Source: Candidatus Marinacidobacterales bacterium
GTDB lineage: Bacteria > Acidobacteriota > Vicinamibacteria > Marinacidobacterales > DATDRI01
DNA length: 64,000 nt
Assembly: GCA_965226495.1 (NCBI GenBank)
Contig: OZ245365.1
Span: 2,528,001-2,592,000 of the forward strand
Direction of reading: 5' to 3'
Shown: one piece after another, positions 1-64,000 of the stretch
How positions within the stretch are numbered: position 1 is the stretch's first letter
Layout: each line of letters opens with the position of its first letter
Notes under the pieces: generated by a model
What the model was told of the DNA's origin: nothing
Seen by the model: the letters and a program-made list of their open reading frames with translations, nothing else
Databases searched by the model: none
Translations under genes and position numbers: made by a program

Positions 1-1
1 T

Positions 2-829
2 GCCCTCGAGGCGTACATGCTTACGTTGGGCAGGCAGGAGGAGCTGAGCCTTCCCCTCCCTTTGAAGGGTGAGCGAGCTCTGTTGGGACAAGAACTCTTC
101 ATCGACAAAGACCAGAAAAACGCCCGTTGCAACACGTGTCATATCAATGCGAGTGCTTCGGCGATGAGCGCCGATGCCCGCGCCAAGGGGCAATTTGTCA
201 ACTTGGGTAGCATCCACCTCAATACCGGCGAAGAGAACTTGGACAATGCTTTGATTCACAGTCTCCCGGTCGACGACGGTTTCGGTACTCCCGGATCCTT
301 CCGGATGAATACGCCCTCGGTGGTGGAAGCGGCGGACGCCGGCCCTTTGTTCCACAGTGGCTTCTTCAATACGGTCGAAGAGGCGATCGACTTCTACAGT
401 ACCGACGCCTTCAACAACTCCATCTCCGGGCGTAACATGACCCGAGATTTTGGCGGCCCTACCAATCTGAGCGCTGCCGAAGTGCTCGCGCTCGGCGCCT
501 TCCTGAGGGTCATCAACGCACTGGACAATATTCGGGAAAGCACCGAGCTCCTCGAGGAAAGCCTCGAAGTAGCTTGGTTGGAACGCGAAGACAAAAAGCG
601 CCTATTGCGCGAAGCCAACTACGAGACGGAGGACGCCATCATCGTGTTGGGAGGTGTTCATCTACATCCCATCGCCGTAGCTCATCTCAGGAAAGCGGAA
701 GAACTAACCCAAGAAGCTTTGGACAGCGCGCTTTCTAGAAGCCGACTGACCAAGGAGGCCCTCGCGAAGCACCAGAAGGCCCGAGCCGACCTCATCGAGA
801 TCTCCGAAAAGCTCGAGGGTGGACCCTAG
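2..829 (+). CDS. Cytochrome c peroxidase/MauG-like protein, C-terminal part (5'-partial)
   Basis: Heme motif CNTCH and 'MNTPSVVEAADAGPLFHSG..TVEEAIDFY' segment typical of the CCP/MauG second heme domain; frame is open from base 2, so the gene starts before the window. Confidence 0.7.
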   Translation, partial: ALEAYMLTLGRQEELSLPLPLKGERALLGQELFIDKDQKNARCNTCHINASASAMSADARAKGQFVNLGSIHLNTGEENLDNALIHSLPVDDGFGTPGSFRMNTPSVVEAADAGPLFHSGFFNTVEEAIDFYSTDAFNNSISGRNMTRDFGGPTNLSAAEVLALGAFLRVINALDNIRESTELLEESLEVAWLEREDKKRLLREANYETEDAIIVLGGVHLHPIAVAHLRKAEELTQEALDSALSRSRLTKEALAKHQKARADLIEISEKLEGGP

Positions 830-844
830 AACCCTGCTGTTTCG

Positions 845-1987
845 TCAGGCGCCCCAGATTTGCTCGTAGGCCCGGAGCAAATTCTCACCGAGCACCTTGC
901 GAACGTCTGGCACCGACCATCCGCGACGTAGCAGCGCCCCTGTCACATTGGGTGTCTCGGCGACGTTTTCATAGCCTTTTACGAAGACCGACGCGTCTAC
1001 GAACATCTCGCGCGGGAAGATCGATCGGTTGACGTTCCCATAGTCGATATTCCGCCCCACGACGAAGTCCGAAGCAAGGCTAATATGATCGACGCCGACG
1101 AGCTTGCGCACGTAATCGAATTGATCCACATACTCTTCCACAGTCACTTGACGGATTTCATCTAGGTGCGCATTGGTTTTGTTCCGCACCAGAAAGTCGT
1201 TCACCGGAGTTAGCCCAATCACCCCACCGGTCCTGGCCACTGCTTCGATGAGCCGGTCGCTCACGCAGCGGGGGTTGTCGTTCAAGGCTTTCACGTTACT
1301 ATGGGTGCACATCACGACACGGCCGGCCGACATCTCGATGGCGTCGAGACTCGTTTGCTCGCCGGTGTGTCCTCCGACGTCGAGAACCATATTCAAGCCG
1401 TGAATCTCTTCCACCAAACGACGCCCGGCTCGTGTCAGTCCCATTTCAGGCTCGAGACACCCGCCTCCGAAAATATTGGCGACGTTGTACACAGGCAGGA
1501 CGATTCGCAAGCCAAGCTCGTAATAGGCGCGAAGAGCCGTCTTAGGAGGACCGAATCGGGAGTTCTGCCCGTCACCGAGAGCGTCAGCGCCCTGCCACCC
1601 GAAAACCATAGAGAGCTTCCCTTCCCGATTCGCATCGCGGATATCTCGTACGCTCCTCGCAACGACCAGCTCGTGAGGATGCTGATCGATGAAGTTGTGT
1701 GCGTCCGCAAACGCCTGTACGCCGCCGATGGTCGCGTGCCAGCCATCCACGCCGCCCTTCCGGAGTTCAGCGAGAAAAGCTTCGGTCAAGGCGGCTGGAA
1801 TCAGTCCATCGAAAACGAGGGTTGACTTGTGGATCGCCAGCGGGTCTGCCCCGCCGGCCTCTTGACCGGATACCCTTGGAAACACCGAGCTCGGTGGAAA
1901 ACTTGCGCCCCATCCATCGGAAATTCCGGATAGGCTCGCGGTCGCCCCCACGAGCGCGGCCTGCCGCATGAAGTCTCTTCGGTTCAT
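845..1987 (-). CDS. Membrane dipeptidase (peptidase M19) with Tat signal
   Basis: MNRRDFM twin-arginine signal; GLTRAGRRLVEEI, HSN...NPRCVSD and GVDHISLASDF motifs. Confidence 0.85.
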   Translation of the reverse strand: MNRRDFMRQAALVGATASLSGISDGWGASFPPSSVFPRVSGQEAGGADPLAIHKSTLVFDGLIPAALTEAFLAELRKGGVDGWHATIGGVQAFADAHNFIDQHPHELVVARSVRDIRDANREGKLSMVFGWQGADALGDGQNSRFGPPKTALRAYYELGLRIVLPVYNVANIFGGGCLEPEMGLTRAGRRLVEEIHGLNMVLDVGGHTGEQTSLDAIEMSAGRVVMCTHSNVKALNDNPRCVSDRLIEAVARTGGVIGLTPVNDFLVRNKTNAHLDEIRQVTVEEYVDQFDYVRKLVGVDHISLASDFVVGRNIDYGNVNRSIFPREMFVDASVFVKGYENVAETPNVTGALLRRGWSVPDVRKVLGENLLRAYEQIWGA

Positions 1988-2042
1988 CGCTGACTCCTTC
2001 TCTCTTTCGTTTAGGGCGTCTTTCGTTTATGACGACCCTTGT

Positions 2043-3671
2043 TTACGAACCGGGCGGATCATTAGTCCGGCGCAATACGCGGCCCGGTTTCGCCCCGGTG
2101 TGCTGCCCTTTGTCGACCACCACCTTGCCGTTCACGAGGACATGGTGGATACCGGTTGAATAGTGGAGCGGATCTTCGAACGTCGCGATGTCGGAAGTCG
2201 ACTGCGCGTCGAAGATGACGACGTCGGCTTTCTTTCCCACTGCGATCTGTCCGCGGTCCACCAGTCCCAAGCGACGGGCTCCGTGCAACGTCATCTTGTG
2301 AATCGCCTCCTCGAGCGTCAGGACCCCTCCTTCGCGCACGTACTTTCGGAGCATTCGAGGGAAACTCCCTAGAAAGCGGGGATGGGCCCTCGCTCCGCGA
2401 AAAGTCTCGAGTGTGATGGACGACCCGTCCGAACCGATATGCACCCATGGCAGCTGAAGCGCCTTCGTCAAATTCTCTTCGGTGTTGTTGAGCGTCATGG
2501 AGTAAGCACTTCCTTCTTCCTCCAAGACCACGTCCATCACTACCACCGCCGGATCGACGCCCCGTTCTGAAGCGATCTGTGCGACGGTCTTGCCATTGAC
2601 CGATTCATCGGCCGAGCCGATCATCATTCTCTCCCAAAGTGAGGGGTCACCGCCTTCGAGCTCCTGGCCGATGCGCCGCCGCATTGTCTCGTTTCTCAAT
2701 CGCTCGAGCAACTTCTCGATGCCACCTTCTTGCGCCCATGCTGGAAGTCGTCCTCGAAGTCCGCCCATCCCTCGGAGGTAGGGGTAAACGTTTGCGGTGA
2801 TATCCAAACCGTTACTGCGGGCCTGGTCGATCGTGCGGGCGAACTCATCGTACTTCTCGCGCGCCGACGAGTTCAGGTGCATGATCTCGACGGGTATCTT
2901 GGCTTCTCGAGCGATACGGATGGCCTCTCGGAGGCCTCGAAGAGGCTCTTCTCCCGTTTCGCGAAGGTGGGTTCCGTACAAGCCTCCATAGTCTGCCGCC
3001 ACTTCTGCCAGCGCGATTAACTCTTCGGTCTCGGCGAATATGTTGGGGACGTAGGAAAGCCCTGACGAAAGTCCGACCGCCCCTTGCTCCATCGCTTCGG
3101 CGACGAGGCGTTTCATCTCCTCGAGCTCGCTCTCGGTGGGTGGCCGGTCTTCATACCCAATGACGCAAGTCCGCACCTGGCCGGAGCCGACGAAGGACGC
3201 GACGTTGGTGGCAATCCCCTGCTTTTCGAGAGTTTCGAAGTAGCCAGCGAGTGTCGTCCAGGTTACTAGGGGCTGTTGAACTCGCTCTTCGTCGGCACTG
3301 AACGATCGCGGATCCGCTTTGCCCTGAATCGGACCGGCCGAGGACTGCTCTCCGAGAAGCTGGGTCGTGACCCCCTGCAAGACGAAACTGGCGGCCCGCC
3401 CGTCCAGGACCAACGCCCGCTCCGAATGAGCGTGCATGTCGATGAAGCCGGGCGAGACAACGAGTCCTCGGGCGTCGATGATGCGATCGGCCGAACCTTC
3501 GATATCCGGCCCCATCGCGACGATGGTGTCGCCGCGGATGGCGATGCGGAGCTCTACGCCACGTTCTCCGGTTCCGTCGATCACGTTGCCGTTGGTGATG
3601 AGGATATCGTACTCCTCGGTAGGGAGTGACCCGAGGAGCGCGAGGGCGGCCAAGTATGCGATCGCTTTCAT
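2043..3671 (-). CDS. N-acyl-D-amino-acid deacylase (D-aminoacylase), exported
   Basis: PGFIDMHAHS, QGVTT, GLSSGLSY, HPRFLGSFPR and DRGQIAVGKKAD motifs; start moved to MKAIAYLAAL signal peptide (ATG at 3671). Confidence 0.85.
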   Translation of the reverse strand: MKAIAYLAALALLGSLPTEEYDILITNGNVIDGTGERGVELRIAIRGDTIVAMGPDIEGSADRIIDARGLVVSPGFIDMHAHSERALVLDGRAASFVLQGVTTQLLGEQSSAGPIQGKADPRSFSADEERVQQPLVTWTTLAGYFETLEKQGIATNVASFVGSGQVRTCVIGYEDRPPTESELEEMKRLVAEAMEQGAVGLSSGLSYVPNIFAETEELIALAEVAADYGGLYGTHLRETGEEPLRGLREAIRIAREAKIPVEIMHLNSSAREKYDEFARTIDQARSNGLDITANVYPYLRGMGGLRGRLPAWAQEGGIEKLLERLRNETMRRRIGQELEGGDPSLWERMMIGSADESVNGKTVAQIASERGVDPAVVVMDVVLEEEGSAYSMTLNNTEENLTKALQLPWVHIGSDGSSITLETFRGARAHPRFLGSFPRMLRKYVREGGVLTLEEAIHKMTLHGARRLGLVDRGQIAVGKKADVVIFDAQSTSDIATFEDPLHYSTGIHHVLVNGKVVVDKGQHTGAKPGRVLRRTNDPPGS

Positions 3672-3865
3672 TAGAATCCTAAACGAGTTGGTCGAATACG
3701 AGTTCACGATTCTAGTACCAAAAAACGTCGGTCGCCAACACCGAATACAGTGTGCGTATCTGGCACTGGCTCCGATGCGGGCGGCGATGCTAGAGTGGGA
3801 TGCCCAATCCGGGGTTCCCAAGGCTCGATCCACTCGAACCAGAATAGGGCTCAAGGAGGCAGGTC

Positions 3866-5270
3866 GTGAAAAAAACAGTCCTTCTCTTCGCGTTGATCTT
3901 TCCTTGTTTCCCCGCCTTTGCACATTCTACGCAGAGCTCCAACCAGCTCGGGAACAGGGACACTCAGAACTTGTTCGAAACGATAGACGAGAATAGACAG
4001 CGCCATATCTCTTTCCTGAAGAGGCTGGTTGAGGCCACAGAGGCTGGTTGAGGCCACAAAGGAAGGCGAGGAGAGTGTTCAACGTGTCGTAGCTGAGAGG
4101 TTCAAGGAACTTGGTTGCAAAGTTGACGTTCTGAGGATCCTCCCAACAAGCCTCAAGCTTAAGAAGCAGTTCGTATCGTCGGACCTTATCGATCTGACCG
4201 AACGCGTCACCGTAGTCTGTACGATCAAAGGCTCAGCCGAAGGCAAAAGTCTCCTGTTTTTCGCTCACCCCGATAGCCAGCCGGTGACTTCGACGCCTCA
4301 AGACGGGCATCGTGATCCATTCAAGGCGACCATCGTAGGCGATAAGATCTTCGGATGGGGTGTAGCAGACGACCTGGCAGGTGTTGCCATCATGGCCGAG
4401 GCCGTCGACGCAGTACTAACCGCGGGATTGCATCCCCGGGGGGACGTGATTCTGGGTAGCACTGCGAGCAAGAGAAATGCACTAGGTATCATAGCCCTGC
4501 TGAGCAAGGGCTACCATGCAGACGCCTCTATTTATGTTCACCCCGCCGAGTCCGGTGCAGGATTGAACGAAATCAAAGCCTACGCCTCCGGTATGCTCAG
4601 ATTCCGAATCACGATCTCCGGCCGACAGCCCAGCACAACGGAGCCTGATCAAACGGCGTTCGCTCACCTTGGAACCAGTCCCATCAATAAAGCGAATTTG
4701 ATCATGCAGGCTTTGGAGGAACTCGACGCCAGGCGTGGCGAAAGAATCTACCACAAGGCTATAGATGCAGCCGTTGGAAGATCGACTAATCTCCTAATCG
4801 GTCATATTAGCTGCGGAGACGCCAAACGGATCTACCAGATGCCGAACGAATGCGTGATTAGTGCGAGCATAACATTCCCACCGAATGAGGAGCTCAGCGC
4901 GGTGAGGAAAGTCGTTCAGAGCACCGTTGCCGAGGCCGCTGACACCGACCCCTGGCTCGCCCAGCACCCACCATCCATAGACTGGATTTTCGGAGCCCCA
5001 GGCGTGGAAGTACCCACCGACCATCCGTTGTATCAAACGGTTAGTGACGCCATGCGAGCCGCGACGGCTAGAACGCCTCATCTCAATCCGCTCCACTCGG
5101 CAAGCGATATTCGAAATCCAATTCTCTTTAGCGGCATCCCTACTGTTGGTATTGGTCCGCTTGGGGGAGGCTTGAAAGTGACAGGAGGAGAAGACGAGTG
5201 GGTTGATCTCGAGGACTACATTACCGCGATCAAGGTAGGCGCAAAAGTCATCGTAGAATGGTGTCGGTAG
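3866..5270 (+). pseudogene. M20/ArgE-DapE family deacylase split by a 19-bp tandem duplication
   Basis: ORF 3866-4051 (signal peptide ...FLKRLVEAT) and ORF 4029-5270 (LVEATKEG..., FAHPD, GWGVADD) join into one ORF if one copy of gaggctggttgaggccaca is removed. Confidence 0.8.
4021..4058 (+). repeat. Perfect 19-bp tandem duplication
   Basis: gaggctggttgaggccaca at 4021-4039 and 4040-4058. Confidence 0.95.
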
Positions 5271-5341
5271 CTCTCACGGAAAACCAAACAGGGTCCCGAC
5301 GCTTGTTGGCCGCTTTGCGTCTCTACCTTCGCGTATTCTTG

Positions 5342-5369
5342 TTGACATGTGGAAAAACTGATCTATCCT
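5342..5369 (+). promoter_or_regulatory. Sigma70-like promoter of DUF885 gene (also 9434-9461)
   Basis: TTGACA-16 nt-TATCCT. Confidence 0.55.
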
Positions 5370-5535
5370 ACATTGCCCAACGGCGCGGTGTTCCAGTCCA
5401 CGGGTCCCCGCTAGGCCCGGCGCTCATGACGCCTGTTACTGAATTTCCTCCACTAAACGACATCAAAGCGGCTGGTTCAACCCGCCTTCGGCGCCTCGAA
5501 TCAACGGCTCTCGAATCTTGTCTCGGAGGAACGTC

Positions 5536-7230
5536 ATGAAACGCTTACGAGTATCAAAAATCGCGATCGGCCTGCTTGGCGTGTGCCTCCCCCTCGCCGC
5601 CCAAGGTACTTCGCAAAGCGGTTACCAACAGTTGGTCACCCTCGACAAAGAGTTCCTGGAATTCGCGAAACCCAAGCAAGTCGACGGCATCCCGGACTAC
5701 GGTTCCGAGGCGATGAAGGCGCAGAAGAAAGGCCTGGAAAACCTTCGGCAGCGTTTGGCGGCCATCGACGCCGACTCCTGGCCGACTAACCAAAAGGTGG
5801 ACTATCTCCTGGTGTGGGCCAGGCTCAATGAGCTCGACTTCGCCCACCGCGTGATGCGACCCTGGGCCCGAGACCCGACGCTCTACCTCGACCTGGTGAA
5901 CCGTTTGCCCTATATCGAGGTTCCCGTCCCGGAAGGCAAAGCGGCTCCGGCAGGTCCGAGAAAACTTCATCCGGTTATCCCGCGCATGTCGAAGACCGAG
6001 TTCCGCAACAAGTTACAAGCGGTGCCCGAGATCATGGCCGAGGCCCAGACCAACCTGACGGTTCCCGTGGGAGAGCTCGCCCATATCACACTTTTCCATC
6101 TAGAGAATTTCGACGGTGTGGGAGCGCGGGAGCCCTACCGCGATGAGCCGCCTGACGGCACCATCGGTTGGTATCAAGACTTGTGTGAGCGGCTCGCGCA
6201 ACACCAATCGGACCTCGTCTCCGATTGCCAAAACGCCCTCAAGGCCCTCGAAGGCTATCGGGATTGGCTCAAGGCGAAGGTCGACGAGATGCCCCAGTCG
6301 GCGGCCATCGGAATAGACAATTTCAACTGGTACCTCAAGTACGTCCGGCTCGTACCTTTCACGGTGGACGAGTTGGAAGCGCATGGCGAGCGGGAGCTGC
6401 AGCGCTACCGCGTCAGTTACATCATTGAGCGGAACAAGAATCGCAACTTACCCGAGCTCAAACTGACAGAGTCCAGAGAAGAGCACGAGGAGCGGACACG
6501 GAAAGCGGAGCAGAAGATTCGAGCTCTTATTGCCTGGCAGGACCTCTTGACCATCCCGGACTATATGCCCCCGGAGTTCGAAACCGACGTGTTCTGGAGC
6601 TCGAGAGCGCCGATCAAACGGCACTTCTGGGAGGAGATTCAGTTCCGGAACGCGCTCAACAACCACATCCACGCGTCCATCCCCGGACATCGTTTCGACG
6701 TAAGGCTCCGGGACCACCTCACCAGCCCCATCCGTCGTACCTATAATGACTGGAATCGCAGGCAAGGATGGGCAGTCTATCTCGAGGAGATGTTCGTACT
6801 GGCCGGTCTCACCGATGACAACCCTCGCGCCGCCGAGCTCTTCTACGCTGCTCTCATGAAACGGGCAAGCCGGATCTTCGCAGAGACGAAAATGCACAGT
6901 GGCGAGTTCACGCTGGCCGAGGCCAATCAGTTGATGATTGACTCCGTTCCCTTCATGGAAGAGGACTTAGGGCGTTACGACCTGGAGGGTTATCTACGCC
7001 GCCCCGGCGGGGGGAGCAGCTACCAGATTGGGAAAATACAAGTCGAACAATTAATGTTCGATCGGGCAACGCAGCTGGGAGATGAGTTCAATCTGAAGGC
7101 CTTCCACGACGAATTTCTGTCCAAGGGCATCATCCCGGTAACCTTGATTCGCTGGGAAATGACCGGTTTGGACGATGAAGTAAAGCCGCTGTGGGTAGAA
7201 GCAGTTGGGCCGCAACCGTCGGAGGATTAG
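5536..7230 (+). CDS. DUF885 family exported protein, copy 1
   Basis: Signal peptide; IPGH, GWAVYLEE and SYQIGKIQ...LGDEFNLKAFHDEFL..G.IP motifs; GGAGG RBS before ATG 5536. Confidence 0.85.
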   Translation: MKRLRVSKIAIGLLGVCLPLAAQGTSQSGYQQLVTLDKEFLEFAKPKQVDGIPDYGSEAMKAQKKGLENLRQRLAAIDADSWPTNQKVDYLLVWARLNELDFAHRVMRPWARDPTLYLDLVNRLPYIEVPVPEGKAAPAGPRKLHPVIPRMSKTEFRNKLQAVPEIMAEAQTNLTVPVGELAHITLFHLENFDGVGAREPYRDEPPDGTIGWYQDLCERLAQHQSDLVSDCQNALKALEGYRDWLKAKVDEMPQSAAIGIDNFNWYLKYVRLVPFTVDELEAHGERELQRYRVSYIIERNKNRNLPELKLTESREEHEERTRKAEQKIRALIAWQDLLTIPDYMPPEFETDVFWSSRAPIKRHFWEEIQFRNALNNHIHASIPGHRFDVRLRDHLTSPIRRTYNDWNRRQGWAVYLEEMFVLAGLTDDNPRAAELFYAALMKRASRIFAETKMHSGEFTLAEANQLMIDSVPFMEEDLGRYDLEGYLRRPGGGSSYQIGKIQVEQLMFDRATQLGDEFNLKAFHDEFLSKGIIPVTLIRWEMTGLDDEVKPLWVEAVGPQPSED

Positions 7231-7607
7231 GCTCCGTCTAGAACATTTTTATGATCTTTTTTTAGAAGGTAAATCTAATACTGAACTTGACATACCTATT
7301 CTGATCAACCGTTAAGCATAGTACTGCCTAAGGCATTATATATGTCGATAAAAGCGCCCAGCTTTCCGAAGTCTCAAATCCCTTCGGGTCGCAGCTATAC
7401 ATGAGTTGAGTAAGCATGTCGCTCTTGCTCCCGAATGCGCCGAAAAGAAGGCTGTCGTTCGTGGACCACCATTCAAACTCTCAACCTATAAGAAAAGACA
7501 TGGAAAAGACAAAGAACTTAGACAACTTTTTAAAAATCGGTTCTTAAAAACATCGTTTTTCAACGTCGGTTTTTAAGGAAAAATATTCTTTCAAAAAGGA
7601 GGACGTA

Positions 7608-8813
7608 ATGAAAAAAAGATTTAAGACGTTACGAAACGTCCGATTATTCCCTTTCCTCATCATGCTTATGGCCATAGTGCTTATAAGTAGCTGCTCCCCA
7701 TCAGAACCTAATCCGTTCGATGTTAGTATTACCCATGTCCCTTCGGTTAACTATGCTGCCCCACAAGGAATCTACCTGGAACCGGAATCTTCTAAATGGG
7801 CATATCCCACAAGTCCATATGCTTACACTCAAAGTCTTATCTGGTTCCTCCACTTGGTTTTCGAGTCACAGGAAGACGATACTCTTAGTTTTGAAGAGGT
7901 AGAAGCCTTATTTAAACGTGAGGGTGAAGTCCTTTGGAAAGAAACATTCTCCAGGGAATACCTCAGGCGGATGGAATGGATAAAGGGTCCTTTCGAGATG
8001 ACTACCGAATATTTCTTAACGAAAATCAATATGGGAAAAGACATGATATCACGTGAAAAGGATATCACGTCGGAACTTCCTGCTGGAGGAACAATATCTT
8101 GGGTACGCATACCCTTTGCTCGTCCCTGGTTTGCACAGATTGACCGCATCGACATGAGATTCAAAGTTCGCGATTCTAAGGGTAATTCGGGTGTGCTTTC
8201 ACATTCGATACCGATTACCAATTATAAGCAAAAGGTAAAGCTGCGACTTCCATTCTCTGGCGTTTGGCAAGTAAGGGCCGGAAATGATCTGACCGCCGGT
8301 CATCGCCGGACCGGCTTGAACGGTTTAAGTACAACCGGCTGGGATTTTATGAAGGTTGATCCACCTGCCGATCCCGGCTATAGGGAGCCGATACTGGCAG
8401 CGGGCGATGGAGTGGTAGTGGATGTACGGAATGACATTACGAGAGTGGGTATGGAGGAACCGTACGAGCCTGAATTCTTGAAAAAAGATACCGACCGTTT
8501 TATTGACTCTTTTGTTTCCATAGATCATGGGAATGGTGAGTATTCTTTGTACGCTCATTTAGATAAAGGTGGCATAGTCGTAAAAGTAGGAGACAAAGTA
8601 AAGGCAGGCCAAGTTATTGCCCGGGACCGTTTGACTGAACATGGCTATCTCGGGTTGCATTTTAATCTGATGACGAAAGGGGAGTGGATCGAAGGGAAAG
8701 GACTACCAGCCATGTTTAGCGACTTCGAACGAGTCCGGGCGGGCAAAGTTCCTGTGTATAAGATAGAGCTTGGAAACCCGATGTCGCAATGGTACGTCCG
8801 TCACATCGAGTAA
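7608..8813 (+). CDS. M23 family peptidase-like lipoprotein in AT-rich DNA
   Basis: Lipobox ISSC; PILAAGDGVVV, IDHGNGEYSLYAHL and VKVGDKVKAGQVIA motifs; AAGGAGG RBS. Confidence 0.8.
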   Translation: MKKRFKTLRNVRLFPFLIMLMAIVLISSCSPSEPNPFDVSITHVPSVNYAAPQGIYLEPESSKWAYPTSPYAYTQSLIWFLHLVFESQEDDTLSFEEVEALFKREGEVLWKETFSREYLRRMEWIKGPFEMTTEYFLTKINMGKDMISREKDITSELPAGGTISWVRIPFARPWFAQIDRIDMRFKVRDSKGNSGVLSHSIPITNYKQKVKLRLPFSGVWQVRAGNDLTAGHRRTGLNGLSTTGWDFMKVDPPADPGYREPILAAGDGVVVDVRNDITRVGMEEPYEPEFLKKDTDRFIDSFVSIDHGNGEYSLYAHLDKGGIVVKVGDKVKAGQVIARDRLTEHGYLGLHFNLMTKGEWIEGKGLPAMFSDFERVRAGKVPVYKIELGNPMSQWYVRHIE

Positions 8814-9301
8814 TAAAATCTAACAAAAAAGAAGAGAATGGGACGATGACAGGCGACGCCTGATGGCGTCCTACGACAAGCTTGAGGAGAGAGGCATTTG
8901 CATACCGATCAATGAGACCTCTTTTAAGGACACGACACGCGCCCACCCCTTGTCGGCTGCGGTGGATGCAGACATGAAGGATAGGCAATTTCGGAACCAC
9001 TGCTACAAATACATGAATCCGAAGTTCCCGCTACCGAAGCGCGGTATTCAGGCGCTCGGAGCACAGAGCAGCGAAGAAGTCTGCGCCACGGTAGGCTCGG
9101 GTGAAGTCTTGAAAGGCGGCGGTGTAATCATGCGCACGCCTACATCATCCCTACTTCTGGCAGGGCTCAATGTCATGGCACATACTCACGGAGGTGGCCA
9201 CCACCGAGTCGAGCCGATCTCCAGCACCAGATTCTCGCCGACGTCAAGATGCTGAGGCCCTACTTTCTCCACCACCGCGAACTCCTCGGTAGGGAGTGGC
9301 C

Positions 9302-11332
9302 CGAGGACTACATTACCGCGATCAAGGTAGGCGCAAAAGTCATCGTAGAATGGTGTCGGTAGCTCTCACGGAAAACCAAACAGGGTCCCGACGCTTGTTG
9401 GCCGCTTTGCGTCTCTGCCTTCGCGTATTCTTGTTGACATGTAGAAAAACTGATCTATCCTACATTGCCCAACGGCGCGGTGTTCCAGTCCACGGGTCCC
9501 CGCTAGGCCCGGCGCTCATGACGCCTGTTACTGAATTTCCTCCACTAAACGACATCAAAGCGGCTGGTTCAACCCGCCTTCGGCGCCTCGAATCAACGGC
9601 TCTCGAATCTTGTCTCGGAGGAACGTCATGAAACGCTTACGAGTATCAAAAATCGCGATCGGCCTGCTTGGCGTGTGCCTCCCCCTCGCCGCCCAAGGTA
9701 CTTCGCAAAGCGGTTACCAACAGTTGGTCACCCTCGACAAAGAGTTCCTGGAATTCGCGAAACCCAAGCAAGTCGACGGCATCCCGGACTACGGTTCCGA
9801 GGCGATGAAGGCGCAGAAGAAAGGCCTGGAAAACCTTCGGCAGCGTTTGGCGGCCATCGACGCCGACTCCTGGCCGACTAACCAAAAGGTGGACTATCTC
9901 CTGGTGTGGGCCAGGCTCAATGAGCTCGACTTCGCCCACCGCGTGATGCGACCCTGGGCCCGAGACCCGACGCTCTACCTCGACCTGGTGAACCGTTTGC
10001 CCTATATCGAGGTTCCCGTCCCGGAAGGCAAAGCGGCTCCGGCAGGTCCGAGAAAACTTCATCCGGTTATCCCGCGCATGTCGAAGACCGAGTTCCGCAA
10101 CAAGTTACAAGCGGTGCCCGAGATCATGGCCGAGGCCCAGACCAACCTGACGGTTCCCGTGGGAGAGCTCGCCCATATCACACTTTTCCATCTAGAGAAT
10201 TTCGACGGTGTGGGAGCGCGGGAGCCCTACCGCGATGAGCCGCCTGACGGCACCATCGGTTGGTATCAAGACTTGTGTGAGCGGCTCGCGCAACACCAAT
10301 CGGACCTCGTCTCCGATTGCCAAAACGCCCTCAAGGCCCTCGAAGGCTATCGGGATTGGCTCAAGGCGAAGGTCGACGAGATGCCCCAGTCGGCGGCCAT
10401 CGGAATAGACAATTTCAACTGGTACCTCAAGTACGTCCGGCTCGTACCTTTCACGGTGGACGAGTTGGAAGCGCATGGCGAGCGGGAGCTGCAGCGCTAC
10501 CGCGTCAGTTACATCATTGAGCGGAACAAGAATCGCAACTTACCCGAGCTCAAACTGACAGAGTCCAGAGAAGAGCACGAGGAGCGGACACGGAAAGCGG
10601 AGCAGAAGATTCGAGCTCTTATTGCCTGGCAGGACCTCTTGACCATCCCGGACTATATGCCCCCGGAGTTCGAAACCGACGTGTTCTGGAGCTCGAGAGC
10701 GCCGATCAAACGGCACTTCTGGGAGGAGATTCAGTTCCGGAACGCGCTCAACAACCACATCCACGCGTCCATCCCCGGACATCGTTTCGACGTAAGGCTC
10801 CGGGACCACCTCACCAGCCCCATCCGTCGTACCTATAATGACTGGAATCGCAGGCAAGGATGGGCAGTCTATCTCGAGGAGATGTTCGTACTGGCCGGTC
10901 TCACCGATGACAACCCTCGCGCCGCCGAGCTCTTCTACGCTGCTCTCATGAAACGGGCAAGCCGGATCTTCGCAGAGACGAAAATGCACAGTGGCGAGTT
11001 CACGCTGGCCGAGGCCAATCAGTTGATGATTGACTCCGTTCCCTTCATGGAAGAGGACTTAGGGCGTTACGACCTGGAGGGTTATCTACGCCGCCCCGGC
11101 GGGGGGAGCAGCTACCAGATTGGGAAAATACAAGTCGAACAATTAATGTTCGATCGGGCAACGCAGCTGGGAGATGAGTTCAATCTGAAGGCCTTCCACG
11201 ACGAATTTCTGTCCAAGGGCATCATCCCGGTAACCTTGATTCGCTGGGAAATGACCGGTTTGGACGATGAAGTAAAGCCGCTGTGGGTAGAAGCAGTTGG
11301 GCCGCAACCGTCGGAGGATTAGGCTCCGTCTA
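9302..11332 (+). repeat. 2,031-bp direct repeat, copy 2
   Basis: Matches 5210-7240; includes the last ~60 bp of the M20 gene, the promoter and the DUF885 gene. Confidence 0.95.
9628..11322 (+). CDS. DUF885 family exported protein, copy 2 (identical protein)
   Basis: Translation identical to copy 1. Confidence 0.85.
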   Translation: MKRLRVSKIAIGLLGVCLPLAAQGTSQSGYQQLVTLDKEFLEFAKPKQVDGIPDYGSEAMKAQKKGLENLRQRLAAIDADSWPTNQKVDYLLVWARLNELDFAHRVMRPWARDPTLYLDLVNRLPYIEVPVPEGKAAPAGPRKLHPVIPRMSKTEFRNKLQAVPEIMAEAQTNLTVPVGELAHITLFHLENFDGVGAREPYRDEPPDGTIGWYQDLCERLAQHQSDLVSDCQNALKALEGYRDWLKAKVDEMPQSAAIGIDNFNWYLKYVRLVPFTVDELEAHGERELQRYRVSYIIERNKNRNLPELKLTESREEHEERTRKAEQKIRALIAWQDLLTIPDYMPPEFETDVFWSSRAPIKRHFWEEIQFRNALNNHIHASIPGHRFDVRLRDHLTSPIRRTYNDWNRRQGWAVYLEEMFVLAGLTDDNPRAAELFYAALMKRASRIFAETKMHSGEFTLAEANQLMIDSVPFMEEDLGRYDLEGYLRRPGGGSSYQIGKIQVEQLMFDRATQLGDEFNLKAFHDEFLSKGIIPVTLIRWEMTGLDDEVKPLWVEAVGPQPSED

Positions 11333-11370
11333 AGCTTGGGCGAATAATTCTATGACCGAAGGAGGTCATC

Positions 11371-13113
11371 ATGACTCGCATAGCAAAACCAATCATATTG
11401 GCACTAGGTATCGGGGTCTGTGTTGGATGTGGTGAAGTAGGCGAAGATACTTCCGCGCAACAGGCGGGGTTAGATTTAATCATCCACAACGCGAAAATCG
11501 TGACGGTGGACGAAAACTTCTCGATCGCTGAGGCAGTAGCTATAAAGGATGGTGTGTTCGTGGCCGTTGGAACGGACTCCGAAGTGCTCGCCATGGCTGG
11601 CCGGGAAACACGGCAGGTGGATCTAGAGGGTAGGACGATGCTGCCGGGGTTCAACGACACGCACAGTCATGTGGTGAAGATGGGCCTCAACCTTCCGGCG
11701 TCGATCGATCTCACCTCGGTGGAGTCGATAGCCGACATTGGGGAGGTCGTTGCCGAGCGCGTGGCGAAGTCGGAGCCCGGCGAGTGGATCTTTAGTGAGG
11801 GTGGCTGGTGGCAGTTCATGCTGGCCGAGGGGCGTTTGCCGAACCGCCATGACCTTGACCCGGTGTCGCCGGAAAACCCGGTCGTCCTACGAGGGGGGCA
11901 CTACTGGATCGCTAATGGCTTGGCGCTGGAGAGCCTCGGCTACACGAAAGAGACACCGAATCCTCCCGGGGGCGAGATCTGGAAAGACGACGACGGCGAG
12001 CCTACCGGGTTTCTGCTAAAAGCCGCGCGCGATCCCTTGGCACAATACGTTCCCAAGCTGACCCGAGAGGAACAGCTAGGCGGCATTCGACAGGCGCTTA
12101 GGCGGGTAAACAGCTGGGGGATAACGAGCTTTCGGGAAGCCGGGGGTACCAAGGAGCATGTCGGGATGCTGCGGGAGCTCTATGACAACGGCGAGCTGAC
12201 GGCACGAGTGGATTGGTGTTACGACGTCGACCCAAACACGCCAGAAGCGGAGCTCGACGCTCTGTTCGAGGCGCTCGGCCCCCCAAACCAGAAATGGGGT
12301 GATGGGATGTTTCGGGCCGATGGACTTGCGGAGATAGGCTTGGATGGCGCAGAGGAATCTGCGTTTCTTCGCAGTGCATACCAAGGTCGTCCAGACTTTT
12401 TTGGCGTGCAGGTCGTCTCCCAGGAACAGTTCAACCTGTTCGCGGCTGCTGCGGCTCGCCATGGCTGGCGTCCGGGCCCGCACGTGGTGGGCGATGCCGC
12501 TATCGACCAAGCGCTCGAGTCATTTGAATACGCTAATGCCGAGACCTCGATTGTCGGTAAGCGTTGGATCCTCGATCACGGCATCCTGCTGCTGCCGGAC
12601 CATTATGATCGGGTCAAACAGCTGGAGTTGATCGTCAACGCGCAACCCCGGCACAACTATATTATCGGAGATAAGTTCACCGAGTTCTGGGGTAAAGAGC
12701 GAGCTGACATGGCGTATCGCTTCAGGGATTGGATTGATAACGGCATCACTGTGGCGTTCGGAGCGGACAGGCCCATTTCTGTACGTTCAACTCCTTTGAT
12801 GCAGATCGACATAGCGGTTACGCGCCAGACAGGCTGGGGGGGCGTCCTCGGCGCGGACCAAGGGATCTCCCGCGAGGAGGCTATCCGCTTGATAACGCGC
12901 GCATCGGCTTACACCTCTTTCGAGGAGGACAAGAAGGGCTCGATCGAGCCGGGTATGTACGCGGATCTTGTCGTCTTGGCGGAGGACATTCTCACCGTTC
13001 CGGCCGAAGACATCAACGACATCGAGGTTGTGGCAACGGTGCTTGCCGGAGAAACGGTCTACGGGTCTCTCACACAGGAAAGCAAGAACACACGAACAAG
13101 CAGTCTAAGGTGA
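11371..13113 (+). CDS. Amidohydrolase family 3 (YtcJ-like) lipoprotein
   Basis: Lipobox CVGC; MLPGFNDTHSH, HVVGDAA and KGSIEPGMYADLVVL motifs; strong RBS. Confidence 0.85.
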   Translation: MTRIAKPIILALGIGVCVGCGEVGEDTSAQQAGLDLIIHNAKIVTVDENFSIAEAVAIKDGVFVAVGTDSEVLAMAGRETRQVDLEGRTMLPGFNDTHSHVVKMGLNLPASIDLTSVESIADIGEVVAERVAKSEPGEWIFSEGGWWQFMLAEGRLPNRHDLDPVSPENPVVLRGGHYWIANGLALESLGYTKETPNPPGGEIWKDDDGEPTGFLLKAARDPLAQYVPKLTREEQLGGIRQALRRVNSWGITSFREAGGTKEHVGMLRELYDNGELTARVDWCYDVDPNTPEAELDALFEALGPPNQKWGDGMFRADGLAEIGLDGAEESAFLRSAYQGRPDFFGVQVVSQEQFNLFAAAAARHGWRPGPHVVGDAAIDQALESFEYANAETSIVGKRWILDHGILLLPDHYDRVKQLELIVNAQPRHNYIIGDKFTEFWGKERADMAYRFRDWIDNGITVAFGADRPISVRSTPLMQIDIAVTRQTGWGGVLGADQGISREEAIRLITRASAYTSFEEDKKGSIEPGMYADLVVLAEDILTVPAEDINDIEVVATVLAGETVYGSLTQESKNTRTSSLR

Positions 13114-13162
13114 CCGTGCTCAACTGGTAAGTGTCTAACGGTGTGTCGCCTGACTATCTCGG

Positions 13163-14986
13163 TCACTTGCTGCCGAGGGTTCCTCCCAGGCGTACCAGCT
13201 CTTGGTTGTGCGGCCATCGCGCGAGCCCATCCTCGAGAAACCGGCGGGCCTCGCTTTCCTCACCCGACTGCACGTAGGCCCGGACGACTCTCACACAGAC
13301 TTCGGGTGATGGAGCGAGCTCGAACGCCTTTCGCAGGAGTTGGAGGGCTTCCCGGTGGCGCCCAACTTGACTGAGGGCGGTGCCCAGATTGAGGTAAGCC
13401 TTCACGAGCTCCGGCTCATAGGATATAGCCGCCTCAAAGGACCTGATAGCTGCGGACAAGTTACCGGAGCGTGCCTCCAGCGTGCCGAGGTTGTTGTGGG
13501 CCTCGGCAAAGTAGGGGCGTAGCTCGAGGGCGCGACGATACGCATCTCGTGCCTTGGCCTGCTGCCCGAGCGCCGCCGAGGCGTAACCGAGATTGTTATG
13601 GGCGTCCGCCAACCGCGGGTTCAAAGCGACCGCTTCCTCGAACGCGCGTCCCGCCTCTTTCCATCTTTGTTGGTTGAGCATCACCGTCCCGAGGTTGTAG
13701 TGTACCTGAGCCGCCGACTGACCCTTCTCGATGGCCTGTCGATAGAGCACCTCGGCGTGGCTCCAGTAGCCGCGCTCCGCGAACGCGTTTCCGAGCGCAA
13801 AATCGTTCCGAAAGAACTCGCCCACCAAATTGATGCCGTCGAAAGGGAGCCCGAGATGCTCCCGCTCTTCGGCGGTCCGAGGGATCCGTCTCGAGTCGGT
13901 CACAATTTCATCGACCCCGACAGCGCCGCGGTAGACTTTGACGATCCTTCCTCGCTCGTCGATAAGAAAGCTCATTGGAACACCCAAGTCCGAAACGCGG
14001 TCGTAAAGATTGGAGGCCAGAACCTTATAGACCCCCACCATCTCCTCATTGGCAATGAGCAGCGGGAAGTCGAGACCGAGCTCTGCCTGGAACGCGCGCA
14101 CAGCTTGCTCCGCCGGTGGCTCATCCACCGAGACCGCCAAGAGGGTGACGCCCGACGCCTCCAGCTCCGATCTCTTGGCCTTGAAATCGAGGAGCTCACC
14201 GCGGCAAGGGGCACACCAGCTCGCCCAGAAGTTCAGTAGCACCTTGCTTCCCTCGAGACTCGCAAGGCTGTGCGAATTGCCGTCTAAGTCGTCCAACGTG
14301 AAATCAGGGGCGGGCAAAGGATCCAGAAGCCACGTTCCCCGACGGGAGGCAGGCATGGCCCTGTCGGCTTTCGGAGCCGGTGTGACTCGGGATGGCTGGA
14401 AACGCTCTCGCCTGTAGTTCTCTTCCCCTTCGACCACGTAGATGACGTGATTGGCTGGGACGGACCGTAACGTTTGCACGAATCCGTTCGTCCAACGTAT
14501 GACGACCTTTTCTATTTTCCCCAAGCCTTCGAGGCCAAAATGCAAAGCCCGGCTACTTTGGGATAAATAGCCGCTCGCCGCACTCACGGTCTTTTGTCGG
14601 GTGGCGCCGGCTGCGTGCACCTCGACGCGCACGCCGATGGCGTCACGGTTGCTCGAGCGACCCTCCAAGACGAACCTAACAGCGGCCCGCCCGTTTGCCA
14701 GGTCGTTCCGCAGAAGCCGTAGCTGAGGCGCGTTTCGACTCTTGAGTGCAATATCGATGTCACCATCTAGGTCATAGTCGAATGCGACGAACGCTCGCCC
14801 GTCTTGGGGAAAGTCGAGCCCGCTGATACCTGAGGCGTCGATGAAGGTGCCATCACCGTTGTTCAAGTAGAAACAATTGCGCTCGTGTCCGCTCCAGCTT
14901 CCGTCACCGCGGATGAGTCGATCGATCGCGCTCCAGCTTCGCTCGTAAAGCTCCACCGCTTTTCTGTCATTGGGTGAGCGCGACAC
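13163..14986 (-). CDS. ASPIC/UnbV, redoxin and TPR portion (conventional call if there is no readthrough)
   Basis: SNRDAIGVRV...GYLSQSSRALHFGL (UnbV); LLNFWASWCAPC (TlpA-like); C-terminal TPR repeats; no obvious RBS before GTG 14986. Confidence 0.75.
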   Translation of the reverse strand: MSRSPNDRKAVELYERSWSAIDRLIRGDGSWSGHERNCFYLNNGDGTFIDASGISGLDFPQDGRAFVAFDYDLDGDIDIALKSRNAPQLRLLRNDLANGRAAVRFVLEGRSSNRDAIGVRVEVHAAGATRQKTVSAASGYLSQSSRALHFGLEGLGKIEKVVIRWTNGFVQTLRSVPANHVIYVVEGEENYRRERFQPSRVTPAPKADRAMPASRRGTWLLDPLPAPDFTLDDLDGNSHSLASLEGSKVLLNFWASWCAPCRGELLDFKAKRSELEASGVTLLAVSVDEPPAEQAVRAFQAELGLDFPLLIANEEMVGVYKVLASNLYDRVSDLGVPMSFLIDERGRIVKVYRGAVGVDEIVTDSRRIPRTAEEREHLGLPFDGINLVGEFFRNDFALGNAFAERGYWSHAEVLYRQAIEKGQSAAQVHYNLGTVMLNQQRWKEAGRAFEEAVALNPRLADAHNNLGYASAALGQQAKARDAYRRALELRPYFAEAHNNLGTLEARSGNLSAAIRSFEAAISYEPELVKAYLNLGTALSQVGRHREALQLLRKAFELAPSPEVCVRVVRAYVQSGEESEARRFLEDGLARWPHNQELVRLGGTLGSK

Positions 14987-16828
14987 GACCTGCCGCCAAA
15001 AGAAACTTCAAAGGTCCTTCGTAGAGGTATTGGTAATGTAACCGTTGACGGTATAGAGATCGTCATTCCCGTCGTTGTCGCAATCGAAAAAATCGCTACT
15101 CCAGGCCCATCGCCCGAACTCCACTCCTGCCTCCTCAGCCACCTCTTCGAACCTTTCTCCCCCTAGATTGCGAAAAAGACTGTTTCCCTTGGCATGCCGT
15201 ACGTAGCTGCTCTGTGCCTCTCCGGCGTGGTAACCCGCCTGCGCAGTTAGGCGCAGCCCAGCAGAGGACCACATGTTGCCGATATAGAGATCATCCTTGC
15301 CATCGAGATCGTAGTCCGTCCAGGCCACACTCATGCCGGCCCCGATATCCTCTACCCCCGCCTCTCGACTCATCTCGACGAAAGTGCCGCTCACGTTCCG
15401 ATACAGATTGTTACGGCCGAAATCGTTCGCCACATAAAGGTCTAGCCAGCCATCGTTGTCGAAATCACCCCAAGAAGAGGAAAAACTGAAGCGATCGTTT
15501 CCGGCCTCTAGACCCGAACCAGAGGTGACGTCTTCGAACCTGCCGTCACCCTCATTCCGGAAGAGTATGTTTGGAGGCCCATTGGTGGCATCATGATAGG
15601 GGTAAGGCAGCGCAAGTGCGGTGTCCTCTCCGGGAGCGTCGACGTATCGGTAGCAGGTGACATAGAGGTCGAGGTCGCCGTCATTGTCATAGTCTGCCAG
15701 AGATGCCGAGCTAAGAGTCGCCTTGACTCCCTCCCTTCTCTCCAACGAATTGCGTGAAGGATCGAATCTCCCTTCGCCGTCGTTCAAGAGAAGCACGACG
15801 TTCCAGTTTTGGATGACCACAAGTAGATCTTGATCGCCGTCATTATCGACGTCACCGAAGAGGCCCATGGAGGTCCGTTCTAGCATGTCGATCCCCGACG
15901 CTTGGCTGATGTCCTCAAACGTCCCGTCGCCCCGGTTGCGGTAGAGCCGGTTGGGGAGTCCTTGCGGCTGGGCCACGAAAAGATCCTCGAGTCGGTCGTT
16001 ATCGACATCCCCCACCGCGAGTCCATTGTGCCCGTAGAGATCAACTCCACTGGCAGCGTCCATCCCAGCGCGGAAGTAATCGATACCCAGCCGCATCTGT
16101 TCCCAGTAGGAGGCTTCCTCGGCCCAGGCGATGCTACTCACGTCGGTAAAGAAGGGCGCCGCCGAATCGCCGCCGGTGGCGGGCTCGAGCTCGAGGCGCT
16201 TCATTTTCCAGACGCCATCGGAAAGGACCCAGTCGAGTCGCCACCAACCTAAACGGGAAATGATCTCGTTCCGCGCCCCTCGCCCCACCAGGTCGTACAA
16301 GACGCGAGTCCGTGCCTGGGCCGGAGCAGCATCCGAGGGAGCTCCCAGCTCGATGCTCACGATCTTGAACTTGAGTTCAGAAAAGGAATTGAAATCTTGA
16401 ACCCAAGACAAAAATTCTGCAGGCGCCTGGGCCGCGCCCACCGAAAGCTCATCTTTGTAGCTAAACCGGTAGAGTCGAACCCCGGGTGGTGCGGCGACCG
16501 GTTCGCTCGATACCGGAGCTAAAGATGTTGTCCGAAACTCCGCCCCGACCAGCGAGGCGATCGGTTCTGGGCGACGAGCTCGTAAGGCTTCTTCGAGTAC
16601 GTGAAGTCTCTTGTCGAGTGCTTCCGTGACCACCTCGGTCGCCCACCGATCTTGTTCGGCATCCACCGCGACGAAGAGGGACTCGACTGCGGAAGGCTTA
16701 GAAACGTAACCCCGGACTGGGAAGATTTGCTGGCTGTCTTCCGATTGTGGGTACCCTTCTGAATCGAGCGTCGGATGGATTAGGAGTAACAGGGCCACAC
16801 ATACCAAACGAGGGAACGACTCGACCAT
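13163..16828 (-). CDS. Putative UGA-readthrough (selenocysteine) protein: signal peptide, FG-GAP/CRTAC1-like repeats, ASPIC/UnbV, redoxin (WCAPC) and TPR, ~1,221 aa
   Basis: ORFs 15008-16939 and 13163-14986 are in the same frame, separated by TGA (15008-15010) and 7 sense codons: ...STKDL-TGA-SFFWRQVVSRSP...; FG-GAP repeats continue on both sides; SECIS-like hairpin follows. Confidence 0.7.
14980..15010 (-). promoter_or_regulatory. Candidate bacterial SECIS element after in-frame UGA
   Basis: UGA-AGUUUCUUUUG-GCGGCA-GGUCG-UGUCGC: 6-bp stem, G-first loop starting 18 nt after UGA; shares GCAGGUC with the E. coli fdhF SECIS. Confidence 0.6.
15008..16828 (-). CDS. FG-GAP/CRTAC1-like repeat portion (conventional call)
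   Basis: Multiple DxDNDGxxDL Ca-binding repeats; signal-like N-terminus from ATG 16828. Confidence 0.8.
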   Translation of the reverse strand: MVESFPRLVCVALLLLIHPTLDSEGYPQSEDSQQIFPVRGYVSKPSAVESLFVAVDAEQDRWATEVVTEALDKRLHVLEEALRARRPEPIASLVGAEFRTTSLAPVSSEPVAAPPGVRLYRFSYKDELSVGAAQAPAEFLSWVQDFNSFSELKFKIVSIELGAPSDAAPAQARTRVLYDLVGRGARNEIISRLGWWRLDWVLSDGVWKMKRLELEPATGGDSAAPFFTDVSSIAWAEEASYWEQMRLGIDYFRAGMDAASGVDLYGHNGLAVGDVDNDRLEDLFVAQPQGLPNRLYRNRGDGTFEDISQASGIDMLERTSMGLFGDVDNDGDQDLLVVIQNWNVVLLLNDGEGRFDPSRNSLERREGVKATLSSASLADYDNDGDLDLYVTCYRYVDAPGEDTALALPYPYHDATNGPPNILFRNEGDGRFEDVTSGSGLEAGNDRFSFSSSWGDFDNDGWLDLYVANDFGRNNLYRNVSGTFVEMSREAGVEDIGAGMSVAWTDYDLDGKDDLYIGNMWSSAGLRLTAQAGYHAGEAQSSYVRHAKGNSLFRNLGGERFEEVAEEAGVEFGRWAWSSDFFDCDNDGNDDLYTVNGYITNTSTKDL

Positions 16829-17085
16829 ATTGGAATCTCTGGCTCCGACCCGAAAGCGGTGTGTGCTCGCTGGCAGTATCCTATCACGGGCACACGAAAA
16901 AAAGGGCCTCGCGATGGGGATCCCCCCCTGCGATGCCATCGGACGGAGATTGACTTCCCCCGGCTACGGCAGCATAGTGTCGGCGCACCGGGCCGGCGCA
17001 TCCGTAATTCTCCACCATCCTCCTCGGTCACACAGTCCCCCGGCAAAGGGCGCCCATCCCCGGTAAGCCGTTGTGGAGTCATATC

Positions 17086-18501
17086 ATGTCTAGACAGAGC
17101 TCAACTCAAAGATTGCTGTCCCTCTCCGTGATCCTGGTCGGATGGTTCGTGCTATCGGGCCATGCGCCCCAAGCGGAAGAACCGGTACTCGTGATTCGCG
17201 GAGCGACCCTTATCGATGGAACCGGGGGGGCTCCCCTTCCCGACTCGTCGGTCATCGTCCGAGGCAATACTATTGAGGCGGTCGCCTCGGTCGGCCCGGC
17301 GCCTCCCCCAGCGAACGCAACCGTTATCGATGCGCGGGGGAAATATCTATTACCCGGGATCATTGATTCCCATTCGCACATCGACAAACCAAACGGTGTC
17401 GGGTTGACGGATGAGCAAAAGGCGATCGTCCAAGACCACAATCTGAAGGCCTATTTATATAGCGGCATCACGACGGCGGTGACCCTCGCGGCGACCGATC
17501 GCGAGTGGATGTTGGAGCAACGGCGCTTGGCTCGAGACCATGAAATCGTCTCGCCTCGTCTGCTTACCGGTCTGGTCCGGTTTACCGCCCCGGATGGTTG
17601 GGCCGGTCGAAGCGGGCAGCCGGTCGCGTCCAAAGCAGACGTCGACCACATATTCCAGGACTCGATCGACAATCATGCCGACCTCGTCTTTGCCATCTAT
17701 GACGATGGGGTGGGTGCCGCCAAGATCTATCCGCGTTTGGACCCGCTGTTGCTTGGGCGTGTGGCCGACCTGTCGAGAGAGCACAAGTTGCCGCTCTACA
17801 TTCATGCCGTGGACATCGAGGAGTACCGTGTCTCCGTCGCCGTCGGCCCACGCGCCATCGTCCTCGCGTTAGAGGACCCCATCGCCGAGGACGACCCGCT
17901 CCTTCAGGAGATGGTCTCGAAGAACGTGTTCTTGGTGCCGAGCATAGTGAATTTCGAATCGTTTTATCGGGTGACCGACAATCCCGCGCTTCTCGATGAG
18001 CCTGTCCTGAATCAGACATTCCCCGACTATTTGATCGCGAGTGTGCGCGATCCGGACAACATCGAGGCCGCGGTCGCCCGGCTAGAGGGCGTCCTCCAAA
18101 CCGACGCCCTGGAGTGGGCCCGGCAAGCGGTTCCCATCATGAAAGAGAACACGAAGAAATTCTTCGACGCCGGTGTCATCATCGCGGTCGGCGCGGATTC
18201 GGGTGGTGCGGTCGTTCACAATTTCCAGGGCTATAACCTCATCCGCGAGTTCGAGCTTCTTGTTGAGTGCGGACTCACCCCCATGGATGCGATTGTTGCG
18301 GGGACCAAGAACGGGGCGATGATGATTGGAATGGACGACCGGCTCGGAACCATCGAGCCCGGGAAATTGGCCGATATGATCCTGCTGGACGAGGATCCCC
18401 TGGAGAACATTAGTAATCTGCGAACCGTCGATCGAGTGATTCTGAACGGCAAGGTTATGAAACGTGACGAGCTCCGCTACGGCGATAAGCCGGAGTCATG
18501 A
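17086..18501 (+). CDS. Exported amidohydrolase family protein (paralog 1)
   Basis: Signal peptide; PGIIDSHSH, GADSG and LGTIEPGKLAD motifs. Confidence 0.85.
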   Translation: MSRQSSTQRLLSLSVILVGWFVLSGHAPQAEEPVLVIRGATLIDGTGGAPLPDSSVIVRGNTIEAVASVGPAPPPANATVIDARGKYLLPGIIDSHSHIDKPNGVGLTDEQKAIVQDHNLKAYLYSGITTAVTLAATDREWMLEQRRLARDHEIVSPRLLTGLVRFTAPDGWAGRSGQPVASKADVDHIFQDSIDNHADLVFAIYDDGVGAAKIYPRLDPLLLGRVADLSREHKLPLYIHAVDIEEYRVSVAVGPRAIVLALEDPIAEDDPLLQEMVSKNVFLVPSIVNFESFYRVTDNPALLDEPVLNQTFPDYLIASVRDPDNIEAAVARLEGVLQTDALEWARQAVPIMKENTKKFFDAGVIIAVGADSGGAVVHNFQGYNLIREFELLVECGLTPMDAIVAGTKNGAMMIGMDDRLGTIEPGKLADMILLDEDPLENISNLRTVDRVILNGKVMKRDELRYGDKPES

Positions 18502-18524
18502 GTCCGTTGACTAGGAGAGTGCTT

Positions 18525-19910
18525 ATGAAAAAGGGACTGCTACTTACACTCTTGGGCGGTGTCTTAGGCTTCGGATGCGCGAGTCCCGAGCCACCACCGC
18601 CTTCTGGCGACTTCGTCCTCATCCAGAACGGAACACTCATCGACGGTACGGGTGCCGCGCCCCAGGCCGAGACCGACTTGCTCATCCGCAACGATCGGAT
18701 CGAGAAGGTCGGACGGAACCTGGAAGCTCCGATGGGTGGCACGGTCATCGATGCGACGGGAAAATATCTGGTTCCCGGGCTCATCGACGCGCACGCTCAC
18801 TTGGACGGCACGATGGTTTTCCAGCTCTCGCCGGAGGAAAAGCAAGAAATCGTCGATCACAATCCCTCCGCCTTTCTTTACAGCGGCGTGACGACGGTCC
18901 TCAATCTCATTTCCAAGCCAGAGCGGATCTTTGGGATGCGGCAGGCGCAGCGAGACGGTGAGCTCGTGGCTCCACGGATTTACGCCACTGGCGGCGTCTT
19001 TACTCCCGAGGGGGGTTGGGGCACGAGGCATCGGGGCGGCCTGGCGAGCGCCGAAGCAGCCCGAGAACAGGCTTTGGACTTCGTTCGGCAAGGTACCGAC
19101 GGCTTCAAGATCACGATAGAAGATGGGCTGGGGCGCTCCGGGCACTCTGTGGAAATGCCGGAGGACATGTTGCAGGCGATCGCCGAGGTGGCGCATGAGA
19201 ACGATGTTTCCATGTTCATCCATGCCATCAATATCGAGGAGTACCGGAGAGCGGTGGCGGTCGACCCCCGGGCCATCGTGCACGGACTGGAAGATCCCAT
19301 ACCCGAGGGAGATCCCTTAATCGCCGATCTTCTAGAGAAAAAGATCTTCGTCGTCCCGACCCTTAGCCTCTGGGAAGCCTTCGTCAGGATGGACGGCTCG
19401 TTCGAGGATCCCGTTCTCCATGCCACGGTCCCGCAATTCCTCGTCGCCAACTTGCAGAGTCCTGAATATAGAGCCGTCGAGGTGGAGAAGTTTGCGGCGG
19501 TCGTGAAGATCGACGCCGAGGAATGGGCAAGAACAAGAATACCCGTCTTCATGGAGAACGTCGCGAAGATGCATGAAGCCGGCATCAAGATCGCGGTGGG
19601 TACCGATGCGGGCGGGCCGGCGGGTTTCGCGCTCCAAGGGTACAACACGCCCTGGGAGCTCGATTTGCTGGTGCAGTGCGGCCTGACCCCGATGGAAGCC
19701 CTAGTGGCTGCGACCCGTAACGGTGCCGACACGATCGGGGTTCTGGACGAGCTCGGGACGTTGGAACCGGGCAAGTTCGCCGATGTCCTGATCCTCGACG
19801 CGGATCCTCTGGAGAATATTCGGAATGTCCGGAAGTTCGAGGTGCTCATTCAGGGCGGGAAGGTCCTGCAGCGAAGCCAATTTGCTTACAAGCCTCGAAA
19901 AACATCCTGA
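18525..19910 (+). CDS. Amidohydrolase family lipoprotein (paralog 2)
   Basis: Lipobox GFGC; PGLIDAHAH, DGFK, IHA, IVHG and GTDAG motifs. Confidence 0.85.
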   Translation: MKKGLLLTLLGGVLGFGCASPEPPPPSGDFVLIQNGTLIDGTGAAPQAETDLLIRNDRIEKVGRNLEAPMGGTVIDATGKYLVPGLIDAHAHLDGTMVFQLSPEEKQEIVDHNPSAFLYSGVTTVLNLISKPERIFGMRQAQRDGELVAPRIYATGGVFTPEGGWGTRHRGGLASAEAAREQALDFVRQGTDGFKITIEDGLGRSGHSVEMPEDMLQAIAEVAHENDVSMFIHAINIEEYRRAVAVDPRAIVHGLEDPIPEGDPLIADLLEKKIFVVPTLSLWEAFVRMDGSFEDPVLHATVPQFLVANLQSPEYRAVEVEKFAAVVKIDAEEWARTRIPVFMENVAKMHEAGIKIAVGTDAGGPAGFALQGYNTPWELDLLVQCGLTPMEALVAATRNGADTIGVLDELGTLEPGKFADVLILDADPLENIRNVRKFEVLIQGGKVLQRSQFAYKPRKTS

Positions 19911-20151
19911 TCATTGACCTCGCGCCGGTGTCCATCGAGCAAGAGTTGACACCGCCTCCAGTCGAAAGTTGCCGCTTGCCATGGCGCAGACTGCGAATTT
20001 ATAGGTAGGCTCGATCTATTGATGGAGAGTTACTCCCTCCGGAACGAGTAACGAAAAGTAACAGTTTCCACTTCCGAGGCATTCATGCCGCAGTGCGCGG
20101 TGGCACCGCGCCCGGATCGGGGCGGGACACTCCGATGATCCGCGCAACCTA

Positions 20152-22083
20152 TCATGCCGGCTCCAGGCGGACCGCGGTCTCGTTGTATGCGACCCCCCCG
20201 CCCGGAGTGAATCGATTCTTGAGAAGTGGGCTCATGGAGTGCCCGGTCTTCCACCATCCGCCCTTACGGCACACCACCAGATCCTGTCTTTGTGCGGCGT
20301 CTAGCTCTAGTGACACCTCCACGCTTCCCTCGGGAGAGCGGAGGCGCGCTTTTCGATCGGACGCCACACCGAATCGGGCCGCAGTCTCCGGGTGTACCTT
20401 GACACTCGGAAGTCCGGAGGGCCTCATGTTGACGAGCTGCGTGTTGGTCCCCTTCCGGGTGGCGCCAGAGACAAGGCGAAGCGGAAACTCATCGTCGATC
20501 GCGGGTGCGATGGGCGTGCTGGTGGGAAACAAGAAACGCTCCGATGGGGTCTCGAACTTCCCTCCTTTATAAGGTAGCCGCTCCGCCTCCGGGAAGACCT
20601 GAGAACCTTCCTTCAAGACCTGATAGCTCCAGCCGTTGTCGTTCCACGGCGTGACCGCGCGGTCTATCCATTCCGCCGCGGTTCCGGCCATCCCTTGACC
20701 AAAGCCAAGCGCCTCGGCGAGCGCCTGGTAGATGGCTAGATCCGATTTCACTTCACCGGGCGCGGGAATGACGGGCTGGGTCACGCTCGCGGTGAAATGG
20801 GAACCGCTGAAGGCCAGGTCTTCATCCTCGAGGAACGTCGTCACTGGAAGCACCAGATGCGCGCACTCGGCGGTATCGGTGAGGAATTGATCCACCACGA
20901 GATTGAACTCCCGCTTCATCAGAGCTTCCCGCATGGTCTCGGGTCGTGCGTGCTGGGCAACCGGGTTGGCCCCGGTGATGAAAGTGGCGGTGATCGGTGG
21001 ATCTTCGAAGGTCTCTAGGCTCTTCGCGATGTGGCCGACCGGGACGTTCCGGTGCTTGGCATCGAGCTCTTTACCCGTGATGATCGGATCTAGATCGCCC
21101 CAAGGCCATCGGGCAAAGTTCACCCCGGCTCCAGGGACACCGATGTTCCCGGTGAGAACGGCTAGGGCGGAGACGTGGGCGACCACTTCCGCACCGTGGG
21201 AGTACTGTTGTAGACCGACTCCGGGATAAATCGTCGCGGGACGTCGGCGCGCCATCGCGTCGGCTAGGGCGTGCACTTCCTCAACCGTGACGTCGGCCCG
21301 CCGCGCTCGCTCGGCAACTTGGACCGAGGTCACTTCCTTGCGGTAAGCTTCGAAGCCTTCGGTGTGATCGGAAATGAAACCCTCGTCCGCCCATCCCTCC
21401 GTCAGAATGACGCTCGCCACGGCCTGCGCCAGCTCGTGATCGAAACCGGGACGGGGCTTGATCTGGACGTCCGCTAGGACAGTGCTCTCCGTCACGACCG
21501 GATCCACGAGGAGAATCCGAACGCCTTTCTGTCTCGCCTTTCGGAGCCACGGAACCAGATGGATCTGCGTCGCGGCCGGGTTTCTTCCCCATAGAACGAT
21601 CGTCCGGCTATTCAACACATCCCGCGTGTCGTGACATAGGACGTTCCCGAACGAGCGGATGAAGGCGTAGATCCCTTCACCGGCGCAGTAATTGCCGTGC
21701 GCGCGGGAAGCCCCTCCCCAGAGGCCGATGAAACGATCGTATAGATGCTTGAGGGCTCCCATGGAGCCATGTCCTTTGAGTGTGAAGAGTGTCCAGGGGC
21801 CGTAGCGTTCTCTGAGACGCGAGAGCTCGGAGCCGGCGTACTCTATCGCTTGCTTCCAAGAGATCCGCTCGAACCCGTTGGGCCCGCGGCGCAAAGGGTA
21901 AAGCAGTCGATCCTTGTGGTAGACGCGCTCCGCATACTTCGAGACCTTGTGGCAGAGAAAGCCTCGAGTAATGGCGTGGTCCGGATCGCCCTGGAGTCGG
22001 ACTAGCCGATCGCCATCGACGTGTGCGAGGACCGAGCAGGTATCCAGGCAGTCGATGATGCAGGTCGTGCGAATGATCTTCAC
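20152..22083 (-). CDS. Molybdopterin-dependent oxidoreductase, single subunit
   Basis: CxxDCxxxC...GFLCHK 4Fe-4S motif; WGRNP, DQFLTDTA and C-terminal molybdopterin dinucleotide domain; start uncertain (GTG 22083). Confidence 0.85.
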   Translation of the reverse strand: MKIIRTTCIIDCLDTCSVLAHVDGDRLVRLQGDPDHAITRGFLCHKVSKYAERVYHKDRLLYPLRRGPNGFERISWKQAIEYAGSELSRLRERYGPWTLFTLKGHGSMGALKHLYDRFIGLWGGASRAHGNYCAGEGIYAFIRSFGNVLCHDTRDVLNSRTIVLWGRNPAATQIHLVPWLRKARQKGVRILLVDPVVTESTVLADVQIKPRPGFDHELAQAVASVILTEGWADEGFISDHTEGFEAYRKEVTSVQVAERARRADVTVEEVHALADAMARRRPATIYPGVGLQQYSHGAEVVAHVSALAVLTGNIGVPGAGVNFARWPWGDLDPIITGKELDAKHRNVPVGHIAKSLETFEDPPITATFITGANPVAQHARPETMREALMKREFNLVVDQFLTDTAECAHLVLPVTTFLEDEDLAFSGSHFTASVTQPVIPAPGEVKSDLAIYQALAEALGFGQGMAGTAAEWIDRAVTPWNDNGWSYQVLKEGSQVFPEAERLPYKGGKFETPSERFLFPTSTPIAPAIDDEFPLRLVSGATRKGTNTQLVNMRPSGLPSVKVHPETAARFGVASDRKARLRSPEGSVEVSLELDAAQRQDLVVCRKGGWWKTGHSMSPLLKNRFTPGGGVAYNETAVRLEPA

Positions 22084-22106
22084 GTTGGCGATTGTACTAT
22101 CCCGCT

Positions 22107-22625
22107 TCACCGGCGACGGCCGCCACCCGTTTGGGCACGCTGGGCCTTCAACTCCCAAGGCGGCACCGGCTTGGGAAGCGACCAGATGCCAATGCCCGCG
22201 GCCCGAGCGTTCGATTCTGCTTTCGCTAGAGCAGGATCTGCCGAGTACCTCTTGTAGTGCCAGGCAAGCCCTGCCCGGACCAGTTCAACCGAAACGTCTT
22301 GGCCATCGATGAAGACCCGAGCCACAAGGCGTCCATAGCGATCGGTTTCCTTGACTCGAAGGGTGACGACCTTGCCGAGCACCATGTTGGCTGTGAACTT
22401 CTTCGCTCTCGCGCTAAAGTCATCCCCGTACTCCGGGCAGTCCACTCCCTCGAGGCGTATCTTTAGTGTCTTGCCGCCTCGCAGGACTTTGATAGTGTCG
22501 CCGTCGGTTATGCCGACGCACGTTCCACTAGGAGTTTCGCAGGCAAGCGAAAGATGGGCAAAGACGAGGCTGGCGAGCAGCCAGGAACCCGTACCGGGCC
22601 ATTGGGGCAGGGATCTTGTTTTCAA
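22107..22625 (-). CDS. Thermonuclease (SNase) family protein, probable lipoprotein
   Basis: DGDT, IRLEGVDCPE, DRYGRLVA and GIWS motifs; start uncertain. Confidence 0.85.
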   Translation of the reverse strand: MKTRSLPQWPGTGSWLLASLVFAHLSLACETPSGTCVGITDGDTIKVLRGGKTLKIRLEGVDCPEYGDDFSARAKKFTANMVLGKVVTLRVKETDRYGRLVARVFIDGQDVSVELVRAGLAWHYKRYSADPALAKAESNARAAGIGIWSLPKPVPPWELKAQRAQTGGGRRR

Positions 22626-22683
22626 TAGACCGATTGTAGGGTGTGTCCCTCCTGGAGTCCATCCGGCGCACTGGCGCGCGCAC

Positions 22684-24126
22684 CTAGAGCTGCGCCACGA
22701 AGTCGTATATGGACCGGACACCAAATGCCGAAAGGACGACACCGGCCATGAAGAGCGCTCCCGCGAGCACCGCGGACATCTGAAAATGTTTCGGCAGGAA
22801 TCGCCGATCCACCCACAACATAGCAAAACACCACAAGCCGGAAGCCAAGATGCTGAGAAGGGCCGCCGGAGTCACGAGCGTCACTGGGTCCCATCCGGTC
22901 CAGATGAGCAAGAGACCGCTCAGAGTCCCGTAGACGATCACAAACCGCCGGACGCCCCGAATCGAGTCTCCTTTCAGTCGAGCCGAGACGACGCGCCCAC
23001 ATTCGTAGAGCGCCCGCGATTGAAGCTCGAACGATCCATAGATCGTTCCAAGGAACACGGTGAGAATGCCCACGAGGTAGAGGGGCGCCAGTTTCGGATG
23101 GAGCTCGGTGAGGAAGTTCGCCTGAACACTCAGGAGCTCGGAAGCGTGAGGCACCAAGTGAGCTGGAGAGAGAATCATCGCCCCGAGTACGAGGAAAATG
23201 ACCGAGAACAGCGCGACCAAAGTGAATGAGAGCAACATGTCGGTCAAGGGTGCCCGCAGCCAGAGTTTTCCCTTGAGGCGTTCGTCCTGCGAGTCAGGCA
23301 GCGGAGAGTCCTGGTCCTCCTCGGCCTCCGTCAATCTTCCCGCGAGGCCCCATTTCTTGTCGCGTAAGAAACTCAAATACGCGATGTAGTCGGTGCTGCT
23401 TCCTCCGATCAAGCCCACAAAGGTCATCACCTCGACCCAGTTCGGACGGGAGGCAATCGTCGGGTAGGCCGCCGTCACCCATTCCGGATAGTCCGGGATC
23501 GAAATGACGAAGACGTTCTTGAGAAGCATCCCGAGATCGGGCCGCAGTGCCATAAACGAAGCGACGATGAGACCGAGGAAAAATAGGATGATGACCTTCT
23601 GGGCCAACTCGAGGGTTCGGTACGTGCTTCCCAGCGCGCCGAGCCCACAGAGGATGAGAACCGCGCTCGAGATCAGATTCAAGTTGATTCCGTAATCGAC
23701 AGAATCGGCGCCGCGCCCGAGGAGCTGCATCAAGAGTGTCGCGAGAGCCTTGGGCAGCGCGGAGAAGGTGGCCGACATGATGACGAGCGCCACGATTCCC
23801 AAGAGGATAGGAAACCATGCCCGCGGTCCCTTCATCTTCGCCCAGTAGTGCGCCGGGTGTCTTCCCGTGAGCGTGATGACCCGCATGCTCGAGTAGACCT
23901 GCACTGCTTTCAGGGCCGACACCAGAAGGATGCACCAGATTAGAGCGAAGCCGAAGATGGCTCCCCCACGCGAGGCGAAGATCGTCTCGCCACCACCGAC
24001 GGTGACGGATGCGATGATGGCACCCGGCCCGTAGAACTTGAGATAGCCGAGCGGATTCTTAGAGCGGAGCTCCTTCGGAACCGGGGGGAACTTTCTGGCG
24101 TCGGGGCTCGGTGTGGGTGAAGTCAT
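22684..24126 (-). CDS. NRAMP-family transporter-like membrane protein
   Basis: GPGAIIASVTVGGGE..ASRGGAIFGF N-terminal motif; about 11 hydrophobic segments. Confidence 0.75.
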   Translation of the reverse strand: MTSPTPSPDARKFPPVPKELRSKNPLGYLKFYGPGAIIASVTVGGGETIFASRGGAIFGFALIWCILLVSALKAVQVYSSMRVITLTGRHPAHYWAKMKGPRAWFPILLGIVALVIMSATFSALPKALATLLMQLLGRGADSVDYGINLNLISSAVLILCGLGALGSTYRTLELAQKVIILFFLGLIVASFMALRPDLGMLLKNVFVISIPDYPEWVTAAYPTIASRPNWVEVMTFVGLIGGSSTDYIAYLSFLRDKKWGLAGRLTEAEEDQDSPLPDSQDERLKGKLWLRAPLTDMLLSFTLVALFSVIFLVLGAMILSPAHLVPHASELLSVQANFLTELHPKLAPLYLVGILTVFLGTIYGSFELQSRALYECGRVVSARLKGDSIRGVRRFVIVYGTLSGLLLIWTGWDPVTLVTPAALLSILASGLWCFAMLWVDRRFLPKHFQMSAVLAGALFMAGVVLSAFGVRSIYDFVAQL

Positions 24127-24283
24127 GGGCGACTCACGATGCCGCGAGAGCATAAGCCATGACCGCCCTCACCGCCAGGTCGAGACTCCCCCGGTGCTCT
24201 TGGCGCTAGGGGCCGCAGACCGTTAGAATCCGCCTTCGAGTCCTATTTAGGTCTAGATGTGATCCAACAAGGAGGTAGGAAAG

Positions 24284-24754
24284 ATGAACAACGTCCTCGC
24301 ACTTACGATAGCAGGCGCCTTCGCCTGCTCCGGCCTGGCTTACGCCGAGTCGGAGACCGAAAAAGAGGTCAAGCAGACCATCCTAGAGGCGAATGAGTAC
24401 ACCGTTAAGAACCTGACGGGTCGTGCCGACGACTACTCGCAGCGCGGCGCATTGGAGTTTTGGTCGAGCGGGGGGTTGTTGCAGGAAATTCAGCCCGGCG
24501 GCAGGCAGGAGCCCTTCGAGGTTTTCAGCATCGAGGTCAAACACATCAAAGTGATCACCCTCGTGGAGGGGCAGGCTGCGGTGGCTCATTACTATTCGGA
24601 AGGTTCGATGAAGCCCGAGGGTTCCCCGTCAGTAAACCACTACCTTACGAGGGTCAGCCAAGTCCTCGTCAAGGAAAACGGAAAGTGGAAGATCCGCTCC
24701 TCGCACTGGTCGCCGGTCGCCGGAGGGTCGGGAACGACTCAAACGACTCAGTAA
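24284..24754 (+). CDS. Exported NTF2-like/DUF4440 protein
   Basis: Signal peptide; TRVSQVLVKENGKWKIRSSHWS; AAGGAGG RBS. Confidence 0.75.
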   Translation: MNNVLALTIAGAFACSGLAYAESETEKEVKQTILEANEYTVKNLTGRADDYSQRGALEFWSSGGLLQEIQPGGRQEPFEVFSIEVKHIKVITLVEGQAAVAHYYSEGSMKPEGSPSVNHYLTRVSQVLVKENGKWKIRSSHWSPVAGGSGTTQTTQ

Positions 24755-24777
24755 CTGTAACCAGGCAGGACAATCAG

Positions 24778-25773
24778 ATGCAATTCTTCCTGGGTTTATT
24801 GGTTGCGGCACCGTTATGGACCGCGTCAATGCTGTGGACACAGGAGGATAGGGTCGCCATCAATCGTCCTCCGAGTCCCAAGGCGCCTGCCATTACGGTT
24901 GAGCGCGGTGATGACTTTAGAAACCCAGAAGAAGTCAAAATCCGCTCTCTGCCCAAAGGGCATGGGGGCAAGCGTCTTGCTGTGGAAGAACCCTTTATCG
25001 CGCGCGATGGGCAATTTCTCTTCTTCAATTCCAATCAACAGGAAGGAGAGAAAGACCTGCACTACGCCAAGCTAATCAATCATCGATGGGTTTACCAGGG
25101 TGAGATGGGCCCCAACATTAATACACCTTCGAAAGTGGAGGGCAACCCAACGATGGATAGCGAACACGCCTTTTACTACATTGACATTAAGAACGCCCAT
25201 GGCGCGAGCAGAGGAACATTTTCTACGGCAACCGGAGAGCTCGTGGGCGTTCGACCATTTGAGGAAATTCCACCCAATAAGGTCATGAGTACGAAGAACC
25301 AAATCCGGGTCAACATCGGTGTTGAAGTTAGTGCGGATGGCAAGACAATGTTTTTTTCGCAAGCAGTATTTGAATTTCAGAATGGAACAGTCGGCGACTT
25401 GATTGCGTCAGACATCCATTTCTTAAGGAAAAAGGGCCAGAAGTTCAAATTCGACGCCATCGAGTCCAAAAGGGTCATGAGAAATATCAACTCTCACGAG
25501 TTAGATTATGCGGCGGGCATCTCCAGAGATGGGCTCGAGATTTTCTTTACCCGCTTTGAAGTCGCTGATTATGCTAATCGAAAACTTGAATCCAAGATCA
25601 TGCGTGCAACGAGGTCAACCGTGAACAAGCCCTTCGGCAAGCCTGAGGTCGTTGAGGCCATAGGAGAAAGGCGTTTTGTGGAGGGACCAGCCCTTTCGGC
25701 AGATGAAAGAGAACTCTTTTATCATCAGCACGTCAACGGCAAGAGCAGGTTGTTTAGGGTGACACGTCCATGA
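24778..25773 (+). CDS. Exported PD40/TolB-like beta-propeller hypothetical protein
   Basis: Signal MQFFLGLL...; repeats such as SADGKTMFF, SRDGLEIFF and PALSADERELFY. Confidence 0.6.
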   Translation: MQFFLGLLVAAPLWTASMLWTQEDRVAINRPPSPKAPAITVERGDDFRNPEEVKIRSLPKGHGGKRLAVEEPFIARDGQFLFFNSNQQEGEKDLHYAKLINHRWVYQGEMGPNINTPSKVEGNPTMDSEHAFYYIDIKNAHGASRGTFSTATGELVGVRPFEEIPPNKVMSTKNQIRVNIGVEVSADGKTMFFSQAVFEFQNGTVGDLIASDIHFLRKKGQKFKFDAIESKRVMRNINSHELDYAAGISRDGLEIFFTRFEVADYANRKLESKIMRATRSTVNKPFGKPEVVEAIGERRFVEGPALSADERELFYHQHVNGKSRLFRVTRP

Positions 25774-25781
25774 AGCAGTAG

Positions 25782-27142
25782 TTACGCCCCACCCCGCCGA
25801 AAGAAGCTGAGACCGGCGGTGACTCCAAGGCCGAGGAGGCAGAAGCTCACAAGAGAAGGCTCGGGTACCCTGCTGGTAATCTGATAAATCACTCCTGCGC
25901 CCGCGCCGTTGCCCATCGACCCGTTGGAGGATAGGTCGGCGATGAACAACGAGTTGCCCGCAGATAGTAGGCCGTCCAAATGGCCAATTCCCGACTCGCC
26001 GACACCGATGAAATGGAAGTAGTCGAGAGTATCGAGATCGACATAAACCAGTGGGTTTTCCTCGTTGTCGAGTCCGGCGAGGTCGAACTGACCGTGGAAG
26101 CCGACGAAGATCCCGTTGTTTAGCCCATCGGGAAAGCCCGCTGGTGCAAAAGCGATCTCCGCAGCACCCTCGCTTTCATCGCCATTCGGGGAGGGAATGG
26201 GTTGGAAAGCTACCAGGGGCTGAGTCCCACTTCCCCCGATGACATTGCCCGTCCGATACTCCGTATAGTTATCGGCATAACCGAAATTGTCGACGCCTCC
26301 ACCGATGTCCGTCGCCGAAAGGAAGTTCAGCTCGTCCGCGCTGAAAGCCTCACTGCGGTTTCCCGGAGTGTCGATGCCGTTGTCTTCGAAATATAGATCT
26401 CCGGTCGAGGGATCGAAGGCTATGCCGGCGGGATTGCGTACGCCGTCAACGATTTGAGTGAGTGCAGCACCGATGACGCTGGTGCCGTTGTCGGTTATCG
26501 TGACCATGTAAATCGAATCACCCTCGAGCGTGCCGCTGACGAGACCGAGACCGCTTATGGTAGCTGTCTCTGTGGTTACGGTATTATTGTCGAACGAACC
26601 GAGCTGAAAGAAGAGGTCATAACTCCCTGGCTGGCCGGGGGTCTCTCGAAGGGCGAGGCCAGAGGGTACGTGCTCCCAACCCGTCGGGATCGTGAACTCG
26701 ATAGTCCCTTCCAAGGTCACAAGGGGTCGCCGGGACTCGCTCCTGCTCGCAGCACGGAGATCTCTTGCCCGGCGCTCATTACGGCCACGAGCTCGCCCGC
26801 AGCGCGGACTCCTGTAAAACTGCCGGTGCCGGTTGGTGCCGTGTAGAGAGTGGCACCCGGGCCATCTACGATGCCGTCCTTGTTCGCATCCACCAGCCGA
26901 ATCAGACTCCCGGTTGAGTTGAAAAAACTGGTACCGGCTGGGTTGCTTGTCGCCACGAGAAGCGACCCGTCGGAGAGCATGTGCATTCCGTACGGGTAGT
27001 TGAGCCCACTAGCGAAGGTCGTGATGCGAAAGTTATTCGGATTAACACCCGGGCCACTAATTGCGAAGGGGTCCGCGCCGCTGGATTGGGCCTTGAGGAC
27101 GCAGATCGTAAGCGCAATCGCGAATCGAAGGAATCGGGACAT
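25782..27142 (-). pseudogene. PEP-CTERM sorted beta-propeller (sugar dehydrogenase-like) protein, frameshifted
   Basis: Signal MSRFLRFAIAL; FASGLNYPYGM and GVRNPAGIAFDP motifs; C-terminal VPEP, TM helix and RR; frameshift at 26717-26722 (TTG-TG-ACC). Confidence 0.75.
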
Positions 27143-27280
27143 GGGGAGGTGTTTCCCTATTGCCCTTGTGTACCACTGGATTAGCAGAAAAACACACGGC
27201 CGCAAGGAGGCCGGTATGGAGATTTGAGTAGAAACTCGATGGGTTTCGAGGCAAAGTAAAGGCCGAATCGGATAGACAAG

Positions 27281-27360
27281 ATGGCTATCGAAACCGGGAC
27301 GCGGCTCAGTCACTACGAGATCACCGGCAAGCTCGGCGCCGGTGGGATGGGAGAGGTCTC
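27281..27360 (+). pseudogene. Ser/Thr kinase N-terminal remnant
   Basis: MAIETGTRLSHYEITGKLGAGGMGEV, after which similarity stops. Confidence 0.7.
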
Positions 27361-27404
27361 CTATTCTTGGGCCGACGACGGCTCCGTGTCGTCGCTCGAA
27401 CTGA

Positions 27405-27444
27405 CCCTCTCCCCGTTAAGCGGGGAGAGGGATGGGGTGAGGGG
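27405..27444. repeat. REP-like palindromic element
   Basis: ccctctccccg-ttaag-cggggagaggg followed by atggggtgagggg. Confidence 0.7.
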
Positions 27445-27471
27445 TCCCGCAATCCGAAACCGCCAGAGCCT

Positions 27472-30042
27472 ATGATCAAAAAACTCGGTCACTACGAGGT
27501 CATCGAGCTCATTGGCTCTGGCGGAATGGGTAAAGTCTACCGGGCACGGGACACCAAGCTCGATCGGGACGTGGCGATCAAGGTGCTTCCCGAGAAGCTT
27601 TCCAACGACCCCGATTTACTGGCGCGCTTCGAGAGGGAGGCCAAAGCGGTCGCGGCCCTCTCGCACCCGAACATCCTCGCCATCCACGACTTCGGTACCG
27701 ACAACGGCGTCACCTATGCGGTCACCGAGCTCGTCGATGGAGGAACACTCCAGGAGATCCTAGAGGGCGACGGAGTACCGCAACGAAAGGCTATTGACTA
27801 TGCTCGCCAGGTGGCCAAAGGCCTGGCGGCCGCGCATGACCGGGGCATCGTCCACCGAGACCTAAAACCCGCCAACCTGATGGTCACCCGTGACGGCCGG
27901 GTAAAGATCCTCGACTTCGGTTTGGCCAAGCTGACCCACGCGGGTCAGAGTGAAGCCCCTACCATGGTGCCCGCTCCCGGCCCAGAGACCGGAGCGGGCG
28001 TTGTCCTCGGAACCGTCGGCTACATGTCTCCGGAACAAGTACGGGGACAACCGGCCGACCATCGCTCGGACATCTTCGCTTTCGGTGCGATTCTCTACGA
28101 GCTGGTCACCGGCGAGCGCGCCTTTGCGCGAGATTCGGCTGCGGAGACGATGACCGCCATTCTCAAGGAGGATCCGGGGAAGCTCTCCGAGCCAGGGGGA
28201 CCTTTACCCGCTGTTGTCGAGCGCGTCACTCGGCACTGCTTGGAGAAGAATCCCGAGGAGCGCTTCCAGTCGGCGCACGATCTAGCGTTCGCGCTCGACG
28301 CGATCGCCGAAACCTCGGGAACGAGCGAGTCGGCCGGCGTCGCGGCTCTAACCGGAGGGGCCCCGCGTCGGATTTCGATTCCGCTGGCCGGTTTGATCGC
28401 AGGGGTCACTCTGCTAGTTGGCGTTCTGGCTGGCTGGGCGATCTTCCGGGCGTCGCCGGTTCAGCCACCACAGTTCCAGCGCCTCACATTTCGACGCGGA
28501 CATGTGGTGTCGGCCCGCTTCGCGGCGGACCAGCAAACGGTGGTGTACGGAGCTTCCTGGGAAGGAGCGCCTCCCGAGATTTTCACGACTCAGATCGGGA
28601 CACCGGGTTCGCGTCCCCTCGGATTCGGTTGGGCCGACGTGCTGTCGATCTCCGCAACTGGGGAAATGGCCATTTCGCTCAACCGTCATTTCACCGTGGG
28701 CTTCGAGACGAGTGGGACGCTTGCACGGGTTCCACTCGAGGGCGGAGCTCCCCGCGAGATCCTCGAGTCCGTGCACGATGCGGACTGGGGTCCAGATGGA
28801 GAGAGCCTGGCAGTCGTGCGGACGGTTGAAGGGCAAAACCGACTCGAATATCCGATCGGCAACGTGCTCTACGACACCGATGGCTGGATTAGTAGCCTGC
28901 GCGTGAGTCCCGACGGAAAACTCATCGCCTTTAATGATCATCCGGTGCGGGGCGACAACGTGGGCCCGATGGCCGTGATCGACCTCGAGGGTAATAAGAA
29001 GCTATTCCCTGGAACTGGAGCTCCTCAAGGACTCGCCTGGTCTCCGGACAGCAAAGAAATATGGGGTGCTCAAGGGGGCACCCTTTTCGCCCAACCCCTC
29101 GACGGGGAACGCCGGGTTCTATCTAGCTCGGTTGGGAGCGGGCTGCTGATGGATGTCTCGGACGACGGGAGGCTGCTCATCGCCTCGCAGACTTCGCGTC
29201 GAGAGTTAGTGGGGAGACATCGAGCGGCGACCGAGGAGGTCAATCTTTCCTGGTTCAACTGGTCGGCGCCCAGAGCTCTCTCGGCCGATGGCAGAACCGT
29301 CTTATTCGAAGAACAAAATACGGTTCGCGCGCCCGGTGCCGGTTATCCGATGTATCTCCGCGGGACCGACGGCTCGCCACCCTTGCGTCTCGGAGACGGC
29401 ATGGGCTTGGCGCTCTCGCCCGACGGGCAATGGGCGCTGGGCCTCACCGATCCTTTCGGTGAGCCGCGGCTGATCCTCCACCCCACCGGCCCCGGCCAAA
29501 CACGGGAACTCGACATGGGCAACTTCCAGCCGCAACCGTGGGCGAGCTGGTTGCCGGATGGATCGGGAGCACTGATTGCGGGCAGCCTCGGAGGCGGAGG
29601 AGCTCGGCTGTTTTTTCATGACTTAAACAACGGCGCACCTAAACCCGTCACGCCAGAGGGGATACAATTCAACTACGACAGTAACGCCCTGTCTCCCGAT
29701 GGTGCATGGGTGGCCACGCTCTCGGCCCAGGGCGAACCCTATCGCTATCCGATCGGCGGTGGCGACGGTGAAGCTATCCCCGGTGGTGAACAGGGAGAAG
29801 TTCCCATTCAATGGGATGCCGGCGGGAACCACATCTATGTCTACAGACCGGGCGGCCTTCCGACCCAGGTCTTCAAGCTAAACCTTTCCTCCGGACAACG
29901 GGAGATCTGGAAGGAGTTGGAGCCTCCAGACAGCGCCGGTGTCTTCACCGTCAACATGATCTACATGACCCGCGACGGTGAAAGCTACGTCTACTCTTAC
30001 CGGCGGGTTCTTTCGGATCTTTATCTTGCCAGCGGGTTCTGA
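27472..30042 (+). CDS. Hanks-type Ser/Thr protein kinase with TM helix and TolB/WD40-like propeller
   Basis: GSGGMG, VAIK, HRDLKPAN, DFG and YMSPEQ motifs; SPDG repeats. Confidence 0.9.
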   Translation: MIKKLGHYEVIELIGSGGMGKVYRARDTKLDRDVAIKVLPEKLSNDPDLLARFEREAKAVAALSHPNILAIHDFGTDNGVTYAVTELVDGGTLQEILEGDGVPQRKAIDYARQVAKGLAAAHDRGIVHRDLKPANLMVTRDGRVKILDFGLAKLTHAGQSEAPTMVPAPGPETGAGVVLGTVGYMSPEQVRGQPADHRSDIFAFGAILYELVTGERAFARDSAAETMTAILKEDPGKLSEPGGPLPAVVERVTRHCLEKNPEERFQSAHDLAFALDAIAETSGTSESAGVAALTGGAPRRISIPLAGLIAGVTLLVGVLAGWAIFRASPVQPPQFQRLTFRRGHVVSARFAADQQTVVYGASWEGAPPEIFTTQIGTPGSRPLGFGWADVLSISATGEMAISLNRHFTVGFETSGTLARVPLEGGAPREILESVHDADWGPDGESLAVVRTVEGQNRLEYPIGNVLYDTDGWISSLRVSPDGKLIAFNDHPVRGDNVGPMAVIDLEGNKKLFPGTGAPQGLAWSPDSKEIWGAQGGTLFAQPLDGERRVLSSSVGSGLLMDVSDDGRLLIASQTSRRELVGRHRAATEEVNLSWFNWSAPRALSADGRTVLFEEQNTVRAPGAGYPMYLRGTDGSPPLRLGDGMGLALSPDGQWALGLTDPFGEPRLILHPTGPGQTRELDMGNFQPQPWASWLPDGSGALIAGSLGGGGARLFFHDLNNGAPKPVTPEGIQFNYDSNALSPDGAWVATLSAQGEPYRYPIGGGDGEAIPGGEQGEVPIQWDAGGNHIYVYRPGGLPTQVFKLNLSSGQREIWKELEPPDSAGVFTVNMIYMTRDGESYVYSYRRVLSDLYLASGF

Positions 30043-30272
30043 GAGATAAGTGCGACCGGAATCAGGATGTGAAATCCATAATCGACCCTTCGAGCACGAC
30101 CTCCACTGACGTTGGCCTTCGCAGCGTTGGCTCTACTCGCCTTCTTCTGCTAACCTCGCCCGCAACAAATGGCAGTTCCCAATTTCTCCACCTCTTCGCA
30201 ACCCGACGTGAACTTAGGTCGGGTGAATAGGTTCAAATATTCGTACGCGTGTGGTAACCGGGAGGCCCTCCA

Positions 30273-32006
30273 ATGGAACACGATTCGAAAACACAGAACT
30301 CCAGCTGGACTCGACGGCAGTTTCTAACGCGAGTCGGGCACGCAGGAGGCTCGGCCGCACTCTACGAAACCATGGTCGCCCTCGGGATGATTCGAACACC
30401 ACCGGCCTGGGCTGGCCCGCTTCAAATGAGTCCGGGACACGGCACCGGTCGATCGGTCTTGATTCTCGGTGCGGGCATCGGCGGACTGACGACGGCTTAC
30501 GTCCTGAGTAAGTACGGTTACCGCTGCGAGATCTTGGAGGCCTCGTCGCGCGCCGGTGGGCGAAACTTGACCGCCCGTCGTGGGAGTGTCGTCGTCGAAG
30601 AAAGCGACGCCAACGGCACGACGTACCAGGAGTGTCAGTTCGACGACGGTTTGTATTTGAACATGGGCCCGGGTCGACTCCCCTACCATCACCGTCGCGT
30701 CCTCGGCTATTGCCGGGAGCTCGGCGTGACGCTCGAGCCGTACATCATGAACACGACCGGGAACCTCTTTCAATCTAGGAAATCGTTCGAAGGCGCCCCC
30801 TCGATCTACCGCCAAGTGCAAAACGATGCGCGCGGGTACATCGCTGAGCTCCTCGCCAAGGCCGTCAACCAGGGAGCGCTTCAAGACGAGCTGAACCGTG
30901 ACGATCGTGAGCGGCTGCTCAGCCTCTTGGAAAGATTCGGACCACTGGGTGTCAAGACGCGTGGCTGTGACGCCCCGCCGGACTACACCTATCAAGGCTC
31001 GACGCGCGCCGGGTGTGGCTCCGACCTAAACGGTAACCCAACACCGAGTGTCTTCTACAACTGCGAGATCCCGAGCCATTCGCCACTCGATCAACTGCTC
31101 CGGGCCGAATTCTGGAAAGATAGTTTCTACAACCCCGTCGAGTTCTTATGGCAGCCCACGCTCTTCCAGCCGGCGGGGGGCATGGACGCCATCGTCGATG
31201 GTTTCATCAACAAAGTAGGAGCTCTCATCACCTACAACGCGCCGGTCGTGCATATCGACGCCAGAAACGACGGTGTCGCGGTCACCTACAAACAGGGCGA
31301 CCAGGACATCACAAGACAAGCCGACTATTGTGTGAGCAATATTCCCTGTCCCGTTCTGACGGAGATCACCAACAATTTCGAGCCCCGTTTCGCCGAAGCG
31401 GTGCGGCGAACGGCATTCGCTTCGTCGTGTAAGGTTGGATGGCAGACTAACACTCGCTTCTGGGAGTCCGACAAGTATCAAATCTACGGAGGCATCAGCT
31501 GGACCGACGACATCATCGAGCAGATCTGGTATCCCTCGAACGACTACTTCTCTCAGAAGGGCACGCTCACGGGCGCTTACATTCACGACGGTGTTTGTGC
31601 CGACGACCCCCACAACGCGACGGAGTTCGGGACCTATAGCCTGGAGAAACGGTTGGCGGTCGCGAAGGAAGGCGGGCGGCGGTTACATGACGAATTCGAT
31701 AGTGACGCGATCGTGCCAACCGCGCTCGGATTGTCCATCGCGTGGCAGAACGTACCGCACCAACGAGGCGCGTGGGCGGCTTGGGGCAGCGAACAGCACG
31801 ACGATGCTGACTATGTTCGGTTACTACTTCCCGATCGCCGCTTCTACGTCGTCGGTGATCAGGTCTCTACCCTTCCTGGGTGGCAGGAAGGTGCGATGAT
31901 GTCTGCTGAGCACGTCGTGGAGTTGATCAGCGGATTGAAGCCGCACAGGGTTCCGAAGGACACGACGGCGCCCGATACTATCAAGGTGACCCGAGGCCAC
32001 GGGTAG
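30273..32006 (+). CDS. Flavin monoamine oxidase / L-amino-acid oxidase family, Tat-exported
   Basis: TRRQFL; GAGIGG...EASSRAGGR; GWQEGA. Confidence 0.85.
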   Translation: MEHDSKTQNSSWTRRQFLTRVGHAGGSAALYETMVALGMIRTPPAWAGPLQMSPGHGTGRSVLILGAGIGGLTTAYVLSKYGYRCEILEASSRAGGRNLTARRGSVVVEESDANGTTYQECQFDDGLYLNMGPGRLPYHHRRVLGYCRELGVTLEPYIMNTTGNLFQSRKSFEGAPSIYRQVQNDARGYIAELLAKAVNQGALQDELNRDDRERLLSLLERFGPLGVKTRGCDAPPDYTYQGSTRAGCGSDLNGNPTPSVFYNCEIPSHSPLDQLLRAEFWKDSFYNPVEFLWQPTLFQPAGGMDAIVDGFINKVGALITYNAPVVHIDARNDGVAVTYKQGDQDITRQADYCVSNIPCPVLTEITNNFEPRFAEAVRRTAFASSCKVGWQTNTRFWESDKYQIYGGISWTDDIIEQIWYPSNDYFSQKGTLTGAYIHDGVCADDPHNATEFGTYSLEKRLAVAKEGGRRLHDEFDSDAIVPTALGLSIAWQNVPHQRGAWAAWGSEQHDDADYVRLLLPDRRFYVVGDQVSTLPGWQEGAMMSAEHVVELISGLKPHRVPKDTTAPDTIKVTRGHG

Positions 32007-32079
32007 GCTCCCCCTTTTTCAAACGCGCTTTGGGGGAGTCGCGTCAGACCCTTTCCAGTCTTGGGAGGGGACTCCGATG

Positions 32080-34263
32080 CTAGTCGCTCGATTTCGCCTC
32101 GTTTTCTCGGTAGCATTCACGTCGACTTAGCTGGGGCCACTGAAAGTCACGGCCCTTCGCTTGGTAGTCGGCGCCACTTGGGTCGCTCACGACCTCGACG
32201 GTCTGCATCATGCCGTTGTCCTCGTGCAGCAGGATGTGGCAGTGATCGACATAGCTACCCGCGTAATCCAAAAACCGCGCGCGAAAGATCGCTCGACCAC
32301 CATTGCGTGGTAGGCGAACCGTGTCTTGCCATCGGGGATGCTCCAGCAACTCCTTTCCATTGCCATCTCGAAGGCTAATCACCCAGAAGGGATTGACGTG
32401 GATATGGAAGGGATGGTCGACGGCTTTCGTGGTGATTTTCTTCCCTGATGTCTTAGCTGGCTTCTTGTCCCAAATGGTCTGCGAGCAATTCCAGACCGTC
32501 CACTCCTCCGCCGACCCCAAGAGCATCTTATGCGCGACCGTATTTGGATTGAATTTCGCGCCATCGATTCGCATGGTATCTCTCGGCTTCCCTCCATCGG
32601 GAAAAGTAGCCGTCCCCCAACCGGAGTACTTGACCTGGCGTTTTCGGTACTTGCCCGCCTCGTCCGGCTTTTCACGCTTGACGGCCTCGTCGCGAGGAAT
32701 CACGAGCTCGTCGTCTCCCACCGGGTGGAGCATCCTGGGAACCGCCGGAAACTCGATTCCCTCCAGCGGAACGTCCGGCAGAGGCGGCAACGGTTTCTGG
32801 TCTTCATTCTTGGTCTCACGGACGACGAGGGTGGCTATGACCACATCTGGCAAAGGCTTGTAGTCGGGGTCTTGTTGCTTCTTGAACGCATCTTCGTCCG
32901 CGGCATTCGGATAGTACTTTGCAACGACGGTGAAGACTTTCTCCTCTACTCCATTGAGTCTAGGTGCCTTGAACAAGAAATCGGCGCGATTCGCGGGAGC
33001 CATCACCAGGGACTTGATCGGCCTGGTGGTGTATCGCGGGTTGGCCTCATTGGTTACGAGTGTGATGCCATCCATCGCGAGGTGTCGCAGCGGCTGTCGC
33101 TTGCTCCGGTCTTCAGGCACATCCGGCAGCACATCTTCGGCGGAAGTGTCCCCTTCGACGACCATGAATCGAATGTAGCCCCTGCCGTCGACGCTTCCAT
33201 TGAGGACCCGCCACCGCTCCACCGCGCCCGGCCGCATCACCATCACCCGCCGTCCGGGTGATTTGCCATTGACCGCCGGGAAAGCGAGCTGGGACTTCTG
33301 CCTTGGGACGCCGTCGGGAGACCTAAACCCCTCCGGGTCCGTGGGTTTCGGCGCCACGACTCGTTGAACAAGAATGAGCCGCTCTCGGTACGCCCCCACA
33401 CGGTTCGGATCGTCGGGGTGAGGGTCGAAATGTTTCTTGAGCGCGTGGTCTACATCGCCCTCAATGATCAGGAAGCCCGCCATTCCGCTTGCCACCTGGG
33501 TGAAGGTCGCTCCATGGCTGTGCGGATGATACCAATGGGTCCCGGGAGGGTGGATTTCTCCGAGCGCGCCCAATTTGAATTCGAAGTTCGCCTCGCCCAC
33601 AACTTCGTTTCCTTTGAGCGGCCAACAGTCTGGATCGCCTGCGGCTCTCCTCAAGTCATAATCCCCTTGGGGAATAACTCTCAAGAAGACATTGTCTGAG
33701 AAAGTGGCGTCCGGATTTCGCGCGGGTTCGACGTGCAAGCCATGTGTATGGAGGTTGGTCGTGTGCACCTGATGCTTCCCGTTGGTATGTCCTGGGAGGC
33801 AGAAATCCTTTTGGTTCGGTCCCAGTAGATTCCGGACCTTCAAAAATAGTGTCTCGTTGCCCTTCAGCCGGATGGTGGGACCGGGCGATGTGCCGTTGTA
33901 GCTAAACAGAAAAGGCTCCCCGTCGCCCGTCTCGGCATCACCAAATACGGCCTTCGGGGCCGCGTGCTTGACCAGATTCAGGTGAAGTTGCTGACCGGGC
34001 CAATCGCTGGGCCGCCACTCCCAGGGTTCTACCCAGTTGTCCTCGAGAGTTGCTCGAGTTCCTGCCCCGCCTTTTTGTGTGGCACCCGGGTCATCACCCT
34101 TGTCTCGCGCCGCCGCGTCAGTGCTTGAGGCCTTGAAGCCCCCCGCTACTAGGGCGGCGGCACCGGTCGCGGATAGTCTTAGGAAACGACGGCGGCCGGG
34201 ACTCGTCGTCTCCTCCGCTGGTTGCGCATCTGTGTCCCTGTGAAGATCCCTTTTATCCGACAT
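32080..34263 (-). CDS. Multicopper oxidase (laccase-like), Tat-exported
   Basis: GRRRFL; all four Cu motifs present: HTH, WYHPH, HPFHIH and HCHILLHEDNGMM. Confidence 0.9.
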   Translation of the reverse strand: MSDKRDLHRDTDAQPAEETTSPGRRRFLRLSATGAAALVAGGFKASSTDAAARDKGDDPGATQKGGAGTRATLEDNWVEPWEWRPSDWPGQQLHLNLVKHAAPKAVFGDAETGDGEPFLFSYNGTSPGPTIRLKGNETLFLKVRNLLGPNQKDFCLPGHTNGKHQVHTTNLHTHGLHVEPARNPDATFSDNVFLRVIPQGDYDLRRAAGDPDCWPLKGNEVVGEANFEFKLGALGEIHPPGTHWYHPHSHGATFTQVASGMAGFLIIEGDVDHALKKHFDPHPDDPNRVGAYRERLILVQRVVAPKPTDPEGFRSPDGVPRQKSQLAFPAVNGKSPGRRVMVMRPGAVERWRVLNGSVDGRGYIRFMVVEGDTSAEDVLPDVPEDRSKRQPLRHLAMDGITLVTNEANPRYTTRPIKSLVMAPANRADFLFKAPRLNGVEEKVFTVVAKYYPNAADEDAFKKQQDPDYKPLPDVVIATLVVRETKNEDQKPLPPLPDVPLEGIEFPAVPRMLHPVGDDELVIPRDEAVKREKPDEAGKYRKRQVKYSGWGTATFPDGGKPRDTMRIDGAKFNPNTVAHKMLLGSAEEWTVWNCSQTIWDKKPAKTSGKKITTKAVDHPFHIHVNPFWVISLRDGNGKELLEHPRWQDTVRLPRNGGRAIFRARFLDYAGSYVDHCHILLHEDNGMMQTVEVVSDPSGADYQAKGRDFQWPQLSRRECYRENEAKSSD

Positions 34264-34461
34264 ACGAACGTCCTCCTAATCGAGTGCTCCTTCAACCGTG
34301 CCCATTGCGCTCGAGGTGGCAGTACCTGTCGAGGATGCGGCGCCCCATCGCTTCCTGGGCTGGTCATTGCGTACCTGCTTACTAATGTTCAGTCACCTGC
34401 ACGCCCGCGGTCGAGCAGCTGCGGCACGGGCAGACAGGGACTCCTGTGTGAAGAGACCGCG

Positions 34462-36264
34462 TCAGTACGTGAGGGGGTTCTTCGGAAACGCAATCCCCTT
34501 GCGGACGCCGACGCTCACGACGAGCCGGACTCGGTTCTGGGCTCCCAGAGCGAGCTCTACATCGCTCGGCGAGTCATTAAAAATGTCGGCCCGGAGCCCA
34601 ATTTTGGTATCGAAGAACAAATTTCTTTGAAATTTCGCGAAGTTCAAACTAACCGCCCATCCAACGTCGATGCCCCAGCGCGTCCGGCTCAGTGCCGCTC
34701 GGTCAGGAAACTGTCCGATTCGCGCCGCCACCTCATCTGCCGCTTCAAGGGTCAAGTCGGCCGTCCCCGCAAGACGTTCTCGACGAATATTGATCCCTCC
34801 GTAGAAACCGGAATATCCCCCGCGAAAGAACAAGTAGTGGAGCTCGGTGCTATGAAACTGCCAGTTCTCAGTGTCGAAGTTGAAATTAACCTCGAACATG
34901 CTGTTGGGAAGCCACTGCGTGCCGGAAAAAGTGATCTCCGCGACACGAATGGATCCTTGCACCAGCATCCCCGACCCACTGGGATCGTCCCACTGGACCC
35001 CGCCGCCGAGTGACACCGTGGGGTAGAGATGAAGCTTGAAAATGTTGTTGGGATCTTGCGCATCAGGATGTTCGAGGAGCTTGATGTGGTGCGTGTCGCC
35101 TTTCCATTGCTTGCGGTCGGGCCAACGCCGCAATGCCGCCGACGCTCCCGGGCTCAGAACGGTCGACGTGGGAGGGTTGTCGAGCCAGAAGCAATCCTTG
35201 TGTTCCGAGAGAAACTCCTCGACCGAGCCACTACAGGAGGCATCAACCGCGGCGTCACGCCCCAAGAGCTGGTACAGACAGGCAAGGTCCTGCATCGGAA
35301 AAAGCGTGTAACGATTCAGATACTTCAAAGACCGATCTTTCGGGAAGCGCGACCGATAAGACTCCGTATAGTCTCCGTAGTACGCATCCTCCTCATATTG
35401 CGACTCAATCCAAATATTGTCGTCGTTTCTCGGCAGCGAGTACCAATCCTTGAAATCTCCGATGATGTGAAAGAAACTGCTCGGCTCGATGTCCCTCGAC
35501 CCCCAAGCTGCGTCCCGAAACAAATTGACATCGGCACCGACGTCGAATCGTCCATCGAAATTGCGATCGGGAGCGCTGGCATGCTTACCGCGCTCGACCA
35601 GGATGGGAAGATGGTTCGGCAGCACGGTGGGAAAGATTTCCGTCCGAGGATCCGCGTTCCTCCCGGCTACCAGAACGTTGTTGGCGGTATGCGTTTCGTG
35701 GCCGGCGCCCACCACGCCCACTACGTTGCCCTCGAGTAGGTCGTCGTAAACCTCTAACTCCTTGTCGATCGCTACGAAGACGAAGGCGTGTTCTGAGTCC
35801 CCTTTATGGCCGCCGCCCATGCCACGATCGTAGGGATAATAGAACCAGTACTCGAGCGCGTAGACGTAGCGATCCCCCACTCGCCGAGACCAATGATACG
35901 CCGGAGGTAAGGCGGGCAATTTGTAGAGAACGCGAGCCCGAAGACGCCCTTCTTTGGATTGCTCGTCGATCACGCGCACTACGTCTTCGTAGGAGGCTTC
36001 GATGTCCCACTCCAGCTCGGCGAGACTATTGAGATCTTTCTCTGACCCACCAAAGTTAATCTGTCCATCGAAGGCGAGAGCGTGAGGAAGCATCGGCATC
36101 GTCGGTTCATCGGTCGCGAGCCATAGTACCGGAGCGAAAGTCCGCATCACTCGGACCTCCGGATGAAGATCTTCCGGGGGGCCCGTGCCCTGAGCGGTGA
36201 GAAAAGCCTCAGCGTAGGTAACTGGCAAAAATGACAAAATTAGGGCAAGACAATCGGCGCGCAC
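34462..36264 (-). CDS. Exported hypothetical protein with beta-strand-rich C-terminus
   Basis: 600-aa ORF with signal peptide; YWFYYPYD..GHKGDSEH and GKHAS motifs; amphipathic C-terminal strands. Confidence 0.65.
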   Translation of the reverse strand: MRADCLALILSFLPVTYAEAFLTAQGTGPPEDLHPEVRVMRTFAPVLWLATDEPTMPMLPHALAFDGQINFGGSEKDLNSLAELEWDIEASYEDVVRVIDEQSKEGRLRARVLYKLPALPPAYHWSRRVGDRYVYALEYWFYYPYDRGMGGGHKGDSEHAFVFVAIDKELEVYDDLLEGNVVGVVGAGHETHTANNVLVAGRNADPRTEIFPTVLPNHLPILVERGKHASAPDRNFDGRFDVGADVNLFRDAAWGSRDIEPSSFFHIIGDFKDWYSLPRNDDNIWIESQYEEDAYYGDYTESYRSRFPKDRSLKYLNRYTLFPMQDLACLYQLLGRDAAVDASCSGSVEEFLSEHKDCFWLDNPPTSTVLSPGASAALRRWPDRKQWKGDTHHIKLLEHPDAQDPNNIFKLHLYPTVSLGGGVQWDDPSGSGMLVQGSIRVAEITFSGTQWLPNSMFEVNFNFDTENWQFHSTELHYLFFRGGYSGFYGGINIRRERLAGTADLTLEAADEVAARIGQFPDRAALSRTRWGIDVGWAVSLNFAKFQRNLFFDTKIGLRADIFNDSPSDVELALGAQNRVRLVVSVGVRKGIAFPKNPLTY

Positions 36265-36310
36265 TGGTAACCTCCGTCTTGTCGTAGGAACGTGTCCGGA
36301 GATGATGCAA

Positions 36311-37732
36311 TCAGGACGTCCGGAACGCTTCCGGATCGGCCTTATAGACGGGCTGCTTGAACGAAAAGAGGCCGTTCGGGTCCAGCCGCGCTCGGATCGT
36401 CTCGAAGCGCGGGTCTTTCTCCGGACGCGTGTAATACACCTTGCCCCAGTGGGGTCTGCCGTCCAAATTGATGAGCCGCCTCTCGATGTCCGGCAGCCAC
36501 GTATGCACTCCCTTGCCGGTGGTGAAGAAACTGATGCTGAAAGAGACGGTAGGCGAAAAACGAAAGTGGCTCAGCAGACTCCGTTCGCTTTGCTTCGTAA
36601 ACCGGACCTGAATCGGAGAGCCGACGAACACACCCTTCGTCTCCGCAAGGGCGATGCTCTTCTCCATCTCGTCAAACGCCTCCCAAAGATGTGCATACGG
36701 GAACTGATACTCCATGGTGTAGGTCTTAACGGCTTCGCGCCATATGTTGCCCTTGCCCAGCAGGATCTTGTAAGACGGACCCTGCCGATCCACGCTGGGG
36801 AAGATCGTGTCGTTCACCGAGTTCCTGAATAGATCGGGCAAGCCTTCCGGGTTCCACCGTCCCTTCGTTTCCGCGTAGCGGGAGCTCACCAAGATTAGGG
36901 CTCTTTCCCACGCGGTCATCGGATTGATCTCTTCCGTGGAGTCGACCTTGTTGCGCACGATGCGTGCCGCTTTGTCGGTGTAGGGGTAGTACCAGTACTC
37001 GAGGTGTCGGTTCTCTAGGAGCGCCGGTATCTCGGACTGCTCGTCTCGAAATCGGACCAGGGTTTCTTTGTGGTCGAGGAAGTAGCTCGGAAGGACCGCG
37101 AGCCGTACCGAGTAGATGACGCCCAGCTGTCCCAAGGAAACCCGTCCCGCCGCAAGGTCCTCGCCCTCGAGAGATTGCGCCTGGCCGTCCGCGGTGACGA
37201 TCGTCATACCCTCCACGAATTCCGAGAGCGAGCCCAGTGTCACACCGGAGCCGTGGGTCTCGGTCGAGATCGCTCCGGATATCGTCTGGGGGTTGGCATC
37301 TCCCATGTTTGCCAACGCCAATCCGCGGCTGAAGAGCTCCTCGTTTAAGTTCGCGATAGACATCCCGCCCTGGACCTCGACGACACTCCCGTCTTGGCCG
37401 ATGATCTGATTCAGCTTCTCCATGCGGATGACGGCGCCGCCGCTGTCTGGGAGCCCGAGATTCGACCAGGCGTGGCCGCTCCCGACGACCCGTAGGCGCC
37501 AACCGTTGTCCGCCGCTTCCTTGACGTTGGCCTTCAACTCTTCGAGGTTTGCCGGTTGATAGATCGCCATCAAGTTCTGGTGGACGACGGTCTCCGCCCA
37601 ATTCTTCCATTGCTTGCCGGTGGTCTCCGTCGGCGGCGTGGTCGACTTGCCGCCACAACTTATCGCTGCACCCGCTAGCCCCACCGCCGCGCTGCTTTGC
37701 ACGAATTCACGCCGTGATATTTTTCTCGCCAT
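36311..37732 (-). CDS. FAD-linked aldonolactone oxidase (ALO/GULO family), Tat lipoprotein
   Basis: SRREFV...ISC; WKNWA, VGSGHAWS, GAISTETHG, EY and GRPHWGK motifs. Confidence 0.85.
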   Translation of the reverse strand: MARKISRREFVQSSAAVGLAGAAISCGGKSTTPPTETTGKQWKNWAETVVHQNLMAIYQPANLEELKANVKEAADNGWRLRVVGSGHAWSNLGLPDSGGAVIRMEKLNQIIGQDGSVVEVQGGMSIANLNEELFSRGLALANMGDANPQTISGAISTETHGSGVTLGSLSEFVEGMTIVTADGQAQSLEGEDLAAGRVSLGQLGVIYSVRLAVLPSYFLDHKETLVRFRDEQSEIPALLENRHLEYWYYPYTDKAARIVRNKVDSTEEINPMTAWERALILVSSRYAETKGRWNPEGLPDLFRNSVNDTIFPSVDRQGPSYKILLGKGNIWREAVKTYTMEYQFPYAHLWEAFDEMEKSIALAETKGVFVGSPIQVRFTKQSERSLLSHFRFSPTVSFSISFFTTGKGVHTWLPDIERRLINLDGRPHWGKVYYTRPEKDPRFETIRARLDPNGLFSFKQPVYKADPEAFRTS

Positions 37733-37778
37733 CTCGCCCCTTTCAGAAGCGTCGCACGCGAAACCGCACGCGAAGCCC

Positions 37779-38894
37779 CTAGGGATCCTCACCTTCCGGC
37801 CAAAACTGAAACAACGTCTGCGGCGCCGGGAGGTACACTTCCGCCTCAGGCGCTGCCTTCTGAACGGCCTTTACGACTTTGCCCGCGAGTGGAAGTCCCT
37901 TGAGTTTTTCATCCTGTGGCCGAAAAAAGGCTTCCCAGTGCCCCAGGATCACAAAGCGCGGATTCGTGTTCGCAACTATATGGGTCGGTACCGTGTTCGG
38001 CACATCGAAGAAGTTGCCGACACAAAGCAACGCCAGGTCCACTCGCTTCTCGTCGGTGAGCGAAGGGTGCACTTGTCCGACGGGAGCACTGGTGGGAGCG
38101 TCTTGATAGTAAATCCGAAAGACGGACGCCGTGCCCTCCTCGTTCATGAAGTCGATCAGATACGCGTGCGTTTCGCCCTCCTGATAGTTTACGGCCATAT
38201 CAGGGGGCCGAAAACGAGGCCGGAGGACGCCGCCAGGCCAAAGATGGACCATTCCAGCTATTTGCGCTGGATGTTCGGAGCACAAGGGCCGGAAGCGGAC
38301 TCGCGCGCGTGGAACGTCTACCCAGCTGCCCTTGATCCCCGCCTGAGTCGCGTCGTCATCGCTAAAGGCTTCCCGATCCAGGCACATCCTGTAGTCAACG
38401 ACATTGTCGCTGGAACTGTTCAAAGCCCGCACTTTACTGGGCGGGATGACGGGTGTGCCGGCGGGCACGGAGGCGCTCGGACTGTACCCCGCCAGTATGT
38501 TCTTGGTGCTCACATTCCCGTAGATCATCGCGTCCGACGTCTCGTCCCAAATATACGGAACGTCCATCAGGTGGTCGTAGTGTGCGTGGCCCACGAAGAT
38601 GGCGGTCACGTCCTCGGTCGGGGGATGAAACTTGGCGATGAGGTCAGTGTTCGGCTCGACGAGGCCGCCTAGTTCCGTTATCTTCGGGTTCGTGTACAAA
38701 GGTGCAGTGAGGACGGCATCCTCTCCTCTTCGGATAAGAAATCCTCCCACTCCGAGAAAGCGAACCTGAATGACGGACTCGTAGCCCTGCGCCGCCGCGG
38801 TCATCTCCGCTTGGTTATTGCGATGGATCGGAAGGCAAGAGACCAGCGTCGCGCAGATGGCGAGCACTGCGGTCGAAACCCCGACGTTTTTCAT
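37779..38894 (-). CDS. Metallo-beta-lactamase-fold hydrolase lipoprotein
   Basis: GHAHYDH and ILGHWEAFF motifs; lipobox LVSC. Confidence 0.8.
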   Translation of the reverse strand: MKNVGVSTAVLAICATLVSCLPIHRNNQAEMTAAAQGYESVIQVRFLGVGGFLIRRGEDAVLTAPLYTNPKITELGGLVEPNTDLIAKFHPPTEDVTAIFVGHAHYDHLMDVPYIWDETSDAMIYGNVSTKNILAGYSPSASVPAGTPVIPPSKVRALNSSSDNVVDYRMCLDREAFSDDDATQAGIKGSWVDVPRARVRFRPLCSEHPAQIAGMVHLWPGGVLRPRFRPPDMAVNYQEGETHAYLIDFMNEEGTASVFRIYYQDAPTSAPVGQVHPSLTDEKRVDLALLCVGNFFDVPNTVPTHIVANTNPRFVILGHWEAFFRPQDEKLKGLPLAGKVVKAVQKAAPEAEVYLPAPQTLFQFWPEGEDP

Positions 38895-39275
38895 AAGCCG
38901 CTCCCCGAGCGCCAACCGGCCAGGCGGTCGCAACAAACGGTGGTTGGACACCGTGCGCACGGCCAACATCTCAAGCTACTGAATAGTACCCCACACTTGC
39001 GACACGCTTGCACTAAAATTCAGGCCGAGCACCGACCTCCATAGGCAAAACTTCAATTATTGCTCTGCTCTTCATGAAAAACAGTGCGCGATTGCGCAAG
39101 CGTTCTAATGGATCTATGCTATTTGTCGACATTTGATGCCACAGACTGTTCCGCGTCACTCCCTGCTGGTTGGATGGCTGGCTGGGATTCCACATCGAAA
39201 AATAATTACTCTCGACAATGAAATGGTGGGCGGAAGCGTCCGTCTAGACGGAGTGCTCACGCCGGAGGGTCGGTT

Positions 39276-41255
39276 ATGAAATGGCTAGCCAGCGCCGGGT
39301 TCGCGATGATGATTGGTGTCTTCGCGGCCTGTTCGATCTTTCGGTCGGGTCCTCGCACTGTTCCTCAGCCGCGAGGAACGAGCGAGTGGCCATCGTACGG
39401 GAACGATCCCGGCGGGATGCGTTACTCGCCGCTGACGAGGATCGACAAGACCAATGTCCGCCGGCTCAAGAAGGCATGGACTTACAAACATAAGGACAAG
39501 TCCAAAGGGACTTCCGAGATTCCCTCTGCCACCGCCTTCGAGGCTACTCCCATTCTGGTGGAGGGGCGGCTTATCTTCTGCACGCCCTTCAATCGGGTGT
39601 TCGCGCTCGATCCTCTCACCGGAGAGAAACTGTGGGTTTTCGACCCGCACATCCTTCGACAAGTGAAGTACGAGAACCAGCTCGTTTGCCGTGGGGTGTC
39701 GGCCTGGACCGACTCTGCCCGCCCGATCGGCGAGCCGTGCCAGGCTCGCATTTTCACCGGAACCAACGACGCGCGCCTCTTCGCTATCGATGCAAGAACC
39801 GGCGAGCGCTGCTCGGAGTTCGCCAACAACGGAGAATACGATCTGGCCCAGGAACGAGACATCGGAGGGCTACGATGGAAAGGCGAGTATCAAGTTACTT
39901 CACCGCCTGCAATCTTTCGGGATCTGGTCGTGGTTGGCGCGGCCGTCGCGGACAACCAACGAACCGAGGCACCGAGCGGAGTGGTGCGCGCCTTCGATGC
40001 GCGGACCGGTGAGTTGAAGTGGCATCAGGACTTCCGACCACCTGATTTCGACGGGCCGGTCAGCGAGGCTGGATACGCCCTGGGAACTCCCAACGTCTGG
40101 TCGATCATGTCCGTCGACGAGGAGCTGGGACTCGTTTACGCCCCTACCGGTAATCCCGCGCCGGACTTCTTTCGTGGCGAACATACCGAGCTGGCTGACA
40201 TGGGCTACTACGGAAGCTCGGTGGTGGCACTAGTCGGCGACACCGGCGAAGTTGCCTGGCACTTCCAAACCGTTCATCACGATCTGTGGGATTACGACGT
40301 TCCCGCTCAGCCGGTGCTCTACACGTTCCAAAGTGACGAGGGCCCCGTTCCGGCCTTGGCGCAGGCGACCAAAACGGGCCATCTCTTTCTGTTAAACCGA
40401 GAGACCGGCGAGCCTCTGTTTCCTGTGCATGAAAAGCCGGTGCCTCAAGAGGGTGTGGCGGGCGAATGGCTCTCGCCTACCCAGCCTTTTCCGGAGCGGC
40501 CAACTGCGCTGTCGGAGCAGGCACTCCGAGTCGAAGACATCGATACCAGCACGGGGCACGGACGCAAATGTCGTCAGCTTCTCGAGGGGATGGACAGCAA
40601 CGGCATCTTCACGCCGCCGTCGGTCCGGGGCACGGTTTTATTTCCTGGTAGTGGAGGCGGCCTCAACTGGAGCGGGGTGGCCATCGATCCCGTGCGGCAG
40701 ATCTTGATCACCAATTCGACCAACATCGCGTGGACCGTGCGACTCTTTCCCAGCTCCAGTTACGCACAGGAGCGTAGCGACGACCCGCAGGGCGAGGTGC
40801 GGCCGCAGGACGGAACCCCCTTCGGGATGAGTCGCGCCTTTTTTACGGAGAGTTTCGCTTTGTTTTTCAAAGATGTTCCGTGCAATCCCCCACCGTGGGG
40901 GCACCTTCACGGGATCGATCTCGAGACGGGCACTCCCATTTGGAAAACGAAACTCGGTAAGGCCTTCGGTAAACAAGGGCTCCCCAGCTTGGGCGGCGCC
41001 ATCCTGACGTCTACCGGGCTAGCGTTCATCAGCGGGACGGTTAAGGACAATCACCTAAGAGCCTTCGACGTCGAGACCGGCGAGGAGCTGTGGAAAGGGA
41101 AACTCCCCTTTGGCGGCCAAGCGACTCCCATGACGTACGAGGTTCAGTTGGAGGATGGCCGTCGGCGTCAATTTGTCGTTGTCGCGGCAGGCGGTAACGG
41201 CCGCGCCAGGACCAAGATAGGCGACTCGCTAGTGGCTTTCGCTCTGCCAGAATAG
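39276..41255 (+). CDS. PQQ-dependent (glucose/quinate-type) dehydrogenase lipoprotein
   Basis: EWPSYGND.GG.RYSPL, FEATP, CRGV, HHDLWDYD and QATPMTY motifs; lipobox FAAC. Confidence 0.9.
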   Translation: MKWLASAGFAMMIGVFAACSIFRSGPRTVPQPRGTSEWPSYGNDPGGMRYSPLTRIDKTNVRRLKKAWTYKHKDKSKGTSEIPSATAFEATPILVEGRLIFCTPFNRVFALDPLTGEKLWVFDPHILRQVKYENQLVCRGVSAWTDSARPIGEPCQARIFTGTNDARLFAIDARTGERCSEFANNGEYDLAQERDIGGLRWKGEYQVTSPPAIFRDLVVVGAAVADNQRTEAPSGVVRAFDARTGELKWHQDFRPPDFDGPVSEAGYALGTPNVWSIMSVDEELGLVYAPTGNPAPDFFRGEHTELADMGYYGSSVVALVGDTGEVAWHFQTVHHDLWDYDVPAQPVLYTFQSDEGPVPALAQATKTGHLFLLNRETGEPLFPVHEKPVPQEGVAGEWLSPTQPFPERPTALSEQALRVEDIDTSTGHGRKCRQLLEGMDSNGIFTPPSVRGTVLFPGSGGGLNWSGVAIDPVRQILITNSTNIAWTVRLFPSSSYAQERSDDPQGEVRPQDGTPFGMSRAFFTESFALFFKDVPCNPPPWGHLHGIDLETGTPIWKTKLGKAFGKQGLPSLGGAILTSTGLAFISGTVKDNHLRAFDVETGEELWKGKLPFGGQATPMTYEVQLEDGRRRQFVVVAAGGNGRARTKIGDSLVAFALPE

Positions 41256-41307
41256 TTGGGTTCCGGCAGGCGTTGGGCTCCGAGCCGTTAAGATTGCCGG
41301 TCATTGC

Positions 41308-41769
41308 TCAGCGCGCCGCGACTTGGACCGTCTGCCAGTCGGCAACCATGGCCGCGCACGCCTCTTTGACGGCGTTTCCGAGGCTGCGAGTGGAGCCGCT
41401 CCTGATGGCATCTCCCTCTGCGTTGTAAACCGCATACTTGTTGTTCTTCCGCACGAACACTTTCCCGCCCTCGTGCTGGAGCACGAGGATGTAGTCGGCA
41501 CGCTCCTCTTTCCGCGTCACGATCAATTTGGGACATCGCTCGTTAAGCGTCTTCACGATCTCGGCGGTCTGCGGCTTGGCTCCGCCGGTCACCCCGCCCC
41601 CACCCACGCCGTCGCCAAAGTCGAAAATATCGAACTCGCCCCCGAGCGACCACGACTCGCTCTCGGGAACAAATACACGGGCGCGCCCGTCATTTTTGGA
41701 CTCGGCGCTCGCAACAAGTGCCGTCAGCGCGGTCAGCACGAAAACCATCAGCGTTGTTGGTTTAGACAT
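41308..41769 (-). CDS. Exported hypothetical protein
   Basis: Signal peptide, GGAGG RBS, two Cys residues. Confidence 0.65.
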   Translation of the reverse strand: MSKPTTLMVFVLTALTALVASAESKNDGRARVFVPESESWSLGGEFDIFDFGDGVGGGGVTGGAKPQTAEIVKTLNERCPKLIVTRKEERADYILVLQHEGGKVFVRKNNKYAVYNAEGDAIRSGSTRSLGNAVKEACAAMVADWQTVQVAAR

Positions 41770-42078
41770 TTTCCGTTCCTCCGCCGACTACACTGCAAAG
41801 ACCATACCAGGCCTTTTCGAGCTTTCATCGCCCTCGAACGGTCATTTCCGTCCTTTCGCGGAGACGAGGCCGCCCAGGAATGGGGACGGGCTCATCAGGA
41901 TGAAACGTACTCGTCCGGACCGAGTAACCAAAAGTAACCCCCAGGGCTTGATGTCGAGGATAGCTTCCATGGCCCGATCGCAACCGTCGAAGAAGTCTCG
42001 CGAGGACATTGCAACCGGTAGGTCGGGCTTATGGGTAGGCGCGGGTTGTCTGCGGTGGTTCGCTGGCGGTAGAGGGCT

Positions 42079-43629
42079 TCAGTTGCCGAGCTTGTTCCGG
42101 ACCCCCTCCACTTCGGCCCTCGAGAGACCGCTCCCGCCTCGGGTCACGATGCTCTGTTGCCGGCCGGTAGACTGATCGAGTGCGGTCACTCGGACGATGC
42201 CGTTCAAGTCGATCTCGAAGGAGACTTCGATTTGGAGGACCCCCTTCGGGGCGGGCGCGATGTCGATCATTTGGAACCGCCCCAGCGAGGTGTTGTCGGC
42301 TGCTTCCTTGTTCTCGCCCTGCAGGACGTGAACCTCGACCTTCGTTTGGTTGTCGGTGACGGTCGTGAAGATCCTGGTCTTCTTGGTCGGAATGGCGGCT
42401 TGCCGATCGATGAGAGGAGTAAACGTCCCACCCGCGGTCTCGATACCGAGCGTGTGCGGCGTGACCTCGAGAAGAACGAGGTTGGCGACCTCTCCGGACA
42501 GGATGCCGGTCTGGATGGCGGCGCCCATCGACACGACCTCGTCGGGGTTCACACTTCGGCGGGGTTCGCGGCCGAAGATTCTCTGCACGAACTCGACGAC
42601 CTTGGGCGTACGGGTCTGACCCCCGACCAAGACGACGTCATTGATCTCGTCCCTCGTAATACCGGCGTCCTTCAATGCGGTCACGCACGGCAGTATCGTC
42701 CGCTCGAGCAAGGGATGGATCATCTCTTCGAACTTTTCTCGCGTAAGAACGGCCCTGAGATCCTTGGGGCTGGACTCGTTCCCGGAGATAAAGGGAAGAA
42801 CGATCTCCGACTCAGCGGCCGTAGAGAGCTCGCACTTGGCTCTCTCCGCGGCTTCCTTGAGCTTTTGGACTGCCATGGGGTCCCCGGTGAGATCGCTCTT
42901 GGTATCCCTCTTGAACTCATCGACGAGCCAATTGATGATGAGTTGATCGATGTCCTCGCCCCCGAGATAGGTGTCGCCACCGGTTGCGAGCACCTGGTAA
43001 AGCCCGTCCGTCGCCTCTAGGATCGAGATGTCGAAACTTCCTCCACCCAGGTCGAAAACCGCAAACCTACCGGCCTTCGTCTGTCGGGCTCCATAGGCCA
43101 GAGCAGCCGCAGTAGCGTCGTTCAAGATACGCAGCACCTTGAGGCCTGCCATGTAGCCGGCATCCTTGACGGCCTGCCGCTGCGAATCGTTGAAATAGGC
43201 CGGAGCGGTGATGATGGCGTCTTCCACCGGCTCACCGAGATAGTCTTCCGCCGCCGCCTTCAGTTTCTGAAGGACCATCGCGGAGAGCTCGGAGGGGCTA
43301 TAAATCTTGTCCTCAATTTTGATGTGCGCGTCCCCGTTGTCGGCCTCGACGACCTCGTAGGGAAGAACGTTCTTGGCTCCCTGGACTTCTGGAGAGTCGA
43401 AACGCCGTCCGATCAGCCTCTTGACGGCGTGGACCGTGTTTTGAGGATTGGTCAGTGACTGCTCTTTGGCAATCTGTCCGACCAGCCGCTCGCCCTTGTC
43501 GGAAAAGGCCACGACGGAAGGAGTCGTCCGCGAACCCTCCTGGTTGGGGATGATTTGTGCGGTTCCACCTTCCATCGCGACCATGCACGAGTTGGTCGTG
43601 CCGAGGTCAATGCCGACAACTTTGCTCAT
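42079..43629 (-). CDS. dnaK: DnaK/Hsp70-family protein lacking the C-terminal lid
   Basis: GIDLGTTNS, TTPSVVAF, PAYFNDSQRQA, DLGGGSFD and LVGGQTR motifs; ends at 516 aa after the beta substrate-binding domain. Confidence 0.8.
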   Translation of the reverse strand: MSKVVGIDLGTTNSCMVAMEGGTAQIIPNQEGSRTTPSVVAFSDKGERLVGQIAKEQSLTNPQNTVHAVKRLIGRRFDSPEVQGAKNVLPYEVVEADNGDAHIKIEDKIYSPSELSAMVLQKLKAAAEDYLGEPVEDAIITAPAYFNDSQRQAVKDAGYMAGLKVLRILNDATAAALAYGARQTKAGRFAVFDLGGGSFDISILEATDGLYQVLATGGDTYLGGEDIDQLIINWLVDEFKRDTKSDLTGDPMAVQKLKEAAERAKCELSTAAESEIVLPFISGNESSPKDLRAVLTREKFEEMIHPLLERTILPCVTALKDAGITRDEINDVVLVGGQTRTPKVVEFVQRIFGREPRRSVNPDEVVSMGAAIQTGILSGEVANLVLLEVTPHTLGIETAGGTFTPLIDRQAAIPTKKTRIFTTVTDNQTKVEVHVLQGENKEAADNTSLGRFQMIDIAPAPKGVLQIEVSFEIDLNGIVRVTALDQSTGRQQSIVTRGGSGLSRAEVEGVRNKLGN

Positions 43630-43959
43630 TTCTTGGGGCGCGGGTTATGGGCACCTTGGCAAGGCTTCATGGCGTGACCTCTCGATTCAACTTCTCGATT
43701 GGGGGTATTTATAAATTTACACCCTGTGAGTGGTCGCCGTCAAAGGCGGAGGTGATGAGCTTTCACGAGAACCTAAAGCCAGAGATCGATGTACGGACGG
43801 CTATTCGGTAACTTTTAGGGTCGCCAGCCCAACATCCCTCGAAGTAAGCGTCGAACCTTCAAGTTTTTCTGCTTAGACTCTCCGAAACTGTGAAGAGATT
43901 CACGGCCACGACCCATAGCCCGCGCTAGGATCCGAACGAGGGAGACTGAGGAGGTTCGC

Positions 43960-45135
43960 ATGAGCGCCAGACGGTCCCGACCCAAGAAAGAAACGCCCCG
44001 CACTTCCCACGCCCACCTCGGTACTTCCCTTCTGACTTCGGATCGCGAACGAATGGAGGTCGGATGCCTGACCGAGCAGACTCGGCCATTCCAGGAAGTC
44101 CTCTCCAAGCGAATCGTCGGACAGGATGAAGCCAAAGAGAAACTGATTTGCGCGTGCTCCAGAGTCACTTCCGAACTGAGAGACCCGAATCGTCCGGCGT
44201 TGAATTTGCTGCTCCTTGGCCCTACCGGTGTCGGCAAAACGGAGACTGCCAAGGCCTTTGCAGAGACCCTGTTCGGCTCGGAGAACGCGTTAACTCGAGT
44301 CAATTGCGAAGAGTATCCCCATGGGCATGAGCTCGCGAAACTGTTGGGTGCTCCGCCCGGATACGTTGGCCACCACATAGAGCCGCTCTTGAGTCAACGT
44401 CGGATCGGCAAGCACCATCGCCAGGCACTCATTGAAGGTAAGGGTATTGTGGGGGCGAGGCAACTCTCGGCGAGCAGCGTTCCTGAGACAGGGAGTGAGC
44501 TTTCTGTCATCTTGTTCGATGAGATCGAAAAAGCGCATCCGGTTCTCTGGAACTCCATGCTCGGCATTCTCGAGGGCGGTACCCTGACGCTTGGCGACAA
44601 CAGTACGACGGACTTTACTCAATCGATCATCGTGATGACCTCCAACGTCGGCAGTCAAGAGCTGGGTAACCTCTTGGAGAGGAAACCCATGGGTTTCCGC
44701 TCGGCGTCAGAAGACCGGAAGCGTAACGATTCTCGAAAGACAGTTCTGACCGCGGCACGAAACAAATTTCCGATGGAGTTTCTGAATCGTTTCGACGAGA
44801 CGCTCGTTTTCGCCTCACTCGAGCGCCGGCACTTGAAGGCGATCTTCGACAAGTTTCTGGCCGAGATTCACGACCGGGCCATGCGTATGGCGGGCGTTCC
44901 GTTGCTTATCAAAGTAAGTGCGGAGCGGCGGGACTTGATCCTCGAGCGCGGCACCAATCTGGCATTCGGCGCTAGGCCCCTTCGTCGCGCCGTGGAGGCC
45001 GGCCTGGTGGACCCGCTGTCTCGGCTCATCGGCTCGAACCGCGTGAGCGCCGGAGACGTTGTGGATGTCGAGCGAAACGGTGACGAGTTAGTGTTTTATC
45101 GCCGAGCCGTGACCGAGCCGACACTCGTGGTCTGA
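43960..45135 (+). CDS. Stand-alone ClpA/B-type second AAA+ module
   Basis: GPTGVGKT, GAPPGYVG, LFDEIEKAH, EFLNRFD and GARPLRR motifs; no N-domain or D1. Confidence 0.85.
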   Translation: MSARRSRPKKETPRTSHAHLGTSLLTSDRERMEVGCLTEQTRPFQEVLSKRIVGQDEAKEKLICACSRVTSELRDPNRPALNLLLLGPTGVGKTETAKAFAETLFGSENALTRVNCEEYPHGHELAKLLGAPPGYVGHHIEPLLSQRRIGKHHRQALIEGKGIVGARQLSASSVPETGSELSVILFDEIEKAHPVLWNSMLGILEGGTLTLGDNSTTDFTQSIIVMTSNVGSQELGNLLERKPMGFRSASEDRKRNDSRKTVLTAARNKFPMEFLNRFDETLVFASLERRHLKAIFDKFLAEIHDRAMRMAGVPLLIKVSAERRDLILERGTNLAFGARPLRRAVEAGLVDPLSRLIGSNRVSAGDVVDVERNGDELVFYRRAVTEPTLVV

Positions 45136-45212
45136 TGGCCGTCAGTCGACGCGGGGTAACGGACTACGAGCATAATAAGTGACGTCCTCGATTATTCGTC
45201 CGTCTTTGATTT

Positions 45213-46094
45213 TTATGAAAGCGGCGATATTTTCTCGATGGGGACGTAAATATCTGTTTCCCATTTCTCGGGCGGCAAAGTATCAGGGTCGGCCAGATAG
45301 TGATTGTAAGAAGGCTCTTCCCTCAACACAGTCCCTGAAGAGCTCAACCAGGAGCCATAAAGGAAATCGTACTTTTCTTCCAAACCTTCATAAGGGCCCA
45401 CATGGCGGGTCACGGCATAGAGCCCTCCTCCCAACAACACCTCCCGGTGATTCGCGTCAGGTTGAACATTTGGTCCAAAATCGAAGCAACAATCGAACCT
45501 GCATTCTTCTTCGGGAACTCCTCTAGGGTCATCAATCGGGATTCCGTAGATTCCCGTGAAACCCTTTGCTCGGCCCGTCTTCTCCGCCCAGCGAATCAAG
45601 CCTCCGTAGACTTTGAAAAGCCCTTTGTGTGGGCCGACGTGGCGGGAGGCGATCACCTTGAGGGGGTCTACCGACACGAGTCTGACTTCAAGCATCTTTC
45701 TGGTCGTTTGTTTCGGAGGACTGGACAAATCCTCTATCACGGCTTCGAGTTTGTGTGGTTCTTGGCGCAATACGCTGGCACTGAAGCCGGTCACCTCGCG
45801 GAACGCTTTGGCAAACGCCTGAGAAGATTGATAGTCGACGTCAAAAGCAATATCCGTTACAGGTTTTTGGGTGTCTTTCAGCATGACGGCCGCCCGCGCT
45901 AGGCGCAGGCGTCGAAGTGTCCCCGAAGGCGTCTCGCCCGTGATCGCGCGGTAGACTCGATGAAAATGAAAGGGGGAGATTCCGGCGATATCGGCCAGCT
46001 CCTGCAAGGTGGGCGTCGCTTCCACCCGCTGGTTCAAGTGGTCAACCACCCGATGAATGCGCTCGATATAGCTGTCTTTGGTCTTCGGTTTCAT
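45213..46094 (-). CDS. AraC family regulator with GyrI-like domain
   Basis: SPFHFHR and SSQAFAKAF motifs; GGLYAVTRHVGPY...TDIYVP. Confidence 0.9.
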   Translation of the reverse strand: MKPKTKDSYIERIHRVVDHLNQRVEATPTLQELADIAGISPFHFHRVYRAITGETPSGTLRRLRLARAAVMLKDTQKPVTDIAFDVDYQSSQAFAKAFREVTGFSASVLRQEPHKLEAVIEDLSSPPKQTTRKMLEVRLVSVDPLKVIASRHVGPHKGLFKVYGGLIRWAEKTGRAKGFTGIYGIPIDDPRGVPEEECRFDCCFDFGPNVQPDANHREVLLGGGLYAVTRHVGPYEGLEEKYDFLYGSWLSSSGTVLREEPSYNHYLADPDTLPPEKWETDIYVPIEKISPLS

Positions 46095-46234
46095 CCTTGC
46101 CCCTCGGCCGGCCTACTTAGCCAGGGGAACACATTAGCAAATGTTTCAGGGATTGGCGTTTCCAGGATTGCTGCTTTTTTTGGAAACCTCCGGCTTGCTT
46201 GCTGGGCGTGAAATCTCTATCCTGCCGTCCTTAC

Positions 46235-47455
46235 ATGGGAAACATCAGACCTGCGTCCATCGTGTCGCCCGAAGACCAGCGCGTTACGTTCGTCGAGCTT
46301 TTTTTTGATCTCGTCTTCGTCTTTTCGGTCACCCAGGTTGTCCGACTGCTCCACCATCACCTGGATTGGACGGGGGTCGGGCAGACCGTCCTCGTCTTCT
46401 GGCTCGTATGGTGGGCGTGGTCGCAGTTCACGTGGGCCCTCAACGCAGCGGACACCACACATGCTGGGGTCGAGCTCCTGACCCTTTTAGCCACCGGCGT
46501 CGCGTTCTTCATGGCGGTTTCCCTCCCCAACGCCTTTTCGGGCGGTGGCGCTTGGTTCGCGGTCCCGTACGTGCTGGTGCGAATCATCGGCTTGGGCCTT
46601 TACATCCGGGTCTCCTTGGATGCGGGGCCGTCGCACCGCACAGCGGTCCGAACCTTCGCGCTACTCTCCGTCGGGGGCCTCGCCGCCGTGCTGGCCGGCG
46701 GATTCGCGGGAGGTAGCACAACGTATTGGCTCTGGGGGATCGCGATCCTGCTCGACATCGTTGCCGCACTCGTGGGCGTGGAGGCCGGTGAGTTCGACCT
46801 ACACCCGGACCATTTCGCGGAACGTCACGGCCTGTTTGTGATCATCGCGCTCGGCGAGTCACTCATCGTGGCCGCAGGCGGGCTTTCAGGCGCGGAACGC
46901 CGAGCCAGATCGCGGTGGGCGCGCTGACTGTGGCGACCACGTGTGCCCTTTGGTGGAGCGGAAATCACGCCGAGCCAGATCGCGGTGGGCGCGCTGACTG
47001 TGGCGACCACGTGTGCCCTTTGGTGGAGCTACTTCGGACGCGCCAAGCCCGGGCTGGACGCCGCCTTGGAAGCGGCGAACGGGCCGGACCGAGCGCCACT
47101 GGGGCGCGACGTGTTCACATTGCTGCACTTCGTGATGATCCTGGGGGTCATCGCGTTCGCCGTGGCAGTCGAGGAGGCGGTCCTCCACCCAACGGACGCT
47201 TTGGGTTTGGAGAGTCGCTTGGCGCTGGCGATGGGCGTCGTCCTCTTCACGGGTGGCATGGCGCTCGCCATGTGGCGCGCAATGAGGAAGCTTCCCCTTT
47301 TCAGGGTGTTCGTCGCAGTCGCTACCGGGATCGGCGTCGTGGCGGCGGCAGGCATTCCGCCCGCGCTGCCCGTAGCCATTGCGTTCGTCGGCGTCACGAC
47401 GATCGCGGTTGCCGAACACCGGACTGACGTTCCGGCCTCCACGATCAACCTCTAA
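46235..47455 (+). pseudogene. ltrA: Low temperature requirement protein A interrupted by a duplicated segment
   Basis: ELFFDLVFVF, HFAERHGLFVIIALGES and LWWSYF motifs; TGA at 46925-46927 inside a duplicated block. Confidence 0.8.
46892..47029 (+). repeat. Tandem duplication (63 bp identical; first copy lacks 'atca')
   Basis: 46897-46959 = 46967-47029. Confidence 0.95.
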
Positions 47456-47494
47456 CGTCTCTAGTCGGAGACAGGGCGACCCCGCCTCCGCATC

Positions 47495-48004
47495 CTAGCC
47501 CGTGAATTCAGCGATCTGCGAACCGCACTGTTGTGCGTGCACGATCTTCTCGTATTCCTCGCGAGGCACCGAGGGTCCCTTTCGCGTGCAGTGCTCACGG
47601 AAAGCCTTCTCGAGCCCCGAAGCGATCGCTTCAACCGTCATGCGCTCGATCTGTCGCCGCTCTAGCACGTAGGCGAGCTTGCCATCTTTAAACAGCGCGA
47701 TGGAAGGCGACGAGGGCGGGACCTCGTACATCTGCTTGCGAGCACGTTCGGTCGCCTCTCGGTTCACGCCCGCGAAAACGGTAGTCAACTGATCGGGAAT
47801 CACCTCGTTTTGAAGCGCCCGCGTGACTCCCGGTCTGGCGGAACCCGCCGCGCAGCCGCAGACGGAATTGACGACGACGAGCGTCGTTCCGGGTTTCGCG
47901 AGTGCCTCCTCAACTTCTTCAACGGTCGCTAGCGGCGTGACGCCACATTGTGCGAGCTCCTCCCACATCGGTCGAACGGCTTCTGGATCGTAGAGCGGTT
48001 GCAT
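47495..48004 (-). CDS. BrxA/BrxB family bacilliredoxin
   Basis: VNSVCGCAAGSARPG, TVFAG and PPSSPSIALFKDG motifs. Confidence 0.9.
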   Translation of the reverse strand: MQPLYDPEAVRPMWEELAQCGVTPLATVEEVEEALAKPGTTLVVVNSVCGCAAGSARPGVTRALQNEVIPDQLTTVFAGVNREATERARKQMYEVPPSSPSIALFKDGKLAYVLERRQIERMTVEAIASGLEKAFREHCTRKGPSVPREEYEKIVHAQQCGSQIAEFTG

Positions 48005-48047
48005 GTTCAATTCATTCCTCCCCTTCGTGCGTTAGTCTTACTCACCA

Positions 48048-48473
48048 CTACTTGTCGCTCACGATACAGGTTCCCCGGTACAGTCGATAACCCGGATCGC
48101 AATCCCAGTCGTGCCCGGAGAAGTCGACGTGAGCGTTCGCCGGAATCTGGACGACCACGCACGATTAGTCGACTTGCCAGTAGCCTCGATCGCAGCCGCT
48201 TCCGCCAGAATCCAAAAAGGCGTTTATTGGCACTTCGAATATGACACATCCCTCGTTGACCTGCCAGTAGCCACGGTTGCACTCCCATCCGTTGCCGAAA
48301 TAGTTCAGGCCGGCGTTTGGAGGGACCTGGATTGGGACGCATAAGTGATCGACTTGCTGGTAACCTGGGTCGCACTCCCAACCGCTGCCGGAGGGCTTCG
48401 CGTGAGCATTGGGAGACTGCTCGATCGGGTCGGCCGGTGCCGATGCCAGCCCAGGAGCGATACGAACCGTCGC
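48048..48473 (-). pseudogene. Cys-rich four-repeat protein, degraded (absent from the ORF track)
   Basis: Hand translation: PNAHAKPSGSGWECDPGY..C / PPNAGLNYFGNGWECNRGY..C / PINAFLDSGGSGCDRGYWQVD*SC / PANAHVDFSGHDWDCDPGY..C; internal TAA at 48165-48167; no intact start. Confidence 0.75.
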
Positions 48474-48605
48474 TCAACCCATTGCTTCCCGGCTTTCAGT
48501 TCCTGCGACACTAAGACTCTCTCTTTCCTTTCGGGGCGCCTACGAGCCCCCCCAACAACAATGAGGGGGCCCTCTCTGTGATAAAGGCGCGCTATGCCTC
48601 GAGCC

Positions 48606-50258
<1,653 letters not shown>

Positions 50259-50311
50259 TTACTTGCCTTTCTCCGAGCGGACGGCTCGACTTGTTTTGTG
50301 CAAACGCGATG

Positions 50312-50602
50312 TCACGCAATGATCCCAAGCACGTCGTCTTCGCGGAGGATCAGGTATTCCGTATCGTCCAGTGTGATTTCCGAACCGGAATACTTTCCGA
50401 TCAGAACCTTGTCGCCAACCTTGACGTCCAGTGGGAGCTTTTTTCCGTCCTCTAGCACTTTGCCGGAGCCGATGGCGATAACCTTGGCCGTGAGAGATTT
50501 CTCTTTGGCCGTGTCGGGAATGATGATGGAGCCGACTTTTTTTCGGTCGCTCTCCTCGAGGCGCTTAACGACGATATTGTCTTTGATTGGTTTGATTTTC
50601 AT
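50312..50602 (-). CDS. groES: Co-chaperonin GroES
   Basis: MKIKPIKD, IIIPDTAKEK, VKVGDKVL and REDDVLGI motifs. Confidence 0.95.
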   Translation of the reverse strand: MKIKPIKDNIVVKRLEESDRKKVGSIIIPDTAKEKSLTAKVIAIGSGKVLEDGKKLPLDVKVGDKVLIGKYSGSEITLDDTEYLILREDDVLGIIA

Positions 50603-50720
50603 GGTCTTTCCTCTTCCTTTTAAGGTTGTTCGCTCCGAGGTTCTGTGGGTTTCGGTAGGGGCGGTTTCAAGTAACCCGAATTGGTTCAGGATGGATACAG
50701 TTTTCCCTCCTGAGTTAACC

Positions 50721-50750
50721 ATCATAGGTAAACTTAACTGGGCTTGTCAA
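50721..50750 (-). promoter_or_regulatory. Sigma70-like promoter of groES-groEL
   Basis: TTGACA-18 nt-TATGAT on the minus strand; no CIRCE seen. Confidence 0.7.
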
Positions 50751-50993
50751 GTAAATTATTAGAATAAAAAGTCACTTCACTTTATGCAGTTAATCGCTGG
50801 AGAGACGGGCGGGCCCAGCCAGGGGGCAGGAAAGTCCAACAGGGGGCGCGGCTGCCTCACATGGTAGCCCTGCGCATAGTCCTCGCGACGCCGATCTCAT
50901 CACGGAGGAGGCGTGAGGTGTCCTCGTCGCCCACGGACTCGGGTCGTGGGGGCTCAGCGAGAGAGGCTCCCTGACGAGGAGCGCGCGCGGGAC

Positions 50994-52133
50994 TCAGGCA
51001 GGTGCACGCGAGCCCTTCTTGGCGCTTTGCGCGCCGCGCCCGCCGCGCCGTCTCCGACGTCCCAGCGCGACGAGGACGTGGTGCGTGCCCGCATCGTCGG
51101 CGAGAGGAATCGCTTTGGGATCGACCGGTTCGCAGTCGAGCGTTGCCTCCGCGATCCCTCGGCTTCGCCGTTCCGGATTCGAGACGGTGATCTCGTATCG
51201 CGTCCCGCCGAATCGCCACGTGATCCCGTATTCAGGCCAGGACGAGGGGATGCAGGGGTCGATGGCGAAAGTCTCGCCGCGGCGTGTGATTCCAAGAATG
51301 CTTTCCAGACCGGCGCGATACATCCAGCCCGCGGAGCCCGTGTACCAGCTCCAGCCGGCGCGGCCGGCCGACAAGCGGGGACCGTACTCACGCATGCGTT
51401 GAAGAAGTTGCAGAACGAAGGCAGGGTGAAGCACCGCCGGCAAGGGGGGTGGTTTTCCTTGTCCGGCGTGTCCGGCCTGTCCGGCGTGTCCGGCCTCCCC
51501 TGCGGCCTCGATCCCCGCGACATAGGCATCGGCCGCCCGCCGCGCGTCGCGCGCCTCCATCATCTCGTCCGCCAGGCGCCTCAGGTTCTCGATGAGCGCC
51601 AGCTTCAGCATGCTCGGCCAGGCCCAGAGCTCGCCGATCGTCAGCGGAGCGACGGTCTGATAGCTGTTCACAAAACGCAGGAGTTTTTGTCGGTCCAGGC
51701 GACTGTCGCCATGGCGGATGAGCGACACCGCCATGGCATAGACGCGGGCGTGGCCCGCCAGCTCCCGCAACGCGAGCTCGGGGAGCTGGCGGTAGTACCC
51801 TCGCGGAAGGTTGTGGCGGATGTCCCGGACCTCGGAAACCACCAAGTGGAAGTTGTCGAGAAGCCATTCCACCGCCGGCGTGACGAACTCTCCCTCGTGC
51901 ACCTCGTCGGCCAACGAGCGGTACGTGTCGCGGAGGACGCGAGCGTTATCGTCGAAACGTCGAAAGACGCTCCGCGAGCGACGACGGGGATTCGGGTCGA
52001 TCGTGAATCGCGCCGCCAGCGCCTTGGCTGTTTCTTCGAGCCCCTCGACGCTCAAGAGCTCGTCGCGCAGAGGCTTCTCCAGAGGTGCTGCGGGACCGCC
52101 CCGAAAAGAACGCTTCTTGGAGTGCCCGAACAT
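50994..52133 (-). pseudogene. Cyclic beta-1,2-glucan synthase (Cgs/NdvB-like) remnant with a large in-frame internal deletion
   Basis: N-terminal EWLLDNFHLV and LTIGELWA.P.ML motifs fused to extreme C-terminal GH94 motifs GRAGWSWYTGSAGWMY and IDPCIP. Confidence 0.8.
51460..51495. repeat. 18-bp in-frame tandem duplication
   Basis: tgtccggcgtgtccggcc x2. Confidence 0.9.
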
Positions 52134-52382
52134 GGATTCCTTTGATCATCGAAGCTGGTACCGGATGCCAGCGGGAAGACGGGGTTTGGGCGAGGTCCCG
52201 TCTGGAAACGGGATGCCAGACTTCTTCAGAAGAGCAAGAAGCTCCGAGTCGCTAGCGTGTCACCGGCGGGTATCAGGTTTTGCCGGCACGGAAAAGGTCC
52301 CCCTGGATGGGCTCCACAAGGTAGTTTCGGGCGCCTTGGGGGACCTTGTTACGAAGGCTTGTCGTTCTTCGATGATGCGTGG

Positions 52383-52541
52383 TTATTCCGTGGGGACCTT
52401 TGCGACGGCAACCTTCTGCGGCTGCGGGACATTTGCAACCTCCCCTATTTTTTCGGCTAACGCGGAAAACATTCTTCTCCAACGACGCTTCCGCTCGACC
52501 CACCCGTCGTGTTTTCGGCTACTCTGCGACCACTTTCTCAT
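52383..52541 (-). CDS. Candidate 52-aa basic small protein
   Basis: AAGGAGGT RBS before ATG; MRKWSQSSRKHDGWVERKRRWRRMFSALAEKIGEVANVPQPQKVAVAKVPTE. Confidence 0.4.
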   Translation of the reverse strand: MRKWSQSSRKHDGWVERKRRWRRMFSALAEKIGEVANVPQPQKVAVAKVPTE

Positions 52542-52731
52542 TTCGAACCTCCTTCTAGAGAATCATCAATTTTCGTTGAGGCGAGTCGGCATCGCCCCCC
52601 ATCCTTGCGCGCAACCAAAGGCGCGGACGAGAGCGTACAACCCTTCAGGCCACTTTCCTGCTGGCCCAAGGTGGGTTTGAGATAACCCGGTTCATGTTCA
52701 GGGAATCTGAGGCCCGCCCCAGTGCTTCACT

Positions 52732-52760
52732 ATATTAGGTGAATTCACTTGCTTTGTCAA
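52732..52760 (-). promoter_or_regulatory. Sigma70-like promoter with palindromic operator in the spacer
   Basis: TTGACA-17 nt-TAATAT; GTGAATTCAC at 52739-52748. Confidence 0.65.
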
Positions 52761-52818
52761 GTGACATCTGGAATACTTTCTTTAGGTAACTACTTTCGGT
52801 TAATTCGTTAGCCGCCTG

Positions 52819-53724
52819 ATGCAGGAGGTAAACGCCGTCATGGACATGCCATTGGTCATCAAGCAACGCATGGAAGACTTGCGTCTTGAACAAAAAGACC
52901 TGGCCGCCCGCGCCAAAGTGACCGAGTCCTATATTTCGCAACTTCTGACTCGCAAAAAGCCACCCCCGGACCCCGACCGGACCGACATTTACGTCAAGTT
53001 GGAGAAGTTCTTGAAGCTCCCCAAGGGGCAGCTTTCGAAGCTGGCTGAGCTCCAGCGCAAGGAGGACTTGAAGAGGAAGGTCGTCGATCCTCCCGCGCCT
53101 CTGTATGAGGACGTTCGGCACTTGATCCTCCGTAAATGTGACCCTGGCAAAGCCAAACAAATGCACTCCATTTTCGAGAAACAACCCTTCGGGGAGCTCG
53201 AACGCTTGGTCACCCAGAAGCTCTTGGACGTGGTCAAGAGAGTGGCCAAAGAAGAGTTAGAGAGTGAGGAATGGCTCCAACAAGTCGCTCGACTCAGCGG
53301 CCGAAGCTATGAAGAAATGCGCGTCAGTATCCTCGAGTTTCTGGATACGGACGTCTTCCACGTGTCGGTCGAGAATTGTGTAGCGTTCATGGACCCGTTG
53401 ATTGAGTCCTGGGATATCGACCTTGCTACCTTCGGTATCGAGATCGTGTTGAACGGCCGACTGACCGCGGAGCACCTAAAGAAATTCGAGTTCGTTGAAC
53501 GGGAGCTCGAACCCTCTTTCGAAGAAGAGCGGGGGCTCAAAGAGTTTCTCAATGACGGTTCCCTCAGCGGCGATGCCACTGAAGAAGAGGTTGAGTTTCT
53601 GAAGAAACTCAGGTTCAAGGGCAAACAACCCACCCGGCTCTATTACTACCGGGAATTGCAGAACCTCAGAGATCCTCTTCATTTTCGCCCTGCGAGGGCG
53701 CAACGTGAACACGCTCCCAAGTGA
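52819..53724 (+). CDS. XRE-family HTH transcriptional regulator with long C-terminal domain
   Basis: LEQKDLAARAKVTESYISQLL HTH; start may be 52840. Confidence 0.85.
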   Translation: MQEVNAVMDMPLVIKQRMEDLRLEQKDLAARAKVTESYISQLLTRKKPPPDPDRTDIYVKLEKFLKLPKGQLSKLAELQRKEDLKRKVVDPPAPLYEDVRHLILRKCDPGKAKQMHSIFEKQPFGELERLVTQKLLDVVKRVAKEELESEEWLQQVARLSGRSYEEMRVSILEFLDTDVFHVSVENCVAFMDPLIESWDIDLATFGIEIVLNGRLTAEHLKKFEFVERELEPSFEEERGLKEFLNDGSLSGDATEEEVEFLKKLRFKGKQPTRLYYYRELQNLRDPLHFRPARAQREHAPK

Positions 53725-53775
53725 CTACCGTCGGTCTAGCGTGCAGCCGGCGTCGCACGGGCAAAAAGAAATCAT

Positions 53776-54543
53776 TTAGGGCTTCTTCCCTCCCTTTTCC
53801 AGTAACCGCGTTATCAAGTCCACGGGCAAGGGAAAGATGACGGTGGAGTTCTGCTCGGTGGCAACCTCAGTCAAGGTCTGTAAATAACGCAGCTGCATCG
53901 CCATCGGATGTTGCCCCACGATCGCCGCCGCTGCGCTGAGCTTCTCCGAAGCCAGGTATTCGCCTTCGGCGTGAATGACTTTGGCCCGCTTCTCGCGTTC
54001 CGCCTCCGCTTGTTTCGCTATCGCGCGCTGCATCTCCGGAGGCAAATCGACGTGTTTGACTTCCACCATAACGACCTTGATGCCCCAGGGATCGGTGGCC
54101 TTGTCCAAAATATCCTGAAGCTGTATGTTGACTCTCTCTCGCTGCGCGAGAAGATCGTCCAGCTCCACTTGACCCAATACACTACGCAACGTCGTCTGCG
54201 CGAGCTGTGTGGTCGCATGGAGGAAGTCCTGCACCTCGACGACTGCCTTCGTGGGGTGAAGAACCCGGAAAAACAGGACGGCATTGACCTTGACCGACAC
54301 GTTGTCCCGAGTGATGACGTCCTGCGGCGGGACGTCGAGTGCCACCAACCGCAAGCTGATCTTCACCATCTTGTCGATTGGGCTAAAGACAAAGACCAGC
54401 CCTGGCCCCTTCGGCTCCTTTAGGAGTCGTCCCAATCGGAAAACGACGCCGCGCTCGTACTCATTGAGGACCTTGACCCAGTTAAGGAAGAAAATAGCCA
54501 CTACGATGACGGCGAGAACGGCTCCAGTCGACATTTCGAACAT
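53776..54543 (-). CDS. SPFH/slipin (stomatin-like) protein
   Basis: [30 protein letters not shown] and LRYLQTL motifs. Confidence 0.92.
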
Positions 54544-54753
54544 TGTTTCGGCCTCTTTTAGCTTGTCTAGCCTGGATAGGACTGGCTTCGACCCCCCAAG
54601 TCTAGTCTGGACCAAGGGCTCGCCACAAGGGGGGATTCTGAGTCTTCCCCCCTTCCCTGGCCCGGGAAAATTTTGTTCGCGTTTTCCTTGAATCCGTGCT
54701 ATCGTTTCCAGCGTAAAGTGTAGTTTTTCTTCTTGCTCAAAAAAAGACAGTCG

Positions 54754-54792
54754 ACCACAGGGAGAGAGAAAAGCACCCTGTGGTTTTTTTTT
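54754..54792 (+). terminator. Intrinsic-terminator-like hairpin inside the cspA leader
   Basis: accacaggg...ccctgtggt followed by a T run. Confidence 0.55.
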
Positions 54793-54868
54793 GTTTTGTC
54801 AGCGTAGAGTCTACACCTTACCGTAACGCCGATCGGGCGAATCTACGAAGAAAGGAGGTAGACTCCGT

Positions 54869-55069
54869 ATGGCAACTGGTACAGTAAAGTGGTTTAACGA
54901 CGGCAAGGGCTTCGGCTTCATTCAGCGTGAAGACGGCCCCGATGTTTTTGTTCACTTTTCAGCGATCGGGGGCGACGGTTTCCGCTCGCTCCAAGAAGGT
55001 CAGAGTGTCGAGTTCGAGGTAACGCAGGGTCCGAAAGGTCCCCAAGCCGCGAACGTGAAGCCTCTCTAA
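54869..55069 (+). CDS. cspA: Cold-shock protein
   Basis: GTVKWFN..KGFGFI and DVFVHFSAI motifs; AAGGAGG RBS. Confidence 0.95.
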
Positions 55070-55093
55070 CCGACCGCCGATTTTTGACGTTTC

Positions 55094-55133
55094 AAGCCCC
55101 GCTGGCCCTATTGGTCGGCGGGGCTTTTTTTTT
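55094..55133 (+). terminator. Rho-independent terminator after cspA
   Basis: aagccccgctggcc...ggtcggcggggc followed by T9. Confidence 0.85.
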
Positions 55134-55168
55134 GGTTCGAAGCTCCCACGAGCTCATCGTCTCCTGTC

Positions 55169-55687
55169 ATGAAGCTTGCTGGCCCTGTTAAGAAACTTAC
55201 TTTGTTGTCCGCGGCGGGATATCTGTTTACTTTTGCCCTGGCTGCCAAAGGGATTTTCCTTTTCGGGTCACTGCACCCGCCGAAGGCGGAATTGCTTTCC
55301 GTCGTGGGGGTTGTGAGGCAAGTGCGTGTTGGCGGTCAGGGCAAGTCGACCCGGTTTCAAATCCAATCGGATCGTGGAACTCACCGCTACTCGTCCTACT
55401 ACGGCAAAGTGTGGCCGGGAATGGAGCGCATCCGCCCGGAAGACCGCGTCCGGGTGCTCGCCGAGAGGAACAAGCTAAATAGCAATGAACTGATCGGCGG
55501 CAAACAGTACTATATCTGGGAACTGATTCACCACAATCAGGTCATTGTGACATATGAGGATGTACGTGATTTGGTCAGAGAAAAGGAAACGACCGCAAAT
55601 CGATACGCAAGCGCGGTTCTAGCGGCCAGCGTCGTCTTCCTAGTCATCGCCTATACGCGGAAGCTGTTTCTTGGCCGAGAGCAATAG
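55169..55687 (+). CDS. Hypothetical membrane protein
   Basis: 172 aa with hydrophobic helices at both ends. Confidence 0.55.
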   Translation: MKLAGPVKKLTLLSAAGYLFTFALAAKGIFLFGSLHPPKAELLSVVGVVRQVRVGGQGKSTRFQIQSDRGTHRYSSYYGKVWPGMERIRPEDRVRVLAERNKLNSNELIGGKQYYIWELIHHNQVIVTYEDVRDLVREKETTANRYASAVLAASVVFLVIAYTRKLFLGREQ

Positions 55688-55745
55688 GCCTGCCTTCATC
55701 CTTACTACACGGTAAGGGCCGTGCTCGCCACAGCCCGCACCTGGA

Positions 55746-56077
55746 CTACGGGTCTTCGTCTCCCATATCGAACACGACTTTCCATCGACTGTCTGCCTGA
55801 CGCCGCCAGATCGTGACGTAATTGCCGGTCACCGACTGCTCCTCTCCACCCTCCAGCGTAACCTGCGCTCGTAACGGCCGAACGTATAGCCGAGATTCCC
55901 ATCCGGGGAGACCTCGGCCTCCGCGGCCATGAGCTCCAACTTCCAGACCTCGGGATGGGCAGGGGGATCGGGAGGGGCATCACCGCCTCCGATACAGCCC
56001 GCAAAAAAGCAGGCCAAAGCGAAAAACACAGTTCCACGAGAAGCAATCGCTGGAGCAACCTGCGGATTTGGATTCAT
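55746..56077 (-). pseudogene. NTF2/DUF4440-like lipoprotein remnant
   Basis: Lipobox FAGC; SPDGNLGYTFGRY, then in another frame GNYVTIWRRQADSRWKVVFD. Confidence 0.55.
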
Positions 56078-56171
56078 TCCGGGGTTTTAACACGAGTGGG
56101 GTCTCGGCATAGGGATAAGACGTAATGAAGACGCGTGCGCGGCCAAGCTTGGCCTGGCAGCATGAGGCCCG

Positions 56172-57872
56172 CTATTGGGCGTCGAGCCGGCCGTATATTT
56201 TTTCGCGGTAATCGCGTTCCTCCTCGAGGTTGCCCAACTTGAAGTGGACGTCCGACAGCTTGAGAAAGATGGGATTGGGCTTTTTCCGTCCTTCGAGGCT
56301 TTCCTCGTAGAACTGAAGAGCGGCCGGATGGTCGCCTCGGTAGAACGCGGCGTCCCCTTCCCTTTCAATCCACCTGCTGGGAGAGAGCTGCATCTTCCGT
56401 AAAAGCTCCGCCATATCCCCCGCGTAGCGTAGCGCCTCCTGGTAACGCTTCTGCCAAAGGAGAACATAGAACTTGTGCTCCGCGGTAAGTGCGGTCTCGA
56501 CATAGTCCGGCCAGTCGGCGGGATAGGCCGACTTCAGTTCGCGCACCAACTCTTGGTCCACCCTGCCCCACCACAGTCGCCGGATGCGGGGATCCTCGAG
56601 ATAGCTCGGCAGACTCTCGATCGCGGTCTGGAGCCATTGCTGGGCCGCGTCCAAGTCTCCCCTGGCGATCCCCAAGATCGCCGAAATTCCTGGAAAACGG
56701 GGATCATCCTGCCAGTCGTAATAAATCGAAAGAAAGACGGAATCTGCTTCTTCCCACCGCTCTTCCGAAGTCAACGCCAGAACCGTCGACATAAGATAGA
56801 GCTTCGCTTCCGGGACGAGCTCGCTCGCTCGCATGAAGATTGCCGACGCGCACGTCTCTGACTCGCAGTCGCTCGGTGCCACGCATCCTTGACGCCAGAG
56901 CTCCATACCCTGCAAGAGCCGCCGCAGGTACTCCGGTACATCCTCCGGTAGTGATTGAACCTCCCGGCGCCGGTCCGCTCTCTCATCGAAACGCTCGAGT
57001 TGGCCGAGATCCGCAAGGGTGTAGAGATCGGTACTCGAAATCCCGAAATCCCCGTGATCCAAGGCAGGAAGACACCGTGGCTCTTTATAGAGGCGAGACT
57101 GCCAGTAGTCGAAGAGATCCACGAATAACATCCGGCGGCCGGGAGCGACAAAGGGCGTCTGATGGATGGGACCATCTGCAGTAATAATGATGTCGTCCAC
57201 GTAGAACCGGACGTTCGAGCGGTCGAGGCCGGGAGGGTCGCCAATGAACGAGAACTTTCGGAGCTTGGAGCCCGGTATGCCTACCGCGTTCGGGTGGTCG
57301 ACGATGGAAACAACGGGTTCGTCCTGCCCCTCCTCCGCGATCGTCAGATCATAGGTGCCGCGGTCGATGTCGTAGGTCACGTCGACTACGTACCAGGCGA
57401 ACCCTTCGACGCGAAAAAGATCTTCCTCCTGCCCCGCCGTGACGTGATGGAGAACGCCGTTTTCGGTCTTCAACCAGAAGCCGATGCCGTCCTTCACCAT
57501 CCGGAAATGGGAGAAACCTGCGAGCGCGATGTTCAGCGGCTCGTACGGCTCGGCGACCATGAACGCGAAGTGGATGAACAGCCGTCCGGTCTCTTTGTCC
57601 GGAAAGAAGCCCTGAAGTTCGGCGAACTCGGCGTCTCCTGCCACGGCCCGGATCTCCACCGCACGGTGTCCGCTGAAGGGGTAGGTGGATGAAAGAGAGA
57701 CGCTTCCCTGCGCATCCTCGAAGACACTCAACGTATAGGGTCCGGTCTCTATCTCGCTCCCGTCGAAATCGTACCAGACGAGCACGTGGGCGGCTTCTTC
57801 TCCGGCCTCTTGCCCCACCGCCGTTGCACCCAGGCTGAAGACAAAAAGTCCCCATAAGATTTTGGAGCCCAT
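56172..57872 (-). CDS. Exported hypothetical protein (beta-sandwich plus TPR-like helices)
   Basis: Signal peptide; FYVDDI-ended beta domain; TPR-like C-terminus. Confidence 0.65.
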   Translation of the reverse strand: MGSKILWGLFVFSLGATAVGQEAGEEAAHVLVWYDFDGSEIETGPYTLSVFEDAQGSVSLSSTYPFSGHRAVEIRAVAGDAEFAELQGFFPDKETGRLFIHFAFMVAEPYEPLNIALAGFSHFRMVKDGIGFWLKTENGVLHHVTAGQEEDLFRVEGFAWYVVDVTYDIDRGTYDLTIAEEGQDEPVVSIVDHPNAVGIPGSKLRKFSFIGDPPGLDRSNVRFYVDDIIITADGPIHQTPFVAPGRRMLFVDLFDYWQSRLYKEPRCLPALDHGDFGISSTDLYTLADLGQLERFDERADRRREVQSLPEDVPEYLRRLLQGMELWRQGCVAPSDCESETCASAIFMRASELVPEAKLYLMSTVLALTSEERWEEADSVFLSIYYDWQDDPRFPGISAILGIARGDLDAAQQWLQTAIESLPSYLEDPRIRRLWWGRVDQELVRELKSAYPADWPDYVETALTAEHKFYVLLWQKRYQEALRYAGDMAELLRKMQLSPSRWIEREGDAAFYRGDHPAALQFYEESLEGRKKPNPIFLKLSDVHFKLGNLEEERDYREKIYGRLDAQ

Positions 57873-58017
57873 GATTCCATTGTAACAAGCGGTACTGGAT
57901 CTTCAACGATCGGAACACGTTGACGCCGGTCATGTCGCAGCGGCCCCGCCCTCCAGAACCGAATAGAAGTGGGTGGCGGGAGTGCGGTACCTTTAACGTC
58001 TGCATCCGGAGGGAGCC

Positions 58018-59307
58018 ATGAAGCGTCTTCTTGCCGCCATTTGTTTCGTCACCTGGCCCGCGCTGGCGGGAAACCAGGCTGAGGACTCGTCCGTCGCTTG
58101 GCGGCAGTGGGGAGGGCCGGACCGGAACTTCCATTCGAAGACTACCGGCCTCGCGAAATCGTGGCCGGCCGATGGTCCGCGGCCGCTTTGGAGTCGTCTC
58201 CTGGGCGAAGGCTATTCCACGGTGATCGCGGACGACGGCACTCTCTACACCATGTACCGCGAGGAGGCCCTCGTGTCACAGGCAAGCGAAGATCAAGAAA
58301 TCGTCGTGGCGCTCGATGCCGATAGCGGCGAGACGCTCTGGGAACACCGCTACGACGCGCCCCTTGCCGAGAGCATGCCCCCGGTCTTCGACTTCTGGCT
58401 CAGCCAAGCCGGACCGGGTCCCTATTCCACGCCGCTGATCTCGGGAGATCGGCTCTTCGCGGTGGGCGTTACTGGAAAATTCCACACGCTGAACAAGAGG
58501 ACGGGAGAGGTTCTGTGGACTCATGACCTCCAAGAGGCGTTTGGGATGTCTCTTTCTAGCGGTTATGCCAGTAGCCCCATCGCCTACCGCGACACGGTCA
58601 TCCTGCCGGTCGGAGGAACGGGACACGGGGTCGTCGCCTTTCGCCAAAGCGATGGCACCGTGGTCTGGAAGACGCAGGATTTCGCCTTGGCCCCGGCTTC
58701 TCCCATTCTCATCAATCTCGATGGCGAGGATCAGCTCGTCCTGTTCACTGGAAGCCGGATAGCAGGCCTCGATCCCCGTAACGGCGATCTTTTCTGGAGT
58801 CACCCCCACGAGACCGACTATGGGCTCAACATCAGCACGCCGGTTTGGGGCGACGGTAACTTGCTCTTCTGTTCATCGGCCTATAACGGTGGAAGTCGAG
58901 TGCTTCGTCTGAGCCGGGTGGACGGCAAGACCTCGGCACAAGAGTTGTGGTTCAACAACCGTATGCGACTGCATTTTGGCAACGCCATCCGCATCGGAGA
59001 TTCTGTCTATGGCACGAGCGGCGATTTCGGACCCGCCTTTTTCGCCGCACTCGATATCAATACCGGAACCGAAGCTTGGCGGGAGCGTGGGTTCGGCCGC
59101 TCCCAAATGATTTACGCCGACGGGATGTTGGTCATTATTGATGAGGACGGGGATCTAGTGCTAGCCACGCCGTCGGCCGAAGGCTTGGAAGTACATTCGA
59201 GAGCAGAAGCCTTGACCGACAACGCCTGGACGGCCCCGACGCTGGTTGGAACGACGCTTTATTTGAGGGATCGGAAATCCATCCGCGCCTTCGAATTAGG
59301 CAAATGA
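58018..59307 (+). CDS. PQQ-like (BamB-type) beta-propeller protein
   Basis: WRQWGGPDRN, GEGYST, YASSP and WTAPTLVGTTLYLRD motifs. Confidence 0.85.
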   Translation: MKRLLAAICFVTWPALAGNQAEDSSVAWRQWGGPDRNFHSKTTGLAKSWPADGPRPLWSRLLGEGYSTVIADDGTLYTMYREEALVSQASEDQEIVVALDADSGETLWEHRYDAPLAESMPPVFDFWLSQAGPGPYSTPLISGDRLFAVGVTGKFHTLNKRTGEVLWTHDLQEAFGMSLSSGYASSPIAYRDTVILPVGGTGHGVVAFRQSDGTVVWKTQDFALAPASPILINLDGEDQLVLFTGSRIAGLDPRNGDLFWSHPHETDYGLNISTPVWGDGNLLFCSSAYNGGSRVLRLSRVDGKTSAQELWFNNRMRLHFGNAIRIGDSVYGTSGDFGPAFFAALDINTGTEAWRERGFGRSQMIYADGMLVIIDEDGDLVLATPSAEGLEVHSRAEALTDNAWTAPTLVGTTLYLRDRKSIRAFELGK

Positions 59308-59345
59308 CTCCCCGATGATCGGTAGCTCGCTCGCCCACTACCAGA

Positions 59346-59888
59346 TTACGGCCGCGGTATACGAGCTAGTTGCGACCCTTCAACCTGCTGAGTTGGCAGA
59401 CACACCGTGAAGGTCGTCCCCCTGTTCTCGCCCGGAGTGACCTCGATCCGTCCGTTGTGATCTCGTACGATCTGGTAGCAAATCGCAAGTCCCAGCCCCG
59501 ACCCCACCCCGACTCCCTTGGTCGTAAAGCCGGGATCGAAAATCTTCGAGAGCACGCTCGGTTCGATGCCTTTGCCTGTGTCTTTGAAGGAGACATGAAC
59601 CTGTCCGTCTCGAGAGCGCGTTGAGATAGTGATAGTCCCTTTTCCCTGGATGGAATGCGCAGCGTTCACCAGGATGTTCATGAAGACTTGATTCAACTGG
59701 CTGGGCGAGCACTCGATATCCGGAATGTCACCATAATGCCGTATCACCTCGATTCGGTTCTTGAGCTCGTGGTGCACCAAAGTGAGAGTGCTTTCCAACC
59801 CATCGTGAAGATCCGCCTTCTTCCGCTCCGCCTCGTCGAGTCGCGCGAAATTTCTAAGGCTCCGAACGATCTTAATGAAGGGCTTCAC
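59346..59888 (-). pseudogene. Histidine kinase C-terminal (HATPase) fragment
   Basis: LNQVFMNILVNA, DTGKGI and FTTKGVGVGSGLGL motifs; H-box and sensor missing, stops immediately upstream. Confidence 0.75.
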
Positions 59889-60256
59889 AGTTACACCAAT
59901 CTCTCCACGCTCTTGCTAGCCATCGGAGAGGACTTGCCCGCTGGTTTTCCGAACCGCTCGCCGTTCCTTCAAGACCCACCGCGACGAGATCGCCACGGCT
60001 CTCCGCAAAACGGTCCCCCCCGGTATGCCGCCAAAAGATTCCCAGGCGTTACTCACTACGAGGCGTGGGAAATCAACCCGGAGCATGTCGCAGCGGCCCC
60101 GACGGCAAAAGTGACCGCGAGACGGTCGGCTAGCGCGTGCCCAGCGAGTCTCACTCGTACCACCTTAGGCTGCGTCCCAAAGGGGTGAATGTGGCAAATC
60201 CTCCAACTTTCAAAAAACACTCAAATGCCCTTAGAATCCCCACGGAGGACCTTGGG

Positions 60257-60769
60257 ATGAAAACACCGGTCAACAGACAAACAGTCGACTTGAGCGCATT
60301 TCCTGATCTCGTGGTCATATATCTGGGTATGCGTGTGCGAACCATACAAGGCGTAAAGATGTTACTGGGCATAGGGCCTCAGATTGACAAGGCAGGGGCC
60401 GGACGACCCGACGGGCTCTTGCATTACGAGAATAGAATTATTTTCAGTGTTTTCCCCCTACATCTAGGAATGAGGTGGTACTGGAAAGACTTCGAGTCCA
60501 TGGAACAATGGACGCGCTCGGAGCCGCACAGCACCTGGTGGAAAGACTTCTTACAGAATTCCAGAGGCACCGGCTTTTGGCACGAAACGTACTTTATGCG
60601 AGGAGGGATGGAGGCGGTGTATGACGATGTATCCAAACCCATGGGGTTCCAGGCGTTTGCGGGTTCGGTCCCAGCACGCGGGTCGATGTTTGCCGCTCGC
60701 CGCCGGCTCGGCGTAGCGGGCGACACACCAGCCAATCCGGAGGGCATGGACGAGAAAAATCTCTACTAG
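60257..60769 (+). CDS. DUF4188/monooxygenase-like dimeric alpha-beta barrel protein
   Basis: VVIYLGMRV, YWKDFESME.W...PH and GFWHETY motifs. Confidence 0.75.
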   Translation: MKTPVNRQTVDLSAFPDLVVIYLGMRVRTIQGVKMLLGIGPQIDKAGAGRPDGLLHYENRIIFSVFPLHLGMRWYWKDFESMEQWTRSEPHSTWWKDFLQNSRGTGFWHETYFMRGGMEAVYDDVSKPMGFQAFAGSVPARGSMFAARRRLGVAGDTPANPEGMDEKNLY

Positions 60770-60825
60770 CCGATTCGGCCGTCCAACTACCCGTTCAACC
60801 TAGCTACATCACACGGGAGGATCCA

Positions 60826-61272
60826 ATGAATCTACCCAACGCGCCTGTCCCATCCGAGGGCTTTCTCGTCACACACTTTCTAACGGTGAACGACCAGGTC
60901 AAATCGCGAAACTTCTACGCCGGGATCCTCGGGGGCAAAGTGCTCGCTCCAGAGAATCCGTGCATTATCAAGTTGGCGAATTCCTGGATCATCCTCAACA
61001 GCGGAGGAGGCCCGACGCCCGACAAGCCGGATGTCACGCTCGAACCTCCTCAAAGCTCGACTCGTGTTAACAGTTTCCTGAATCTCCGCGTCGCCGATGC
61101 TCAAGCTTGTTATGCCGAATGGAAGGCCAAGGGAGCCGAGTTCATCACCGAGCCTCTGGACAACCACGGCTGGGAAACGAGATGTTACATGCGCGACCCG
61201 GACGGTTACATCATCGAAGTAGGACAGTCGAGCCAGAAGATGGTTGAGCTTTTACAGAGTTTCGCAACGTGA
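60826..61272 (+). CDS. VOC/glyoxalase family protein
   Basis: HFLTV.D...S..FY...LG and RDPDGYIIEV motifs. Confidence 0.85.
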   Translation: MNLPNAPVPSEGFLVTHFLTVNDQVKSRNFYAGILGGKVLAPENPCIIKLANSWIILNSGGGPTPDKPDVTLEPPQSSTRVNSFLNLRVADAQACYAEWKAKGAEFITEPLDNHGWETRCYMRDPDGYIIEVGQSSQKMVELLQSFAT

Positions 61273-61302
61273 AACCGGGGGAAATCGAAAGGAGGAAGAC
61301 TG

Positions 61303-61809
61303 ATGGCCAGAAACCGTTGCCGATGAACTCCGAGCTAGCGGCGTGGCGAACGTAATCGAGCCTGCCCATCCTGACTACGACCGTGCCCGACGCGTCTGGA
61401 ATGGTGACATTGACCGTCGCCCGACGGTGATCGTCCAGTGCCAGGGTGTGGCGGACGTTATCGCCGCGGTGAACGCCTCCCGCGAACACACCATGACCCT
61501 GGCGATCCGTGGCGGGGCTCACAACGTAGCCGGACACGCCACCTGTGACGACGGCATGGTGATCGACGTCTCCCCGATGAAGGGGATCTGGGTTGCGCCC
61601 GGCCGAATGATGGCGAGCGCCCAGACGGGGGTGGTCTGGAGGGAGCTCGATCGCGAGACACAGACCTCAATCACTTGGCCGGTGACGATAGCGCCGAAAA
61701 AGTACGCGTGTCATACGGTGCGAACCACAAAAGACTTGCCGCGATCAAGGCGACGTACGATCCAGGAAACCTATTTCGACTAAACGCGAACGTCCAGCCG
61801 GCTTCATGA
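61303..61809 (+). pseudogene. FAD-linked (BBE-like) oxidoreductase with internal deletion
   Basis: YDRARRVWNG and RGGAHNVAG motifs, then out of frame SYGANHKRLAAIKATYDPGNLFRLNANV*; start codon also out of frame. Confidence 0.8.
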
Positions 61810-61857
61810 CTTGGCCGCGACCCGGCACATCAACCGGCCCAATGCGAGGGATGAGAC

Positions 61858-62247
61858 ATGACTGACCCAGTACGCTTCGACCCTTCAATCCATACTGTGG
61901 GGCTAACCCGTGATCTGTTGGCATCGCTAGTTCCGGCCAGGCCCGACCCGCCTATTCCATTCGAGGGCGTCACAATCGGTGTAGCGACGATGAAGGAGAG
62001 CTCTCCTCACGGCGGAGAGATGCATCCGGATGGAGATGAAGTGCTCTACTTGATAAGCGGTCGGGTTCGAGTCACGCTCGAACGCGCCCCCGCTGAGAAA
62101 GTTGACGAGCTCGTGATGCAACCGGGCGACGGATTGATCGTGCCAAAAGGTGTCTGCCACCGTGTTGATGTTCTCGAGCCCTGCCAGATCGTATACGTGA
62201 CTCCAGGCCCCCGCGGTGAGTACCGGCCGCTTGAAAGCGCTGGCTAA
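61858..62247 (+). CDS. Cupin domain protein
   Basis: EMHPDGDEVLYLISG and IVPKGVCH motifs. Confidence 0.85.
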   Translation: MTDPVRFDPSIHTVGLTRDLLASLVPARPDPPIPFEGVTIGVATMKESSPHGGEMHPDGDEVLYLISGRVRVTLERAPAEKVDELVMQPGDGLIVPKGVCHRVDVLEPCQIVYVTPGPRGEYRPLESAG

Positions 62248-62268
62248 GAAACGGGGCGCGGTCGAGCC

Positions 62269-63663
62269 TTAACCGGGGGCGACAGGAAGCGCCATCCGCA
62301 CCGTGGTACCTTCTCCCTCGACGCTTTCGAGAGCTAATCGTCCTCCCATTTCCTCGATGTTCCGCTTGCTCATGGGCAGGCCGAGTCGCAGCGCGATGCG
62401 CCCCGCCTTGCGGGTCAAGCCGAGCTGGAAGATTTCCGGCATCATCGTGGCAGGGATGCCCTTGCCGTTATCGGCCAGTTCGACCTGAATCCAACCATCG
62501 AGCTCGCGCGCCGAGACGCGAACAACTCCCTTGCCTTCGATCGCCTCGACCGCATTCTGCAGAACACAAAGGAACACCCGGTTGAGCTTTGCGGGAAAGC
62601 ACATAACCGGCGGCACCGTTTCGGCATAGTCACGTACAACCTCGATCCGGTCGTGAAGGGACGGACCGAGAATCGCCAAGGCCCCGTCAATCCCGAGGCG
62701 CACATCCAATGGCTTGTGTTCCGCCTCGTCCAACCCGATGAAGTGCCCGAGCCCTTCGACGACCGTCGAGATGCGCCCCGTGCTCACCGCAAGCGAGTCG
62801 CAGAGTTGAGAGGAGACCTCGATGGCACGGAGCGCGGCTTGCCCGTCGGGATGGTTGCCGTCCGCGTGCTGGGCAACGACCTTCCCCCAACGCGCCACGG
62901 CTGTGGTAATCGTGTTAGCCGCGGACCGAATCGAACCGAGAGGCGTATTCACCTCGTGTAAAAGCCCCGCAACCAGCCGCCCTAGGATGGCCTGGTTCTC
63001 GGCCTCGATCATCTGCGCCTGGGTGGCCTGCAGGTCTCGGAGTGTTCTGGCCAGCTCACGCGATCGTGCCTCGAGCTGCGCTTCGGCGATGATCGTTCTA
63101 CGATGGGAGTAGTAAGAAATAAATGCTATGAGCGCCGCCGTCATGATGAGGGCCAGGCCGTAGTACATGTGCGAGGTCTCGGAATCGAAGCCCACGAGAG
63201 ATGGAACGTTGTCACCCCACAAAACGAGAGCAATGAAGGTAGCGAGACCGGCGACTACAAACAACGCGGCTGTTCTCCGATGTCTGGGCGAGTAGAGGAG
63301 CGTCACACCGCCCAGGATCGGCAAGAAGTAGAAGTGGTTCCCGGAGGCCGTCCCAAACGCGAAGGTAAACGTGAGTTGGGTCGCGAACGCTGCGATGCAT
63401 AAAAACGTCGTGGCGGCCCAATACAGCCTTCGTTGGTTCAACCAGGGCGGAAGCGAATAAAGCGCGGCGCTCAAGAGCGGCGGCCCAAGCTGAACGGAGA
63501 CTCGGTTCTCCACGGACAGGTTCACGACAAGATAGATTAAACTCACGAACATTCCCAACAAGCTCACCGAGTTGGTCAAAACGACATATTTTGCGTCGGA
63601 TGGTGGGTTTTCGGGTGTGACACCGAGATGCGTCAACTCGTGCAAGACGTGGCGAAGTGACAT
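62269..63663 (-). CDS. Membrane sensor histidine kinase
   Basis: About 6 TM segments; GLLHEVNTPLG H-box; NAVEA and DNGKGI; start set at MSLRHV. Confidence 0.85.
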   Translation of the reverse strand: MSLRHVLHELTHLGVTPENPPSDAKYVVLTNSVSLLGMFVSLIYLVVNLSVENRVSVQLGPPLLSAALYSLPPWLNQRRLYWAATTFLCIAAFATQLTFTFAFGTASGNHFYFLPILGGVTLLYSPRHRRTAALFVVAGLATFIALVLWGDNVPSLVGFDSETSHMYYGLALIMTAALIAFISYYSHRRTIIAEAQLEARSRELARTLRDLQATQAQMIEAENQAILGRLVAGLLHEVNTPLGSIRSAANTITTAVARWGKVVAQHADGNHPDGQAALRAIEVSSQLCDSLAVSTGRISTVVEGLGHFIGLDEAEHKPLDVRLGIDGALAILGPSLHDRIEVVRDYAETVPPVMCFPAKLNRVFLCVLQNAVEAIEGKGVVRVSARELDGWIQVELADNGKGIPATMMPEIFQLGLTRKAGRIALRLGLPMSKRNIEEMGGRLALESVEGEGTTVRMALPVAPG

Positions 63664-64000
63664 GGTTTCGAGCTCGACTGTCGGAGCAGAGGGCTTCCGG
63701 GCACCCACTTCCCCACTGCAGACAGTATTGGGCGCTAGGATAGTCCTTCCCTTGGGGACACGCCAGACGTGACGCTGCGATGTGCAAAAACAGTGGTAAC
63801 AACCACAGTTTGCCGGCAGCCCTCGACGATTGGACACGGGACGAGCTCTTCGTACCGAAGCTTTCGTTTCACTAGCGGCTTTCGGATCTATGGGAAACGA
63901 TACCGCCCGTAGGCTGTCCTTGTGAGCCACGAACGGCAGCAGTATTCAATGTAACATGTCGGTGCGAGCGAGGACGCTGCGGCTCTATCAGGGCTCTCTC

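Follow-up and report, generated by a model that had tools for sequence, protein, structure and literature searches.

A widespread, uncatalogued family of predicted bacterial selenoproteins with selenocysteine in a CRTAC1-like FG-GAP propeller

The window, i.e., the whole stretch of 64,000 nucleotides of DNA that was analysed, contains on its minus strand a region (13163..16828) which is very probably best explained as one single gene, encoding a probably exported selenoprotein whose internal UGA is recoded by means of a hairpin. On the basis of sequence comparisons only, the TGA at positions 15008-15010 is almost certainly read as selenocysteine (Sec); selenium has not been demonstrated in the protein of any member of the family. 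Judged by the same comparisons, these proteins are a genuine selenoprotein family, widespread in bacteria and uncatalogued in a table of such families dated 2026, the biochemical function of which is unknown.

Two open reading frames of the minus strand, 15008..16939 and 13163..14986, share a common frame and are separated solely by the TGA 15008-15010, as the first-pass annotation of this DNA had noticed; the junction reads NGYITNTSTKDL-TGA-SFFWRQVVSRSP on that strand. Read through this one internal TGA, which corresponds to codon 607, the gene comprises 1,221 codons, the approximate length initially proposed, from the ATG at 16828 to the terminal TGA at 13163-13165. The ATG is conserved in orthologs and also serves as the start of a public entry of 606 residues. 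The N-terminal segment MVESFPRLVCVALLLLIHPTL (16765..16828, minus strand) resembles a signal peptide in its sequence, and export of the 1,221-residue protein is regarded as probable, an inference drawn from the hydrophobic core of this segment and from the presence of a ResA/TlpA-type domain, without any signal-peptide predictor.

In public collections the N-terminal half of 606 residues has been entered as a separate protein, and gene callers therefore do split the gene at the TGA, as had been anticipated. The same entry could be taken in favor of a programmed termination, in which the UGA would act as a true stop, the two halves would be made as separate proteins and the hairpin would serve as a pause or restart signal, the more so as a GTG at 14986, located inside the hairpin, opens the downstream reading frame. 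Only a very slight chance is left to such a split gene. The GTG is not preceded by any Shine-Dalgarno-like sequence and the downstream half possesses no signal peptide of its own, both in agreement with the earlier reading of the sequence; the stop lies within one propeller, a single unit according to a high-confidence model; and the homologs with a sense codon or a Cys codon at this place consist of single chains of 1,150-1,300 residues.

The domain organization of the complete protein was delineated with Pfam, which recognizes FG-GAP_3 in six stretches, UnbV_ASPIC at residues 730-795, AhpC-TSA/Redoxin at residues 839-971 and TPR at residues 1010-1210, and by an AlphaFold model of 1,200 residues, the first of which is residue 22 of the gene product (pLDDT 90.1, pTM 0.89). 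The CRTAC1-like FG-GAP β-propeller, which contains the Sec (14705..16021, minus strand; PF13517, 148 bits, supported by AlphaFold and Foldseek), exhibits six calcium-type D-x-[DN]-x-D-G loops spread over both sides of the TGA, and the FG-GAP series runs through the stop as first described. It is followed, on the same strand, by the UnbV_ASPIC domain (14444..14641; PF07593, 58.3 bits for a cut-off of 23.4), by a ResA/TlpA-like redoxin domain (13916..14314; AhpC-TSA 85.6 bits, Redoxin 70.5 bits) and by a C-terminal TPR array (13199..13801), identified from Pfam TPR families, from helical repeats in the model and from TPR structures retrieved by Foldseek. The best PDB match found by Foldseek is murine CRTAC1 (9etn_A, E 1.1e-21), which similarly associates an FG-GAP propeller with a following UnbV_ASPIC domain (TMt 0.73 over 626 columns) but shares only 19% identity and lacks the propeller Sec, the fused redoxin domain and the TPR array of the window protein.

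The redoxin domain resembles the ResA/TlpA oxidoreductases (1st9, 1su9, 2f9s, 4nmu) by its thioredoxin fold and by a W-C-x-P-C motif that opens a helix (TMt 0.82-0.87, with 0.87 for ResA 1st9/2f9s), but it is just one domain of a 1,221-residue protein. Since its score with the NCBIfam ResA model NF002854 (81 bits) lies under the cut-off of 170, it should be considered a related domain and not an equivalog. Its CAPC redox motif, made of Cys872 and Cys875 (14204..14215, minus strand), is located 265 residues C-terminal of the Sec and, in the model, at the start of the helix 852-863. A partial match of 79.5 bits was also obtained with the WAxxUGC family NF041054, a selenoprotein family with a ResA-like domain; membership was rejected, the cut-off being 300 and the window motif, WASWCAPC, being devoid of U.

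Evidence for a recoded codon comes from the relatives. At the nucleotide level, TGA occupies one and the same alignment column in 76/76 TGA-type loci distributed in two phyla, and neither TAA nor TAG ever occurs at that column among these loci. A single TGA was found in all of the 21 matches from 13 related genomes, in 71 of 99 match rows from a 401-genome sample of the phylum, and in 79 of 86 rows from 251 genomes of the phylum to which a Phycisphaerales genome belongs, the last two being hand counts. The frame remains open around the TGA over 300-667 codons upstream and 320-659 codons downstream (loci L026-L075), and the three paralogs of the host genome all possess TGA at the Sec column. 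A stop unique to this host, or replaced by TAA or TAG in TGA-type loci, would have undermined the selenocysteine reading and did not occur; the invariable use of TGA also disfavors programmed termination.

A pseudogene created by a recent nonsense mutation, or simply a sequencing error, was considered as well, since TGA differs by a single base from codons for Ser (TCA), Cys (TGC/TGT) and Gly (GGA) that are all found at the column in homologs. This possibility was refuted by the comparison with the TGA-type relatives and can be regarded as practically nil. Besides the shared column in two phyla and in all three host paralogs, both halves are intact and conserved, and contigs from other studies (X2 record 1 and X3 record 9) show 0 differences over 14700-15300, while a contig from an RNA library (X20 record 7) spans the TGA, also with 0 differences.

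The residues aligned with the UGA, the tabulation of which had been suggested, include cysteine, a pairing that counts in favor of Sec: the Cys codon TGC occurs at the Sec column in 14 loci. Other replacements predominate. Among 109 close database homologs, Ser occurs at this column in 66, Ala in 31, Gly in 7, Asn in 3, Glu in 1 and Cys in 1, and the non-Sec homologs in general mostly display S, A, G, N, D or E, and rarely Cys. This preference for residues of the Ser/Ala/Gly type over Cys is unusual for a catalytic Sec.

Such a tolerant column would also be compatible with a selenium-independent read-through, in which a near-cognate tRNA (Trp, Cys or Arg) reads the UGA with the help of the hairpin, and hairpins located past stop codons can indeed promote read-through. 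Only a slim chance is nevertheless granted to this explanation. Trp occurs at the column in 0/24 non-TGA loci and in 0/109 close database homologs, and the spacing and the shape of the hairpin match the element of the host selD. In addition, the distribution of the Sec machinery points to selenocysteine: as far as the 401-genome sample of the phylum is concerned, 55/55 TGA-type genomes possess it, with selA detected in 51 of them and both tRNA-Sec and selB above cut-off in the remaining 4, whereas five genomes devoid of selA, selB or tRNA-Sec contain sense-codon forms only. The expected restriction of UGA-type homologs to Sec-capable genomes was thus borne out, and it speaks against programmed termination too. 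The power of this co-occurrence is limited because selA occurs in 300/401 genomes of the phylum. The host itself is fully equipped, as the selenocysteine reading demanded, with a tRNA-Sec (selC, 70.9 bits, anticodon tca), selA (570.1 bits), selB (377.7 bits) and selD (332.6 bits, itself interrupted by one TGA), all of these matches exceeding the curated cut-offs.

Downstream of the TGA, a spacer of 11 nt (14997..15007, minus strand) leads to the SECIS-like hairpin GCGGCA/GGUCG/UGUCGC (14980..14996, minus strand), made of the arms 14991-14996 and 14980-14985 and the loop GGUCG (14986-14990). The stem-loop is found just where it had been described, and the heptamer GCAGGTC begins 14 nt past the TGA, again as reported. 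The hairpin of the host selD is likewise located 11 nt past its own UGA. The archetype of the bacterial in-ORF SECIS with SelB-dependent UGA recoding is E. coli fdhF. Bacterial elements of this type resemble that of the window by the in-frame UGA, the 11-nt spacing, the short G+C-rich hairpin with a G/U apical loop and the occurrence of selA, selB, selC and selD in the host. The window hairpin differs from them in being minimal, with 6-8 bp and a loop of 3-5 nt, and in lying within a very conserved peptide, SFFWRQVV, half of its pairs being fixed by the protein.

Taken alone, the window hairpin folds no better than chance (MFE -8.9 kcal/mol, z-score 0.12, with 105/200 shuffles folding equally well), and its support is comparative. 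Stems of 5 bp or more occur in 65/66 TGA-type loci vs 9/24 non-TGA loci, and the mean MFE amounts to -11.6 kcal/mol in the former vs -7.2 in the latter. Paired cells reach 87.5%, a value matched by 0/500 shuffles, compared with 23-69% when the partner is slid. Pair 18-28 occurs as five pair types (CG 37, GU 10, UA 4, AU 2, GC 2, other 5), and the third base of an Arg codon changes together with the opening base of the codon four positions downstream. Synonymous positions do not vary in TGA-type loci, whereas they are free to do so in the non-TGA and Cys types. The conserved protein sequence WRQVV[SA]R dictates three of the six hairpin pairs, and an equally good hairpin is retained in a few non-Sec loci (L059, L061, L075, L069, L113). 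The Arg third-base covariation and the compensatory changes indicate that codon constraint alone does not account for the conservation of the hairpin, a point on which the first-pass proposal could have failed. To the full extent that comparisons of sequences allow, the UGA 15008-15010 is shown to be decoded as Sec by the ordinary bacterial route, in which the small hairpin with its G/U-containing apical loop, 11 nt past the UGA, recruits SelB and Sec-tRNA(Sec).

The role devoted to the Sec is much less clear. In the AlphaFold model the Sec (model residue 586, gene codon 607) begins a helix, 586-596, with the sequence U-SFFWRQVV, which is inserted in the propeller. The N-terminus of a helix is the usual place for a redox-active Cys or Sec, and the lone Sec could behave there as a redox-active selenol/selenolate, reacting with a substrate that the propeller or the TPR array would hold. 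A selenenylsulfide formed with the CxxC of the fused ResA/TlpA-like domain might then restore the selenol, and this domain in turn would receive its electrons from the usual thiol-reductant systems of the membrane. In lineages without Sec, the site decays to residues that ordinarily cap helices (S, A, G, N, D, E) and, in most of them, the CxxC decays too. A redox-active Sec regenerated by the fused CxxC is put forward only tentatively, as an inference made without a Sec-Cys872 distance, and its extension to a novel type of selenoenzyme site outside the cytoplasm, consisting of a lone helix-N-terminal Sec in a calcium-binding CRTAC1-like propeller regenerated by a CxxC of the same chain, must be viewed as rather doubtful.

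The co-occurrence of the two motifs is consistent with such a regeneration. The CxxC is kept in 42/42 Sec-type loci, namely those with enough downstream sequence, vs 5/29 non-Sec loci, and in 3/88 non-TGA database homologs; the Sec-type loci that keep it include paralog clades devoid of TPR. Only two losses of the CxxC are needed on the tree, and an independent-pairs test of the Sec-CxxC association was not significant (2 pairs with support, or 5 when all branches are counted), so that the coupling is phylogenetically weak. Recycling of the Sec by the redoxin domain of the protein itself, which had been envisaged from the outset, is thus backed as far as co-occurrence is concerned, and the recycling proper remains an inference. 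A real Sec endowed with another role, either as a metal ligand or as a selenium-dependent expression switch rather than as a redox nucleophile recycled by the CxxC, is on the whole unlikely but cannot be neglected. Apart from this weak phylogenetic link, it is favored by the propeller itself, in which no Cys co-conserved with the Sec was found, by the scarcity of Cys in non-Sec homologs and by the six calcium-type loops. Both the full retention of the CxxC in Sec-type loci, including those clades without TPR, and the modelled position of the Sec at a helix N-terminus speak against it and for the regenerated selenol.

With respect to known selenoproteins, the 119 families of Table 1 in PMC13188914 (2026), the most complete published table for prokaryotes, include no FG-GAP, VCBS, ASPIC, CRTAC1 or propeller entry, and none of these terms is mentioned in that review, in the BSepDB paper or in the deep-Sep paper. 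The family is missing from NCBIfam too, neither the N-terminal half nor the junction being matched by any entry there, and the earlier impression that no family of such architecture had been characterised accords with the 2026 catalogue. The catalogued TlpA/redoxin selenoproteins, i.e., WAxxUGC NF041054, 'UGC-containing TlpA' and 'Redoxin family UxxC' (PMC13188914 Table 1), carry the Sec in the thioredoxin-fold motif, whereas in the window protein this motif contains Cys only (CAPC), the Sec being located 265 residues upstream, in another domain. Selenium would thus be placed in an extracytoplasmic β-propeller, outside the thioredoxin-fold contexts that dominate among known selenoproteins. The family would for the most part escape the usual search rule, which relies on Sec/Cys alignment, because most non-Sec relatives possess Ser, Ala, Gly or Asn, and this rule may be the cause of the oversight. 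As gene callers split the genes, large exported proteins are mis-annotated family-wide in hundreds of genomes.

The function of the CRTAC1/ASPIC fold is poorly understood. Should the lone-Sec/CxxC site prove to be true, it would provide a first biochemical handle on this fold, and the family would rank among the commonest selenoproteins in the Acidobacteriota and Planctomycetota of soils and seas. Some planctomycete genomes contain as many as 8 copies, so that the family may weigh on how much selenium the abundant bacteria of soil and sea require.

The gene under study is encoded on the minus strand by two ORFs, 15008..16939 (643 aa) and 13163..14986 (607 aa), which occur in a common frame; the first-pass annotation had described them as one gene joined by the TGA at 15008-15010, a reading borne out by both the ORF listing and the sequence. 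The junction reads AAG GAC CTT TGA AGT TTC TTT TGG CGG CAG GTC GTG TCG CGC, i.e., KDL-TGA-SFFWRQVVSR. When this codon is read through from the ATG at 16828, an open frame of 1,221 codons results, terminated by a second TGA at 13163-13165. Pfam recognizes in the product FG-GAP_3 repeats in six stretches (148 bits), a UnbV_ASPIC domain (residues 730-795), an AhpC-TSA/Redoxin domain (residues 839-971) and TPR families (residues 1010-1210), and six D-x-[DN]-x-D-G loops are distributed on either side of the TGA. As had been anticipated, gene callers split the gene at this codon: the 606-residue N-terminal half starting at 16828 exists in public collections as a stand-alone protein entry, in a cluster of 3 members, and no entry was found there for the version starting at 16939. 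The N-terminus, MVESFPRLVCVALLLLIHPTL, resembles a signal peptide by inspection, without the use of a prediction tool, and export of the protein is inferred. The gene neighbourhood is uninformative, the gene standing alone between plus-strand amidohydrolase genes.

The concern that sequencing reads might carry a sense codon at this place is not supported by contigs of public runs, which keep the TGA at 15008-15010 without any difference. The stretch is held by 20 public runs from 9 studies. Contigs from two studies, either of which may be the source (X2 record 1 and X3 record 9), show no difference over 14700-15300, and a contig of a metatranscriptome library (X20 record 7) bridges the TGA over 14814-15071, also without difference; the latter is no proof of transcription, as DNA can occur in such libraries. 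Many unrelated metagenome contigs match only the segment of about 45 nt at 14973-15017, containing the UGA and the hairpin, with 1-3 differences and diverging flanks, so that some 40 nt around these two elements are strongly kept at the nucleotide level. The summed contig depth over this segment climbs from 5-25 to 89-288, which probably reflects the many paralogs and relatives within the same samples.

The TGA is widely conserved among relatives. In a first sample of 40 relatives plus the own genome (E <= 1e-30), 13 genomes gave a match, and each of the 21 match rows contains a single TGA, located by tblastn at an identical column. These rows belong to three clades, the orthologs of clade 1 (KDL-TGA-SFFWRQVV, 82-100% identity), clade 2 (KDT-TGA-SLFWRHVV, about 40% identity) and clade 3 (GD[TS]-TGA-S[IT]FWRAVA), and the own genome possesses one gene of each. 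Its two paralogs outside the window, L042 (G000:C1:4671004-4671894) and L046 (G000:C1:3214391-3215353), comprise about 950-1,055 codons each. Both keep the TGA in the shared column and possess a hairpin of their own and a CxxC redoxin domain at the C-terminus; the TPR array is absent from them.

A sample of 401 genomes across the phylum (E <= 1e-40) yielded matches in 78, with one TGA in 71 and none in 28 of 99 rows counted by hand. Three genomes in the match and selA counts of this sample are labelled as unpublished: G089 contributes a single TGA-type locus (L056), G192 a single non-TGA row and G064 selA alone. No conclusion rests on them. Named homologs come from Terriglobia, Bryobacterales and other Acidobacteriota. 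Among 251 genomes of Planctomycetota, the phylum of a Phycisphaerales-titled genome, 44 match, and 79 of 86 rows (hand count) carry one TGA. Judged by junction-fragment matches, the family is greatly expanded in some of these genomes, with up to 8 rows per genome: G643 has 8 rows and G672 has 6, every one of them with one TGA, and G514 has 6 matches, 4 with one TGA and 2 without. At the nucleotide level, 114 loci were inspected, of which 76 are TGA-type and 14 have Cys, the other 24 carrying some other sense codon. The claim would have failed had the stop been unique to this genome, or TAA or TAG in homologs; instead, TGA occupies the identical column in 76/76 TGA-type loci, and TAA or TAG was never seen. 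The 66 TGA-type loci of the own phylum span 52 genomes, 37 genera and 21 families. In loci L026-L075, the open frame extends from the TGA over 300-667 codons on its upstream side and 320-659 on its downstream side, in many cases as far as the locus itself.

The host, whose genome is a single contig of 6.34 Mb, is able to use selenocysteine (Sec). All the machinery on which the claim depended is present: a tRNA-Sec (Rfam 70.9 bits versus a gathering score of 47; ARAGORN tRNA-SeC, anticodon tca), selB (377.7 bits), selA (570.1 bits) and selD (332.6 bits). The selD gene possesses one in-frame TGA of its own, and its hairpin GAGUCC-AGU-GGA(C)CUC begins 11 nt past the UGA, as in the window gene. 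This selD locus (L019, G000:C1:5696278-5700210, TGA at locus position 1531) is thus itself a selenoprotein gene, with the context SAG-U-ASKLSP. Across the phylum sample, selA occurs in 300/401 genomes and, by hand cross-tabulation, in 51 of 55 genomes that possess a TGA-type gene. The remaining four (G121, G358, G270 and G295) lack a selA above cut-off, yet all have tRNA-Sec (68-76 bits) and selB above cut-off, and the expectation that UGA forms are confined to Sec-capable genomes is accordingly met in 55/55. Genomes with non-TGA forms only number 23, of which 18 have selA; the five others belong to one family, are 99-100% complete and also lack selB and tRNA-Sec. The co-occurrence of gene type with Sec machinery runs in the direction expected for Sec, with a power limited by the high selA background in the phylum.

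Alignment with a Cys residue in the Sec column revealed a true TGC in 14 loci of a contig scan, mostly from Bryobacterales, with one each from Polarisedimenticolia, Phycisphaerales, other Planctomycetota and an unclassified source. As the scan used Cys as a stand-in for Sec, it recovers Cys-codon homologs and not further TGA forms; one of its hits, L130, was a spurious match. The predicted UGA/Cys pairing is therefore found, yet most non-Sec homologs have other residues. Among 109 close full-length database homologs, which share the architecture at about 52-58% identity, the column is occupied by S in 66, A in 31, G in 7, N in 3, E in 1 and C in 1, eleven more distant rows having been left out owing to poor alignment, and the 24 non-TGA loci carry E (6), N (5), S (3), A (3), G (2), D (2), Y (1), L (1) and Q (1). 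Sec/Cys pairs exist, and Cys is the minority replacement of Sec. A helix N-cap is well formed by S, N, D or G, which would explain why they replace Sec.

The proposed SECIS-like hairpin, GCGGCA/GGUCG/UGUCGC, occurs on the minus strand at 14996-14980, 11 nt past the TGA. Its position stands, but its stability as a single sequence is no better than chance (MFE -8.9 kcal/mol, z 0.12; 105/200 shuffles fold equally well). The support comes from comparison. The peptide W-R-Q-V-V-[S/A]-R fixes three of the six pairs and synonymous sites set the rest, and these sites are fixed in TGA-type loci: Val1 is mostly GTC, Val2 is GTG and the following codon ends in G. The third base of the Arg codon changes in concert with the first base of the codon located four positions further downstream (CGG/UCG, CGA/UCG, CGC/GCG, CGU/ACG, CGG/CCG). 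Over 66 sequences, 60 of them distinct, pair 18-28 is compensatory (CG 37, GU 10, UA 4, AU 2, GC 2, other 5), with AU 55 and GC 1 at pair 20-26, and paired cells amount to 87.5%, versus 79.7% in shuffles (0/500 reach the observed pairing) and 23-69% with the partner slid; the covariation looked for is thus present. The stem of clade 3 is wholly different (GCGUGC-GGUC-GCACGC), and some planctomycete genes possess the hairpin GCGACG-CGUGA-CGUCGC.

A simple stem beginning 12-19 nt from the codon and of at least 5 bp occurs in 65/66 TGA-type versus 9/24 non-TGA loci, and one of at least 6 bp in 56/66 versus 4/24. The mean MFE is -11.6 in the former and -7.2 kcal/mol in the latter (Mann-Whitney p 2.7e-8, overstated as kin are not independent). 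The Val codons are varied in non-TGA and Cys-type genes, and in several Cys-type genes Arg is AGA or AGG, which would break the stem. Against the SECIS reading count five non-Sec loci (L059, L061, L069, L075 and L113), which fold as well as Sec-type ones. Taken as a whole, the TGA is very probably a genuine selenocysteine codon accompanied by its SECIS, recoded in the manner usual for bacteria.

The first-pass annotation knew of no selenoprotein family with such an architecture, in agreement with Table 1 of a 2026 review (PMC13188914), in which none of 119 families is an FG-GAP, VCBS, ASPIC, CRTAC1 or propeller entry, and with NCBIfam, none of whose families matches either the N-terminal half or the junction. 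The NCBIfam families for ResA and for WAxxUGC selenoproteins match the redoxin part only with scores far below their cut-offs. The same words are absent from the main texts, supplements excluded, of PMC13188914, PMC13326102 (BSepDB) and PMC12013277 (deep-Sep), and a literature search on selenoproteins with FG-GAP, ASPIC/UnbV, VCBS, CRTAC1 or β-propeller, and on SECIS elements of Acidobacteria, returned nothing relevant to the family. The main text of Kim et al. 2016 (PMC4807772) contains none of the words FG-GAP, ASPIC or VCBS and refers for candidate selenoproteins to its S9 Table, with respect to which priority remains open. The family is missing from the catalogues, and its kind of recoding is already known from bacterial selenoproteins.

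Residues 22-1221 were modelled with AlphaFold2 from an alignment of 100 rows (mean pLDDT 90.1, pTM 0.89; model number = gene number minus 21). The model has as its best Foldseek PDB match the murine CRTAC1 (9etn_A, E 1.1e-21, TMt 0.73), followed by TPR proteins and ResA structures (ResA TMt 0.82-0.87). In the model, Sec (gene 607, model 586) opens helix 586-596, which is followed by helix 605-619, both located between propeller strands 569-574 and 631-635, and the CAPC motif (gene 872-875, model 851-854) lies at the start of helix 852-863.

It had been suggested that the fused redoxin domain may recycle Sec, and conservation favours this in part. A C-x-x-C occurs 245-295 residues past Sec in 42/42 Sec-type loci with at least 300 downstream residues, including two paralog clades devoid of TPR, versus 5/29 non-Sec loci (L064, L066, L069 and the Cys-types L116 and L118); it occurs in only 3 of 88 non-TGA database homologs, the others having SxxS (39), SxxC (23), AxxC (10) or other forms. 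Sec was never seen without CxxC, and CxxC can outlive Sec. The tree implies about 6 changes of Sec state, of which at least 3 fall on branches with good support, versus only 2 losses of CxxC. An independent-pairs test of Sec versus CxxC has 2 supported pairs, or 5 when every branch is used, and cannot reach significance. No propeller Cys co-conserved with Sec was found. Owing to this weak tree signal and the lack of such a Cys, a relay in which U607 would be recycled by C872/C875 of the fused domain is only an inference, made without distance or docking data. The best guess, held tentatively and with somewhat more doubt than belief, is that the protein has an extracytoplasmic redox site, which the fused CxxC domain would recycle; the function is unknown.

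In the alignment of L026-L075, non-Sec forms have more propeller Cys residues, at gene residues 286, 321, 339, 391, 451 and 502, where Sec-type proteins carry S, A, G or T. The Cys at residue 391 occurs in 17/17 non-TGA versus 13/33 TGA-type loci, which is unexplained.

Elsewhere in the window, two copies of a segment of about 2 kb, which includes a 570-aa DUF885 gene, occur at approximately 5190-7240 and 9282-11332, 4,092 bp apart and with about 100% identity, an M23 peptidase gene (7608-8813) lying between them; the repeat could reflect either a true duplication or an error of assembly. On the minus strand, at 20152-22158 and 22684-24153, a gene for a molybdopterin oxidoreductase (with Fe4S4, Molybdopterin and Molydop_binding domains) adjoins a weak Nramp-like ORF.
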